In this document: positions 1 through 47,890 of the stretch, one piece after another
Layout of the letters: each line of letters begins with the position of its first letter
Numbering within the stretch: position 1 is the first letter of the stretch
DNA from: Pseudomonadales bacterium
Lineage (GTDB): Bacteria; Pseudomonadota; Gammaproteobacteria; Pseudomonadales; Azotimanducaceae
Length of the DNA stretch: 47,890 nt
Direction: 5' to 3'
NCBI GenBank assembly: GCA_021295875.1
Contig: JAGWBN010000005.1
Location: 2,776 to 50,665, forward strand
Made by a program: the position numbers and the translations under genes
The notes under the pieces: generated by a model
What the model was told of the DNA's origin: nothing
Databases searched by the model: none
Seen by the model: only the letters and a program-made list of their open reading frames with translations

Positions 1-54
1 CACACGGGGAAGTTCCTCGCCAAGGTGCTCGACGGCGGTTCCCGTGACAGATAG
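1..54 (+). CDS. 3' end of an unidentified CDS (partial, starts outside the window)
   Basis: Frame 1 is open from base 1 (HTGKFLAKVLDGGSRDR) to TAG at 52-54. It is too short to assign. Confidence 0.3.
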   Translation, partial: HTGKFLAKVLDGGSRDR

Positions 55-83
55 GCTGATGTGATAAACCGGTTGAGGGCGGA

Positions 84-512
84 ATGCTGAAGCGAATCAT
101 CGGCTTTGCACTGATCGCGATGGGCGTGGTCGTCGCCGTCCACACCGTGATCGAACCCCTGTACCACGTCTCGACCGAGAACCAGCCGTACAGCCCGATC
201 TGGGAGATCCTGAATCCGCTGATGGTCCTCTCCCTGGTGCTGGGCCTGATCTTCGCCTACATGCGCAAGGCCCAGGTCGACGCGGAGGGCGGCGATGCGG
301 CGCTCACGCGGGAGTTCGTCATCGCCAACGCACTGTTCTACGGTCTGCTGGTCGTCGGCATCCTGATGCTGTGGAACTGGTTCAACCTGCTGAGTCCCGC
401 GTTCACGGCCATCGGTCCCGAGACCGTGTCCCTCGTGTGGATCGTGATCGACGCCAGCCTGCCGTTTCTGCTCGGCGGCATCGGCATCTTTCTCGCCCGC
501 GGCGGCGGCTAG
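84..512 (+). CDS. small integral membrane protein, about 4 TM helices, function unknown
   Basis: 142-aa ORF with four hydrophobic stretches (IIGFALIAMGVVVAV, LMVLSLVLGLIFAY, ALFYGLLVVGILML, LPFLLGGIGIFLA). A GAGGG lies just upstream of the ATG. Confidence 0.7.
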   Translation: MLKRIIGFALIAMGVVVAVHTVIEPLYHVSTENQPYSPIWEILNPLMVLSLVLGLIFAYMRKAQVDAEGGDAALTREFVIANALFYGLLVVGILMLWNWFNLLSPAFTAIGPETVSLVWIVIDASLPFLLGGIGIFLARGGG

Positions 513-605
513 ATTCCTTGAGCGGCGCTGATGTTTACACGCAGGTTGCATTTCGAAAAAACGCTTGGAATCGCTCTTGGACGGCTCGACGCGCTAGCCT
601 AGCGT

Positions 606-1448
606 TCAGACTGCCCGGATCAGCGACGTCTCCGACCCAGACGCGCTCAACGGGCCTGTGTAGCCGACCTGCAGTACGCCCAGCGCCTTACCCGCATCGC
701 CACCATCGCAAGCCCGGGTCGCGGCGACCACGGTTCCCACCTGACGTCCATCTGCCAAGATCTCCGCGCCGACGGATGGCTGGACGCCTTGCCAGCCGAG
801 AACGTTCAACCGGCGCTTCACCCGGCCCCGGTGCTGCGCCCGGGCGACGACCTCCTGGCCGAGGTAGCAGCCCTTGGTGAAGCTGACGGCGCCGAGTTCG
901 TCCAGACCGAGCATCTGCGGCAGGAAGGCGCCGGAAGTCTCCGCCTGCAGCCAGACCTCCCGACGCTCGATCGTGGCGCGATCCCACGCCGACCGTTCGA
1001 GCTCGGCACGGGAGCGGAGTTCCTCCGCCAGCGATGGATCTTCGAGGACCAGCAGGTGGCGACCCGGATCGAGTTGCTTGACGTGGGATGCCGCGTCCCC
1101 GGTGCCGAGCCCGCCGAGAATGCTCGCCGACCCGTCCGCGACCCAGGTTCGCGAGAAGGCGAGATAGGGCCGCAGGAACTCCAGCAACGCCGGGCGGAGC
1201 GAGCGGTGCAGGAGCAGCGTCGCCGTTGGACCTTCCAGCCAGGCGTAGCCGGTGCACACCACGCGGCCCTTGATGTTGCAGATGGCGGTGAACCGGGGCT
1301 CAACGTCGAGCGCGGCGGCATCGGTAGTCAGGTAGCCCTGCAGGAAGTCGACCACGTCGGGCCCGTTGAAGTTGAGCGATGCGAGATCGTCCAGCCACGC
1401 GACACGAGCGGTGTTCGAGCTGCCCGCGATCTCGCCTTCCTCGATCAT
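606..1448 (-). CDS. ygfZ: folate-binding tRNA-modification / Fe-S cluster repair protein YgfZ
   Basis: 280 aa with an aminomethyltransferase-like fold signature. It carries the YgfZ hallmark KGCYLGQE motif (FTKGCYLGQEVVAR). Confidence 0.85.
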   Translation of the reverse strand: MIEEGEIAGSSNTARVAWLDDLASLNFNGPDVVDFLQGYLTTDAAALDVEPRFTAICNIKGRVVCTGYAWLEGPTATLLLHRSLRPALLEFLRPYLAFSRTWVADGSASILGGLGTGDAASHVKQLDPGRHLLVLEDPSLAEELRSRAELERSAWDRATIERREVWLQAETSGAFLPQMLGLDELGAVSFTKGCYLGQEVVARAQHRGRVKRRLNVLGWQGVQPSVGAEILADGRQVGTVVAATRACDGGDAGKALGVLQVGYTGPLSASGSETSLIRAV

Positions 1449-1683
1449 CTGCCTTCGGCCTCACTGGTCCACGTCACCATTTGAGCGGAATTCCTCGTCG
1501 GCGGCAATGTTCCTCAGGGGTGTCGCAGGACGGGTTCCGCGCTGCCCGCCGGCGAGCCGGAATGTGGTGCGAGATGACAATGAAACGTCGCTGGCGGCTT
1601 GTTACATGAGTCTTACGGAATTACACAAAAGGAGTAGAATCCGCCTCCACATTATTCCCGTGTCGTAAGACGAGGTTCCCATC

Positions 1684-4548
1684 ATGCGAATTCACCGGAA
1701 TTCGAGGTGCGTGCGCGCATCCTCAAGAACGCGAGGGCTTGGCCATTGGGCCGCCTTGCTCCTGCTAATACCGACATCCTACCCCGCCGTGGCCCAGGAG
1801 GAGGCTGCCGGCACGATCGAAGAGGTCGTGGTCACCGGCTCGCGCATCCCCCGGGCCGACATCGAAGGCGCGGCGCCCGTTGCGATCTACACCGAGGCGG
1901 ACATTGACCGCACCGGCGCGACTTCGATCGGCCAGCTGCTGCGCGAGATACCGTCGGTGGCGGGCGGCGCCCAGACCACGCAGATCAACAACGGTGGTGG
2001 CGGCACCATGCAGATCTCACTGCGCGGCATGGGTTCCGTGCGGACCCTGGTGCTGCTCAACGGTCGGCGCGTGGTGTCGAGTGTCAGCAGCGGTGCAGGC
2101 ACCGCCGTGGACCTCAACACCTTCCCGACCTCGATCATCAGCCGAATCGAGGTGCTGAAGGACGGTGCCTCGGCGGTCTACGGCTCCGATGCCGTGGCCG
2201 GCGTGGTCAACATCATCACCAAGAGCAACTTCGAGGGCTTCGAACTCAGTACGTACCTCGGCGACACGACGCGTGGCGGCGGGTCGCGGCAACAATACGA
2301 TCTGGTCGCGGGTGGCCAGGGCGACGGCAACAACTGGCTGTTCGTCGCGTCGACCACCGACGAGGAGGAGATCGAAGTCGTCGACCGGGAGTGGTCCCAG
2401 ATTCCGCTCTTCCAGGCTGCCGGTGACGTCATCTTCCTGGGCAGCTCGGCACCGCCCTGGGGGCGCTACCGCAGCTTCACCGAGACCGCGGGCAACCGCG
2501 ACTGCGACGGCGACGGCATCATCGGACTTCCCGCGGATGCCGACGAAGGCGCCCGCGAATCCAACTGCGACCTGACGCTGGGTCCCGAGTACGGGGACTT
2601 CCGGGGATTCAACTATTTCGGCGGCGACTCCTACAACTACGCGCCGGCCAACTACCAGCGGCAACCGAACCATCGCTGGTCATTGTCCTTCTTCGGCGAA
2701 ACGGCGCTTGACGTCCTGTCCGACGCCGGCTTGCTCGGCAATGTCTCGGGCGTCGTTGAAGCGACCTACACCAACCGCGAATCCCGGCAGAAGCTCGCCG
2801 AGGTGCCTCTTGCGCCCTTGGCGTTCTTTGGCTACTCGGCACCGTATTCCAAGGACAACTACTACAACCCGCTCGGTGCCGACGTTCCGGATTGGCGTCG
2901 GCGGATGGTCGAAGGCGGGTCGCGTACCAATCCGACCGAGGAAAACACCGCCAGGCTTCTCCTTGGTCTGCGCGGAGAGATGGATTCCGGCTGGTCGTGG
3001 GACGCGTACATGACGCGTGGCGAGTCCAGCCGCGAGGCGCATTTCGGCCACATCTACAACCTTGAGCGGGTCGCGAACGCGGTCGGCCCGACCACGGGTT
3101 CACCGGCTACGAACGACCTCCAGTGCGTTGCCGATTCCGCGAACTGCGTCCCGTTGAACACGTTCGGCGAGAACAGCGTGACCCAGGAGATGATCGACTA
3201 CGTGACCTTCACGACCAACGAGAGCTTCCGGATGGAACAGCAGATCTGGTCGCTGCAGTTGTCGACGCCGTCCCTGTTCGAGGTTCCGGCGGGATCGGTG
3301 GGCTTCGCGGTGGGCCTGGAATACCGCGACGAGTTCGCGTCCGACTCGCCGGACTCGCAGATCGCCACGCTCGGCGATGCGGCGACCGGAACGCCGCGCC
3401 AACCGACGTCGGGCGGCTACGACGCCACCGAGCTGTTCCTGGAGTTGGTCGTGCCGTTGATCGTCGATCAGCCACTGGTCGAGAGTCTGGAGTTGGAGGC
3501 GGCGCTGCGGCACTCGGACTACAGCGCGTTCGGCACCACGACGAACCCCAAGCTGGGCTTGAGGTGGCGCGTCGCCAACGACCTCGTGGTTCGAGGCAGC
3601 TTCTCCACGGCGTTCCGGGCCCCCAACGTCGCCGAACTCTTCGGTGGCGCGGGAAGCTCCTTCCCGTCCCTGACGGACCCTTGCTCCGGCGGCCGGACGG
3701 GGGGCAACGTGTGCATGGATCCACGCGTTCCCGATCAGGGCTTCGAGATCATCAGCACCCAGATCCGGACCCGGGTCGGCGGCAATCCCGACTTGGCGCC
3801 GGAGGAAGCGGACATCTCCACGGTCGGCCTGGTGTGGACGCCGGAAGCGTTCCTCGGCGGCATGTCCTTGGCGCTCGACTACTACGAGTACGAACTGACG
3901 GACGCGGTCGGTGGCCTCGGTGCCGACTTCATCCTGCAGGCCTGCGCCATGCGCGGCGAACTGTGTGATCGCATCGCCCGCTTCCCCGACGGCAACGTTC
4001 GTCAACTGGACAATCGCACGGCCAATGCCAACGGCCTGGAGGCCAGTGGGGTCGACCTGGCGGTGAGTTATTCGGGCATCGAAACGCCCATCGGCGAATT
4101 CGACGCGCGGCTCGACCTGACCCATGTCCTCACCCACGATCTGGTCCAGCCGGACGGCAGCATCATCGAACATGCCGGCTGGTTCCGCGACGAGCAGGAT
4201 GGGCACTTCGGCGAGTGGAAGTTCATCCTCGGCTTGGGCTATCAATTCAACGAGAAACTGAACGTCAGCTGGGACATTCGATTCATCGACGACGTGATCG
4301 AAGAGTTCGACGATCAGTTCACCGGCGAGATCTTCGAGCGCACGCTTGAGGGCGCGATCTACCACGACCTGCAGGCCAACTGGCATTTCCAGTTGAGCGA
4401 CTTGCCCTCCACGTTGACGTTCGGCGTCGACAACGCACGCGACGAGGACCCTTCCTTCTCGCTCGACGGGTTCAACGACAACACGGATGTCAGGACCTTC
4501 GATACGGCTGGCAGATACGTCTACGCGCGGTGGCGTATCGGTCTGTAG
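1684..4548 (+). CDS. TonB-dependent outer-membrane receptor
   Basis: 954 aa with a signal peptide ending AVAQE. It has a TonB-box/plug region (EEVVVTGSRIPR, DRTGATSIGQLLREIPSV, RGMGSVRTLVLLNGRR, IEVLKDGASAVYGSDAVAGVVNIITK) followed by a long beta-barrel. The exact start is uncertain. Confidence 0.9.
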   Translation: MRIHRNSRCVRASSRTRGLGHWAALLLLIPTSYPAVAQEEAAGTIEEVVVTGSRIPRADIEGAAPVAIYTEADIDRTGATSIGQLLREIPSVAGGAQTTQINNGGGGTMQISLRGMGSVRTLVLLNGRRVVSSVSSGAGTAVDLNTFPTSIISRIEVLKDGASAVYGSDAVAGVVNIITKSNFEGFELSTYLGDTTRGGGSRQQYDLVAGGQGDGNNWLFVASTTDEEEIEVVDREWSQIPLFQAAGDVIFLGSSAPPWGRYRSFTETAGNRDCDGDGIIGLPADADEGARESNCDLTLGPEYGDFRGFNYFGGDSYNYAPANYQRQPNHRWSLSFFGETALDVLSDAGLLGNVSGVVEATYTNRESRQKLAEVPLAPLAFFGYSAPYSKDNYYNPLGADVPDWRRRMVEGGSRTNPTEENTARLLLGLRGEMDSGWSWDAYMTRGESSREAHFGHIYNLERVANAVGPTTGSPATNDLQCVADSANCVPLNTFGENSVTQEMIDYVTFTTNESFRMEQQIWSLQLSTPSLFEVPAGSVGFAVGLEYRDEFASDSPDSQIATLGDAATGTPRQPTSGGYDATELFLELVVPLIVDQPLVESLELEAALRHSDYSAFGTTTNPKLGLRWRVANDLVVRGSFSTAFRAPNVAELFGGAGSSFPSLTDPCSGGRTGGNVCMDPRVPDQGFEIISTQIRTRVGGNPDLAPEEADISTVGLVWTPEAFLGGMSLALDYYEYELTDAVGGLGADFILQACAMRGELCDRIARFPDGNVRQLDNRTANANGLEASGVDLAVSYSGIETPIGEFDARLDLTHVLTHDLVQPDGSIIEHAGWFRDEQDGHFGEWKFILGLGYQFNEKLNVSWDIRFIDDVIEEFDDQFTGEIFERTLEGAIYHDLQANWHFQLSDLPSTLTFGVDNARDEDPSFSLDGFNDNTDVRTFDTAGRYVYARWRIGL

Positions 4549-4557
4549 GGCCTGACA

Positions 4558-4593
4558 CGGGTACGGGGACTCCTTGTCGAGTCCCCGTACCCG
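4558..4593. terminator. 15-bp perfect hairpin between convergent genes (candidate bidirectional terminator)
   Basis: CGGGTACGGGGACTC-cttgtc-GAGTCCCCGTACCCG lies between the receptor stop (4548) and the moeB stop (4595). There is no clear U-tract. Confidence 0.6.
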
Positions 4594-4594
4594 C

Positions 4595-5359
4595 TTAGTC
4601 GGCGTCCTGAGCTCGCCCCGCCCCGCAGGTGGGGCAATCCGGATCCCGGGTCAGCTTGAGCTTGCGCCATTCCATGCGCTTGGCGTCCAAATACAGCACG
4701 TAGCCGGCCAGGGTGTCTCCCACGCCCGCGATGATCTTCATCGCCTCCATGGCCTGGATGCTGCCGACGATGCCCACCAGGGGTGCGGCGACGCCGTTCT
4801 CGGCACAGTTCAACGCCTCGTCCCCGGCGTCACCGTAGAGGCAGCGGTAGCAGGGGGCGTCGTCGCGTCGCGGGTCGATCACCGTGACCTGGCCTTCGAG
4901 GCGGATCGCGGCGCCGGACACCAGCGGCGTCTTCGCGGCGACGCACGCGGCATTGATCGCGTAGCGCGAGGCGAAGTTGTCGGTGCCGTCGAGCACGACG
5001 TCCGCCACCGCCACCGCATCATCGAGTTCGGAACCTTCCAGGCGTGCGGTGATCGTCGTCACCCGTGTGTCCGGGTTCAGGGCGGCGATACGCGCGGCGG
5101 CGGACTCGACCTTGGGGCGGTCGAGGGCCGCGTGGTCGTGGACGATCTGTCTTTGCAGATTGGTGAGGTCCACGGTGTCGTGGTCGACGAGGGTCAGGCT
5201 GCCGACTCCGGCCGCGGCGAGGTAGAGGGCCACCGGCGAGCCGAGGCCGCCGAGGCCGATGACCAACGCATTGGCATCCAGGAGCGCCTGCTGTCCGCCG
5301 ACGTCGAACTCGCCGAGCATGATTTGGCGGCTGTAGCGGAGCAGTTGTTCGTCGGTCAC
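4595..5359 (-). CDS. moeB: molybdopterin-synthase adenylyltransferase MoeB (ThiF/HesA family)
   Basis: Collinear by eye with E. coli MoeB: LLRYSRQIML, VIGLGGLGSPVALYLAAAGVG, DTVDLTNLQRQ, CYRCL, C-terminal CPTCG. Start chosen at GTG 5359 (VTDEQLLRYSRQ), which forms a GTGA overlap with the prmC stop. The Arg-rich 160-aa upstream extension in the ORF track is rejected. Confidence 0.9.
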   Translation of the reverse strand: MTDEQLLRYSRQIMLGEFDVGGQQALLDANALVIGLGGLGSPVALYLAAAGVGSLTLVDHDTVDLTNLQRQIVHDHAALDRPKVESAAARIAALNPDTRVTTITARLEGSELDDAVAVADVVLDGTDNFASRYAINAACVAAKTPLVSGAAIRLEGQVTVIDPRRDDAPCYRCLYGDAGDEALNCAENGVAAPLVGIVGSIQAMEAMKIIAGVGDTLAGYVLYLDAKRMEWRKLKLTRDPDCPTCGAGRAQDAD

Positions 5360-6141
5360 GACGTTCCCCCGTGCCAGCGTCCGACCGTGACGCGCGGGCG
5401 GTTCGCGAGGTCCATGTGGCCCCGGATGTCCACGAAGCCACGGTCTTCGAACAGGCTCGCCACCTCGTCGCCTTGCTCGTCGCCGTGTTCCAGGCAGAGC
5501 CAGCCACCCGTCGCCAGACGATCCGGTGCTTTCCGGATTAGCCGGGCGATGACGTCGAGACCCCCGTTCGGACCGCCGACCAGGGCGCGCCGCGGTTCGA
5601 ATCGAAGGTCGCCTTGGCCGAGGCGCGCGTCGGCGTCGTCGACGTAGGGCGGATTGCCGACCACGACGTCGAACGGGCCGTCCAGGCCATCGAGACCGTC
5701 GGCGATCCGGGTCGTGACGGCAAGACCCAGACGTGCGGCGTTGCGTCGGCAAAGGGCGATGCACGCCGGGTCGATGTCGGTGGCGGTGAATTGCGCTCGG
5801 GGCCGCTCCGAGGCGAGCGCCAGCACCACGTTGCCGCACCCCGTGCCGACATCGAGCACGCTCGCTTCGTCGGCCACCAACGGCAGCGCGGCTTCAACCA
5901 ACGTCTCGGTATCCGGGCGGGGCACGAGAACGTCCGGCGTGACCTCGAAATCGAGTCCCCAGAATCCGCGCCGGCCCAGGATGTAGGCCACGGGTTCGCC
6001 CTCGGCCCTCCGGTGGATCCAGGCCGCGAGGCGCGTGCCCGCCGACGGGTCCACGGGCTGCTCTTCGAAGGCGTACAGATGACTGCGGGGAACGCCAAGC
6101 GATCCTGACACCAGCAGCGGCCGCGGGCGTAGCCCAGGCAC
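5356..6141 (-). CDS. prmC: peptide-chain-release-factor glutamine N5-methyltransferase PrmC (HemK)
   Basis: GEPVAYILG, the SAM motif VLDVGTGCG and the catalytic NPPY (VVGNPPYV). It lies directly downstream of prfA. Confidence 0.9.
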   Translation of the reverse strand: MPGLRPRPLLVSGSLGVPRSHLYAFEEQPVDPSAGTRLAAWIHRRAEGEPVAYILGRRGFWGLDFEVTPDVLVPRPDTETLVEAALPLVADEASVLDVGTGCGNVVLALASERPRAQFTATDIDPACIALCRRNAARLGLAVTTRIADGLDGLDGPFDVVVGNPPYVDDADARLGQGDLRFEPRRALVGGPNGGLDVIARLIRKAPDRLATGGWLCLEHGDEQGDEVASLFEDRGFVDIRGHMDLANRPRVTVGRWHGGTS

Positions 6142-6162
6142 TGCCCGATGGTGCCGACGGCG

Positions 6163-7266
6163 TCACCCATCGGCGTGGTCTCCATCGAGGTTCTTCAGTT
6201 CCTCCGCCTGGTGTTCCTGGGTGAGCGGCCCGATCAGGTGGTCGAGACTGCCCGCGATGATCTCGTCGAGTTTGTACAACGTCAGTCCGATGCGGTGGTC
6301 GGTCACGCGGCTCTGGGGGAAGTTGTAGGTGCGGATCCGCTCCGAGCGGTCGCCGCTGCCCACCAGGGAGCGCCGGGTCTCGGACTGCTCGGCCTGCCGC
6401 TCGCTCCGCGCCTGACCGATGAGCCTGGCCTGCAAGAGACTCATCGCCCGGGCGCGGTTCTTGAGTTGGGAACGCTCGTCCTGGCACTCCACGACGATTC
6501 CGCTCGGCAGGTGGGTGAGACGCACGGCGGAGTCGGTCTTGTTGACGTGCTGGCCGCCGGCGCCGGAGGCGCGGAAGGTGTCCACCCGGATATCCGCCTT
6601 GTCGATGTCGAGTTCCTCAATGGCGTCCTGTTCCGGCAGCACCGCGACGGTGCAGGCCGAGGTGTGGATGCGGCCTTGGGACTCCGTCTCCGGCACCCGC
6701 TGCACGCGGTGGGCGCCGGACTCGAACTTGAGCCGGCTGTAGACGCCCTTGCCCTCGACGCGCGTGATGATCTCCTTGAAACCGCCGTGTTCCCCGGGGC
6801 GTTCGCTCAGGATCTCGACCCGCCAGCGTTCCTCCTCGGCATATCGCGCGTACATGCGGAACAGGTCGCCGGCGAACAGCGCCGCTTCGTCGCCGCCGGT
6901 GCCAGCACGGATCTCGAGGAACACGTTGCGCTCGTCGTTGGGATCCTTCGGAATCAGGAGCGTGCCGAGGTTCGCCTCCAGGGTGTGCAGGGTTGCGCGC
7001 AACTGCGCGGCGTCCTCGCGCGCCAGTTCGCGGATCGCCTGGTCGGCATCGGACTCGAGACTCTCGGCTTCGGCGAGGTCGGCGTTGGCCTTCTTGAGTT
7101 GCCGGTACGAGGCGATCACCGGCTCGAGTTCCGCGTACTCGCGGGACAGCGCGGCGAACCGTTCGCGATCCGTCGCCACCTCGGCGTCGGCAAGCAGCGC
7201 CGCGACCTCCTCCTGACGGTCGGCGAGGTCGGCAAGCTTGACGATCATGGAGGCGGACAAGGTCAT
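6163..7266 (-). CDS. prfA: peptide chain release factor 1
   Basis: GGQ motif ([21 protein letters not shown]). The N-terminus [20 protein letters not shown] aligns with E. coli RF1. Start set at ATG 7266 ([11 protein letters not shown]); ATG 7248 is an alternative. The 24-aa extension to 7338 is rejected. Confidence 0.9.
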
Positions 7267-7366
7267 TTGGCGTGGTGCAGGGGTACTCGAACCGGGTGCG
7301 GGGAGCGAGCCCCAAACGCTAAACTGGCGATCACGCAATCATACCAAAAGTCGGCCCAGAGGCCCC

Positions 7367-7945
7367 GTGTTGCCTGGCAATAGAGTTTCCAACTATCTGT
7401 TTTCAGGGCTGCTTTTGGCACTCCTGGTCGGTGGCTGCCGAACGCTGGATCCTTTGGACGCTGGTCTCGACGCAGACTTCCGGCTGCGCGGCAAGATCGG
7501 CGTGCGGGGCTTGGACGACGGCGACGGTGCCTTCTCGGCATCGTTCGACTGGGTGCAGGCGGGCGATGCCTACCGGATCGAGTTGTGGGGCCCGTTCGGA
7601 CAGGGCCGCGTGCGTCTTGTGGGCGACGCCTGGGGTGTGACCATCACCGACGCCCGCGGCAGGTCCGTGTCGGAACAGACGCCCGAGGTTCTGATGGAGC
7701 GCGAACTCGGCTGGTCTGCCCCGGTCGATGCGCTGCGCCATTGGGTGCGGGGAAGTCCAGCGCCCGGCCATGCGGTGACCGGGTCCGAACGGGAGGAGGG
7801 CGGTCGCCTTGCCCGGTTCGAACAGCGCGGCTGGGTGGTGGAGTTCACCCGCTGGCGGGATCACGGGGTCGGCGAGTTGCCCGGCAGGATTGTCGCCACT
7901 CAGCCGGGGCGTCGCGTCACGGTGGTGAGCAAAGAATGGCTGTAG
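7367..7945 (+). CDS. lolB: outer-membrane lipoprotein LolB
   Basis: Signal peptide plus lipobox (LLLALLVGGC). The body resembles LolB (FRLRGKIGVR ... FDWVQ ... YRIELWGPFGQ ... GWSAPVDALRHWVRG). It occupies the conserved position divergent from prfA. Start is GTG 7367, or TTG 7370. Confidence 0.8.
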   Translation: MLPGNRVSNYLFSGLLLALLVGGCRTLDPLDAGLDADFRLRGKIGVRGLDDGDGAFSASFDWVQAGDAYRIELWGPFGQGRVRLVGDAWGVTITDARGRSVSEQTPEVLMERELGWSAPVDALRHWVRGSPAPGHAVTGSEREEGGRLARFEQRGWVVEFTRWRDHGVGELPGRIVATQPGRRVTVVSKEWL

Positions 7946-8124
7946 AGGCCGTGACACGAAGCGCACGGCCCTTGTGGTAGTGTCTGTGCAGTCCGCTCGG
8001 CGCAAGTCCATGGCATTGCACGCCACCGACACGGCCCACATCCGCGACTACAGGCCGCTTGCGGGGTTGACCAGGGCGCAGTTTCTGCAGCGCGCGCGGC
8101 GAGGTGGCGTCCAACGCACGCGGT

Positions 8125-8153
8125 TTGACACTAAGAGTCCCGTTGACCAGAAT
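8125..8153 (+). promoter_or_regulatory. candidate sigma70 promoter for tRNA-Gln
   Basis: TTGACA (8125-8130), a 17-nt spacer, then CAGAAT (8148-8153), about 45 nt upstream of the tRNA. The tRNA-Met promoter has the same architecture. Confidence 0.45.
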
Positions 8154-8197
8154 ACCGCGCCCCGCACGGAGGCTTGAGGCGCCGTCCGGTGCATGAA

Positions 8198-8272
8198 TGG
8201 GGCGTCGCCAAGCGGTAAGGCACCGGGTTTTGATCCCGGCATACGCAGGTTCGAATCCTGCCGCCCCAGCCA
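8198..8272 (+). tRNA. tRNA-Gln (anticodon UUG)
   Basis: 75-nt cloverleaf. Acceptor TGGGGCG/CGCCCCA; anticodon stem CCGGG/CCCGG with loop TTTTGAT; T-arm GCAGG-TTCGAAT-CCTGC; encoded CCA. Confidence 0.9.
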
Positions 8273-8308
8273 ACACACGGCGGGCACGTCGCGTTCAAGG
8301 AAACCACC

Positions 8309-8992
8309 ATGACCGAGCAGATTGTTATACGTGCGGAGTTTCGCGACGACCTGGGCAAGGGCGCAAGCCGCCGCCTGCGCAGGCTCGAGGACAAGGTGCC
8401 GGGCGTTCTCTATGGCGGCGGGGTGGATCCCGCACCTGTTTCCATCGCCTACCGCGATCTGTCCAAGGCCATGCAGGAGGAGGCGTTCTTCGCCCAGATT
8501 CTGGAGCTGTCCGTCGGCGACAAGACGCAGGCCTGCGTGTTGCGCGAGGTGCAGCGCCATCCGGCCACCGAGAAAGTGCAGCACGTCGATTTCCTGCGCA
8601 TCCGCGAGGATCTGCCGCTGCAGATGAACGTTCCGCTGCACTTCCTCAACGAGGAGTCGTGCGTCGGCGTCAAGCTCGGTGGCGGGCGCATTGCGCACAA
8701 CCTGATCGAGGTCGAGGTGAGCTGCCTGCCGCGCGATCTGCCGGAATACATCGAAGTCGATGTCGGCGACCTCGACGTGGGCTCCTCCGTCCACCTGTCG
8801 CACCTGGGACTGCCGGAAGGCGTGACCATCGTCGCTCTGGGTCTGGGTGAGGACCACGACATTCCGGTGGTCAGCGTGACCACCCGGCGCGGCGGCGTCC
8901 TCGACGAGGACGAGGAGGAGGCGGCCGATGCCGAGACGACGGACGAGGCCGCGCAAGCCGAAGGGGACTCGGCTGACGAAGATTCCGACTGA
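8309..8992 (+). CDS. rplY: 50S ribosomal protein L25 / general stress protein Ctc (long form with acidic tail)
   Basis: N-terminus RAEFRDDLGKGASRRLRR...VPGVLYGGG and HPATEKVQHVDF. It has an acidic C-terminal tail and sits in the conserved position before pth. Confidence 0.9.
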   Translation: MTEQIVIRAEFRDDLGKGASRRLRRLEDKVPGVLYGGGVDPAPVSIAYRDLSKAMQEEAFFAQILELSVGDKTQACVLREVQRHPATEKVQHVDFLRIREDLPLQMNVPLHFLNEESCVGVKLGGGRIAHNLIEVEVSCLPRDLPEYIEVDVGDLDVGSSVHLSHLGLPEGVTIVALGLGEDHDIPVVSVTTRRGGVLDEDEEEAADAETTDEAAQAEGDSADEDSD

Positions 8993-9013
8993 CCGGCGTC
9001 GTGGGGTCGCGCC

Positions 9014-9628
9014 GTGTCCATCCGCCTGATTGTCGGCCTCGGCAATCCCGGACCACGCTATGCGCGCACCCGTCACAACGTCGGGGCCGTCTGGCTTGAG
9101 TCGCTGGCCGCCCGCTTCGGCATTGGGTTGGCGGAGCAGGCCAGGTTCAGGGGACTGATCGGCTGCGGCGACATCCTCGGTCGCCAAGTCCGCCTGCTTT
9201 TTCCGACCACGTACGTCAACCTGTCGGGCGACGCCGTCGGTGCGGTGGCCCGCTTCTACAAGATCGAGTCCCGAGGAATTCTCGTCGCCTACGACGAGGT
9301 CGCCTTCCCGCCCGGCACCTGCCGTCTCAAGACGGGCGGTGGCCACAACGGCCACAACGGCCTGAAGAGCGTCATCGCGGCGCTCGGCAACGACCGGGAT
9401 TTCGCCCGCCTGCGTATCGGCGTCGGCCATCCGGGTGCCGCCGACGACATGGTGGCCTACCTCACGGGGGTCCGCATGCCGACGGCGGAGCGGGAAGTGG
9501 TCGACCGCGGATCGTCCGTCAGCGACGAGGTCCTGGCTCTCGTCCTCGACGGCGAGTTGCAGCGGGCGATGAACGTCTTCCACGCGCCCCCCGCCGAGGC
9601 GAACGGCCCGGAATCAACGGAGCGATAG
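9014..9628 (+). CDS. pth: peptidyl-tRNA hydrolase
   Basis: [20 protein letters not shown] and GHNGLKS motifs. GTG start. Confidence 0.9.
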
Positions 9629-10719
9629 TGGGATTCAACTGCGGCATCGTCGGTCTGCCCAACGTCGGCAAGTCCACCCTGTTCAACGCCATGACCCAGG
9701 CATCGGTGGACGCGGAGAACTTCCCGTTCTGCACCATCGAGCCGAATACCGGCGTCGTTCCCGTGCCCGATCAGCGGCTCGCCCGCATCGCCGAGATCGT
9801 GCGTCCGGCGAAGGTGGTGCCGAGCGCCATGGAGTTCGTCGACATCGCGGGTCTGGTGTCGGGCGCCGCCGAGGGCGAGGGTCTCGGCAACCGGTTCCTG
9901 GCGCACATCCGCGAGACCGACGCCATCGCCCACGTGGTGCGCTGTTTCGTGGACGTCAACGTCGCGCACGTCTCGGGGCGGATCTCGCCCGCCGACGACA
10001 TCGACGTGATCGACACCGAGTTGGCACTGGCCGACCTCGAGACCGCCGACCGCGTCCACGACCGCAACCGGCGCATGGCCAATGCCGGCGACAAGGACGC
10101 CCGCCGCCTGGTCGATGTTCTCGATCATGTCCGGGACGGCCTCGGCCGGGGCGAGCCGGTTCGAACCCTCGGCCTCGATGCCAACGAGACTGAACTCCTG
10201 GGTGAGTGCCAGTTCCTGACGGCCAAGCCGGTGATGTACATCGCCAACGTGGACGAGGACGGCTTCACCAACAATCCCGCTCTGGACGAAGTCGCGGCGA
10301 TCGCCGAGCATCAGGAAGCTGCGGTGGTTCCGGTGTGCGCCAAGATCGAGGCCGAAATCAGCGAACTCGACGCCGAAGAGCGGGAGGAGTTCCTGCGTGA
10401 TCTGGGGGTCGACGAGCCGGGTCTCGACCGCGTGATCCGCGCCGGCTACCGGTTGCTCGGGCTGCATCACTATTTCACGGCGGGACCCAAGGAAGCGCGT
10501 GCCTGGACCGTTCCCATCGGCACACCCGCCTCACGGGCGGCGGGCGTAATCCACACCGACTTCGAGCGCGGCTTCATCCGCGCGGAGGTGATTTGCTACG
10601 AGGACTTCATCTCCCACGACGGTGAGGTCGGCGCCCGGGAAGCCGGCCGGCGTCGCCTCGAAGGCAAGGACTACATCGTCCAGGACGGCGACGTCGTCCA
10701 CTTCCGCTTCAACGTGTAG
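9628..10719 (+). CDS. ychF: ribosome-binding ATPase YchF (Obg-like)
   Basis: [17 protein letters not shown]-loop, FCTIEPN, and a C-terminal TGS-like end [11 protein letters not shown]. The GTG start overlaps the pth stop. Confidence 0.92.
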
Positions 10720-10767
10720 CCGTCGCCGCCATGCCGCGCGTCTTTGCTTCGACGTGTAGCGCATAAG

Positions 10768-10786
10768 GGCGACGCTTGTCGTCGCC
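10768..10786. terminator. short GC hairpin between convergent ychF and cassette gene C
   Basis: GGCGACG-cttgt-CGTCGCC with no U-tract, so terminator function is uncertain. Confidence 0.35.
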
Positions 10787-10867
10787 GACACCTGCAACGC
10801 GCAGCCCGCTTCGAACGAACGTGGGCGACAGACAACAAGCGTGGACGCTACGACTGCGCAGGGTTCA

Positions 10868-12169
10868 CTAGGCGGCCTCGACCATTTGCTCGAAGGTCTG
10901 CTGGTCGATGACATTGTGGTTGACGAGAGTGGTCTGGACTAGGCGTTCGGAGACGTGGAAGTGACGTGCTGCGGCGTGGATGTCGTCGTCGCCGGGATCG
11001 TCGTTGGGAATATAGGCTCGGAGGTCGTCGAAGGGGCACAGGAACTCCTGTGCGAAGGCGCGCTGGAATTTCTGGCGACCGGACTTGGCCGTTGAAAGGG
11101 GCCCGAGGGCGTCGTTGCCGGACCAGATGATGTCGCCAAGGCTACGGCAGAGTTCGAAGCGCCGGCTGTGTGACCAGCGCGACCTGAGTGCCAGTTTGTT
11201 GACGTCCTCTGACGCGGTTCGTAGGCGAAGCCCGTAGGGGATCGAGCGCGGAGGGGCGCGCTGAGTGGCAAGGCGGTCGGCGTTTATGTCGAGGACTTCG
11301 CTGAGGCGCGGGTTTCGGATCGGCCCGTTCGGGAGGCGCAGACGTCGCCGTAGTTCGCGAGCAGCGACAACTGCCAGTCTCCAGGGGGGGTGGAGTGGCC
11401 AGTGGTCCAAGTCGATGCCGCTGATGGTCGATGGGATGCGAAGGACGACGCGGGAAGCTTCGGCGGCGACTAGGGCGTCCTGGAGTGCGGTGGTCGAGTG
11501 TTCGCCCTGTTGGGCGAGAGCGGCTTCCTCGATGCCATCTATGCCGAATCGCTCAGTCATGGCTTCGTAGTCGGACACCAGGCGTTCCGGCGCGGCGTCG
11601 GGGTCGAAGCCGAGCAGGGCCTCAAGGCGGCGCCAGCGACTGGTGGCAGGGTCGGCCCGCTCCGCGAGCAGACTTCGGTACTCGTGGTCGAGTCCGTCGC
11701 AGTCGGACCCGGCGTCCTGAAGGACCTGGTTGATGAAGGTGTCAATCGCGGTTTCCGCAGTTGATGAGGACACGTACTCGAGCGCGGGTTCCGCGAGAAA
11801 GCGTAGGGAACGTTGAAGGTTGTGGACGTCCGCGTGGACCATGATGGCGCATCGGGAACCTTCGCCCCATAACGAGACGTTAGGCCAAGGGTAGCCGGCA
11901 CCGACGGACGGTAGATGATGCGCGATGCGCCAGTGGGCGGGGAAATCGCGTTGCGGAGGTGGAGGCTCGCAACGGATGCGCCACCAGTTGTCGACAAACC
12001 AGAACGCGAGCGGAAGCGGGGGTGCTTCGAGGCAGCGGTCGGGCTGGTCGCTGCCGCGGCGGATCAGTCGGGTGAGCCAGATGTCGCCGAGACGGACGGC
12101 CAGTCGCCGCGTGATCGGATCGCCACCGCCGGATCGGGCTTCGACGAGAATCTCGAAACGGTCGGTCAT
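10868..12169 (-). CDS. hypothetical protein: unknown N-terminal domain plus C-terminal ImmA/IrrE (peptidase M78)-like domain with the HExxH motif destroyed
   Basis: Protein-like composition. The C-terminal third follows the M78 layout, but RFELCRSLGD replaces RFtlaHElgH. It is followed by QKFQRAFAQEFLCPFDDL and AAARHFHVSERLVQTTL. Start set at ATG 12169 (MTDRFEIL), which forms an ATGA overlap with the upstream gene's stop. ATG 12193 is the alternative. Confidence 0.75.
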   Translation of the reverse strand: MTDRFEILVEARSGGGDPITRRLAVRLGDIWLTRLIRRGSDQPDRCLEAPPLPLAFWFVDNWWRIRCEPPPPQRDFPAHWRIAHHLPSVGAGYPWPNVSLWGEGSRCAIMVHADVHNLQRSLRFLAEPALEYVSSSTAETAIDTFINQVLQDAGSDCDGLDHEYRSLLAERADPATSRWRRLEALLGFDPDAAPERLVSDYEAMTERFGIDGIEEAALAQQGEHSTTALQDALVAAEASRVVLRIPSTISGIDLDHWPLHPPWRLAVVAARELRRRLRLPNGPIRNPRLSEVLDINADRLATQRAPPRSIPYGLRLRTASEDVNKLALRSRWSHSRRFELCRSLGDIIWSGNDALGPLSTAKSGRQKFQRAFAQEFLCPFDDLRAYIPNDDPGDDDIHAAARHFHVSERLVQTTLVNHNVIDQQTFEQMVEAA

Positions 12170-12606
12170 CGGAAGTCGTAGCGGAGCCGGCATGCGGCAC
12201 CGGCGGAGCGGTCGGCGGGTGTCCCTTGGTCATCCGCCCAACCGGCGAATCGGTCGAACACAAGGCGTGCGATGGCTTCTTCGGGGAGGAGGGGGTAGCC
12301 GTGGAACTGGGCAGTCTCGCGGTTAGTCTCCCGTGCCTCGAATATCCAGCCGTCGTCTGCGACGGTCCAGAGGATGCGTGCTGTGTGGCCGATGAGTCCG
12401 GCGCGGATGCCGCGTTGGATTGGCGCGGGAATCTCGGGGACTTGGGCGGGTTGAAAGTCGGTTTCGTCGCACAGGGTGGCGTCGTCCCGGTCGCCGTTGA
12501 AAGGTTCGAGACCGAACAGATGCGGGTGGCGCTTGTGTTTCGAACTGCCCTCGTACCACACGGTGTCTAGTAGCCGTTCGATCAGGTCTTCGGCGGGATC
12601 GGGCAT
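12166..12606 (-). CDS. hypothetical small protein (about 146 aa), family not recognised
   Basis: The ORF has balanced composition from MPDPAEDLIERLLDTVWYEGSSKHKRHP ... FHGYPLLPEEAI. The 45 codons upstream (to 12741) are Arg-rich and look non-coding, so start ATG 12606 is preferred. Its stop overlaps the start of the next gene. Confidence 0.6.
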   Translation of the reverse strand: MPDPAEDLIERLLDTVWYEGSSKHKRHPHLFGLEPFNGDRDDATLCDETDFQPAQVPEIPAPIQRGIRAGLIGHTARILWTVADDGWIFEARETNRETAQFHGYPLLPEEAIARLVFDRFAGWADDQGTPADRSAGAACRLRYDFR

Positions 12607-12812
12607 TAGACGCCGTTTCTCGTTGTGGGAGCGGCGTCGGCGCGAGCGCCGACGGTTAGGCTGCGGCAAGGTCGGAGTCTCCTGTTGTCGTTCCAGTCTT
12701 ACGAGACTCCGCAGTGTGCAAAAGGCGGGGGTCGGGCGCAAGTCAAGTGGCCTACGGCGAGCCTATGGCGGTGGTTCCGACTCGTTCGCGTCAGTTGCGG
12801 ACAGCGCAAGGT

Positions 12813-13244
12813 TCATGTGGGCATGCGGAAGGCGAGCACGTTGATGCACCAGGGCGGAACCACGCCCACGTCCGGCAACGGCCCGTTGACGGCGGATCCG
12901 CGAATCCACGTCACCGCATCACCGATGCGGAAGTAGGCTTCGTCGGCGAACGCGGTGACGTAGATCTCGGCTCGATGTCCGGTGGGCGATTGTTCAGGGA
13001 AGGGAAGGATCGCTTCGAACAGCTCCGCCTCACGCGAGTGGACCTTGGATGCGGCGAGCCAGTTGAACTCGCTTGCCACGAACCACCATCCGCCGTGGTC
13101 GACCAGTTCGACGTGTCCGGCGCCCAGGACGGCCGCTCCGAAGGCCACGTTCTCAGCGATCTGCGTGCCGCCGATGCGTTCGCCCGGGAGCATCCCGGCG
13201 AGCCGCCGGCGCAGGAAGCCACGAGACTCCTCGTCGTCACTCAT
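12813..13244 (-). CDS. hypothetical protein (143 aa), family not recognised
   Basis: Balanced amino-acid composition (MSDDEESRGFLRRRLAG ... GHVELVDHGGWWFVASEFNWL ...). The overlapping plus-strand ORFs are Arg/Gly/Pro junk. It is divergent from livH across a 74-nt gap. Confidence 0.6.
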   Translation of the reverse strand: MSDDEESRGFLRRRLAGMLPGERIGGTQIAENVAFGAAVLGAGHVELVDHGGWWFVASEFNWLAASKVHSREAELFEAILPFPEQSPTGHRAEIYVTAFADEAYFRIGDAVTWIRGSAVNGPLPDVGVVPPWCINVLAFRMPT

Positions 13245-13318
13245 GGATGGGTCTGGATCCTATGCGTCGGTGCGGGAAACTCCGTATCATCGCCGCGCCG
13301 ACTTGAGGACGGCAACCG

Positions 13319-14188
13319 TTGGAAATTCTGCAACTGCTGATCATCGGCGTGTCCCAGGGGTGCGTCTACGGCCTGATCGCGCTCGGCTTCGTGCTGATCT
13401 ACAAGGCGACCGAGATGGTCAACTTCGCCCAGGGCGACATGATGATGCTCGGCGCGTTCGTGGCGTTCAGTCTCGCCAATCTCGCCGGGTTGCCGTTCGT
13501 CCTCGTGTTCGCCGCGACCCTGCTGATCATGGCCGTGTTCGGCATGGCGCTGGAGCGCGGCCTGTTGCGGTCCATGATCGGCGAGCCGCCGTTCGCCGTG
13601 CTGATGCTGACCATCGGCCTCGGTTTCGTGATCCGCGCGGTCGCCGGGGCCATCTGGGGGAATCAGCCGCGTGCCCTGGACTCGCCCTTCGCCGGCGGGA
13701 TCGTCGAGATCCAGGGCCTCATCATTGGCCATGAGAACATCGCCATCGTCGTTGGTACCGCGTTGCTGTGCGCTGCGTTGTACCTGTTCTTCCGTTTCAC
13801 GCGGTTGGGCATCGCCATGCAGGCCGCATCGCAGAACCAGTTGGCGGCGTACTACCTCGGCATCCCGGTGAAACGGGTGTTCTCGCTGGTGTGGGCCATA
13901 TCCGCCGCCATCGCGGCGGCCGCCGGCATCCTGGTGGCGCCGGTGAGCCTCATCGACCCGCTCATGGGCTTCGTCGGCATCAAGGCGTTCGCCGCCGCCA
14001 TCGTGGGCGGTTTCGGCAGCCTGCCGGGCGCCATCGTCGGCGGTTTGGTGATCGGCATCGCGGAGCAGTTCGTCTATCTGTTCCTGCCGCCCGGCGTGTC
14101 GGAGGTCAGCGCTTTCGTCCTGCTCCTGGCCATGCTCATCGTCCGACCGGAAGGCATCTTCGCCACTTTGCAGCAGAAGAAGGTCTGA
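13319..14188 (+). CDS. livH: branched-chain amino acid-type ABC transporter permease (LivH family)
   Basis: LQLLIIGVSQGCVYGLIALGFVLIYKATEMVNFAQGDMMMLGAF is a typical LivH N-terminus. TTG start is preceded by GAGGA. Confidence 0.9.
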   Translation: MEILQLLIIGVSQGCVYGLIALGFVLIYKATEMVNFAQGDMMMLGAFVAFSLANLAGLPFVLVFAATLLIMAVFGMALERGLLRSMIGEPPFAVLMLTIGLGFVIRAVAGAIWGNQPRALDSPFAGGIVEIQGLIIGHENIAIVVGTALLCAALYLFFRFTRLGIAMQAASQNQLAAYYLGIPVKRVFSLVWAISAAIAAAAGILVAPVSLIDPLMGFVGIKAFAAAIVGGFGSLPGAIVGGLVIGIAEQFVYLFLPPGVSEVSAFVLLLAMLIVRPEGIFATLQQKKV

Positions 14189-14198
14189 GAGAGGGCTG

Positions 14199-15271
14199 AT
14201 GCGCTTCGTACTCAAGACCAACTACGGACAGGATGTGAACCTGTTCCTGCACGGCGGACAGCGGTTCTGGTACGGCCTGCTTCTCGCGGTGGTGCTGTTG
14301 GCGCCGCTCGTCCTCGACACCTTCTACCTGGGGGAGTTCGCCCTGGTGTTCATTTGGGCGGTCGCTGGCACCGGGCTGATGATCCTGGTCGGCTACACCG
14401 GCCTCGTGAGTCTCGGCCACGCGGCGTTTCTCGCCATCGGCGCGTACGCGCACACCTATTTTCTTACCCGGGGCGTTCCGTTCGTCCTGTCGGTGCCGCT
14501 GGCGACGCTGTTCTGCGCGGTGGTCGGCTACGCCGTGGGGATGCCGGCGCTGCGCATGACCGGCATCTACTTCGCCATCGCGACGCTGGCGTTCGAGCGC
14601 ATCTCGGCTTTCGTGATCGAACATTGGGAAGGGGTCACCGGCGGTCACTTCGGTATCCGCGTGCCCGATGCGACCGTCCTCGGGGTCAACATCGACGGTC
14701 CGGTCGGGTTCTACTACATCTGTTTCGGCGTGCTCGCGGTCAGCCTGCTCGCGACCATGAACCTGCTCCGCTCGCCCACGGGTCGGGCGTTCATCGCGGT
14801 GCGTGACTCGGAGGTGTCGGCGGAAAGCATGGGCATCAACCTCGCACGTACCAAGTGCACGGCGTTCGCCCTGTCGGCGGCGTTCACCGGCTTGGCGGGA
14901 AGCCTGTTCGCGCACAAGATCGGCTACCTGGCGCCGGACGCCTTTACCGTGCAGACCTCCATCCAACTCCTGCTGATGGTGGTCGTGGGTGGCCTGGGCT
15001 CGTTGCAGGGCATCGTCTACGGGGCCATCTTCCTGGGTCTCCTGCCCCAGGCGATCGCCTTCGCGCGGGACGTGCTGCCGCAGCGGATCGCCGAGATCCC
15101 CGGGCTGGAACCCGGCATCTTCGGCCTGATCCTGATCCTCTTCCTGGTCTTCGAACCCCTCGGCATCCACGGCCGCTGGGTGAAGATCCGGACCTGGTTC
15201 GACGAGTTCCCGCTCTACCGCAAGGCGACCTACAAGCGTCAGCGCAGCTACCTGCGCACGGAACGGGTCCG

Positions 15272-15275
<4 letters not shown>
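14199..15275 (+). CDS. livM: branched-chain amino acid-type ABC transporter permease (LivM family)
   Basis: 358-aa polytopic protein with GYTGLVSLGHAAFLAIGAY. Its stop overlaps the livG ATG (ATGA). Confidence 0.88.
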
Positions 15276-16081
<806 letters not shown>

Positions 16082-16083
16082 CG

Positions 16084-16848
16084 GTGTCGCTCCTTACCCT
16101 GCGCAACATCGAGACCTACTACGGACCGATCATGGCGATCCGGGGTGTCTCGATCGAAGTCGCGGAACACGACGTGGTGACGATTCTCGGTGCCAACGGG
16201 GCCGGCAAGACGACGGTGCTGAAGACGATATGCGGCGCCATGGAACCGCAGAAGGGCAGCGTCACCTTCGCCGACGAGGACATCACCAACCGTGATCCCG
16301 ATCGGGTCGCGCGGCTCGGCATCGGGCACGTTCCGGAGGGCAGGGAGGTGTTTCCCTTCCTCACGGTGGACGAGAACCTGCGCATGGGCGCCTTCTCTCG
16401 CAAAGACGGCAGCATCGGCGCCGACCTCGAGCTGGTGTACGGCTATTTCGCGACGCTGGCCGACAACCGCAAGCTGGCCGCCGGTTTCCTGTCCGGCGGA
16501 CAGCAGCAGATGCTCGCCATCGGCCGCGCGCTGATGCTGCGTCCGAAGCTGATGCTGCTCGACGAGCCCTCGCTCGGCCTGTCGCCGATCCTGGTCCACG
16601 AGATCGCGGAGATCGTCACGCGGCTCAACGAGGAACAGCGGATGACCATCCTGCTGGTGGAGCAGAATGCGCAGATGGCCCTCGACCTCGGCGACTACGG
16701 CTACGTCATGGAGAACGGCCGCATCGTCATGGAGGACACCTGCGAGCGGCTGAAGAACGCCACGGACATCAAGGAGTTCTATCTCGGCATGAAGGACCAG
16801 GGCGTGCGCGGCAGGCGGCGCTGGAAGCAGAGGAAGACGTGGCGATGA
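16084..16848 (+). CDS. livF: ABC transporter ATP-binding protein (LivF family)
   Basis: Walker A GANGAGKTTVLK, signature LSGGQQQMLAIGRAL, Walker B LMLLDEPS. Start is GTG 16084, or TTG 16078. Confidence 0.88.
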   Translation: MSLLTLRNIETYYGPIMAIRGVSIEVAEHDVVTILGANGAGKTTVLKTICGAMEPQKGSVTFADEDITNRDPDRVARLGIGHVPEGREVFPFLTVDENLRMGAFSRKDGSIGADLELVYGYFATLADNRKLAAGFLSGGQQQMLAIGRALMLRPKLMLLDEPSLGLSPILVHEIAEIVTRLNEEQRMTILLVEQNAQMALDLGDYGYVMENGRIVMEDTCERLKNATDIKEFYLGMKDQGVRGRRRWKQRKTWR

Positions 16849-16909
16849 CATGCGACCGCTCCGCGGTCGCCCGAGATTTCGCTGGGCGCCAATCGAGGAG
16901 CGATGTGTC

Positions 16910-18733
16910 ATGAGTGGCACGGTGATCGACGGCTGCGACACGGTGCCGTCGCTGTTCCGCCAACGCGTGGCCGAACTCGGGGCCAAGGTCGCCCTGCGCG
17001 AGAAGGACTTCGGCATCTGGAACGAGTACACCTGGGCCGACTACGGTGAACACGCACGGCTTGCGGGATTGGGTCTGAAGGCGTTGGGTCTGGAGCGCGG
17101 CGACGCCTGCTCCATCGCCTCCGAGGTCAACAAGGAGTGGATGTTCGCGGACCTGGGCGTCATCTGCACGGGGGGGATCACCAACGGGGTCTATCCGACG
17201 GATGCGCCGAACCAGGTCGAGTACCTCATCAACGACAGCGGCACGCGGTTCTATTTCGCCGAGGACGAGGAGCAGCTCGACAAGGTGCTGGAGGTGCGTG
17301 AACGCACGCCCACGCTGGAGAAGATCGTCATCTTCGACATGGAGGGACTGCGCAGCCTCGACGATCCCATGTGCCTGTCCTTCGAGGCGTTGCAGGACTT
17401 GGGCCGTGACTACGGCGAGGCGAATCCGGCGGCCTGGGACGAGGAGATCGACAAGGCGCGCCCGGACGATCTCATGATCCTCACCTACACCTCGGGCACC
17501 ACCGGTCCGCCGAAAGGTGCGATGATCAGCCAAGCCAACATGCTGTTCATGATGAAAACGGTGCAGGACTGCTACGGCGTCTTCGACACTGATGAACAGC
17601 TCGGCTTTCTACCGCTGGCGCACGTGGCCGGGCGCATGTTCTACACCTTCTCGGCCATCGAGTCGCGCTCGGTCGTGAACCTGGTGGAGAGTCTCGAGAC
17701 CATCAACCACGATCAGCAGGAGGTCTCCCCCACCATCCACTTCGCCGTGCCCCGGGTGTGGGAGAAGCAGTTCTCCACGGTGCAGATCAAGCTCAAGGAA
17801 GGCACGCCGCTGGGCCGTGTGGCCTATCGGCTGGCCCTGGCCCTCGGCGAGCGCCGCGCGGCCTACCTGAAGGCGCGCAGGCGGGTGCCGGTGCCGCTCG
17901 CGGCCGCCTTCTTCCTGGCGGAAGTCCTGATCCTGAAGAACATCCGCCGCCTGCTCGGCATCGACAAGTGCCGCTGGCTGTCCACCGCCGCCGCGCCCAT
18001 CGCTCCGGACCTCATCGACTGGTACTGGGCGCTCGGCAAGCCCATGTACGAGCTCTACGGCCAGACCGAGTGCACCGGGATCGCCACCGCGAACCTCTCC
18101 GACGACTTCCGCATCGGCAGCGTCGGCAAGGCGGCCGAGGGGGTCGAAGTGGCCTTGTCCGAGGAAAACGAAATCGTCATCAGGAGTCCCGGCGTCATCC
18201 GGGGCTACTGGAACAAGCCGGAGAAGACCGCCGACACCATCCGCCAGGGCTGGCTGCACACCGGCGACGTGGGCCGCATCGACGACGACGGCTTCGTCTA
18301 CATCGTCGACCGGATGAACGACATCATCATCACCGCCGGGGGCAAGAACATCACCCCGAGCGAGATCGAGAACCAGTTGAAGTTCTCCCCCTACATCACC
18401 GACGCCGTGGTCGTCGGCGACCGGCATCCGTACCTCACGTGCCTCGTCATGATCGACGACGAGAACGTCACCAAGTTCGCCCAGGACAACGACGTGCCGT
18501 TCACCAACTACACGAGCCTGTGCCACACGCGGGAGGTCGAGGACCTGATCTGGGGCGAGATCGAGACGGTCAACGTTCGCTTCGCCCAGGTGGAGACCAT
18601 CAAGCGCTTCCGCCTGATCGACCAGTTGCTCGACCCCGAGGACGACGAACTGACGCCGACCCAGAAGCTCAAGCGCAAGGTGGTGAACGAGAAGTATGCG
18701 GACTTGATCGACAGCATGTATCGTGGCGGCTGA
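16910..18733 (+). CDS. AMP-dependent acyl-CoA synthetase (long-chain-fatty-acid-CoA ligase-like)
   Basis: AMP-binding motif LTYTSGTTGPPKGAMIS, YGQTE, GWLHTGDVG, and C-terminal PTQKLKRK. ATG 16910 lies 9 nt after GAGGAG. Confidence 0.88.
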   Translation: MSGTVIDGCDTVPSLFRQRVAELGAKVALREKDFGIWNEYTWADYGEHARLAGLGLKALGLERGDACSIASEVNKEWMFADLGVICTGGITNGVYPTDAPNQVEYLINDSGTRFYFAEDEEQLDKVLEVRERTPTLEKIVIFDMEGLRSLDDPMCLSFEALQDLGRDYGEANPAAWDEEIDKARPDDLMILTYTSGTTGPPKGAMISQANMLFMMKTVQDCYGVFDTDEQLGFLPLAHVAGRMFYTFSAIESRSVVNLVESLETINHDQQEVSPTIHFAVPRVWEKQFSTVQIKLKEGTPLGRVAYRLALALGERRAAYLKARRRVPVPLAAAFFLAEVLILKNIRRLLGIDKCRWLSTAAAPIAPDLIDWYWALGKPMYELYGQTECTGIATANLSDDFRIGSVGKAAEGVEVALSEENEIVIRSPGVIRGYWNKPEKTADTIRQGWLHTGDVGRIDDDGFVYIVDRMNDIIITAGGKNITPSEIENQLKFSPYITDAVVVGDRHPYLTCLVMIDDENVTKFAQDNDVPFTNYTSLCHTREVEDLIWGEIETVNVRFAQVETIKRFRLIDQLLDPEDDELTPTQKLKRKVVNEKYADLIDSMYRGG

Positions 18734-18768
18734 ACGGACCGTGATAGGCGGAGTGGAACCATGAAGCC

Positions 18769-20001
18769 ATGAAGAGAGTTGTGTTGATTGCCGCGGGGCT
18801 CGTCCTCGCCGCCTGCGGACCGGGCGAGTCCGGCGTCGACGACGCGCCGACGGGACCCGCCGACGCCGGCGAGACGGAAGTCGCCGCGGCCAACGAAGTC
18901 AACGGCGTCACCGACACCGAGGTCGTGCTGGGCACCCACACCGACCTGTCGGGCGCCATCGCCATCTGGGGAGTCGGTGTCTTGAACGGCGCCCGCATGC
19001 GCTTCGAAGAGGTGAACGAGGCCGGCGGCGTCCACGGGCGCACCATCCGCTACATCGCCGAGGACACCCAGTACCAGATCCCCCGGGCGATTTCCGCCGC
19101 CAACAAGCTGATCCACCGGGACAAGATCTTTGCCATGCTGATGGCGGTCGGCACGCCGACCAACAACGCCGTGATGCAGGAACAGTTCGAAGCCGGTGTA
19201 CCCAACATCTTTCCGGGCAGCGGCGCCCGCTCCATGGTCGAGCCGTTCAACAAGCTGATGTTCTCCCAGCACGGCACCTACTACGACGAGATCCGGGCCG
19301 CGGTGAAGTACTTCGCGGAGAAGGAAGGCCGGACGACTCCCTGCGTCATGTATCTCAACAACGAGTACGGTCTCGAGATCGTCGAGGGCGCCCAGGACCA
19401 GGCGGCCGAAATGGGCCTGGAAATCGCCGAGATGGCCGCCTACAAGATCACCGACAGCGAGTTCACCGCGCCCGTCATCCGACTGCGCGGCGCCGGCTGC
19501 AATCTCGTCCTCATGGGCTCGGTGCACCGGGACACGATCCTCATCCTGGAAGCCGCCCGCAAGCTTGGTTGGGACGACGTCGCCTGGGTCGGCAACAACG
19601 CCGCCTACGGGCAGGTGATCGCCGACCAGGAGAGCGGTTCCGGCGAGGGCTACTACGCGTTCGTGCACATGGCCAAGATCTACGAGGACGACGAGACGCT
19701 GACCGAGGTACAGCGCGACTGGATGCGACGCTACCGAGAGAAGTACGGTGAGGAGGCGGGGCTACCGGCCATGGAGGGCTATCGCGGCGCCGACCTCGTC
19801 GTGGTCGCGCTCGAACGGGCCGGCCGCGACCTCACCCGCGAGAAGTTCGTCGCGGCCATGGAGTCGATCAACGACTACACCGACATCTTCGGCTACAAGG
19901 TCGTCTTCGGCCCCGACGACCACAAGGGCGTTTCCGAGTCTGCGCTGTCGGTTGTGCGCAATGGCCGGTGGGTGACCCTCGATACCTCGATCAGCTATTG
20001 A
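18769..20001 (+). CDS. ABC transporter substrate-binding lipoprotein (LivK / type I periplasmic binding fold)
   Basis: Lipoprotein signal MKRVVLIAAGLVLAAC. The body is typical of Leu/Ile/Val-binding-protein-family solute receptors. It is the last gene of the transporter operon. Confidence 0.85.
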   Translation: MKRVVLIAAGLVLAACGPGESGVDDAPTGPADAGETEVAAANEVNGVTDTEVVLGTHTDLSGAIAIWGVGVLNGARMRFEEVNEAGGVHGRTIRYIAEDTQYQIPRAISAANKLIHRDKIFAMLMAVGTPTNNAVMQEQFEAGVPNIFPGSGARSMVEPFNKLMFSQHGTYYDEIRAAVKYFAEKEGRTTPCVMYLNNEYGLEIVEGAQDQAAEMGLEIAEMAAYKITDSEFTAPVIRLRGAGCNLVLMGSVHRDTILILEAARKLGWDDVAWVGNNAAYGQVIADQESGSGEGYYAFVHMAKIYEDDETLTEVQRDWMRRYREKYGEEAGLPAMEGYRGADLVVVALERAGRDLTREKFVAAMESINDYTDIFGYKVVFGPDDHKGVSESALSVVRNGRWVTLDTSISY

Positions 20002-20005
20002 GCTC

Positions 20006-20031
20006 GACGCGACCGCGCTGGCGGTCGCGTC
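20006..20031 (+). terminator. 11-bp perfect hairpin after the binding-protein gene
   Basis: GACGCGACCGC-gctg-GCGGTCGCGTC begins 5 nt after the stop. A weak pyrimidine run follows, with no clean U-tract. Confidence 0.5.
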
Positions 20032-20143
20032 GGCGGCCCTTCTCCCCACCGGATGCGGCCGTGGGGCGGCGTTTCGCCCGCCGAAGGCCGACCTGCGGGG
20101 CCGGGTGTCGTCCGGCAGGTCAGCGGGCATGACGGGCCGATTG

Positions 20144-20220
20144 TGGTAGCTGCGGTTGGACTCGAACCAACGACTCCAGCATTATGAATGCTGTGCTCTA
20201 ACCGACTGAGCTACGCAGCC
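20144..20220 (-). tRNA. tRNA-Met (anticodon CAU), elongator type
   Basis: 77-nt cloverleaf on the minus strand. Acceptor GGCTGCG/CGCAGCT (G1-U72); D-arm TAGCTCAGTCGGTTAGAGCA; anticodon stem CAGCA/TGCTG with loop TTCATAA; T-arm GTTGG-TTCGAGT-CCAAC; encoded CCA. The D and anticodon arms closely resemble E. coli metT. A lysidine-type tRNA-Ile2 cannot be strictly excluded. Confidence 0.88.
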
Positions 20221-20249
20221 ACCGGACGGCGGACTCCGCCGGGAGCGCG

Positions 20250-20278
20250 ATTCTCAAAGTGCACGGGGCGCATGTCAA
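20250..20278 (-). promoter_or_regulatory. candidate sigma70 promoter for tRNA-Met
   Basis: On the minus strand: TTGACA, a 17-nt spacer, then GAGAAT, followed by a GC-rich discriminator (CGCGCTCCC) about 30 nt upstream of the tRNA 5' end. Confidence 0.5.
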
Positions 20279-20302
20279 GCAGCCGCCGCGAGCCTGCGAG
20301 CC

Positions 20303-20331
20303 TTGAATACTTCTGATCGAGTAGCTATATA
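20303..20331 (+). promoter_or_regulatory. candidate sigma70 promoter for yccA
   Basis: TTGAAT (20303-20308), a 17-nt spacer, then TATATA (20326-20331), 38 nt upstream of the ATG. Confidence 0.5.
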
Positions 20332-20368
20332 GCGGTTAGCGCCCAACCAAGACTGGACGAGATACGAC

Positions 20369-21028
20369 ATGGCAGATCCTCGAATCATCACCGCCCGCCC
20401 GTCGTCGGCGATTGAAATCAACAAGGTGCTCAGAAACACCTACGCCTTGCTGGCGATGACGCTGTTGTGGAGCGCGGTCACGGCGACGGTGTCGATGGCC
20501 ATCGGCGTGCCGCACCTCGGGTTCTTCACTTTGCTGATCTTCTTCGGTCTGCTGTACGCCGTGCACAAGACGGCCAACAGCACATGGGGGCTGTTCTGGG
20601 TCTTCGCACTGACCGGCTTCCTCGGCTTCTCGCTGGCCCCGCTGCTCGGTTCGGTCTTGAGCCTCGCCGACGGCGGTGCCATCGTCGCCCAGTCGCTGGC
20701 CATCACCGCGGTGGCATTCCTCGGGCTGTCCATCTACACCGTGACGACGAAGCGCGACTTCAGCTTCCTGACCGGCTTCCTCGTGGTGGGCGTGATCGTC
20801 ATCGTCGCCTCCTGCGTGGTGTCGATCTTCTACTACTCCACGCTGTTCGCCCAGGTCATGGCGGGCATCGCCATCCTGTTTGGTGCCGCCTTGATCCTGT
20901 GGGAAACCAGCGCCGTGGTGCGTGGCGAGCAGACCAACTACATCACCGCCACCGTGGGCATCTACGTCGGCCTGTACAATATCTTCTCGTCCCTCCTGCT
21001 CCTCTTCGGCATCGGCGGCGACGATTAG
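20369..21028 (+). CDS. yccA: Bax inhibitor-1 / YccA family membrane protein
   Basis: 219 aa with 7 TM segments. Characteristic start (NKVLRNTYALLAMTLL) and end (GEQTNYITATVGIYVGLYNIFSSLLLLFG). Confidence 0.88.
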   Translation: MADPRIITARPSSAIEINKVLRNTYALLAMTLLWSAVTATVSMAIGVPHLGFFTLLIFFGLLYAVHKTANSTWGLFWVFALTGFLGFSLAPLLGSVLSLADGGAIVAQSLAITAVAFLGLSIYTVTTKRDFSFLTGFLVVGVIVIVASCVVSIFYYSTLFAQVMAGIAILFGAALILWETSAVVRGEQTNYITATVGIYVGLYNIFSSLLLLFGIGGDD

Positions 21029-21035
21029 CTGTAGA

Positions 21036-21226
21036 GAAGTTTCGCGAAGCGAAACTTCCAACGCGCCCGAAGGGCGCGCGCTGGCAGAGAGGCCCCGTGC
21101 CGAAGTTTCGCGAAGCGAAACTGCCAACGCGCCCGAAGGGCGCGCGGCATCGGCGGCGACGACTAGAACTAGAGGCCGGTGCCGAAGTTTCGCGAAGCGA
21201 AACTTCCAACGCGCCCGAAGGGCGCG
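21036..21226. repeat. three tandem, same-orientation REP-like elements, each a pair of hairpins
   Basis: Each unit is GAAGTTTCGC-GAA-GCGAAACTTC, then CAA, then CGCGCCC-GAA-GGGCGCG. Copies lie at 21036-21078, 21102-21144 and 21184-21226. Copy 2 has one stem mismatch (ACTGC). They fill the gap between convergent yccA and the VWA gene. Confidence 0.85.
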
Positions 21227-21251
21227 CCGGCGGCGACGACAAGCCCCGCCA

Positions 21252-23231
21252 CTACGTGCGCGTGAGCTGTCGGTAGGCCTTGTGGAGGGCTTCGGGCAGT
21301 TCTGCGGTCTCCTCGATCACCAGGTATCGGTCCTCCGGACACATGCGCCGCAGGTAGTCGTGGCCTGACCGGTCAACGGTTACGCAGAACGTCTCGATCC
21401 CCCCTGCCTCGGCCTCGGCCAATGCCCGGGCGGTGTCCTGAACGCCGTATTCGTGCTCGCCCCGGTCGGGCCCGTAGTCGTGGTCCTGGGGGAAGCCGTC
21501 GCTGACGATCATCAGCACCTTGAGCGCTGCGCCGCACGCTTCGAGTTTGGCGGTGGCGTGGCGCACCGCAGGACCCATGCGGGTCGAGCGCTTGGGTTTC
21601 ATCTCGGCGATGGCGTCGAGGACGCGGTCGTCCAAGGGGTCGTCGAATTCCTTGGCGACGAAGAACTCCACGCAGTCGCGGCCATAGCCGGAGAAACCGT
21701 ACACCGCGTATCGGTCGCCCAGGCCTTCCAGCGCGGTGCCGAGCAGCAGGGCCGACTCGCGAAGGATGTCGATGATGCGCCTCTTCTTCGCCTCCTCGGC
21801 CATCCGCGCCGCAAAGTCGTATTCCTCATCCTCGTCGAAGAACGGATCTCTGATGTCCTGCACCTTCGTCGGCTTCGCAGGCAACGATTCCGCGCTAGCA
21901 TCGGGGAGGAGGTCGTCGGTGGATGCCGAGAGGTCGATCAGGAGCGCGGCACCGACGTCCCGGCGCAGCCGCTCCCGGCGGCTGTAGACCCGTTCGTCGG
22001 GGGACGTGCCGTTCTTGATGTCGGTGCGGGCCGCGACGATGGCCTCCAGATCTAGCTCGTCGCCGTCAGGCGTATTCTTGACCCGTTGGTAGCCGATGGG
22101 GCGAATCTGCTCGAACTGGCGGCGCGCCGCGCGGACATGGGGGCGCACGGCATCGAGCAGCTTCGCCGTGCCGCTGGCGCCCGGCGCATGCAGGCGTTCC
22201 TCGTAGAGCCGGCACCAGGCGCGCAGGTAGACGCCGTTGTGATGGTCCCACTCGTCGTAGCGAAAGCTGGCCACATCGCCGCGGTCGTCGCCGAGCGCGC
22301 GGCGGACCGACGAGCGCTCCATGTCGATCCGGCGTTTCAGGCGGTCCCGCTCGGCGACGAGATCGATGTCCACTTCGCGCAACTCGCCGTCGTCGCCTGC
22401 ACCGTCGCCGGCCTTGACCTCCTCGCCGGCGGTCAACTCCGAGAACTCCATGGCCTCGATCTCCCCGTCCAAGTCGGCGAGTTCCTGGTCCCAGTCGTCG
22501 AGGCGCACCTCCCTCTGCAGCCAGCCCGTCGTGTCGTCGTCCGTGGCGCCAAAACCGTGCGATGCGTTGACGGCATCGAGATCGAGGGCGTCGAGGCAGG
22601 CCACGGTGGCGTTCGCGGAGGTGTAGACGTCCGCGTCCGGCGACAACACGTCGACCGCGAGGGGGAACAGGCGCGACGTCAAGTCGAGGCCGAGCAAGGC
22701 GCCGTGCAGCATCGCGACCTCCGCCGTCGTTCCCGAAGGCGAGAGGCGCGCTTGCCAGTGCGCCTCGAGGTGCCGCCGCAGGGCGTCGCGGTAGCGACCG
22801 GTTCCCGGATATCGGCGTGCCACCGCGGCTTGTATCCGGGCGACCTCGATAACGCGGAACAGGATCCGGGCGAGGGTGGGGTTCGGCAAACAGTGGAAGA
22901 ACAAGGTGAGATCGGATTCGCGCAAACCGAGGGCGCTTGATTCCCGGACCGGCAATCCGGGCACCCGCCGGCGCGCCGTCTCCAAGTCGAATCGGTAGGT
23001 GCCGAACTCGCGGAATCCCAACTCGTCGAGGACGGCTAGGCGGTAGACGGCGGCGTTGAGGGACTCGTCGGCGAAGTGCTCGATCGCGTCCGGCAGGTAC
23101 ACGCTGCGGCTGTCGTGCCGGGCATCGACACCGTCGCCCGTGACGACGGGTTCGGTCTCGCCCGGAAACTCCGTCGTCGACTTGATGTGAACGACCCGGC
23201 CGGCGATGCCCTCGGCGAACAGCGCCAGCAC
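21252..23231 (-). CDS. VWA-domain protein of the CbbO / NorD family
   Basis: 659 aa. The C-terminal von Willebrand A domain has a complete MIDAS (LLIDLSASTDD, KRSTRMG, MIVSDGFPQD). It lies immediately downstream of a CbbQ/NorQ ATPase gene. Confidence 0.85.
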   Translation of the reverse strand: MLALFAEGIAGRVVHIKSTTEFPGETEPVVTGDGVDARHDSRSVYLPDAIEHFADESLNAAVYRLAVLDELGFREFGTYRFDLETARRRVPGLPVRESSALGLRESDLTLFFHCLPNPTLARILFRVIEVARIQAAVARRYPGTGRYRDALRRHLEAHWQARLSPSGTTAEVAMLHGALLGLDLTSRLFPLAVDVLSPDADVYTSANATVACLDALDLDAVNASHGFGATDDDTTGWLQREVRLDDWDQELADLDGEIEAMEFSELTAGEEVKAGDGAGDDGELREVDIDLVAERDRLKRRIDMERSSVRRALGDDRGDVASFRYDEWDHHNGVYLRAWCRLYEERLHAPGASGTAKLLDAVRPHVRAARRQFEQIRPIGYQRVKNTPDGDELDLEAIVAARTDIKNGTSPDERVYSRRERLRRDVGAALLIDLSASTDDLLPDASAESLPAKPTKVQDIRDPFFDEDEEYDFAARMAEEAKKRRIIDILRESALLLGTALEGLGDRYAVYGFSGYGRDCVEFFVAKEFDDPLDDRVLDAIAEMKPKRSTRMGPAVRHATAKLEACGAALKVLMIVSDGFPQDHDYGPDRGEHEYGVQDTARALAEAEAGGIETFCVTVDRSGHDYLRRMCPEDRYLVIEETAELPEALHKAYRQLTRT

Positions 23232-23254
23232 GCGGTCGATGTCGGCGAGTGCGG

Positions 23255-24094
23255 TCAGGGCCAGACGACGTCGACGATGCCGGCGACGGCCTCCTGCACG
23301 TGGGCGTCGTCGGACACCGCCTCGACGATGGCGATCTCGGCGGCACGGCGGGGTTCGATGCCGCGTTGGATGAGCTCCCCGGCATAGATCAGCAGCCGCG
23401 TACTGACGCCCTCCCGGAAACCGTGTTCGCGAAGATTGCGCACCTTGGCGCCGGTCACCGCCAGGCGATGGGCGAGGCCGCTCGCGACGCCGCTCTCGTG
23501 GGCGATGATCTCGGCTTCGCGGGGCTCGTCCGGATAGTCGAAGGTAAGGCTCACGAAGCGTTGCCGGGTGCTGGTCTTCAAGTCCTTGAGAATGCTCTGG
23601 TAGCCGGGGTTGTAGGAGATGACGAGCAGGAAGTCGGCGTGGGCGTGGACCAGTTCGCCGGTCTTGTCGATGGGCAGCGCGCGGCGGTGGTCGGTGAGCG
23701 AGTGGATGAGCACCGTGGTGTCCTTGCGCGCTTCGACGATCTCGTCCAGGTAGCAGAGCGACCCCCCGCGCACCGCCTGGGTCAGGGGACCGTCCTGCCA
23801 GATCGTCTCATCGCCCTTCAAGAGATAGCGGCCGACGAGGTCGGTGCCGGTCAGGTCTTCGTGACAGGAGACGGTCACCAGGTGGTCGTCGATGTCGCCC
23901 CTGCCGAAAAGCCGCCAGGTCATGTGCTCCACGAAACGCGTCTTGCCGCACCCCGTGGGACCCTTCAGCAGCACCGGCAAACGACTGGCGTAGGCGGCCT
24001 CGAACTCCGCCACCTCGTCGGCCAGCGGCAGGTAGTAGGGTTCTCGGCCATCCGGGCGTGACCGGTCGAGCAACCCCTCGGATGGGGCTTCCAC
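23255..24094 (-). CDS. MoxR-class AAA+ ATPase of the CbbQ / NirQ / NorQ / GvpN family
   Basis: Walker [12 protein letters not shown], Walker [12 protein letters not shown], and family-typical blocks [16 protein letters not shown] and [11 protein letters not shown]...[11 protein letters not shown]. The GTG start lies 1 nt after the upstream stop. Confidence 0.9.
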
Positions 24095-24095
24095 G

Positions 24096-24953
24096 TTACG
24101 GCACGAAGACGTCGTGGCCCTGGGTGTAGTTCCTGAACGACTGCGCCGGGTTGCGGTTGACCAGGTTGCGTTTGAACATCGGGTGATGAAGGCTGCGTAC
24201 CTCGTGCTCGATCTCGGTCAGGCGTTCGCCGCTCGATGGATCGACGATGTCCTGGAAACGGTACTGGTGCTGGTCCGACTCCTCGGTGATGAGGCCCCGT
24301 TCTTCGAGGGCGGCGTGAGGTCCGGAGAAGTTCGCCACGTAGATGGCGAGGTGGTGGCCGTCGTAGTCGGGAATCTCGTCGTCGGTCTCCTTGAAGATCA
24401 GCCGCTGGTTGGCGCCCATGGTGACTTCGGCGCGTTTGCCGCCGTCATCGTCGCGGGTGGCGGCCGGGGTCTCGAGAAGGTCGTTGTAGAACCGGGTAAT
24501 GCCATCCGCCGTGTCGCGAGGTACGTCGAGGGATGCGAAAGGAATGCCCAGGCTGGTGCCGAATCCCGGCCCGTAGGCGCGGATGTCGTTGCCCCACGGG
24601 CAGCGCAGCGCGATGTGGTCGTTCTTCTCTTCGCGCGAGAATTCGGTGCCCTGCATGGGGCGGTCGATGAAGTCGAGGCGGCGTTTCAGGTCGTCGAGGT
24701 CGGGAACCACCACGCCGATGTGACCGCGGAACTTCTGCGCGTCGCGCTTGGGCAGGTGGAACTGCTGCTCGCCGACGTTGATCCACATGTTGAACGTGCC
24801 GAAGTCGATGAACGGGTCGCGGGTGAAGCCCAGGCCGCTCACGTAGAAGAGCGCCGCCACCTGCTGGTCCGGCACGGTCAGGTTGATGTGTTCCATGTTG
24901 AGGACGTTGCCGAAGTCCTCTTCGGTTCGGTCGAACGCCCGCTTGTGGCTCAT
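24096..24953 (-). CDS. two-module VOC (glyoxalase/extradiol dioxygenase-like) superfamily protein, specific function unknown
   Basis: About 285 aa from [12 protein letters not shown]. Two beta-alpha-beta-beta-beta-like modules start at [10 protein letters not shown] and [11 protein letters not shown], with a late acidic/His block ([12 protein letters not shown]). The 57-aa upstream extension in the ORF track is rejected. Confidence 0.65.
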
Positions 24954-25065
24954 GCTGTCTCCCGTCGGATCCCACCCAGTCCGATTGCATAGAATAACCC
25001 CGATCAACCCCGTGTGTTCCGCTGCGCTGGACCGACCACGCGCCGGCCTTCGCCTGGACGAAAAC

Positions 25066-26157
25066 GTGCCCGACGACAACGAAGCCCTGCTGGATGCGAT
25101 CAGCGCCGTGGTGCCGCCGGTCATGACCGCCCTCGATGCGCTGGCCTGGGTCGGCCGACACCTGCATCCGCCGAACCTGTCGGCGTTGGTGGATGCGGTC
25201 GCCGGTGCCGACGAACCGGTCCGCGAGGGCCTCGAGCGGTTCCGCGCGACGGCGTTCCCCGAACACCTCCAACCCTTCGCGGAGCATGTCCTGCGTACCG
25301 GCGAGCACGTCCTCAGGGCCCTCGAGGGACTTGCCGAGGCGGCTCGCGATTCCGACGGCGCGATGTCGGCCTACCGGGCCATGGGCAACCACACCCGGGC
25401 CCTGGAAGCGCTGTACCCCGTTGCCGCGATGCTGGGGCCGGTGAGCCGATTCTTCGTCGAACCCCAACGTCGCGACGATTCCCTCCTGCTGAAGCGCCTG
25501 GCGGATGCGGATCCGACGCGGGAAGACGTGGGAGTGATCCACGCGAACAACGACAAGGGCTCGAGAGGCGGTTTTTCGCTGTACGTTCCCGAATACTACG
25601 ACCCGGATCACGCCCATCCGTTGATCGTCGCCCTGCACGGCGGCTCGGGCCACGGCCGCGACTTTCTCACGACCTGGCTGGTCAATGCCCGTACCCATGG
25701 TGCCATCCTGCTCTGCCCCACGGCCCGCGAGCGGACCTGGTCGCTCATGGGGACGGACGTCGACACGCCGAACATCGAGAACCTGGTGCGGCACCTGCGC
25801 GATCAATACAACATCGACCCCGAGCGGTTGCTGCTCACCGGAATGAGCGACGGCGGCACGTTCTGCTACGTATCGGGACTGCGCGAGGACTCGCCGTTCA
25901 CGCACCTGGCGCCCAGTTCGGCCAGTTTCCACCCGCTGCTGTTGGAAGGGACCACCCCCAAGCGTCTGGGTTCGTTGTCGGTCTATCTCATGCACGGCGT
26001 CCTCGACTGGATGTTTCCGGTCGGAATCGCGCGCACGGCCAACGAGGCGCTATCGGCGGGCGGTGCCCGCGTGACGTATCGCGAGATCGACGATCTCTCG
26101 CATGCGTATCCCCGGGACGAGAACCCGAGGATCATGGAGTGGCTGATTGGTCCGTAG
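25066..26157 (+). CDS. alpha/beta-hydrolase esterase (phospholipase/carboxylesterase or PHB-depolymerase-type) with an N-terminal helical extension
   Basis: LIVALHGGSGHG, nucleophile elbow GMSDGG, and late DDLSHAY. The start is uncertain: GTG 25066 is chosen, GTG 25012 is possible, and ATG 24883 would overlap the divergent gene by 70 nt. Confidence 0.75.
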   Translation: MPDDNEALLDAISAVVPPVMTALDALAWVGRHLHPPNLSALVDAVAGADEPVREGLERFRATAFPEHLQPFAEHVLRTGEHVLRALEGLAEAARDSDGAMSAYRAMGNHTRALEALYPVAAMLGPVSRFFVEPQRRDDSLLLKRLADADPTREDVGVIHANNDKGSRGGFSLYVPEYYDPDHAHPLIVALHGGSGHGRDFLTTWLVNARTHGAILLCPTARERTWSLMGTDVDTPNIENLVRHLRDQYNIDPERLLLTGMSDGGTFCYVSGLREDSPFTHLAPSSASFHPLLLEGTTPKRLGSLSVYLMHGVLDWMFPVGIARTANEALSAGGARVTYREIDDLSHAYPRDENPRIMEWLIGP

Positions 26158-26165
26158 GGCCGCCC

Positions 26166-26801
26166 CTACGAGGTCGAGTTGCGCCGTGTCGCCTCCATGA
26201 ACGGCGAGCGCTGGTGCTGGCGGCCAAGGTAGGCCAGAAACGGCTCGGGAAGGTCGAATCCGTAGGCCACCGCCCAGTCGAGGCACGTGGTCATCAGGAT
26301 GTCGACGCCGGTGAATCCGCCGCCCACGAGGTGGCCTTCGGCCTCGATCCGGGGTCTTGCCCAACGCAGCTGCTTCTCGAATCCCGCTCGCGCCGCGTCC
26401 ACGGCGGCCGGCGCCTCGCCGTAGAGGTGCTTCAGGTCGCCGTGCTTGCGAATCACGTAGAGCGTGTGCGCATCCAACTCCATCAGGATGTAGGACAGCC
26501 ACTCGTTGTAGCGTGCCCGTTGAATGCTGCCCGGCTCGGGCGTCAACCCGCCGTAGCGGTCGCCGAGGTAGGTGACGATGGCGGCGCTCTCGGTAAGCAC
26601 AAGGTCCCCGTCCACCAGCACGGGAACCTTCTCCTTGGGGTTCAGCGCCCGGAACCCGGCGGTCTGCGTCTCGCCGGTGCGCGGACCGATGGGTCTCGAG
26701 ACGTACTCCACGCCGAGTTCCGCAAGCGCCCAATGCGCTCGGAGCGTACGGGACGTACCCGCGCCCCAAAGGGTGATGGTTGAACGACGACCGCGACTCA
26801 A
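26166..26801 (-). CDS. glutathione S-transferase
   Basis: Thioredoxin-like N-domain (ITLWGAGTSRTLRAHWALAELGVEY, KVPVLVDGDLVLTESAAIVTYL) followed by a helical C-domain. Confidence 0.85.
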   Translation of the reverse strand: MSRGRRSTITLWGAGTSRTLRAHWALAELGVEYVSRPIGPRTGETQTAGFRALNPKEKVPVLVDGDLVLTESAAIVTYLGDRYGGLTPEPGSIQRARYNEWLSYILMELDAHTLYVIRKHGDLKHLYGEAPAAVDAARAGFEKQLRWARPRIEAEGHLVGGGFTGVDILMTTCLDWAVAYGFDLPEPFLAYLGRQHQRSPFMEATRRNSTS

Positions 26802-26911
26802 TGGCGGTGGCTAGCGGAGACGTTTCCGCTCCCCCCGAAACTTGGTTTGGATTTGATTCTACCGCCGTGGGAAATTCAGTTGCGCGGCTTGGAGGTTCGA
26901 CCGACCAACGC

Positions 26912-26940
26912 TTGATACTGTACGATCATACAGCTATTGT
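26912..26940 (+). promoter_or_regulatory. candidate sigma70 promoter for the radical-SAM gene
   Basis: TTGATA (26912-26917), a 17-nt spacer, then TATTGT (26935-26940). The ATG starts 7 nt after the -10 element. Confidence 0.55.
26918..26933. promoter_or_regulatory. LexA (SOS) box, gammaproteobacterial CTGT-N8-ACAG type
   Basis: taCTGTacgatcatACAGct is a perfect CTGT-N8-ACAG palindrome. It lies exactly within the promoter spacer. Confidence 0.75.
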
Positions 26941-26946
26941 GGACTT

Positions 26947-28011
26947 ATGGACAGCAAGCGCGTGCACAAGGGTCGCGGAGCGGTGTCGAACCCCGCCGGT
27001 CGGTTCGAGACCGCGCCGAGTGTGGCGGCGGCCGACGGTTGGGAACCCGTCGACGACGACTTCCCCGACCCGGCGCCCGCAACGTCCTTCTTCCCGGACA
27101 AGACCCGGAACATCATCGCCACGAACCGTTCGCCCGATGTTCCCTTCGAACAGTCGATCAATCCCTACAAGGGCTGCGAGCACGGCTGCGTCTACTGCTA
27201 TGCGCGCCCCACCCACGCGTTCCTCGACCTCTCGCCGGGGCTCGATTTCGAGACCAGGATCTTCTACAAGACCGATCCGGTGGCACGCCTGCTGGAGGCG
27301 TTCGACAAGCCGGGATACGCGTGCCGGACGCTGGCCATCGGCACCAACACCGATCCCTACCAGCCGGGTGAGAAGCAGCTTCGGGTCACCCGCCGGATAC
27401 TCGAGACCCTCCTCGATTGCCGCCACCCCGTGAGCATCGTCACCAAGGGTGCGTTGATCCTCCGCGATCTCGACATCCTGGCCGACCTCGCCGGTCTCGG
27501 CCTGGTCAGCGTGGGCGTGAGCATCACCACCCTCGACAACGGACTCAAGACGAAGCTCGAACCTCGAACGGCATCTCCAAGTGCGCGCCTCAGGATGGTC
27601 AGTGAACTCAAGGCCGCGGGCGTGCCGGTCGGGATCATGCTGGCGCCGGTGATTCCCTTCATCAACGACCACGAGATCGAGACCGTGGTGGCTCGGTCGG
27701 CCCAAGCCGGCGCCGAGTTCGCCGGCTACGTCATGCTGCGCCTGCCCTTCGAGGTCAAGGATCTGTTCGAGGAGTGGCTCGCCGAGCACTACCCGTTGAA
27801 GGCGGCGCACGTCATGAGCCGTGTTCGGGAGATGCGCGGCGGCAAGAGCTACCAGGCCGAGTGGGGTGTGAGGATGCGCGGCCAGGGCGTCTATGCGGAT
27901 CTCATCGCCAAGCGTTTCGAGGTGGCGCGACGCAAGCACGGCCTCGACGTGTCGAGGCGGGCGGCGCTCAGGACCGATCTGTTCCGTCGCGGCCAGGGGA
28001 CCCTATTCTGA
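26947..28011 (+). CDS. radical SAM protein, PA0069 / SplB-like family
   Basis: N-terminus KGRGAVSNPAGRFE, CxxxCxxC cluster motif (GCEHGCVYCYARP), 354 aa. Confidence 0.88.
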   Translation: MDSKRVHKGRGAVSNPAGRFETAPSVAAADGWEPVDDDFPDPAPATSFFPDKTRNIIATNRSPDVPFEQSINPYKGCEHGCVYCYARPTHAFLDLSPGLDFETRIFYKTDPVARLLEAFDKPGYACRTLAIGTNTDPYQPGEKQLRVTRRILETLLDCRHPVSIVTKGALILRDLDILADLAGLGLVSVGVSITTLDNGLKTKLEPRTASPSARLRMVSELKAAGVPVGIMLAPVIPFINDHEIETVVARSAQAGAEFAGYVMLRLPFEVKDLFEEWLAEHYPLKAAHVMSRVREMRGGKSYQAEWGVRMRGQGVYADLIAKRFEVARRKHGLDVSRRAALRTDLFRRGQGTLF

Positions 28012-28789
28012 GCGGGGGCCGGGACGGCCAGGTTCCGAGGCCGGGCAGGCGGACCGCCGGCGGGTACAGGCCGATGCCGGCGGCCGACCCGAACAGGTTG
28101 ATCTCGACGCCTTCGCGCAGTGCGGCGGTGACGCCGACCACGCCATGGAGGGAGAGTTGGTAGCCGGTGCCGCTGGGTGAACGCGCGACCAGCCTGCCGT
28201 CGGTCAGGTAGTCCTTGCCGATGGCCGTGGGCGGCAGGTTCAGGCGGAGTTCCGGAACCCGGCGACCGACGTAGGCGGTGAAGGTGTTGCTGTTGGGACC
28301 CGGCCACATGCGGTACTCGTGCGCGTACGGATAGTCCCGTGCGGCGGCTTCGATCCGGTCGATCACCGCGTCCACGCCGGGTCCGCGCAGGTCAACGAGG
28401 AGTTGCGGAGGATTGGAGAACCACATGGCGTCGGGGCCGCCCGGTTCCCGCACCAATGCCGTGCCGGTGCGGCGCAACCGCCAGCCGATCACTTCGTGGC
28501 GCAGGTAGTTCTCGGCGCCCGAACGCTTGACCGCGATCCAGGTGTGCACCGCCAAGGCACCTCGCAATCCCCAGGTGCGTGCGGCGTAGACCTGCACGAC
28601 GGGTTCGACGGTCTCCGACGCGACCGGGGCCTGACCGGTCGGTTCGTGGCTGGCCGCGCCCCAGTGCGGACGCTCCGCGAAGGCGCGTACCCCCACGGCG
28701 ACCAACGCGGGAGCGACGAAGACGCCGAGCAGGATCCACGCAGTCATTCGCAGGACCCGCCTGCCTACCGATCGACGGCGAAGCGGCAT
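27968..28789 (-). CDS. membrane-anchored DUF3750-like protein
   Basis: N-terminal TM segment (AWILLGVFVAPALVAVGV). Conserved-looking blocks HTWIAVKR, YRMWPGPNSNTF and LPPTAIGKDY match my recollection of DUF3750. The 3' end overlaps the convergent radical-SAM gene by 44 nt. Confidence 0.7.
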   Translation of the reverse strand: MPLRRRSVGRRVLRMTAWILLGVFVAPALVAVGVRAFAERPHWGAASHEPTGQAPVASETVEPVVQVYAARTWGLRGALAVHTWIAVKRSGAENYLRHEVIGWRLRRTGTALVREPGGPDAMWFSNPPQLLVDLRGPGVDAVIDRIEAAARDYPYAHEYRMWPGPNSNTFTAYVGRRVPELRLNLPPTAIGKDYLTDGRLVARSPSGTGYQLSLHGVVGVTAALREGVEINLFGSAAGIGLYPPAVRLPGLGTWPSRPPLRIGSPGRDGTDRS

Positions 28790-28845
28790 GCGGCACCCGG
28801 GGTCAGTGGATAGAATCGCCCCTTCCTTGTGGATGGCCCGCGAAC

Positions 28846-29097
28846 TTGGCCCGGCGCTTCGACATCCCCCACCGCCACCGGGAGTTCAGCGTGGTGATCA
28901 CCGACGACGGCGCTCTGGAGCTCTGGCTCGACGGCTGCCTGCGCAAGCGGCGTGACCTTGGCGAACGCGACCCGCTGTACGTCTGGACGAACATCGAACT
29001 CGACTGGGAGGAGCACCATTACGTCGAGGCGCGCTACTACCGGCACACCGACGAATTGGCGCTGACGATCAACGGCGCGCCGGTCCCGACGGAGTAG
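28846..29097 (+). CDS. small hypothetical protein (about 83 aa)
   Basis: The in-frame segment has balanced composition (FSVVITDDGALELWLDGCLRKRRDLGERDPLYVWTNIELDWEEHHYVEARYY). Start is uncertain: TTG 28846 or a downstream GTG. No family recognised. Confidence 0.35.
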   Translation: MARRFDIPHRHREFSVVITDDGALELWLDGCLRKRRDLGERDPLYVWTNIELDWEEHHYVEARYYRHTDELALTINGAPVPTE

Positions 29098-29128
29098 CCC
29101 GCAGAGGCTACCAGACGACGAGACGCCG

Positions 29129-32100
29129 TCATCGGCTGTACAGGCTCAGTAGCAACGCGCGCAGGTTCGCCTGGATGTTGTACAGGCAGGGAATCAGGAT
29201 CAGTGTGATGGCCGTCGCGAAGACGATGCCGAAGGCGAGCGACACCGCCATGGGGATCACGATCTGCGCCTGCATCGAGCGCTCGAGCACGATGGGCACC
29301 AGGCCGAAGAAGGTGGTGAGCGAGGTGAGCAGAATGGGCCGGAAGCGCACCGCCCCGGACTCGATGGCGGCCTGCGCGGGGGTCGCGCCCTCGGCCACCC
29401 GCCGGTTGACGAAGTGCACCAGGATCAGGCTGTCGTTGACGACGACACCCGCCAGCGCGAAGAACCCGAGTAGCGAGATGGCATTGACCGGGATGCCGAT
29501 GATCCAGTGCCCGATGACGGCACCGATCAGGCCGAACGGGATGACCGCCATGATCACCAGCGGTTGCAGGTAGGACTTGAGCGGAATCGCCATCAGCACG
29601 TAGATGCCCACCAGGGCGCCCGCGAATCCGAAGATCATCTCCCACACGGACGACTGCTGCTCCATCAGGAAGGTGCCCAGGCCGACGTCGACCCCGAGAT
29701 AGCGGCTGCGCAACTCCGGCATGAAGGTGGCGAACACATTGTCCACCACCTGATTGGGTTCGACGACGTTCAGGTCGGCGTTCGCCGAGACGGTGACCGT
29801 GCGCCGGCCGTCGATGCGGCTGATGGCGTTGTAACCCCGCTCCAGCTCGTAGGTGGCGACGGCGTGGAACGGCAGTTCGCGGCCATCGGGCAGGCGGATC
29901 CACATGTTCTCCAGGTTGCCGATGGATTTCCGCTCGCTCTCGGGGTAGCGGACCATCACCCGGACGTCGGAGTCGCCGCGCTGGATGCGCTGCGCCTGGG
30001 CACCGTAGAACGCCTGCCGGACCTGGCGTGCCAAATCGGACAACGTCACGCCCATGGCCTCGGCTTCGGGGCGGACCTCGAGGCGTAGCTCCTCCGGGCC
30101 GACGTTCGCCGAGGACTCCACCTCGTAGAGGCCGTCGTAGGTCTTCAGGTGGGCGACGAGGTCGTCGGCGGCGTTCTCCACGTCCTGGATGTTGCGACCG
30201 CTGAGGCGGAACGACACCGGGGGGCCGCCGCCCATCCGGTTGCCGGTGGAGATCTGCAGTTCGGTGGTGCCGGCGATCTCGCCGACCTTGTCGCGCCAGC
30301 GCGCCTCGAACTCCTTCATGTCGAAGTCGGCGGTGCGGGTCTCCACCTTCGCGAGCTCGACCTGGAATCGGCCGCTGCGACCGTTCTGCACATAGGCGAA
30401 GACGTTCTGCACGACATCGTCCTCGAATCCGTACGCCGCCTTGAGATCGTCGTCCACCTCGCGCAGCGTCGCGTTCATCTGATCGACGATGTCGACGATC
30501 AGCGAATCCGGCGCACCCTCCTGGATCTCCACCTGGGCCATGACGAAGTCGCCGCCGAATTCCGGGAAGTAGCTGATGCGGATGAAACCGCCCTGGATCA
30601 GGCCGACGATCAGCATGGCGATGCCGACGAACGCCGCCAGGGTCGCCCAGCGGTATTCGATGGCGCGGGCCAGCAGCGGCTTGTAGAACCGCTCGATGAA
30701 GCGCTTCAACCGGGTGTCCACCCAGTCGGCGAAGCCCCGGCGGGCGCCGTGGGACGAGTGCATGATGGCGAGGTGGGACGGCAGGATCAGCTTGCTCTCG
30801 ACCAGCGAGAAGGCGAGACACAGGATGACGATCCAGGCGATCGCGCCGGCCACCGACGAGGTCGCGCCGGACTGCAGCAGCATGGGGATGAAGGCCATGA
30901 TGGTGGTCAACACGCCGAAGGTTGCCGGCACCGCGACACGCTGGGCGCCGCGCACGATGTTGGGCAGCGTGTAGCCGTATTCCTCGGTCTCGGTGTAGGC
31001 GCTCTCGGCGATGATGATGGCGTCGTCGACGACGATGCCGAGGACGAGGATGAACGCGAACAGGCTCATGACGTTGACCGTCACGTCGACGAACGGCAGC
31101 GGCATCATCATGAATGCGCCGAGGAAGGCCACCGGCAGGCCGATGATCACCCAGGCGGCCACCTTGAGGTGCAGGAAGGTGCCGAGAATGATGAACACCA
31201 GGACCGCGCCCAGTGCCATGTTCTTCAGCATCATGTCGATGCGGCCCTCGAGGTAGAAGGAGCTGTCGGCCCAGGCCGTCATCTGCGCTTCGGGCGGCAA
31301 GGTCGGGTTGCGTTGTTCGACGAACGCCTTCACGGCGCCGCTGACGTCGATGGGATTCTCTTCCTCGCTCGCCATGACGTTGATGCCGAAGGACCGTTTG
31401 CCGTTGAAGAACGCGTAGCTCTGGACTTCGGCGAACTGGTCGCGGATGGTGGCCACGTCGCCGAGCCGGATGCGCGTCCCATCGGGCCGGGTGACCAGCA
31501 CGATCTCCTCGTACTCTTGGCCCGTATAGGCCTGACCCGTGGCCCGGAGGCGAATGTCGCCCGCCTCGGAGCGAATGGACCCGCCGGGCAGGTCGATGGA
31601 CCATTGCCGGATCACCTGGACGACGCCGTCGAGCGTCAGGCCGTACTGCCGCAGCGTGGCCTCGGAGACCTCGATGGAGATCTCGAAGGGCCTTGATCCG
31701 GACACCTGGGCGTAGGAGACCTCGGGCAGCGCGACGATCTCCTCCTGCAGGGTGTCGGCGAGTTCCTTCATCGTGGCCTCGTCGAGGTCGCCGGCGAGTT
31801 GTACGTTGATCACCTGCTGCCGGAACCGGGCCTCGGAAATGATCGGTCGCTCGGTCTCGGCGGGAAAGGTGGAAATACCGTCGATGGCGAGTTTCACCTC
31901 GTCCATCTTCTCCGACAGGTCGGTTCCCGTCTCGAGATCGATGCTGACGAGGCCCGATCCCTCGCCGGCTGAGGAACGGATTTCGCGTACGCCCTCGATG
32001 GACTTCACCGCTTCTTCGATCCGCAGGATCACCCCCTGCTCGACCTCCTCCGGCGTGGCGCCCCGGAAAGGCACCTGTACCTGGATCTGGTTGCGGTTGA

Positions 32101-32275
32101 ACTCGGGAAAGGACTCCTGCTTGATCTGGAACCACAGCGCGTAGATGCCGAGGCCGATGATGGCGAACATCAGCAGGTTGGCGGCGACGTGGTTCTTGGC
32201 GAACCAACCGATCAGACCGTGGACTTCGTCGCTACCGGATGAATCCGGGCGCGGATTGGCGAAGCCGTCACTCAC
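29129..32275 (-). CDS. RND efflux transporter permease (AcrB/AcrD/AcrF superfamily)
   Basis: 1048 aa with a 12-TM layout and two large periplasmic loops. Typical N-terminus (FAKNHVAANLLMFAIIGLG) and blocks such as VLGIVVDDAIIIAE and ALAGVVVNDSLILV. Confidence 0.92.
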   Translation of the reverse strand: MSDGFANPRPDSSGSDEVHGLIGWFAKNHVAANLLMFAIIGLGIYALWFQIKQESFPEFNRNQIQVQVPFRGATPEEVEQGVILRIEEAVKSIEGVREIRSSAGEGSGLVSIDLETGTDLSEKMDEVKLAIDGISTFPAETERPIISEARFRQQVINVQLAGDLDEATMKELADTLQEEIVALPEVSYAQVSGSRPFEISIEVSEATLRQYGLTLDGVVQVIRQWSIDLPGGSIRSEAGDIRLRATGQAYTGQEYEEIVLVTRPDGTRIRLGDVATIRDQFAEVQSYAFFNGKRSFGINVMASEEENPIDVSGAVKAFVEQRNPTLPPEAQMTAWADSSFYLEGRIDMMLKNMALGAVLVFIILGTFLHLKVAAWVIIGLPVAFLGAFMMMPLPFVDVTVNVMSLFAFILVLGIVVDDAIIIAESAYTETEEYGYTLPNIVRGAQRVAVPATFGVLTTIMAFIPMLLQSGATSSVAGAIAWIVILCLAFSLVESKLILPSHLAIMHSSHGARRGFADWVDTRLKRFIERFYKPLLARAIEYRWATLAAFVGIAMLIVGLIQGGFIRISYFPEFGGDFVMAQVEIQEGAPDSLIVDIVDQMNATLREVDDDLKAAYGFEDDVVQNVFAYVQNGRSGRFQVELAKVETRTADFDMKEFEARWRDKVGEIAGTTELQISTGNRMGGGPPVSFRLSGRNIQDVENAADDLVAHLKTYDGLYEVESSANVGPEELRLEVRPEAEAMGVTLSDLARQVRQAFYGAQAQRIQRGDSDVRVMVRYPESERKSIGNLENMWIRLPDGRELPFHAVATYELERGYNAISRIDGRRTVTVSANADLNVVEPNQVVDNVFATFMPELRSRYLGVDVGLGTFLMEQQSSVWEMIFGFAGALVGIYVLMAIPLKSYLQPLVIMAVIPFGLIGAVIGHWIIGIPVNAISLLGFFALAGVVVNDSLILVHFVNRRVAEGATPAQAAIESGAVRFRPILLTSLTTFFGLVPIVLERSMQAQIVIPMAVSLAFGIVFATAITLILIPCLYNIQANLRALLLSLYSR

Positions 32276-33443
32276 TGTTGATGCGCACCCTCATGCCCGG
32301 TAGCGAGTTTTCCGGAGGAATCACCGTATAGCGTTCGCCGTCGGCGAGACCGGCGTCCACGTACGCGTAGCGCTCGTCGGCGCGCACCACCGTCACGCGG
32401 CGGGGCTCGATCGTCATGTCGTCGCCGACGATCCATAGCGTGTGGCCGCGTTCAAGGGAATGGCGGGGAATGACGAACAGGTCGCCGCCGCTCCTGCCTC
32501 TGATATCCGCGCTGACGAACGTACCGATGCGCAGCGGCTCTTCGCCGGGTGCGTAGGGATCGTCGACCTGCGCGACGACGTGGAGGACTCGAGTCTGGGC
32601 GTCGAACACCCCTTCCGAGCGGACGATCTGGGCATCCCAGGTGTGCGTGATGCCGCCGATGTCGGCCCTGAGCGTGACCGGTAGCGGGATGCCCGGTTGG
32701 CGCCCGGGAAGTTCCAGGTAGTTGAGATCCGTCTGCGGCACGGGCAGGCGGACCTCCGCATAGTCGGTGGCGAAGGTCTCCGCCAACGGCGTGCCCGTGT
32801 TGACGAACTGGCCGACGTCCGCGCGCTTCTCGCGCACCATGCCGTCGTAGGGCGCGCGGATCACCGTCCGACTCAAGTCCTCGGTGGCCTTCTCCAAGTC
32901 CGCTTCCGCCGACTCCAGGCGCGCGACGGCCTCCGCCAGCTGCGGTTTTCGCAGGGTGAGATCGGACGCCGGCTTGTCGGAGACGTCGAGGCTCCTCAGA
33001 CGTTGCCAGTCCTCGTAGGCATAGCCCGCCAGGGCGTTCTCCGTCGCCAGCTGGGTCTCGGCCTGGGCGACGCCCGCGGACGCCCGCTTCACCGCCGTCT
33101 CGTAGTTGCGCGGATCGATCTGCACCAGCACGTCGTCCTTGTCGAAGAATCCGCCGCTGACGAAATTGGGAGAGACCTCGATGATCTGCCCCGACACTTC
33201 GGAGACGAGCGTCGTGCGCGTGCGCGGTTCGACGACCCCTTGGGAGCGCACGACGAAAATCACCGGTTGCCGCTGCGCGACGGCGACGTCGACCAGCAGG
33301 GTCGGGGGTGGCGCCGGCTTCTGCACGGTGGGAGGGCGTGCGCCGGCAAGCAATAGCGCGCTGACTCCGGCACCGCCCAGGACGACGATCGGCAGGAGAA
33401 TTTTCAGCAGCAGTCTGGACATGCTCGTGCGTGCGGGCGGCAA
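32268..33443 (-). CDS. RND efflux periplasmic adaptor (membrane fusion protein)
   Basis: N-terminal anchor, then coiled-coil/lipoyl/beta-barrel layout (VSGQIIEV, QLAEAVARLESAEADLEKA, VIRAPYDGMV). It overlaps the RND gene by 8 nt. Confidence 0.88.
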   Translation of the reverse strand: MPPARTSMSRLLLKILLPIVVLGGAGVSALLLAGARPPTVQKPAPPPTLLVDVAVAQRQPVIFVVRSQGVVEPRTRTTLVSEVSGQIIEVSPNFVSGGFFDKDDVLVQIDPRNYETAVKRASAGVAQAETQLATENALAGYAYEDWQRLRSLDVSDKPASDLTLRKPQLAEAVARLESAEADLEKATEDLSRTVIRAPYDGMVREKRADVGQFVNTGTPLAETFATDYAEVRLPVPQTDLNYLELPGRQPGIPLPVTLRADIGGITHTWDAQIVRSEGVFDAQTRVLHVVAQVDDPYAPGEEPLRIGTFVSADIRGRSGGDLFVIPRHSLERGHTLWIVGDDMTIEPRRVTVVRADERYAYVDAGLADGERYTVIPPENSLPGMRVRINSE

Positions 33444-33551
33444 GTGCTACTTTTCGTAACGCTCAAACGGCCAATAGTAGCGCACAATGGGCATGACTAC
33501 CCTGTGTCCCCGCCCGCGTCGATTCCTTGGGCAAACGTTCCGTACGCGTTG

Positions 33552-34667
33552 TCAGATCCTGCCCTTGGCGAGATCCAACCGCCCACGCGCCAGGTTCAAT
33601 CGCAGGATATCGCTGGCGCCTTCGGCGAGACGCAGGGAGCGAACGCGGCGGTACAGTTCCTCCAAGGGGTGGCCGGACCGCAGCGCCGCGCCGCCCACCA
33701 GTTGAATGCCGGTGTCGACGATCTCGCCGACGGCTTCCGTGGCGAACACCTTGGAGGCGATGCCTTCGTTGATGATGTTCTCGCCGGCATCGCCGAGGCG
33801 GGCCGTGCGGTACACCATGCTGCGCGCGGCGTAGGCGCGGATCCGCATGTCGGCGTAGCGCAGCCGCACGCCCTCCCGGGCGGCCAGCGGGGTGCCGCTG
33901 CGATGGGGTTTGGCGATGTGCTCGGTGACGAAGTCGATGACCCAGCGGGCGAGCCCCACGCTCTCAGCGGCCATCGCCAGGCGCGTGTCGCCGATCTGGC
34001 GCATGGCCCGGGGCAGACCCTCGCCGGGCCGGCCGATGATGTGTGTTTCGGGTACCCGGACGTCGCGGAACTCCATGTACGCGTGGCGGCTGCCGTCCAC
34101 GGAGCCGAAGGTGCGCACGACGTCGACGCCCGGCGCCTCGCGGTCGATGACGACCATGGCCGGTCCGCGTCCCTCGACCTCCACGAGGACGTTGATGAAG
34201 TCCGCGTCGGCGCCTCCAGTGACATAGGATTTCTGGCCGTTGACGGTCAGCGTTCCGCCGTCGAGTCTTGCCGAGGTCGGGCGCTCCGCGTCGTCCGGTT
34301 CGGTGAAGCCGAACGCGCCGCGTTTCTCACCGGCGAGAACGGGGGCGAGGTATCGGCTGCGCAGGGGTTCGCCGACGCCGCCGAGCACGCCGGGCCCGGG
34401 GCCGAAGATGCCGGGCAAATGACAGACGTTGTGCGCCCCCAGAGTGTCGCGCACCACGGTGAGTTCAAGGAGCGTGGCGCCGCCGCCGAACTCCTCGGGC
34501 TGGGCCATGGAGAACACGCCAGCCTGCTTCGACGCCTCGCGGATGCGGGCGGCGCGATCGCCCGGGTCGAGTGACGAGTCGTCGCGCAGCGGAACCAGGA
34601 CGTCGTGGGCGAGGGTTGTTACCCGGTCGCGAAGGGCGACCGTCTCTTGGGGCAGCCAATCCGGCAT
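33552..34667 (-). CDS. acyl-CoA dehydrogenase family protein
   Basis: 371 aa from MPDWLPQETVALRD, with GAFGFTEPDDA, QKSYVTGG and C-terminal RLAEGASDILRL. The long upstream extension (to 35972) in the ORF track is rejected. The ATG overlaps the upstream stop (ATGA). Confidence 0.88.
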   Translation of the reverse strand: MPDWLPQETVALRDRVTTLAHDVLVPLRDDSSLDPGDRAARIREASKQAGVFSMAQPEEFGGGATLLELTVVRDTLGAHNVCHLPGIFGPGPGVLGGVGEPLRSRYLAPVLAGEKRGAFGFTEPDDAERPTSARLDGGTLTVNGQKSYVTGGADADFINVLVEVEGRGPAMVVIDREAPGVDVVRTFGSVDGSRHAYMEFRDVRVPETHIIGRPGEGLPRAMRQIGDTRLAMAAESVGLARWVIDFVTEHIAKPHRSGTPLAAREGVRLRYADMRIRAYAARSMVYRTARLGDAGENIINEGIASKVFATEAVGEIVDTGIQLVGGAALRSGHPLEELYRRVRSLRLAEGASDILRLNLARGRLDLAKGRI

Positions 34668-35053
34668 CAGAAGAAGGACGGCGCAATGGCGAGCGCGGCC
34701 AGCAGGAGAAGCAGGACCGCCATCAGCACGAGGGCGTAGAAGATCCAGGACTCGCGCCGCGCATGGCTCTGCACCAGGGCCTGGATGTCCTCGCGACCGC
34801 GCGCGGCGACGGACGACGCCAACCGATAGCGGGTGATGCCGTCGGTGCGTCGCGGCAACTTGACGAACAGCTCCGGGACGGTGTCGAGCAGCTTGGCGGT
34901 GTCGTGGATGGACAACCCAGAGCTCCTCGCCAACTGCACGGCGGCGAGCCCCTTGTTGGGTTCGTCGAGGAAGCTGTTGACGATGGCCAGGATGCGCGCC
35001 GTCTTGCCGCGGAAACGGAATTTCCAGGGAGCGAGGTAATCTGCCATCGGCAC
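34667..35053 (-). CDS. small tail-anchored protein with a winged-helix-like N-domain
   Basis: 128 aa. The segment ARILAIVNSFLDEPNKGLAAVQLARSSGLSIHDTAKLL looks HTH-like. The C-terminus has a single TM (WIFYALVLMAVLLLLLAALAIA). It is tightly packed between cmoB and the ACAD gene. Confidence 0.6.
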   Translation of the reverse strand: MPMADYLAPWKFRFRGKTARILAIVNSFLDEPNKGLAAVQLARSSGLSIHDTAKLLDTVPELFVKLPRRTDGITRYRLASSVAARGREDIQALVQSHARRESWIFYALVLMAVLLLLLAALAIAPSFF

Positions 35054-35059
35054 CGCCGT

Positions 35060-36001
35060 TCAACGTCGTCGGGCGATCATAACGGCGCGCTTCGGTGCGG
35101 CATAGCCTTCGATGGTCCGCGTGGAGTCCTCCGGGTCGAGTGCCTCCTCCAGGGATTCGTACGGCATCCAATCGGTTCGGCGCTGCTCGACCGGGGCAGT
35201 TGGCGAGACGTCGACGACCTCGGTGGCGCCGAAGCCGGCCTCGTGGAGCCAACCCGCAAGGGTCTCGACATCCGGAACAAGCCAGACATTGCGCATGCGC
35301 GCATACCGGTCCCGGGGTTCCAAGGGCGCGCCGTCCACGACCAGGGACTCGAGCACCACCGTTGTTCGCGAGTGGACGTGGCTCGCCAGCCGACGGACGT
35401 GTGCCGCCGGATCGCGGCGGTGATAGACGACCCCCATGGAGAAGATCACGTCGAACGGTTCCGCGGCCTCGAAGGCCTCGAAGCGCAGGGGCAGGACGGT
35501 GTTCGCGGGCGTCGCCGCGCGACGGCCCGCGTAGTAGGCGATGGCCGCGTACTGCAGCGTGGCGAGCAGCGACGGGTCGAGGCCGGTGACCGAACGGGCG
35601 CCGGCTTCCAGCATGCGCCAGCCGTAGTAGCCGTTGCCGCAGCCCACGTCGAGGACGCGGCAGCCGTCGAGGTCGATGTGCGGCGCGATGCGCGCCCACT
35701 TCATGTCCGAACGCCATTCGCTGTCGATGTCGACTCCGAACAGGCGGAACGGCCCCTTGCGCCAGGGAATCAGGCCGCGCAGCCCGGTCTCGAGCCGTTC
35801 CCGCGTGGTGTCCGCCAAGGGTTCGGACCTTACGCTCACCACGTCGCCAAGGGAGATGTCGGTCGGCTCGACATCGGGCAGCCGGTCGAGCGCCGCCAGC
35901 CAACGGGGCAGGTCGCCGTGTCGATGCGTGCGCAGGACATCGACGGCATGCCCGGCGCCGGTCGCGCGCCACGCGGCGGTCAGCGACTCCAATGCGCTCA
36001 C
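35060..36001 (-). CDS. cmoB: tRNA U34 carboxymethyltransferase CmoB
   Basis: Collinear with E. coli CmoB: IPWRKGPFRLFGVDIDSEWRSDMKW, LDVGCGNGYYGWRM, FSMGVVYHRR, DRYARMRNVW, EGYAAPKRAVMIARR. Confidence 0.93.
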   Translation of the reverse strand: MSALESLTAAWRATGAGHAVDVLRTHRHGDLPRWLAALDRLPDVEPTDISLGDVVSVRSEPLADTTRERLETGLRGLIPWRKGPFRLFGVDIDSEWRSDMKWARIAPHIDLDGCRVLDVGCGNGYYGWRMLEAGARSVTGLDPSLLATLQYAAIAYYAGRRAATPANTVLPLRFEAFEAAEPFDVIFSMGVVYHRRDPAAHVRRLASHVHSRTTVVLESLVVDGAPLEPRDRYARMRNVWLVPDVETLAGWLHEAGFGATEVVDVSPTAPVEQRRTDWMPYESLEEALDPEDSTRTIEGYAAPKRAVMIARRR

Positions 36002-36047
36002 CGCGAATTCACCCGTATTCGCGTCCCTGCGCGCCTTGTCGGGCGCG

Positions 36048-36824
36048 CTACGGGGATTGCGGCCAAGCGACGAAGGACGCCCAGTTCAAGCATCGGAACC
36101 ATGTCTCGGCGGCGGCGAAGCCCGCTTCACCGAATCTCGCCAAATGCTCGTCCTCCGAATCGACCCGCATGACGTTCTCCAGCGCGGCGCGCTTCTGGCT
36201 GATCTCGAGTTCGCTGTAGCCGTTGGCGCGCTTGAAGTCGAGGTGGACTTTCTCGGCGTAGCCGGGTGCGTGGAGCTTCTCGGAGACGATCAGGACGCCG
36301 CCCGAACTCAGTGCGCCGCGAATCCTTCGCAGCAGGGGCAGGCGGTCTTCGGGAACCAGGAACTGCAGCGTGTAGTTGAGGATCACGACATCGGCCCGTT
36401 CCAGGTCGACAGCGCGCACGTCGGCCTCCAGCCAGCGCACGCGAGTCTCCTGGTCGGCGATCTTGCGCGCCCGCTGGATCATCGCCGCCGAGTCGTCGAC
36501 CGCCACGATCTCGCACGGCGTGTTACCCATGGTGTGCAGGACGGAATGGGTCGAGGCGCCGAGCGAACAGCCGAGGTCGTAGCAACGGCCACCCCTGCCC
36601 AGGTGCCTGGCGGCGATCAGGCCGGTCATGCCGACCACCGCCTCGTAGCCGGGCACCGAGCGGCGGATCATGTCGGGGAAGACGTCGACCACGGATTCGT
36701 CGAAGGTGAAGTCGACGAGGTCGCGCGGGGCGTCGAACAGGCGATCACGGCGCGGCTGGGGGGCTCGGGGCACCGCTTCCCCCACGGTGGTAGGCTCTCG
36801 GGTCCGATCCGTCACGCGGAACAT
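36048..36824 (-). CDS. cmoA: carboxy-S-adenosyl-L-methionine synthase CmoA
   Basis: FTFDESVVDVFPDMIRRSVPGYEAVV, YDLGCSLGAST, ILNYTLQF. The start may instead be GTG 36785. Confidence 0.9.
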   Translation of the reverse strand: MFRVTDRTREPTTVGEAVPRAPQPRRDRLFDAPRDLVDFTFDESVVDVFPDMIRRSVPGYEAVVGMTGLIAARHLGRGGRCYDLGCSLGASTHSVLHTMGNTPCEIVAVDDSAAMIQRARKIADQETRVRWLEADVRAVDLERADVVILNYTLQFLVPEDRLPLLRRIRGALSSGGVLIVSEKLHAPGYAEKVHLDFKRANGYSELEISQKRAALENVMRVDSEDEHLARFGEAGFAAAETWFRCLNWASFVAWPQSP

Positions 36825-36827
36825 TGT

Positions 36828-38915
36828 ATGGCGAGCCCGGCGACCGTGGTTAAGGCCGTGAATCTCGCAGGCGTCGACCTCTACATCAACCGGGAGCTGG
36901 CGCAGCTCGAGTTCAATCGACGGGTGCTCGAGCAGGCCAAGCGCGGGGACGTGCCGCTCTTGGAACGGCTGCGCTTCCTGTGCATCGCCGGGTCGATCCT
37001 GGACGAGTTTTTCGAGATCCGGGTCTCAGGTCTCAAGCAGCAGGAGGAAGTGGGCGCCACCCAGCGCGGGCCCGACAACCTGTCGCCGTCCGAGCAGCTT
37101 CGCCGCATCGCGCTTCTCGCCCACGAACTGGTCGACGAGCAGTACCGTATCCTCAACGATGTCCTGTTCCCGCTGCTCGACGCCGAAGGGATCCGATTCC
37201 TCAAGCGGAGCCAGTGGAACGCCGGACAGGAAGCTTGGCTGCGCGACTTCTACCACCGCGAGCTCGAACCGATCCTGACCCCCATCGGGCTCGATCCGGC
37301 GCATCCCTTCCCGCGCATCATGAACAAGAACCTGACCTTCATCGTGACGTTGGAGGGCAAGGACGCCTTTGGGCGCAACAGCGGCATGGCGGTGGTGCAG
37401 GCGCCCCGGACCCTGCCTCGGGTGGTCCGGTTGCCGGAAGAACAGGCCGAGAGCCCGCACGACTTCGTGTTCCTGTCGTCCATCATCCACGCCCACGTCG
37501 ACGAGCTGTTTCCGGGCATGAACGCGGTCGGCTGCTACCAGTTCCGGGTGACCCGAAACAGCGACCTGTATGTCGACGAGGAGGAGGTCGACGATCTGCT
37601 GGTGGCCGTGGAGGGCGAACTCTCCTCGCGCCGCTTCGGCGATGCCGTGCGCCTGGAACTGGCGGACGACTGTCCCGGGCACGTGGGCAAGTTCCTGACC
37701 GACGAATTCTCGCTCTCCGAGGAGGACGTCTACTACTGCAACGGGCCGGTCAACCTGATGCGGATCAACGCGATACCCGACCTCGTGGACCGCCCCGACC
37801 TCAAATATCCGGGATTCACGCCGAGTATTCCGGCGCGCATCCAGACGGCGCCGGACATATTCGCCGCGATCCGTTCCGGGGACATCCTGCTGCACCACCC
37901 GTTCCACTCCTTCGTACCGGTGCTCGACTTCCTGCGCAGCGCCGCCGAGGATCCCAGCGTGCTGTCGATCCGCCAAACCCTGTACCGCACGGGGACGGAC
38001 TCGGCGGCGGTCAAGGTGTTGTTGGAGGCGGCACAGCGGGGCAAGGAAGTGCTCGTGGTGATCGAGTTGCGCGCGCGCTTCGACGAGGCCGCCAACATCG
38101 AACTCGCAAACCACCTGCAGGAGGCCGGCGCGCAGGTCGTCTACGGCATCGTCGGCCACAAGACCCACGCCAAAATGATCCTCGTCATCCGGCGAGAAGA
38201 CGGCGAACTGCGCCGCTACGCCCACCTCGGCACCGGCAACTACCACACCCGCACGGCGCGCACGTACACCGACTTCGGGTTGCTCACCGCCGAGCCGGAA
38301 CTCGCCAACGATGTGCAGCGAATGTTCCACCAGCTCACCACCATGGGCCGCAGCGGCCAGCTCAACAAGCTGGTGCAGTCACCGTTCACGCTGCACGAGA
38401 CCATCCTCGGCCACATCGACGCCGAGATCGAGAACGCCGCGGTCGGCTCTCCCGCGGGGATCACCGCGAAGATGAACCAGTTGATCGAGCCCGAAGTGAT
38501 CCAGGCGCTGTACCGTGCGTCCCAGGCGGGCGTGCGCGTGCAACTCGTCGTGCGCGGCATCTGCGCGCTCAAGCCGGGCATTGAAGGCGTATCCGAGAAC
38601 ATCGCCGTGCGGTCCATCGTCGGCCGATTCCTCGAGCACACGCGCATCTTCCTGTTCGAGAACGGCGGCGATCCGCGCATCTACCTGTCGAGCGCGGACT
38701 GGATGGGACGCAACTTCTTCTCCCGGGTGGAAACCTGTTTCCCCATCGAGGACGCGGACTGTCGACAGGCCGTGGTCGAACATGGCCTCGAACCGTATCT
38801 CGCCGACAACGCGCAGGCGTGGGAACTGCAGCCGGACGGTGTCTACGAGCGCGCGGACGGTGGCGGGGAGCGCCGCTGCGCGCAGGAGGAACTGCTCGAA
38901 CGGCTCACCCGCTAG
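36828..38915 (+). CDS. ppk: polyphosphate kinase 1
   Basis: About 695 aa. LYINRELAQLEFNRRVLEQA, LERLRFLCIAGSILDEFFEIRV, the autophosphorylation region GIVGHKTHAKMILV and GTGNYH. The 398-aa upstream extension in the ORF track is rejected. Confidence 0.93.
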   Translation: MASPATVVKAVNLAGVDLYINRELAQLEFNRRVLEQAKRGDVPLLERLRFLCIAGSILDEFFEIRVSGLKQQEEVGATQRGPDNLSPSEQLRRIALLAHELVDEQYRILNDVLFPLLDAEGIRFLKRSQWNAGQEAWLRDFYHRELEPILTPIGLDPAHPFPRIMNKNLTFIVTLEGKDAFGRNSGMAVVQAPRTLPRVVRLPEEQAESPHDFVFLSSIIHAHVDELFPGMNAVGCYQFRVTRNSDLYVDEEEVDDLLVAVEGELSSRRFGDAVRLELADDCPGHVGKFLTDEFSLSEEDVYYCNGPVNLMRINAIPDLVDRPDLKYPGFTPSIPARIQTAPDIFAAIRSGDILLHHPFHSFVPVLDFLRSAAEDPSVLSIRQTLYRTGTDSAAVKVLLEAAQRGKEVLVVIELRARFDEAANIELANHLQEAGAQVVYGIVGHKTHAKMILVIRREDGELRRYAHLGTGNYHTRTARTYTDFGLLTAEPELANDVQRMFHQLTTMGRSGQLNKLVQSPFTLHETILGHIDAEIENAAVGSPAGITAKMNQLIEPEVIQALYRASQAGVRVQLVVRGICALKPGIEGVSENIAVRSIVGRFLEHTRIFLFENGGDPRIYLSSADWMGRNFFSRVETCFPIEDADCRQAVVEHGLEPYLADNAQAWELQPDGVYERADGGGERRCAQEELLERLTR

Positions 38916-38994
38916 CCGCCAACACACTGCGCCTCATCGGAGGCACGGCCTGAATCGGACCCCGGGCGACCGGGAAGCGGCGGCACAGGGATGC

Positions 38995-39029
38995 GTTTCT
39001 GATCAAGCCAGGATGGCTTGGTCAGAAAC
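38995..39029. terminator. 15-bp hairpin between convergent ppk and ppx (candidate bidirectional terminator)
   Basis: GTTTCTGATCAAGCC-aggat-GGCTTGGTCAGAAAC with one G-U pair. It ends 5 nt before the ppx stop. Confidence 0.6.
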
Positions 39030-39033
39030 ATTC

Positions 39034-40650
39034 CTAGATCGAGGCGACCGTGAGTTTCAGCGGGATCACCGCCAAGTACTCGGACTCCTGTTCCAGATCG
39101 AGCCTTGTGAGCGGATGTTCCTCGAGCCAACGCTTGGGGAACGTCAGCCGAATTTCGCCGTCGCCGGTGGGGACAACCCAGAACGCGGGCAAGGCGTACT
39201 CCGAGCGTCCCCGGTGCAGCACCACCGCGAGGCGCAGCAGGACGCACAGAGCAATAAGGCTGGGCGACCCGTTGAGTTCTTCGATCGGGAACTTCCGCCG
39301 GTGGCAGCGCACCAGCATCGACAGGTTGTGCTGCTCGGAACGCGAGAAGCCGGGCAGGTCCATGTTCTCGAGCAGGTAGCCGCCGTGCTTGTGGTATTGG
39401 CTGTGGGCGATGTCCATGCCGATCTCGTGCAGGAGAGCGCCCCAGCGAAGCAACCGGGCGGCGGCGGGGCCCGACAGGCTGCCGGAAGAGCGCGCATCGT
39501 TGCCGCCTACTCCCGGTGCGTTCGGGGATCCCCCGGCAAGGTTCTCGGCGAGGTCCCAGGAGACCTGCTCGAGGATCTTCGCCACGGTGGTGGCCACACG
39601 CCGGGCGTGGCCGGTGTCGACGTGGTAGCGCCGCATGAGATCGGCGACCGTCGTTTCGCGAATGTCGTGGGCGTGAACGCGTCCCAGGAGGTCGTGCAGC
39701 AGGCCTTCCCGCAAGGCGCCGTCGGACACGGCCATACTGTCGACCCGGAGCGCATCGACGACGGCGGACGCGATGGCCAGCCCCCCGGGCAACACCGGTG
39801 CCCGCTCGGCGTCGATTGACTCCAGTTCGATGTCGTCGATGTGCCCGGTCTGCACCAGGTGTCGCTCCAGCGTGGTCAGCCCGTCGGGGGTGATGCCGCG
39901 CTCTCCTGTGAGTTCGAGGATGGCGTCGTGGATGGCCAGCAGCGTTCCGGACGCGCCGATCGCGGTGTCCCATCCCCGTGCCCGGTAGATTTCCTCGATC
40001 ACCTCGAGTTCCTGGCGGGCGGCGTTCCTCGCTTGGCCGAATCGGGCCGCCTCGAGCCGACCGTCCGGGAAGTAGGTCGTGGACATCGACACGCACCCCA
40101 TGTAGAGGCTCTCCATCAGGTGCGGCTGGAACTGGCGACCGAGGATGAGTTCCGTGCTGCCGCCGCCGATGTCAACGACCAGCCGGGCTTCGGCACTGTC
40201 CTCCAGCGGTTCGAGGGAGTGCGACACACCGAGATAGATTAGACGCGCCTCCTCGCGACCGCTGATGATTTCGACGCGGTGGCCGAGCGCACGCTCGGCG
40301 GCCTCGATGAAGTCCAGGCTGTCGCGCGCCTTGCGCAGGGTGTTGGTGCCGACGATGCGGACGTTGCCGGTGGGCAGGTCGCGAACGCGCTGACCCAGGC
40401 GCTTGAGGCAAGCCAACGCCCTGGCGGCGACGGTTGGCGCGAGGCTATTGTCGGTGGTGAGCCCTTCGGCGAGGCGCACGGTCTCTTTGTGCCGGTCCAC
40501 GACCTGCAGGCGATCACCGTGATCGTAGGCGACGATCAGGTGGAAGCTGTTTGAGCCGAGATCGAGGGCGGCGTAGGGCCGGTCGGTGTCACCGGCCGGA
40601 GTGTTCTGGGTGAGCGCCGCCACGACCGATAGTCTACCTGCGGGACGCAC
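39034..40650 (-). CDS. ppx: exopolyphosphatase (Ppx/GppA family)
   Basis: AALDLGSNSFHLIVA, VDIGGGSTE, and a C-terminal HD-like domain (LHEIGMDIAHSQYHKHGGY). Confidence 0.9.
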   Translation of the reverse strand: MRPAGRLSVVAALTQNTPAGDTDRPYAALDLGSNSFHLIVAYDHGDRLQVVDRHKETVRLAEGLTTDNSLAPTVAARALACLKRLGQRVRDLPTGNVRIVGTNTLRKARDSLDFIEAAERALGHRVEIISGREEARLIYLGVSHSLEPLEDSAEARLVVDIGGGSTELILGRQFQPHLMESLYMGCVSMSTTYFPDGRLEAARFGQARNAARQELEVIEEIYRARGWDTAIGASGTLLAIHDAILELTGERGITPDGLTTLERHLVQTGHIDDIELESIDAERAPVLPGGLAIASAVVDALRVDSMAVSDGALREGLLHDLLGRVHAHDIRETTVADLMRRYHVDTGHARRVATTVAKILEQVSWDLAENLAGGSPNAPGVGGNDARSSGSLSGPAAARLLRWGALLHEIGMDIAHSQYHKHGGYLLENMDLPGFSRSEQHNLSMLVRCHRRKFPIEELNGSPSLIALCVLLRLAVVLHRGRSEYALPAFWVVPTGDGEIRLTFPKRWLEEHPLTRLDLEQESEYLAVIPLKLTVASI

Positions 40651-40796
40651 CGTCGTGGCAGAAACTTGTGGGAATGGGGACGGTGGGGCCTGGGGCCAGA
40701 CGCCGGCGCGTGAGGCGTTTGGCGGCGCTAGCGGCTGGACGCTTGTGGACGCGCAGATACATCATTACAAGTGTGTTCGACCACTAGGCTCTATGA

Positions 40797-41267
40797 ATGG
40801 ACAACTTCGACAGCCGCGCCTACCGCGACACCATGGGCCAGTACTGCACCGGCGTGGTGATCGTCACCGGCAACGAGGACGGACGTCTCGTCGGCTTCGC
40901 GGCGCAATCCTTCGTATCGCTGTCGCTGGAACCGCCGCTCGTCGCCATCTGTCCCGCGAAGACGAGCACGAGCTGGCCGCGCATCCGCGCGGTGGGCCAT
41001 TTCGGCATCAACGTACTGGCCGCCGACCAGGAGGTCGTGAGCGAGGTGTTCGCCCAGGCCGGTCGTGCGGCCGATGTGCCGTGGACGACCAAAGCGACCT
41101 CTGCACCGAGGCTGGACGGCGTGATCGCCTTCGTGGAGTGCGACGTCGCGGCAGAACACGACGCCGGCGACCATACCGTCGTTGTCGGCCGCGTATTGGG
41201 CTTCGAGACCCTTAGACCGGACACCCGGCCCCTGCTTTATTTCCGGGGCGTCTACGGCGTCTTCTGA
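40797..41267 (+). CDS. flavin reductase family protein (HpaC/NtaB-like)
   Basis: 156 aa. FRDTMGQYCTGVVIVT, FAAQSFVSLSLEPPLVAIC, GDHTVVVGRV. Confidence 0.85.
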   Translation: MDNFDSRAYRDTMGQYCTGVVIVTGNEDGRLVGFAAQSFVSLSLEPPLVAICPAKTSTSWPRIRAVGHFGINVLAADQEVVSEVFAQAGRAADVPWTTKATSAPRLDGVIAFVECDVAAEHDAGDHTVVVGRVLGFETLRPDTRPLLYFRGVYGVF

Positions 41268-41276
41268 AGGGTCGCC

Positions 41277-41945
41277 CTACGACAAGGCTTCCACCGGGAT
41301 CGATGCGCCGTGGATGGAGTCGGCGGCGGATGAGGCCAGGAACAACACCACGCCCGCGATGTGTTCCGGTGGAACCCAGCGGTCGAACTTCGCCTTGGGC
41401 ATGTCGGCGCGGTTTGTCGGCGTATCGATGATGCTCGGCAGGATGCAGTTGACGTTGATGCGCTTGGCCTTCAGTTCGTCGGCCAGGGTCTCGGTCAGGC
41501 GGATCACGACGCTCTTCGACGCGACATAGGCGCCCATGGCGGCGGCGCCGCGCAACGCGCCCCGCGCGCCGATGTTGACGATCTTGCCGGCGCCCCGTGC
41601 CACCATCCCGGGCACTGCGGCACGGGTCATGTTGAGCACCGTGCGGGCGTTCAGGTTCATCATGAAGTCCCAGGTGTCGTCCGACGTCTCGGCGATGGTG
41701 TCCCCCATGGCGAAGCCGCCCGCGATGTTCGCGAGGATGTCGATCTCGCCGATTTCGCTGACCGCGCCGCGGGCACCCGCCGGGTCGATGAGATTGGCGA
41801 CGAGGGTGGGGTAGGGTGCGTCGTGCTCTACGATGTCGATGCCGGTCACCGTCGCACCCGCTTCGTGGAACGCGCGCGCCACGACGCTGCCGACCGCGCC
41901 GGCGGCGCCGGTGACGACCGCGCGCTTGCCTGTGAAATCGCTCAT
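41277..41945 (-). CDS. SDR family oxidoreductase
   Basis: TGAAGAVG Rossmann motif, and YVASK (YxxxK) after a catalytic Ser region. Start ATG 41945 forms an ATGA overlap with the upstream stop. Confidence 0.88.
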   Translation of the reverse strand: MSDFTGKRAVVTGAAGAVGSVVARAFHEAGATVTGIDIVEHDAPYPTLVANLIDPAGARGAVSEIGEIDILANIAGGFAMGDTIAETSDDTWDFMMNLNARTVLNMTRAAVPGMVARGAGKIVNIGARGALRGAAAMGAYVASKSVVIRLTETLADELKAKRINVNCILPSIIDTPTNRADMPKAKFDRWVPPEHIAGVVLFLASSAADSIHGASIPVEALS

Positions 41946-42814
41946 GGGACCAATGCCTCCAGTGTTTCCCAATCCATTTCGCCGAACCGCCCCCGACGGT
42001 TGACGGGTTGGATGCAGACGTGGCTCGCGCCGGCGTCGAAGTGCTCTCCGACGCGGCGCCGGATCGCGTCCGCATCGCCCCAGGCGAAGGTTTCGTCGAT
42101 GAACCGGTCGGAACCCTCGGCCTCGAGATCGTCCTCGGCAAGGCCCATGCGCCGCCAGTTGTTCCGGTAGTTGGGCAGGCCGAGGTAGGTCCGCGCGGTG
42201 GCGCGCGCCAGGTTACGTGCCTTGTCGGGGTCGGTCTCCATCACCACCTTCTGCTCGACACACAACCACTTGTCCGGACCGAGGATTTCGCGCGCCATCC
42301 GCGTGTGTGCCGGCGAGGTGAAGTAGGGATGTGCACCGTCGGTGGCGTCGCGTGCCAGTTCAAGCATCCTTGGCCCCAGCGCGGCGATTACGGTCGGTGG
42401 CTTGGCACCGGGTTCGATGGCCGAGAAAGGAGACGCCGCCATCTTCGCCAGGTAGTCGCGCATGGTGGCGACGGGCTTGCCGTAGGCGAGGCCCCGCAGA
42501 CCCTCGACTAGGGGCTTGTGGGATACCCCGAGGCCGAGCAGGAAGCGGTCGTCGGACTGTTCTGCCAGGGTCTTCTGGGCCTGCAGGGTGACGCCGGGCT
42601 CGCGGTGGTAGATGTTGGCGATGCCGGTGGCGACGATCAGCCGCTCGGTACTGGCGAGCAGCCAGGCGGCGTGGGCGAAGGGGTCGCGGCCCACCGTCTC
42701 GGGAATCCACAGGGCCGCGTAGCCGAGTTCCTCGATTCGCCGCGCAACGGCCGCGGCGTCGCGCGCCGCCAAGGCATCGGTGAAGTACCAGACGCCGGTT
42801 CCGCCGAGATCCAC
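41942..42814 (-). CDS. luciferase-like monooxygenase (LLM) class oxidoreductase, resembling the F420-dependent MSMEG_4141-type subgroup
   Basis: LGGTGVWYF, IEELGYAALWIPE, LGLGVSHKPLVE, PRMLELA. The cofactor (F420 or FMN) cannot be read from the sequence. Confidence 0.7.
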   Translation of the reverse strand: MDLGGTGVWYFTDALAARDAAAVARRIEELGYAALWIPETVGRDPFAHAAWLLASTERLIVATGIANIYHREPGVTLQAQKTLAEQSDDRFLLGLGVSHKPLVEGLRGLAYGKPVATMRDYLAKMAASPFSAIEPGAKPPTVIAALGPRMLELARDATDGAHPYFTSPAHTRMAREILGPDKWLCVEQKVVMETDPDKARNLARATARTYLGLPNYRNNWRRMGLAEDDLEAEGSDRFIDETFAWGDADAIRRRVGEHFDAGASHVCIQPVNRRGRFGEMDWETLEALVP

Positions 42815-42817
42815 GCG

Positions 42818-43621
42818 CTATCTGCCCTGGAAGTTCCCCGGGCGACGCCCGGCGACGGCGCGTATGCCCTCGGCGGCGTCCTCGGTGGCGCGCAGCCATT
42901 GCTGTTCGGCGAGTTCGTGGTCGGTGGCCCGGGCGATGCGCTCGGCGAGTCCCTGGCGTACCGTGGTGCGCACCGAGCCGATGGCCAGCGGCGCGTTCTC
43001 GGCGATTTCACCGGCCAACGCGTGGGCGGCCGAACGCACTTCGTCCAGGGGCACGAGTTGGTCGATCAGGCCCAGCGCCAGGGCTTCCTCCCCCTTGATG
43101 CGCCGCCCCGTCAGGAACATCAGGTTGGCCCGCTGCTGGCCGATGAGATTGGGCAACGTCACGGTGAGGCCGAAGCCGGGATGGATGCCGAGCTTGACGA
43201 AGTTGGCGGCGAAGCGCGCTTCCGGGGCACCGACGCGGAAATCGGCGGTCAGCGCCAGGCCCAGTCCACCGCCGATCGCCGCACCCTGGACCGCGGCAAC
43301 CACCGGTGTCTTGGCCGAGAACAGGCGCACGCCTTCGCGGTAGAGCTGACCCGTGGTGTTGCGGAAGCCGTCCTCGGTAAACTCCTCGTTGCCGGAGCGA
43401 TCCTCCTGGCCGGAGCCGAAGTTCGCGCCGGCGCAGAAAGACTTGCCGGTCGAGCACAGAACCGCCGCCCGGCAGCGGGAATCGTCGTCCAGCTCGCCGT
43501 AGGCGTCGGCGATCTGGCCGATCAGGTCGCGGTCGAAGAAATTGTGCGGTGGCCGGTCGATCTCGACGGTGGCGATGTGCTCCGTCAAGCTGACATTGAT
43601 ATCGGCAAAAGCGCCGGACAT
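42818..43621 (-). CDS. enoyl-CoA hydratase/isomerase (crotonase) family protein
   Basis: VEIDRPPHNFF, GKSFCAGANFG, AAVQGAAIGGGLGLAL. It ends 3 nt before the LLM start. Confidence 0.88.
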   Translation of the reverse strand: MSGAFADINVSLTEHIATVEIDRPPHNFFDRDLIGQIADAYGELDDDSRCRAAVLCSTGKSFCAGANFGSGQEDRSGNEEFTEDGFRNTTGQLYREGVRLFSAKTPVVAAVQGAAIGGGLGLALTADFRVGAPEARFAANFVKLGIHPGFGLTVTLPNLIGQQRANLMFLTGRRIKGEEALALGLIDQLVPLDEVRSAAHALAGEIAENAPLAIGSVRTTVRQGLAERIARATDHELAEQQWLRATEDAAEGIRAVAGRRPGNFQGR

Positions 43622-43701
43622 GGAGATTCCTCAACCAAACGGGAGACGCATGGTAGCAGACGCCGCAATCGCGCCACGCGCCGCGAATACGGCGGCCAAC
43701 C

Positions 43702-44577
43702 ATGCCTGAGTTTCCCGATCTGACGGTCTACGTCGAGAGCCTGGAGCAGCGCATCCAGGGTCGGCGCCTGACGGCGATCCGCATCACCAGCCCCTTCCTG
43801 CTGCGTACCGTTTCGCCGAGCGTCGACGACACCGTGAACCGCGAGGTGCAGGGCGTGAGCCGGCTGGCCAAGCAACTGGTGATGCACCTGGCCGGCGGGT
43901 TGTTCATCGTCATCCACCTGATGGTCGCCGGCCGGCTGCGCTGGTACGACGCGCCGCGGCCCGTGCCCAAGCGCAACGGTCTCGCCGCATTCGACTTCGA
44001 CGCCGGGACGCTTATCCTCACCGAGGCCAGCCGCAAGAAGCGGGCGGCGCTGCACCTTGTCGAAGGCGCCGATGCGTTGGCCGCTCTCGACCCGGGCGGG
44101 GCGGAGATCTTCGAGATCGACTTCACCGAGTTCCGTGAACGCCTCGCCGCAACGCCTCACACGGTAAAGCGGGCGCTCACCGATCCCCGCACGTTCGCCG
44201 CGATCGGCAATGCGTACAGCGACGAGATCCTGTTCGAGGCCGGGCTGTCGCCGTTCAAGATGGGCCGGCACATGTCCGATGAAGAGATGCGACGACTCTA
44301 CGACGCCTGCCGCGCAGTGCTGACCCGCTGGACCGAGACCCTGCGCACGGATACCGGCGGCAAGTTCCCCACCAAGGTGACCGCGTTCCAACCGAAAATG
44401 GCGGTGCACGGCAAGTATCGGCAGCCGTGTCCCGTATGCGGTGCCCCGGTGCAGCGGGTGCGGAGGGCCGAGAACGAGTTCAACTACTGTCCCGGATGTC
44501 AGACCGGCGGCCGAATCCTCGCGGACCGTTCGCTGTCGCGGCTGTTGAAGGACAGCTACCCCAAACGCCTCCCGTAG
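43702..44577 (+). CDS. Fpg/Nei family DNA glycosylase / AP lyase
   Basis: N-terminal MPEFPDL (Pro2/Glu3 catalytic pair), an H2TH-like middle region, and a C-terminal zinc finger CPVCGAPV...NYCPGCQ. Confidence 0.8.
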   Translation: MPEFPDLTVYVESLEQRIQGRRLTAIRITSPFLLRTVSPSVDDTVNREVQGVSRLAKQLVMHLAGGLFIVIHLMVAGRLRWYDAPRPVPKRNGLAAFDFDAGTLILTEASRKKRAALHLVEGADALAALDPGGAEIFEIDFTEFRERLAATPHTVKRALTDPRTFAAIGNAYSDEILFEAGLSPFKMGRHMSDEEMRRLYDACRAVLTRWTETLRTDTGGKFPTKVTAFQPKMAVHGKYRQPCPVCGAPVQRVRRAENEFNYCPGCQTGGRILADRSLSRLLKDSYPKRLP

Positions 44578-44629
44578 CCGTGTGGGCCTTGTCCCCGCCC
44601 GCGTCCATGCAGGGTTCGTAGTACGGCGC

Positions 44630-45706
44630 TCAGGCTGTGGCTTGTCGTCCTTCGCGCAACGCGGTGGACGAGGTGTCGATGCGGAACTCCTCTTCCGGGA
44701 TGCCGGTGCACATGGCCGCCAGGGACGCCGGCAGCGTCATGTCTTGGAGCGTTTTGAAGGATGCGCCGTCGACGCGCCCGTAGACAAGGAAGGAGCACCG
44801 CAGGGCGGCCATTTCCCGGATCGCGTCGTCCCGTTGCTCCAGTCCGCCGTAGTACTCCGGTGAGGCGATGCGTTCCAGCGTGTCCGTCCCCACGACGAAC
44901 GCCGTTCCGCCAAGGGCGCGCGCCTTGGCGAGGAACGTCGGCGTGTTCGTGACGACGACGTCGCCGGCGTCGAACTGGGCCAATCGATGGTTGAGGTCGA
45001 TGTAGTCCAGCGGCGGCTTGTCGACGTTGGCGATGCAGAGCTCGTAGCCGACGCGCCCTCCCAGCCGTCGGGCCGCATCGCTCCGTAGCGACGAGTGTCC
45101 CTCGTGCAGCGGATTGAACGCCCCCGGCAGGAAGGCCTCGAAGTCCGTCGGTCCCACGTGGGAACAAAGCCCGAGCATGAGATCGGCGAGCCCCGGCTTC
45201 GCTCGCGCCGAGGCTCCCGGCAGCCGCGGTGGTGGCCCGACGCCGAGCGCGGATGCCAGGGCCGCGAGCGCCGTCTCGGACACGACGCGCTCTTCATCCG
45301 CTCGCGGCCGTGCCCCCTTGTCCAGCGTCAGGTTCCAGGTCCGGGTGGTCGCGGCATCCTGGAAGGCAAGATGCGCGCGATGCTCGCCGCGCTTGGGCTC
45401 GATCGTGCGCAGCGATGCGGTAACCGCGAAGCCGAAGTCGCCGCCCAACTCGGTCGCCCGGACGAATGCACGCACGGCCAGGGCCCTCGCGGTCTCGTCA
45501 CTGCAAGCCTGCGACGGTGAGAAGCCGAGCCAGTCGCGGAGCGAACCCTCGGCGTAGGGAACATTGGCCTCCAATACGGTTGCCGAAGCTCCAGGCACAC
45601 CGAGCAGAGCCGACAACGCCCCTGAGCCGCCGCCGGTCACGGTGAACACGCCCTGTCGGGGACACCCGTGAATGGCGGTGGTCAGGTCGTCACCTGTCTG
45701 CGCCAT
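44630..45706 (-). CDS. fusion protein: divergent CinA/PncC-like N-domain plus nucleotidyltransferase (NadD/NMNAT-like) C-domain
   Basis: N-half: VTGGGSGALSALLGVPGASATVLEANVPYA, which parallels the PncC ESCTGG...AGSS...YSN layout. C-half: GAFNPLHEGH (the HxGH motif) and a terminal IDTSSTALRE (ISSTxxR-like motif). Confidence 0.7.
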   Translation of the reverse strand: MAQTGDDLTTAIHGCPRQGVFTVTGGGSGALSALLGVPGASATVLEANVPYAEGSLRDWLGFSPSQACSDETARALAVRAFVRATELGGDFGFAVTASLRTIEPKRGEHRAHLAFQDAATTRTWNLTLDKGARPRADEERVVSETALAALASALGVGPPPRLPGASARAKPGLADLMLGLCSHVGPTDFEAFLPGAFNPLHEGHSSLRSDAARRLGGRVGYELCIANVDKPPLDYIDLNHRLAQFDAGDVVVTNTPTFLAKARALGGTAFVVGTDTLERIASPEYYGGLEQRDDAIREMAALRCSFLVYGRVDGASFKTLQDMTLPASLAAMCTGIPEEEFRIDTSSTALREGRQATA

Positions 45707-46607
45707 CGCTCAGGAATGCCTTGATGATGGTCAGGAACTCCTCGAGCTGGTCGTGGTGCACCCAGTGCCCGGCATTGTCCACGCCCACCGAACGGGCATC
45801 GCGGAAGTAGTCGAGTCGACCGTCCTCCTCGGGGTCCGAAGCCCATGACTCGGTGCCGTGGACCAACAGCGTCGGACAGGTGATGCGCCGGTACAATCCC
45901 ACGGTCTGCCGCGCCGACAGGCCGAGAGGCGACCAGGCGCGCATGTAGTTGTCGAACTTCCAACTGTAGGTGCCGTCCTCGTTCTGATTGCTGCCGTGGA
46001 TCGTGAGGTGGCGTGCCTGGTCCGCCGTCAGGTGCGGATTGGCCTGCTGCATGCGTTGGAAGGCGTCCTCCAGGGTGGCGTAGCGCTTCGGAATGCGCCC
46101 GGACAGCCTTCGCAGGTTCTCCACCCAACCGACGAGCCGCTCGTGGCCGGGAATCGAATCGTCCGCAGCCGCGGGTGAAGTGCCCATGCCCTCGATGGAG
46201 ACGAGCTTGTGCACCTTGTCGGGGAAGAGACCCGTGAACGCCAGCGCCACCGATCCTCCCATGGAGTGGCCGATGACCACGATGTCGTCGAGGCGGGTCT
46301 GGCGCACCAGTTGGGCGATGTCGTAGACGTAGTCGATCGTGGTGTACGCACCACCCACCAGCCACTGCGAGTCGCCATGGCCGCGGAGGTCCGGGGCGAT
46401 GATGTGGTAGTCCGACTTCAGTTCGTGGGCGACCCAGTCCCAATTGCGGCAGTGGTCGCGGCCACCGTGGACCAGCAGCATGGCGGGGGCGTCCTCGTTG
46501 CCCCAGTCCACGTAGTGCAGGCGGAGCCGCTGGGAGAAGTAGATGTGGGATGTGGGGCCGCCCTTGAGCATGGGAACGGTCGGCAGAGACGGTTGAGCCA
46601 CCGGCAT
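45690..46607 (-). CDS. alpha/beta-fold hydrolase
   Basis: MLLVHGGRDHCRNWDW, APDLRGHGDS, nucleophile elbow GHSMGG, late AGHWVHHDQ. Start is ATG 46607; the upstream 70 codons are rejected. Its 3' end overlaps the next gene by 17 nt. Confidence 0.85.
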   Translation of the reverse strand: MPVAQPSLPTVPMLKGGPTSHIYFSQRLRLHYVDWGNEDAPAMLLVHGGRDHCRNWDWVAHELKSDYHIIAPDLRGHGDSQWLVGGAYTTIDYVYDIAQLVRQTRLDDIVVIGHSMGGSVALAFTGLFPDKVHKLVSIEGMGTSPAAADDSIPGHERLVGWVENLRRLSGRIPKRYATLEDAFQRMQQANPHLTADQARHLTIHGSNQNEDGTYSWKFDNYMRAWSPLGLSARQTVGLYRRITCPTLLVHGTESWASDPEEDGRLDYFRDARSVGVDNAGHWVHHDQLEEFLTIIKAFLSDGADR

Positions 46608-46844
46608 TGCTCCGGGCGAGTGTCGTCCTGGCGGCAGAGTGTACCAGCCGGTCCGGCTCTGGCCGTCCGCGAAGTCGGGTGAGGGCCGATCATGGCGGTT
46701 GAATTCGACGGCCACGGCCACCTGCGTTCTGTTGTATGCTCCCACTTCAGCCGACGCACCTGGCGCCGCGGGCGCATCGCCGTGATGGACTGTCCAGTGT
46801 GGGGGGATCCAAAACAATCGTCGGCATGGTTAGGAGGAGCACTA

Positions 46845-47156
46845 ATGACGCTTTCAACACAGATCTCTCGTTTGGGAGGCGCCGTTCTCGCGGGGCTGTT
46901 CATCATCGGATTGTCCGGCTGCGAGCAGGCCGCCGAGGCCCCAGCCGAAGAGGAGGCAATGCCCGCGACCGAAGTCGAGGCTGCTGGAACGGTACCCGCC
47001 GCCGAGGTCGAGGCCGCCGAGGAAGCACCGGCCGAGGAAGCCGCTGCCGAGGGCGAGGAAGCCCCCGCCGAGGAAGCCGCCGCCGAGGGCGAGGAAGCCC
47101 CCGCCGAGGAAGCCGCCGCCGAGGAAGCCCCCGCCGAGGCTGCCGAGGAAGGCTAA
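46845..47156 (+). CDS. small acidic Ala/Glu-repeat lipoprotein
   Basis: An AGGAGG lies 7 nt before ATG 46845. Signal peptide plus lipobox (LFIIGLSGC), followed by (AEEAAAEGEEAP)-type repeats. Confidence 0.75.
   Translation: MTLSTQISRLGGAVLAGLFIIGLSGCEQAAEAPAEEEAMPATEVEAAGTVPAAEVEAAEEAPAEEAAAEGEEAPAEEAAAEGEEAPAEEAAAEEAPAEAAEEG
47031..47153 (+). repeat. 36-nt in-frame tandem repeat (about 3.4 copies) inside the lipoprotein gene
   Basis: GCCGAGGAAGCCGC(T/C)GCCGAGGGCGAGGAAGCCCCC occurs at 47031, 47067 and 47103. The last copy is internally deleted. Confidence 0.85.
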
Positions 47157-47274
47157 CCCACTCCTAGTCCTGCGCTCGGCTCGATTGACCTCCTGCCGAG
47201 CGTAAGGATGCGGGACACGGGCGAATCGGCACGCCGATCGTCCCGTTCATCGTGACCGACATCTCGGTCAATTC

Positions 47275-47305
47275 GCCCGGGCGTTGATCGTCCCGGGCTT
47301 TTCTT
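47275..47305 (+). terminator. rho-independent terminator candidate
   Basis: GCCCGGG-cgttgatcgt-CCCGGGC followed by TTTTCTT, about 120 nt after the lipoprotein stop. A second small hairpin (GGAGC-aaat-GCTCC plus GTTTGTT) follows. Confidence 0.55.
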
Positions 47306-47439
47306 GCATGGAGCAAATGCTCCGTTTGTTGCTTGGCTGTTAGCGGCGCCTCGCGGCCGGGAGAATTCGCGCAGCGAATTCTCGGCGCGGCCATGTCGCC
47401 AGCAGGACTCATCGCGTGAATCGTCGCTGACGCCATCGC

Positions 47440-47505
47440 GTAACCCGTTCGTCACATTCCGGTAACCCGTTCGTCACATTCCATTAGTAACTTTCCGTTT
47501 GTCGC
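47440..47505 (+). repeat. three direct repeats upstream of the last gene (candidate regulator binding array)
   Basis: GTAACCCGTTCGTCACATTCC occurs twice, identical, at 47440 and 47462 (22-nt period). A degenerate third copy, GTAACtttCCGTTtGTCgC, starts at 47487. Confidence 0.7.
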
Positions 47506-47571
47506 GTCGCGCGGTCGACCGGACCGAGTCTGGCTGTGCCGATGCTTGGCCAACTCAATGGAGGAAAGGTG

Positions 47572-47890
47572 ATGAACCGACTGGTCGCAACACTCGCTAC
47601 GTTGGTGCTCCTCGCCGGGTGCGACGGAGGCGACATTGTGATCGAGCCTTCGACGACGGACGCTTCCGTCGACAACTCGGTGAACAACAGCAACAACACG
47701 ACGACGCCTGTCGCGGCGGGCAACCCGTGCGCTTCGTATGTCAACACCGGTGGCCAGACCATTCAGGGCGAGTTGAGCGGCAGCAACTGCGTCTACGCGC
47801 CCTCGTTCGTTGATGCCGGGAACAACCTCACCGTCGACATGACGATTCCGGATCTCCCTGACGACGGCGCACACATCTTCGAGGGCAGTC
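47572..47890 (+). CDS. lipoprotein, function unknown (partial, runs off the window)
   Basis: GGAGGAAAGG lies just before ATG 47572. Signal peptide plus lipobox (MNRLVATLATLVLLAGC). The frame stays open to the window end, and this ORF is not in the supplied track. Confidence 0.65.
   Translation, partial: MNRLVATLATLVLLAGCDGGDIVIEPSTTDASVDNSVNNSNNTTTPVAAGNPCASYVNTGGQTIQGELSGSNCVYAPSFVDAGNNLTVDMTIPDLPDDGAHIFEGS

What the first reader, a model, noticed from the sequence alone, without database searches (positions are those of the whole stretch)
10868..13244. Uncharacterised three-gene cassette in reverse orientation between ychF and the liv operon
The conserved rplY-pth-ychF block and the liv-type transporter operon are both on the plus strand. 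Three minus-strand genes sit between them, and I cannot assign any of them to a family:
- A: 143 aa, 13244 to 12813.
- B: about 146 aa, 12606 to 12166. It has an SSKHKRHP block near the N-terminus and FHGYP near the C-terminus.
- C: 433 aa, 12169 to 10868.

The B stop and C start overlap as ATGA, so B and C are almost certainly co-translated. C ends in an ImmA/IrrE-like domain, a module typical of toxin-antitoxin, anti-repressor and phage-defence sensor circuits. A small basic protein coupled to a larger sensor-like protein at the edge of a housekeeping block fits a toxin/immunity or defence-type module. The function is open. There is no integrase and no compositional shift.
Basis: partly seen in the sequence, partly recalled or inferred. 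Interest (0 to 1): 0.68.

Follow-up and report, generated by a model that had tools for sequence, protein, structure and literature searches.

The report
Mobile two-gene toxin-antitoxin-like module
Two of the three genes form a widespread, uncharacterised mobile pair: a small protein with no recognisable fold, always coupled to a larger protein that carries a catalytically dead ImmA/IrrE protease domain; the pair behaves like a toxin-antitoxin or phage-defence module, and the third gene is an unrelated resident neighbour.

Summary
The three minus-strand ORFs are real, but they are not one cassette.

**A (12813-13244)** is a resident, lineage-restricted orphan gene. In related genomes it lies directly beside ychF with nothing in between.

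**B-C (about 10868-12751)** is a 1.88 kb insertion. In those same relatives it sits elsewhere, for example beside Kiwa, DUF3800, AbiE, RM and other TA genes.

- **B start.** B starts at TTG 12669, giving 167 aa rather than 146.
- **Pairing.** B and C are coupled by an ATGA overlap. They are paired in 66 of 72 informative genome loci and 77 of 80 metagenome loci, across many phyla and on some plasmids.
- **Annotation.** Neither protein has a Pfam or NCBIfam match, and every database name found is "hypothetical".
- **B.** It models confidently, but Foldseek finds no match in PDB or BFVD. H45, K46, C67, W101 and E111 are invariant and H123-G-Y-P is nearly so, which suggests an enzyme.
- **C.** Its C-terminal part has the ImmA/IrrE (M78) fold plus an HTH. 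The HExxH motif is replaced by RxxGD in all 133 relatives examined, so C is a pseudo-protease.
- **Decay.** B is lost or broken more often than C.

Best reading (confidence about 0.5): a RosmerTA-like toxin (B) with an antitoxin/sensor (C). Toxicity and defence are untested.

The parts
10868..12169 (-). Gene C, 433 aa: the large partner, read here as an antitoxin/sensor. Model pLDDT 88.6, pTM 0.89.
   Evidence: ORF; more than 437 homologues, none with a Pfam domain; model; dN/dS 0.13-0.24.
11765..12169 (-). C N-terminal beta-rich domain (about aa 1-135). It carries the near-invariant motif FWxxDNWWR[LI]RWEP...W[RE]xxH...G.G..WP. Inferred to bind B.
   Evidence: Alignment A1; column frequencies in 133 C-like proteins; only unreliable fold hits (Whirly; CdiI at probability 0.47).
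10871..11323 (-). C C-terminal region (about aa 283-433): ImmA/IrrE (Peptidase_M78) fold followed by an HTH-like segment. Catalytically dead.
   Evidence: Foldseek hits to CapP 7t5t (E 6e-3, probability 1.00), 6cyy/6cz6, IrrE 3dti and PprI 8slm; Pfam PF06114 in 11 of 16 family members' C-terminal segments, though not the window's own; weak PADLOC RmrA and CapP hits; HTH-like match to Lrs14 6cmv, E 0.025.
11132..11164 (-). Motif RRFELCRSLGD, which aligns to CapP MRFTQAHELGH. His1 becomes R342, the catalytic Glu becomes S343, and His2 becomes D346.
   Evidence: HMM alignment to 7t5t; translation; none of 133 family members has HExxH, and R and F are near-invariant.
11033..11077 (-). Motif RQKFQRAFAQEFLCP, the counterpart of the M78 'E.A..FA..LLMP' motif.
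12166..12669 (-). Gene B, 167 aa from TTG 12669: the small partner, read here as an effector/toxin. Model pLDDT 83.8, pTM 0.77, with no fold match.
   Evidence: ORF and start; 98 close homologues; 460 clusters at 50% identity by profile search; model; best Foldseek E-value 0.87 in PDB and 0.31 in BFVD; dN/dS 0.11-0.22.
12595..12669 (-). B N-terminal basic tail, predicted disordered (LPQPNRRRSRRRRSHNEKRRL...). The R.SDN.KRRL motif is conserved.
   Evidence: Alignments A2 and A4; pLDDT 44-59 for residues 1-20.
12523..12546 (-). B motif SSKHKRHP. H45 and K46 are invariant across the whole superfamily.
12292..12306 (-). B motif FHGYP (H123 G124 Y125 P126, near-invariant). It lies on the third strand of the beta-meander, after the invariant E111.
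12166..12169 (-). ATGA overlap of the B stop and C start (translational coupling).
   Evidence: a 4-nt overlap in 47 of 65 genome loci, and a 4- or 8-nt overlap in 55 of 76 metagenome loci.
12670..12751 (-). Leader of about 80 nt that travels with B-C. It has the conserved block CTTGCA...GCACACTG (a likely promoter, unverified) and an AGGAG Shine-Dalgarno sequence.
   Evidence: Nucleotide homology to B-C copies in other contexts starts at 12744-12751 and ends exactly at 10868; alignment A12; the promoter scan found no consensus site.

Best explanation
B-C is a self-contained, horizontally mobile two-gene module of about 1.88 kb (leader + B + C). It inserted between ychF and the resident gene A.

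**Proposed mechanism**
- It works like a RosmerTA-type toxin-antitoxin or abortive-infection pair.
- B is a small enzyme-like effector whose unchecked activity harms the cell. Its fold has no counterpart in PDB or BFVD. The putative active site uses H45-K46, C67-D68, E111 and H123-G-Y-P.
- C is made in fixed ratio with B through translational coupling and neutralises B, probably through its conserved N-terminal domain.
- The C-terminal ImmA/IrrE-like domain plus HTH of C has lost the zinc-protease site. It would therefore act as a non-proteolytic sensor or DNA-binding regulator, and a trigger such as phage infection or DNA damage would release B.

**Shown**
- Gene structure and coupling.
- Obligate B-C pairing.
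- Mobility of the pair and independence from A.
- M78 fold with HExxH replaced by RxxGD.
- No fold match for B.
- Purifying selection on both genes.

**Inferred**
- Which partner is toxic.
- Physical binding between B and C.
- The nature of the trigger.
- A role in defence.
For: **Pairing**
- B lies directly upstream of C on the same strand in 66 of 72 informative genome loci.
- In a distant B subfamily the same holds in 77 of 80 metagenome loci; the other 3 are cut by contig ends.
- The stop/start overlap is conserved.

**Mobility**
- In two relatives with genomes of 5.5 and 5.8 Mb, A abuts ychF. In the same genomes B-C lies hundreds of kb or more away: beside SocA/Panacea, PIN and Schlafen-like genes in one, and beside Kiwa, DUF3800, HATPase_c_3 and resolvase genes in the other.
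- Nucleotide homology delimits the unit to about 12751-10868.
- 265 loci were found in GTDB species genomes. The 76 examined span Gamma-, Alpha- and Betaproteobacteria, Latescibacterota, Acidobacteriota, Desulfobacterota, Spirochaetota and Eremiobacterota, and some genomes hold two copies.
- Copies occur on conjugative and mobilizable plasmids.

**Neighbours**
- The commonest immediate-neighbour families in 25 loci are N6_Mtase, AbiEii, HTH_3, Eco57I and HipA_C. PADLOC also finds MADS, type IIG RM, GajB and HmaC.
- Other contexts hold integrase plus RelE/HTH and FitA, or AAA_15/DUF4276.

**Domain logic**
- The literature describes ImmA-domain proteins as the antitoxins of RosmerTA systems. They pair with diverse toxins that often have no known domain, and 58% of pairs are toxin-first (PMC10440598; PMC2701414).

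**Polarity**
- B is split, truncated or absent beside an intact C in about 10 loci: L017, L020, L023, L034, L046, L084, L043, L033, L039 and L051.
- C is disrupted beside an intact B in only 2 loci (L024, L022). In both cases another intact C exists in the same genome or locus.

**Enzyme-like B**
- H, K, C, W and E are invariant across 460 clusters.
Against: - No experiment has been done. Toxicity, neutralisation and defence are all inferred.
- B matches no known toxin family or fold, so its activity is unknown.
- The B domain was not seen at the C-terminus of any polymorphic toxin.
- Two loci keep an intact B next to a frameshifted C.
- Defence and TA neighbours are frequent in one half of the sampled loci, but rare in the other 26 loci, where neighbours are mostly housekeeping genes. 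No matched genomic control was run.
- PADLOC recognises neither protein at a significant level: C against RmrA gives E 0.014.
- No homologue was found in 50,697 phage records.
- The N-terminal domain of C is itself so conserved that it could be the catalytic part.
Confidence: 0.5

Rival explanations
1. Reverse polarity. C is the effector: its highly conserved N-terminal domain is the catalytic part and the pseudo-M78/HTH part is a sensor. B is the small upstream antitoxin or regulator, and its arginine-rich tail binds nucleic acid for autoregulation.
For: - In most type II TA pairs the small upstream gene is the antitoxin, a point also made in PMC10440598.
- B has a disordered basic N-terminal tail.
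- The N-terminal domain of C has many invariant W, R, E, H and D residues.
Against: - An intact C occurs without B, or beside a broken B, in about 10 loci. There are also tandem arrays of C paralogues. That is hard to reconcile with C being a toxin that needs B.
- In described systems the ImmA-like proteins are the antitoxins.
- B has an enzyme-like set of invariant residues (H, K, C, E, H) rather than a known DNA-binding fold.
Confidence: 0.2
2. The pair is neither a toxin module nor a defence module. It is a mobile regulatory or stress-response pair, in which C is a ligand-sensing transcription factor of the PrpR/IrrE type and B is an accessory enzyme or co-regulator.
For: - C resembles the M. 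tuberculosis PrpR-type regulator (6cyy, 6cz6; probability 0.96), which uses the same fold without proteolysis (my knowledge). C also ends in an HTH-like segment.
- Half of the sampled loci have ordinary metabolic neighbours.
- Makarova et al. 2009 note that Xre-COG2856 pairs might act as generic regulators.
Against: - No conserved third or target gene accompanies the pair.
- The context differs even between close relatives.
- Multiple copies, pseudogenised copies and plasmid carriage fit a selfish or defensive element better.
Confidence: 0.2
3. One reading: A, B and C together form a three-gene cassette.
For: - The three genes share a strand and lie close together in the window and in same-species metagenome contigs.
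- A could be co-transcribed with B-C here, because only 143 nt separate them and no terminator was found.
Against: - A is absent within 10 kb of C in all 76 loci from other species.
- A sits next to ychF without B-C in L003 and L006, and next to unrelated genes in L004.
- The homology of the mobile unit stops about 60 nt before A.
Confidence: 0.03

Closest known systems
RosmerTA (RmrT/RmrA) anti-phage toxin-antitoxin systems, and the wider Xre-COG2856 (ImmA/IrrE) TA-like modules
   Same: - A two-gene operon in which a small upstream protein of no known family is coupled to a larger protein with an ImmA/IrrE (M78) fold domain and an HTH.
- Toxin-first order is common in RosmerTA.
- Patchy, mobile distribution, often beside other defence or TA genes.
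   Different: - C lacks the HExxH zinc site (RxxGD instead) in every relative examined.
- C has a large unique N-terminal and helical region of about 280 aa instead of a short N-terminal Xre HTH.
- The window's C reaches no Pfam threshold. PADLOC RmrA gives only E 0.014.
- B belongs to no described RmrT family.
CapP (CBASS-associated protease) and IrrE/PprI
   Same: These are the best structural matches to the C-terminal part of C. They share the RF..A[H/R]xLG[H/D] helix and the FA..LL.P motif, followed by an HTH-like segment.
   Different: - CapP and IrrE are active zinc proteases that cleave an Xre/DdrO-type repressor after sensing DNA damage (my knowledge). C cannot be one.
- No cognate repressor gene lies next to C.
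- The partner gene B is unrelated to CapH or DdrO.
M. tuberculosis PrpR-type regulators (PDB 6cyy/6cz6/6cyj)
   Same: The same fold is used non-proteolytically, in a protein that also has DNA-binding capacity (the function is from my knowledge of the depositors' paper).
   Different: PrpR regulates adjacent metabolic genes and has no coupled small partner. C has no conserved neighbouring target genes.

Membership tests
ImmA/IrrE (Peptidase_M78, COG2856) metallopeptidases | HExxH zinc-binding and catalytic motif | tested here: not met
   The motif aligns to R342-S-L-G-D346. None of 133 C-like proteins contains HExxH.
ImmA/IrrE (Peptidase_M78, COG2856) metallopeptidases | M78 fold and sequence homology | tested here: met
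   Foldseek hits CapP 7t5t at probability 1.00 (E 6e-3), plus IrrE and PprI. PF06114 is hit by 11 of 16 family members' C-terminal segments, best E 1.2e-5, although the window's own segment is below threshold.
RosmerTA | RmrA antitoxin with an active ImmA-type protease domain, usually with an N-terminal HTH | tested here: not met
   The protease site is absent. PADLOC RmrA gives E 0.014, which is not significant. The HTH-like segment is C-terminal.
RosmerTA | Adjacent toxin gene whose product is neutralised by the ImmA-domain protein, with anti-phage activity | not testable with these tools
   Only genomic proxies are available: obligate pairing, the decay bias and the neighbours.
Type II toxin-antitoxin module (generic) | Two-gene operon with tight coupling, horizontal mobility, and variable presence between close relatives | tested here: met
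Type II toxin-antitoxin module (generic) | One product is toxic and the other neutralises it by direct binding | not testable with these tools
   Needs expression and interaction experiments.
Known toxin families or folds (RelE/ParE, barnase/BECR, PIN, HEPN, RES, ART, Fic/Doc, NTase and others) for B | Sequence or fold similarity | tested here: not met
   No Pfam, NCBIfam, PADLOC or PHROGs hits. The PDB profile search found nothing. Best Foldseek E-values are 0.87 in PDB and 0.31 in BFVD, with TM-scores of 0.25 or below.

The most novel reading that the evidence does not exclude
B founds a new class of enzymatic toxin with a previously unseen fold, using an H-K / C-D / E / H-G-Y-P active site. 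C is a pseudo-protease that has kept the signal-sensing scaffold of ImmA/IrrE proteins (ssDNA or DNA damage in CapP and IrrE) but releases its toxin without proteolysis. Together they would be a new, widespread abortive-infection system, spanning at least 460 50%-identity clusters and many phyla, and mechanistically distinct from RosmerTA.
Probability: 0.25. Interest if true: 0.75.

Novelty: new variant of a known kind. Interest (0 to 1): 0.55.

Why it matters
If B is toxic and C neutralises it, this would add a large and wholly unannotated family pair to the TA and defence repertoire. The evidence for its size is 460 clusters at 50% identity for B, 265 species-level genome loci for the close C subfamily, and at least 480 metagenome loci for a distant one.

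It would also supply two things of wider interest:
- an effector whose fold has no solved or viral-predicted counterpart;
- a clear case of an ImmA/IrrE protease domain turned into a non-catalytic module. That bears on how these sensor domains work in CBASS (CapP), Deinococcus (IrrE) and RosmerTA.

On the practical side, annotation pipelines currently call all of these proteins "hypothetical", and gene callers often start B 21 codons too late.

Tried and rejected
- **Family scans of A, B and C.** Pfam, NCBIfam and PHROGs found nothing for B or C (A had only a phrog_9730 hit at E 0.27). PADLOC gave only two weak hits, both for C.
- **PDB sequence and profile searches for A, B and C.** No meaningful hits.
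- **Foldseek of the B model against PDB and BFVD.** No match.
- **Pfam on distant and longer B-family members, looking for informative fusions.** Only one TPR-B protein turned up, possibly a gene-call fusion.
- **Search for a conserved third gene by clustering neighbouring ORFs.** The clusters were alternate-frame artefacts of high-GC DNA or lineage synteny. No shared partner emerged.
- **Target-site duplications or terminal inverted repeats around B-C.** None found. The only feature is a 15-nt near-repeat of the ychF 3' end, 40 nt apart, which does not flank the insert.
- **Leader hairpin covering the B Shine-Dalgarno sequence.** It is present in the window (-19.6 kcal/mol, z -1.7) but has no consensus structure in 8 homologous leaders, so it was dropped.
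- **Sigma-70 promoter and intrinsic terminator scan of 10650-13400.** No sites.
- **Phage records.** No C homologue.
- **My first register for the degenerate motif** (F338-E-L-C-R342 = HExxH). The HMM alignment to CapP corrected it to R342-S-L-G-D346.
- **B as a Pol-beta nucleotidyltransferase, RNase A/EndoU/barnase-like RNase or papain-like Cys-His enzyme.** I considered these from the motifs alone. None has fold support, so they remain speculation.
Full report
**1. What is in the sequence**

Between ychF (9628-10719, +) and the first liv-type permease gene (13319-14188, +) lie three minus-strand ORFs:
- A, 12813-13244, 143 aa.
- B, open from 12741 down to its stop at 12166.
- C, 10868-12169 or 12193.

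GC content is 0.647-0.652, against 0.65-0.68 in the flanks. No integrase is nearby. The B stop and C start overlap as ATGA at 12166-12169.

Several results place the start at TTG 12669 instead, giving 167 aa:
- Homologues are mostly 166-170 aa and share a conserved N-terminal extension, R.SDN.KRRL.
- In the window the aligned start codon is TTG 12669, with AGGAG 9 nt upstream.
- dN/dS computed over all 167 codons is 0.11-0.22.

For C, the 433-aa form starting at 12169 matches the length of its homologues.

**2. The three genes are not one cassette**

- A has 119 homologue clusters, all from Gammaproteobacteria or Pseudomonadales MAGs.
- In two related genomes of 5.50 and 5.78 Mb, the A homologue lies convergent to and directly beside ychF-pth-rplY. 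One of them also keeps lolB and prfA in the same arrangement as the window. Nothing lies between A and ychF.
- In those same two genomes B-C lies hundreds of kb or more away. One copy sits next to SocA/Panacea-DUF433, PIN_10-DUF5615 and a Schlafen/AlbA_2 gene. The other sits in an island with two HATPase_c_3 genes, DUF3800, Kiwa (KwaA/KwaB) and a resolvase.
- In 76 genome loci from other species that carry C, A is never within 10 kb.
- Only metagenome contigs of the window's own species repeat the A-B-C-ychF order.
- Nucleotide homology between the window and B-C copies in other contexts runs from 12744-12751 to exactly 10868. The flanks match the A and ychF genes of the relatives.

So B-C, together with an 80-nt leader, is an inserted unit of about 1.88 kb. 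A is a resident gene of unknown function. I found no target-site duplication or terminal repeats.

**3. B and C are an obligate, widespread pair**

- A profile scan of one genome per GTDB species found 265 loci encoding C relatives. The 76 examined span Pseudomonadales and Ca. Azotimanducaceae (the closest, 77-83% identity), many Alphaproteobacteria, Betaproteobacteria, Chromatiaceae, Latescibacterota, Acidobacteriota, Desulfobacterota, Spirochaetota and Eremiobacterota. Some genomes hold two copies.
- Ten of these 76 loci have no B hit at all, and four of those are cut by a contig end. Of the 72 informative loci, 66 have B directly upstream on the same strand.
- An exhaustive HMMER search with the B profile found 460 clusters at 50% identity. 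These include a distant subfamily of about 145 aa.
- A metagenome scan for that subfamily found at least 480 loci. In 77 of the 80 fetched, a full-length C-like gene follows immediately; the other three end at the contig edge.
- The stop/start overlap is 4 nt in 47 of 65 genome loci, and 4 or 8 nt in 55 of 76 metagenome loci.
- Copies occur on conjugative and mobilizable plasmids of Allorhizobium, Rhizobium, Sphingomonas and Massilia, where RefSeq calls them hypothetical proteins. None was found in phage records.
- Every database name retrieved is "hypothetical" or "uncharacterized".

**4. What C is**

The AlphaFold model is confident (pLDDT 88.6, pTM 0.89).

Foldseek against the PDB gives these matches, all to the C-terminal part:
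- CapP of Thauera (7t5t; E 6e-3, probability 1.00).
- A PrpR-type regulator of M. tuberculosis (6cyy, 6cz6, 6cyj; probability about 0.96).
- IrrE (3dti) and PprI (8slm).

Scanning only the C-terminal 160 residues of 16 family members, 11 hit Pfam Peptidase_M78, best E 1.2e-5. The window's own segment stays below threshold.

The HMM alignment to CapP places C's RRFELCRSLGD on CapP's MRFTQAHELGH:
- the first zinc histidine is R342;
- the catalytic glutamate is S343, a variable position;
- the second histidine is D346.

None of 133 C-like proteins from both subfamilies contains HExxH. The R, F and R positions and the RQKFQRAFA..L.P motif are nearly invariant. C is therefore a pseudo-protease with a re-purposed, strongly constrained site.

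The extreme C-terminus looks like an HTH (Lrs14-like 6cmv, E 0.025, plus weak Pfam HTH hits). IrrE has an HTH in the same position (my knowledge).

The N-terminal 135 residues form a beta-rich domain with the near-invariant motif FWxxDNWWRLRWEP...W..H...G.G..WP. It has no reliable structural match.

**5. What B is**

- The model is confident apart from the basic N-terminal tail (pLDDT 83.8, pTM 0.77).
- Its topology is helix, short strand, long loop, two helices, a three-stranded meander, then two helices.
- Foldseek finds nothing in the PDB (best E 0.87, TM below 0.25) or in BFVD (best E 0.31).
- Sequence profiles find nothing in the PDB.
- Close, distant and longer family members have no meaningful Pfam match.
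- Across the whole superfamily H45, K46, C67, W101 and E111 are invariant. Y39, P49, D68, G91, Y122, H123, G124, Y125 and P126 are nearly so.

A constellation of His-Lys, Cys-Asp, Glu and His on a small, well-folded protein suggests a catalytic or metal site. I could not tell which chemistry is involved, and ideas such as RNase or Cys-His hydrolase are speculation.

**6. Which partner is harmful**

In the 76 genome loci:
- B is split, truncated or displaced beside an intact C in L017, L020, L023, L034, L046, L084 and probably L043.
- B is absent beside an intact C in L033, L039 and L051.
- Some Azotimanducaceae loci carry tandem C paralogues.
- An intact B beside a frameshifted C is seen only twice (L024, L022). 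Both cases have another intact C in the same genome or locus.

This bias is what one expects if B is the toxic partner and C the protective one. It is indirect evidence, and it depends on assembly quality.

It agrees with the literature. ImmA-domain proteins are the antitoxins of RosmerTA systems and pair with diverse toxins of unknown family, and 58% of pairs are toxin-first (PMC10440598). COG2856-Xre proteins are linked to TA-like operons (PMC2701414).

**7. Neighbourhoods**

- Among the two genes on each side of B-C in 25 loci, the commonest Pfam families were N6_Mtase (5), AbiEii (4), HTH_3 (4), Eco57I (3) and HipA_C (2). PADLOC found AbiEii/AbiEi, MADS components, type IIG RM, GajB, HmaC and PDC-S11.
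- In the other 26 loci, which hold more distant homologues, neighbours were mostly ordinary metabolic genes. There was one DRT8 reverse transcriptase, one PifA-like gene and one phospholipase effector.
- Other sampled contexts include a phage integrase with RelE/HTH_3 and FitA, and AAA_15/AAA_21 with DUF4276.

The association with defence, TA and mobile genes is frequent but not universal. I did not run a matched control.

**8. Mechanism proposed**

B and C are made together from a short conserved leader. C holds B inactive, most plausibly through its N-terminal domain, which co-varies with the B subfamily. The dead ImmA/IrrE plus HTH module either senses a signal, as its active relatives do, or binds the operon's own DNA. 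Loss or conformational change of C frees B, whose enzymatic activity stops growth.

- Shown: structure of the locus, coupling, pairing, mobility, fold assignments, loss of the protease site, purifying selection.
- Inferred: toxicity, binding, trigger, defence role.

Confidence is about 0.5. The rivals are reversed polarity (0.2), a non-toxic regulatory pair (0.2), and the three-gene cassette (0.03).

**9. Comparison and novelty**

The closest known kind is RosmerTA and the Xre-COG2856 TA-like modules. This pair fails the defining feature of that family, an active HExxH protease domain. It also has a different domain layout, and its partner protein has no known fold. It is therefore best filed as a new variant of a known kind, not as a member.

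It is a good candidate for experimental work but not a startling one, because many new two-gene defence and TA systems are still being described. Interest: 0.55.

Noticed in passing
window 12813-13244 (-): Gene A belongs to a lineage-restricted orphan family: 119 clusters from Gammaproteobacteria or Pseudomonadales MAGs. Many residues are invariant (N32, H44, E46, W53, W54, S58, R91, E93, W132, C133). It has no significant Pfam, NCBIfam, PADLOC, PHROGs or PDB match. It is the conserved neighbour of ychF in relatives, and in one genome it lies between an MFS transporter gene and a histone-deacetylase-family gene.
   Followed up: partly
window 10706-10720 and 10746-10760; hairpin 10768-10787: A 15-nt near-duplicate of the ychF 3' end (GCTTCAACGTGTAGC / GCTTCGACGTGTAGC) lies 40 nt downstream of the original. 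It is followed by a GC-rich hairpin (GGCGACG-CTTG-TCGTCGCC) that resembles the REP-like hairpins in the ychF-A spacer of relative L006. It may be a remnant of local rearrangement. It does not flank the B-C insert.
   Followed up: partly
window 12679-12717 (-): Inverted repeat CGGAGTCTC...GAGACTCCG in the B leader. Its 3' arm covers the AGGAG Shine-Dalgarno sequence (-19.6 kcal/mol, z -1.7). It is not conserved in 8 homologous leaders, so it is probably incidental.
   Followed up: yes
L020, L022, L025, L033, L039, L072 (Ca. Azotimanducaceae / Pseudomonadales MAGs): Some genomes carry tandem arrays of C paralogues and C fragments, or orphan C genes without B. This resembles arrays of orphan antitoxin or immunity genes.
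   Followed up: partly
L016, L022, L025, L033, L039, L072; protein P0346: A TPR-like ORF recurs near B-C in six related loci. One database protein (574 aa) is a TPR-B fusion, which may be a gene-calling artefact.
   Followed up: no
window 8198-8272 (+) and 20144-20220 (-): tRNA-Gln(ttg) lies just upstream of rplY, and tRNA-Met(cat) lies further downstream. Neither is adjacent to the B-C insert.
   Followed up: yes
window 13319-19000 compared with L006: The region on the far side of A also varies between relatives. The window has a liv-type ABC transporter plus an AMP-binding (acyl-CoA ligase-like) gene. L006 has DctPQM and a xanthine/uracil permease between A and the shared Bax1-I gene.
   Followed up: no

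Follow-up and report, generated by a model that had tools for sequence, protein, structure and literature searches.

Organization of the locus

Three minus-strand genes with near-zero spacing were read as ORFs from the window (the whole 48-kb stretch of Pseudomonadales DNA analyzed, 47,890 nt). The lead gene encodes a VOC-fold protein (VOC) and is followed by genes for a CbbQ/NorQ-class AAA+ ATPase (Q) and a NorD/CbbO-like VWA protein (O); coordinates are given in Table 1. The VOC ATG has the sequence GGGAGA 5' of it and agrees with the N-termini of homologs, and the VOC stop codon (TAA) is separated by 1 nt from the GTG that starts Q.

The coordinates of the initial annotation were confirmed for these ORFs except at the start of O, which had been placed at GTG 23231, the first canonical start codon, leaving a gap of 23 nt to Q. 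The nine codons 5' of this GTG are conserved at the protein level, and at other loci they open with a GTG, ATG or TTG that overlaps the Q stop codon; the equivalent codon in the window is a CTG (CTGA) at 23258. Because of this conservation and the overlapping start codons at other loci, O probably starts at CTG 23258, overlapping the Q stop by 4 nt and encoding 668 rather than 659 aa.

The operon promoter presumably lies in the intergenic region between VOC and a divergent α/β-hydrolase gene, the start of which was inferred from tblastn alignment lengths; a promoter scan of 24954..25122 detected no sigma-70 consensus. On its downstream side the operon is convergent with a Bax1-I gene. Each copy of the 52-nt repeat found just 3' of the O stop contains two GC-rich palindromes, GAAGTTTCGCGAAGCGAAACTTC and GCGCCCGAAGGGCGC, and the 23-nt palindrome core has 5 matches, all within the repeat region (0 expected by chance). 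These repeats are likely REP-like or terminator hairpins closing the operon.

Table 1. Features of the VOC-Q-O locus (window coordinates).
Feature	Position	Strand	Evidence
VOC: 285-aa two-domain VOC-fold protein, candidate Fe(II)/divalent-metal enzyme	24096..24953	-	ORF, Pfam, AF2, Foldseek
VOC His22	24888-24890	-	invariant column
VOC His201	24351-24353	-	invariant column
VOC Glu251	24201-24203	-	invariant column
Q: CbbQ/NorQ-class MoxR AAA+ ATPase, 279 aa, GTG start	23255..24094	-	Pfam, structure-chain matches
Q Walker A GPTGCGKT, residues 45-52	23939-23962	-	read directly
Q helix-2-insert motif	23804-23833	-	read directly
Q Walker B CYLDE, residues 114-118	23741-23755	-	read directly
O: NorD/CbbO-like VWA partner (probable start)	21252..23258	-	NorD match, MIDAS, start-codon argument
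O MIDAS DLSAS, D433-S437	21921-21935	-	read directly; aligns to NorD MIDAS
O MIDAS T550 (RSTRMG)	21582-21584	-	read directly; aligns to NorD MIDAS
O MIDAS D578 (SDGFPQD)	21498-21500	-	read directly; aligns to NorD MIDAS
Divergent intergenic region, VOC gene / α/β-hydrolase gene	24954..25122	.	sequence
Three copies of 52-nt repeat just 3' of O stop	21028..21227	.	repeat search

The ATPase and its VWA partner

Pfam domains AAA_5 (PF07728, 5e-29) and CbbQ_C (PF08406, 7e-27) place Q in the CbbQ/GvpN/NorQ (CGN) subfamily of MoxR ATPases. Against CbbQ and NorQ chains of known structure, Q gives matches of 1e-98 to 3e-87 (CbbQ 6l1q, 1e-98; NorQ 9qh4, 2e-92), with 55-60% identity to NorQ and CbbQ. The Walker A and B motifs, already described as intact, and the helix-2-insert (H2i) motif show ≥95% conservation across 76 relatives; in NorQ, the H2i motif (GRxLL/IxxxxT) binds the VWA finger (PMC13036017). 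Placing Q on a phylogeny separated it from the known groups: in a NJ tree with a small reference set (4 references, 70% bootstrap, for the NorQ group; 88% bootstrap for the CbbQ group), the VOC-linked Q sequences form a monophyletic clade of their own (100% bootstrap), outside the CbbQ, NorQ and amidase-linked Q groups. Two other assignments were rejected: GvpN, with a score of 53.7 bits against an equivalog cut-off of 266.8 (NCBIfam TIGR02640), and an anti-phage MoxR/VWA defense system, for which the sole PADLOC match was a weak, generic AAA one to RtcR.

The C-terminal half of O (residues ~320-657) matches NorD (9qh6_G, 1e-35) and includes a finger region (~320-440), while the first ~320 aa are variable and without a match. 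The full MIDAS reported for the VWA domain is present (DxSxS, T550, D578), with ≥95% conservation among 72-76 relatives, and carries an acidic insert of ~45 aa after the DxSxS. The C-terminal half is roughly equidistant (27-30% identity) from NorD, CbbO and the O proteins of amidase-linked pairs, and O is 36% identical to its Miltoncostaea counterpart. A separate Q clade, together with an equidistant O that has an unrelated N-terminus, is the pattern to be expected where the partner has become adapted to another client.

The VOC protein

VOC has a Pfam Glyoxalase match above the cut-off (PF00903, E = 1.4e-4), and a sequence search against solved VOC structures gave no significant match. The AF2 model (pLDDT 93.7, pTM 0.90) contains four βαβββ modules, and its best Foldseek matches, to metal-dependent enzymes with two VOC domains, are 1zsw, GLOD4, PcpA (4huz) and maize GloI (TM 0.55-0.58, probability 1.00). 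The model and these matches confirm the two-module VOC fold proposed initially, and the residues proposed as its His/His/Glu site are invariant at the same positions (Table 1) in columns derived from 71 sequences plus 28 distant representatives, as are His66, His250, His257 and Arg253. In the VOC superfamily the metal ligands come from strand 1 of one module and strands 1 and 4 of its partner; H22, H201 and E251, the candidate ligands here, occupy the module positions of the PcpA Fe ligands and align with the metal-binding His residues of MCEE. The Fe(II) ligands in PcpA are His11, His227 and Glu276 (PMC3204407).

VOC is most likely a soluble non-heme Fe(II) (2-His-1-carboxylate) oxygenase of PcpA/GLOD4-like architecture that functions in oxidative catabolism, with iron as the presumed metal of a putative metalloenzyme. 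It was rejected as a member of the PcpA/hydroquinone dioxygenase family, with 14% identity and a TM of 0.56 marking an architectural resemblance only. Elsewhere, VOC homologs adjoin genes for ACAD-fold monooxygenases, a Rieske oxygenase and overlapping α/β-hydrolases; these catabolic neighbors point to ring-cleavage-type chemistry for the family. The Fe(II) centers of ring-cleavage enzymes are prone to oxidation, as is known from extradiol dioxygenases and XylT.

Conservation and genomic context

The order VOC, Q, O occurs in 76 of 80 species-level genomes of Ca. Azotimanducaceae (Pseudomonadales; marine/soil gammaproteobacteria), with median gaps of -1 nt between VOC and Q and 12 nt between Q and O. 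The VOC-Q gap is ≤30 nt at 65 of the 76 loci, many of which have a -4 overlap; stop/start overlaps at this junction, and likewise at the Q-O junction, imply translational coupling. VOC-Q-O is retained at 18 loci that differ on the hydrolase side, at 10 that differ on the Bax1-I side and at 4 that differ on both. The three genes thus form a conserved unit, as first surmised, and VOC-Q-O is a real, previously unreported operon; our literature search found no paper describing a VOC partner of a Q/O pair, in line with the earlier impression that such a client class was new. One member of the lineage has VOC with no Q/O nearby. At four loci of a single subclade, three extra catabolic genes, including one for an Amidohydro_2 protein, are located between Q and O, indicating that other genes can be accommodated in the operon. 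The linked genomes are all from a single family, and much of the conservation could be synteny inherited after one fusion event. VOC does not stand out in the mirror-tree correlations (Q-hydrolase, r = 0.87 vs. VOC-Q, r = 0.82).

VOC belongs to a large family, which clusters at 50% identity into 1351 groups. Among 80 metagenomic loci of a VOC clade of 46-55% identity (55 with at least 1 kb of downstream sequence), a VWA partner is never present and an orphan Q lies nearby in a single case; 8 loci of 6 further VOC proteins (Acidimicrobiales, SAR324 and other lineages) have no Q/O partner. The initial annotation had asked whether VOC co-occurs with Q/O pairs across genomes: it does within the lineage, but not in the ~90 contexts outside it, where VWA partners are absent. 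A family that is widespread and almost always without Q/O does not intrinsically need a remodeler. This does not eliminate VOC as a possible client, since most RuBisCOs likewise occur without CbbQO. It is gene linkage, restricted to one lineage, that suggests the client relationship.

The reported lack of known client genes in the 48 kb was borne out. Pfam scans of the coding-like ORFs of the window revealed no cbb, nor, nir or gvp genes, an absence that is strong but not absolute as a few ORFs have no Pfam match, and tblastn searches for norC, norB, amiE, cbbL and cbbS gave no match in the window or within 8 kb at the 80 related loci. Adjoining nor or cbb genes, which would have pointed to a local rearrangement in the window, were not seen at any of these loci.

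Proposed function and alternative explanations

We put at about even the chance that the locus represents a distinct CbbQ/NorQ-VWA branch dedicated to the VOC enzyme encoded upstream, in a lineage-specific operon with the order client, AAA+, VWA. By analogy with NorQD and CbbQO, the O finger would plug into the pore of a Q hexamer, O would dock on the client via its MIDAS and variable N-terminal domain, and ATP hydrolysis would prise the client open. The active-site metal might then be inserted or re-inserted, as by NorQD, or a dead-end oxidized or inhibitor-bound state might be released, as by CbbQO; a choice between metal loading and reactivation would be purely conjectural. VOC is plausibly a new client of a known kind of remodeler. 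The more specific proposal, that a NorQD/CbbQO branch has taken on the dedicated role of ATP-driven metal loader or reactivase for a soluble VOC oxygenase of the 2-His-1-carboxylate type, is made tentatively, at somewhat below an even chance. If true, VOC would be the first small soluble non-heme-iron enzyme among the clients of this remodeler class.

A rather unlikely alternative is that Q/O serves a protein encoded elsewhere on the genome (e.g., a respiratory or metallo-enzyme), and that the linkage to an unrelated VOC gene, brought into the same operon in the family's ancestor, reflects inherited synteny and co-regulation rather than a chaperone-client relation. The confinement of all 76 linked loci to one family would fit, as would VOC homologs of other lineages that work without Q/O, the insertion of extra genes within the operon, and a locus (L105) with an orphan Q and no O. 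Q genes are also found apart from their partners in some denitrifiers (e.g., nirQ beside nirS). A remote client is harder to reconcile with the position of the presumed client gene directly 5' of Q in every characterized or annotated case compared, with a triad that stays intact through rearrangement of both flanks, or with stop/start overlaps, which argue for stoichiometric co-translation. The client-facing N-terminal domain of O differs from those of NorD and CbbO, and known clients are absent within 8 kb in the 80 genomes.

Two further explanations are improbable. VOC could be an accessory, a third subunit of the machine that supplies or buffers a metal ion, or clears a reactive by-product, while Q/O carries out insertion on another target. 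We know of no VOC metallochaperone, the homologs elsewhere are stand-alone enzymes in catabolic contexts, and the many invariant, active-site-like residues beyond the triad (H66, R253, H257, Q64 and N59) point to a substrate pocket more than to a simple carrier of metal. These points weigh against an accessory role, for which it can be said that the VOC gene invariably leads the operon, that VOC is better conserved than O, and that the Fe donor of NorQD is unknown (PMC13036017).

Another neighbor could instead be the client, although this too has little probability. The divergent ~360-aa α/β-hydrolase adjoins the triad at 54 of 76 loci and its distances correlate strongly with those of Q and O (r = 0.86-0.87), but its gene is on the opposite strand and is missing nearby at 22 of the 76 loci, whereas VOC is never missing. 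The Amidohydro_2 protein belongs to a metal-dependent enzyme class and is encoded inside the operon, but only at the 4 loci of one subclade. Finally, an ordinary norQD or cbbQO split from nor or cbb by local rearrangement would account for the 55-60% identity of Q to NorQ/CbbQ and for the NorD-like C-terminal half of O, but is largely refuted and very improbable given a Q nested in neither group (own clade, 100% bootstrap), an O with 27-30% identity to NorD/CbbO and an unrelated N-terminal domain, and the absence of nearby nor/cbb genes in 80 genomes spanning deep divergence.

Comparison with known systems

The NorQ/NorD system inserts FeB into cytochrome c-dependent NO reductase (PDB 9qh4-9qhg; PMC9976466, PMC13036017). 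It shares with the VOC-linked pair an AAA_5 + CbbQ_C ATPase with the H2i motif GRxLLxxxxT, a VWA partner with a finger region, DxSxS-T-D MIDAS and conserved C-terminus, and the gene order client, Q, D; identity is 55-59% for Q and 28-29% for the C-terminal half of O, and the task proposed here by analogy would also be the loading of a non-heme iron site. In contrast, norCB is present there and not here, Q does not group with NorQ, the first ~320 aa of O bear no relation to NorD, and O has the acidic insert after DxSxS. The NorQ/NorD client is a membrane-bound relative of the heme-copper oxidases, whereas the candidate client here is a small soluble VOC enzyme.

The CbbQ/CbbO RuBisCO activase (PDB 6l1q, 5c3c; PMC4660213) provides the best sequence match to Q (1e-98, ~60%) and pairs a hexameric ATPase of the MoxR class with a single VWA adaptor, acting on a soluble enzyme encoded upstream; in this case an inhibited active site is reactivated, not assembled. 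There is no cbbL, cbbS or cbbM here, Q is outside the CbbQ group (88% bootstrap), and O (659 aa as initially annotated, vs. ~786 aa for CbbO) has 30% identity to Nitrobacter CbbO in the VWA half only.

The VOC protein resembles PcpA, GLOD4 and two-domain glyoxalase I (PDB 4huz, 3zi1, 5d7z, 1zsw) in its four modules, of which modules 1 and 4 make the metal site in those enzymes, and in a His/His/Glu triad at equivalent module positions. It differs in sequence, with only 12-14% identity, and represents a separate, uncharacterized family with invariants of its own (H66, R253, H257 and NMWxNxGxQQFHLP). XylT, a [2Fe-2S] ferredoxin that reduces the Fe(III) of extradiol dioxygenases, offers a conceptual parallel as a dedicated, operon-encoded helper that restores a ring-cleavage enzyme whose Fe(II) is prone to oxidation, but with ferredoxin machinery rather than the ATP-driven AAA+/VWA remodeler proposed here.

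The list of partners first considered for Q/O-type pairs (RuBisCO, cNOR, and nitrite reductase or gas-vesicle loci) names known systems but is incomplete. Clusters with the order aliphatic amidase, Q, VWA were found on alphaproteobacterial plasmids (Roseibium, Shinella, Brucella anthropi), giving non-canonical genomic partners a precedent; these pairs are annotated only, and we know of no characterized case. Like VOC-Q-O, they have a gene for a non-RuBisCO, non-NOR enzyme directly 5' of a CbbQ-family ATPase and a VWA gene, and their Q is 59-62% identical to that of the window. The upstream gene in the amidase clusters encodes a member of the nitrilase superfamily rather than a metalloenzyme, their O is ~740 aa long, and their Q sequences form a sister group to CbbQ and not to the VOC-linked sequences. 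In norCB-Q-D, cbbLS-Q-O, amiE-Q-O and VOC-Q-O alike, the gene of the presumed client immediately precedes Q. If VOC is indeed a client, then together with the amidase-linked pairs, client, Q and O would constitute a module that is general and portable and that maintains fragile active sites.

Operon organization and genomic context

The window, ordinary chromosomal DNA from a gammaproteobacterium with 65% GC, is 97% identical at the operon to a Pseudomonadales MAG chromosome (L001). The three minus-strand ORFs reported in the initial annotation, encoding a VOC-fold protein (VOC), a CbbQ/NorQ-class AAA+ ATPase (Q) and a NorD/CbbO-like VWA protein (O), are all present as described. A single base separates the TAA stop of VOC from the GTG of Q. 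O had been read as a 659-aa protein starting at 23231, 23 nt after Q; this GTG is the first canonical start, but translation probably begins at a non-canonical CTG at 23258 that overlaps the TGA stop of the ATPase gene by 4 nt, because the nine codons before the GTG are kept at the protein level and begin elsewhere with GTG, ATG or TTG overlapping the ATPase stop. The window and its closest relatives have CTG (CTGA) at this position. A scan of the operon for promoter-like and terminator-like sites yielded none of the former and, within the VWA gene, one of the latter; this is fewer than expected by chance, so the scan is uninformative.

The divergent hydrolase upstream of the operon is extended at its N-terminus by roughly 150-230 aa that have no Pfam match. 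Downstream there is a convergent Bax1-I gene, and between it and the operon lie three copies of a 52-nt palindromic repeat. The palindromes GAAGTTTCGCGAAGCGAAACTTC and GCGCCCGAAGGGCGC are present in every copy, and the window has the 23-nt palindrome core nowhere else. The repeats resemble REP-like elements or stacked terminator hairpins. A tRNA gene was the sole Rfam match in the window. Genes of the cbb, nor, nir and gvp types were not found among the window genes, and tblastn with norC, norB, amiE, cbbL and cbbS gave zero matches in the window; annotation and search agree with the earlier statement that the known clients are absent from these 48 kb. PADLOC did not identify the locus as a defence system.

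Features of the window and of compared loci
Feature	Sequence	Position	Strand	Remarks
VOC gene	window	24953..24096	minus	ATG preceded by GGGAGA; N-terminus agrees with homologues
Q gene	window	24094..23255	minus	279-aa ATPase, GTG start
O gene	window	23231 (first canonical start, GTG) to stop at 21252	minus	659 aa
O acidic insert, ~45 residues	window	21780-21920 (residues ~441-483)		directly after MIDAS DxSxS; contains DPFFDEDEEYDF
52-nt repeat, three copies	window	21028-21227		88-100% identical; VWA/Bax1-I convergent intergenic region
Alpha/beta-hydrolase (Abhydrolase_2/DLH-like)	window	~25123-26157		divergent, upstream of operon
tRNA gene	window	20147-20220	minus	Rfam RF00005, 70.7 bits; between periplasmic binding protein gene and Bax1-I gene
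Other genes	window			prfA, prmC, L25, pth, ychF, LIV-type ABC transporter, AcrB/HlyD efflux, ppx, assorted oxidoreductases
L105 orphan CbbQ-type ATPase	VFSW01011686.1 (soil metagenome)	6826-7722	minus	flanked by cysS and beta-eliminating lyase
L166 Miltoncostaea oceani plasmid cluster	NZ_CP064358.1	5959-9669		Q, 362-aa hypothetical, 548-aa VWA

Structure and predicted activity of the VOC protein

Members of the VOC family are labeled in sources only as "hypothetical" or "VOC family protein", and the lead protein of the operon matches the Pfam Glyoxalase domain (PF00903) with an E value of 1.4e-4. An AF2 model based on 71 diverse sequences (pLDDT 93.7, pTM 0.90), which replaced a discarded first model from 15 sequences of at least 70% identity (pLDDT 58), is built of four beta-alpha-beta-beta-beta modules and ends in a conserved, extended C-terminal tail. 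The best Foldseek matches (TM 0.55-0.58, 12-14% identity) are 1zsw (a B. cereus glyoxalase-family metalloprotein), human GLOD4, PcpA (4huz, a 2,6-dichlorohydroquinone dioxygenase), B. subtilis 3oaj and maize glyoxalase I, so that the predicted structure and the Foldseek results bear out the VOC fold proposed for the lead gene; the model gives poor alignments with classical type I extradiol dioxygenases (TM about 0.3).

Searching the VOC profile against PDB sequences gave only sub-threshold matches, to methylmalonyl-CoA epimerase, with H22 and H201 aligned to the metal His residues of that enzyme. The VOC family is conserved to a high degree, and its invariant residues include H22, N59, Q64, H66, H201, E249, H250, E251, R253 and H257. 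A His/His/Glu metal site had been suspected, and H22, H201 and E251 are invariant; in the predicted structure they would occupy the same module positions as the Fe(II) ligands His11, His227 and Glu276 of PcpA (PMC3204407). From the fold, from the invariant triad and from the catabolic neighbors of homologues (ACAD-fold monooxygenase, Rieske oxygenase and meta-cleavage-type hydrolase), we infer that VOC is most likely an oxygenase dependent on Fe(II), of the ring-cleaving or a related type. Residues D50, F51, Q63, K69, A203 and F273 emerged as candidate clade-specific positions of VOC and were considered as a possible MIDAS-docking site; as a signature of linkage they were rejected because D50-F51 also occur in P0122, the representative of the unlinked Acidimicrobiales clade.

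The Q ATPase and the VWA protein

Q matches the Pfam domains AAA_5 (5e-29) and CbbQ_C (7e-27) and the solved structures of CbbQ (6l1q, 1e-98; 5c3c, 5e-97) and NorQ (9qh4, 2e-92). Its Walker A and B motifs and helix-2-insert motif, defined as GRxLL/IxxxxT (PMC13036017), are intact, as is the MIDAS of O (DLSAS, T550, D578), with at least 95% conservation in 72-76 relatives. Q is 55-62% identical to each of the references used, solved or annotated. When these references are included in an NJ tree, the Q sequences linked to VOC form a monophyletic clade of their own (100% bootstrap) outside the CbbQ (88%), amidase-linked (66%) and NorQ (70%) groups. The nearest relative of this clade (58% bootstrap, 64% identity) is an orphan Q from a soil metagenome (L105).

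O has a weak Pfam VWA match at its C-terminus, while residues ~293-657, including the MIDAS residues, match NorD at 1e-35. Identity of the finger-plus-VWA half to NorD, to CbbO and to amidase-linked O is 27-30% in each case, and the best match of O is the O protein of a Miltoncostaea plasmid (36% identity). In the alignment NorD lacks the acidic insert, and within the clade only the DP core of the insert is conserved. The N-terminal ~320 aa have no match to NorD, CbbO or amidase-linked O and are the least conserved part of the protein within the clade; the first 83 aa are similar to a hypothetical that Miltoncostaea encodes as a separate protein between Q and O. This hypothetical and the VWA protein of the plasmid (L166) look like a split O. 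The L166 cluster adjoins ThDP-enzyme, thiolase and OB-fold genes, and the same gene types adjoin VOC homologues elsewhere (L171). A 118-aa hypothetical upstream of the Miltoncostaea Q, considered as a mini-VOC, has no Pfam match.

Q/O pairs on plasmids

With Q as query, tblastn against plasmids returned 258 records; with the VOC protein it gave zero matches. The inspected examples include norC-norB-Q-D, cbbL-cbbS-Q, carboxysome genes followed by Q-O, and a recurrent cluster comprising an amide/urea ABC transporter, an aliphatic amidase, Q and a VWA protein of ~740 aa (Roseibium aggregatum plasmid, L167; Shinella sumterensis, L168; Brucella anthropi, L169). The amidase cluster is another, apparently uncharacterized "enzyme, Q, O" module whose enzyme is not a metalloenzyme; a 2026 paper reportedly lists such a cluster. 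Non-canonical Q/O partners already exist in annotated genomes. In each inspected plasmid case an enzyme gene lies directly upstream of Q, a pattern in favor of taking the gene at this position for the client.

VOC homologues in other lineages

The VOC family comprises 1351 clusters at 50% identity (E≤1e-3), 201 of them with E≤1e-30, and Q/O linkage is not a property of the family as a whole. The nearest outgroup, an Acidimicrobiales clade with 55% identity, has no Q/O; VOC neighbors there encode a Rieske oxygenase alpha subunit, ACAD-fold enzymes, ThDP enzymes and luciferase-like monooxygenases. Q/O is likewise absent from the SAR324 locus and the locus of the representative P0281. In the soil clade, the genes that recur near VOC encode Acyl-CoA_dh_2 proteins, TctC binding proteins, luciferase-like monooxygenases and GSTs.

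With the VOC clade of 46-55% identity as seed, a metagenome scan gave 80 loci, with at least 1 kb of downstream sequence in 55 and at least 3 kb in 34. None of these 80 loci has a VWA partner, and the sole Q among them is that of L105, located 3.4 kb from the VOC homologue on the opposite strand; the 9.4 kb examined of its 12.3-kb contig contain no VWA gene. This proximity could be due to chance (a rough expectation of about 0.15 over 80 loci) or to a second association.

An overlapping Abhydrolase_1 gene lies directly downstream of the VOC homologue in a second Pseudomonadales clade and in the P0362 clade. The loci with this arrangement, which represent two unrelated lineages, are L173 (6882-7775) and L081-L083 (7833-8762). 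Ring-cleavage dioxygenases and meta-cleavage-product hydrolases are a classic gene pairing, to which this arrangement would correspond by analogy. The window lineage differs, with the divergent Abhydrolase_2/DLH-like hydrolase in place of the overlapping gene.

Conservation of the operon and its possible client

A VOC profile scan of one genome per species (GTDB) identified 186 relatives; the best 80, which were analyzed, are all Pseudomonadales / Ca. Azotimanducaceae MAGs, and by tblastn 76 of these 80 have the order VOC, Q, O. Three of the remaining four loci are on truncated contigs, and on the complete chromosome OY282447.1 (L014) VOC is followed by mutS. Across the loci the lowest identities to the window are 60% (VOC), 68% (Q) and 34-42% (O). 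The median gap is -1 nt between VOC and Q (≤30 nt in 65 of 76, a -4 overlap being frequent) and 12 nt between Q and O, with start-codon choice biased to short gaps in both cases. In one subclade (L032, L036, L039, L042) the operon carries three additional genes after Q and before O (at 9873-12815 in L032, for example): one for an acetoacetate-decarboxylase-like protein, one for an SDR and one for a metal-dependent hydrolase or decarboxylase of the Amidohydro_2 type. Their insertion suggests that the operon belongs to a catabolic pathway.

We consider the chances about even that VOC is the client of Q/O, the evidence being linkage of the genes within a single bacterial family. The initial annotation held that VOC homologues unlinked to Q/O in other genomes would speak against this idea; such homologues prevail outside that family, whereas inside it the linkage contradicts the objection. 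The VOC family elsewhere needs no Q/O helper. Most RuBisCOs are likewise found without CbbQO, and for this reason the patchy linkage weakens the client hypothesis without refuting it. The same patchiness would suit a remote client unlinked to Q/O, which we regard as unlikely beside an operon so widely kept in the lineage. A role of VOC as accessory or metal donor would also fit its place at the head of the operon but is improbable. Another neighbor has an equally slim prospect of being the client. The hydrolase and Bax1-I genes flank the operon in the window, and the three genes stay together without the hydrolase in 18 loci, without Bax1-I in 10 and without both in 4. A displaced norQD or cbbQO is very improbable, as Q resembles both relatives yet groups with neither, and nor, cbb and amidase genes occur at 0 of the 80 loci (best 80 of 186 relatives). 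Mirror-tree comparisons of VOC, Q, O and flanking genes did not separate the hypotheses, since the correlations, present throughout, all stem from shared phylogeny.

Proposed mechanism and comparison with known remodelers

If VOC is the client, the O finger would enter the Q6 pore, as in the NorQD cryo-EM model (PMC13036017), with the O C-terminus bound to the post-sensor-1 loops of Q and O docked on the client via its MIDAS and its N-terminal domain or linker. ATP-driven rotation would open the client, giving access for metal insertion or replacement; the alternative, on the example of CbbQO, would be the release of an inhibited client state. Literature searches on CbbQ/NorQ with glyoxalase, VOC or dioxygenase found no publication linking such pairs to a VOC/glyoxalase-fold protein, in keeping with the earlier view that this client class had not been described. 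If the idea is false, what stands is an uncharacterized VOC gene co-transcribed with an orphan remodeler serving some other client.

Fe(II) ring-cleavage enzymes are prone to oxidative inactivation, for which the answer known so far is the ferredoxin XylT; a Q/O pair acting on VOC would be an ATP-dependent counterpart. The comparison of Q/O-linked with stand-alone VOC orthologues is a natural experiment for asking why a remodeler is needed in some lineages. To our knowledge, few clients of CbbQ/NorQ-type AAA+/VWA remodelers are known: RuBisCO and cNOR, and possibly cd1 nitrite reductase and gas vesicles. The operon would add a candidate client to this known remodeler class, with Q and O lineages of its own. 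As a client, a soluble 32-kDa VOC protein with a confidently predicted fold would aid the study of MIDAS docking, finger-in-pore force transmission and metal delivery, and would make the way remodelers recognize, open and act on clients accessible to experiment, being far more tractable than membrane-bound cNOR or the 550-kDa RuBisCO.
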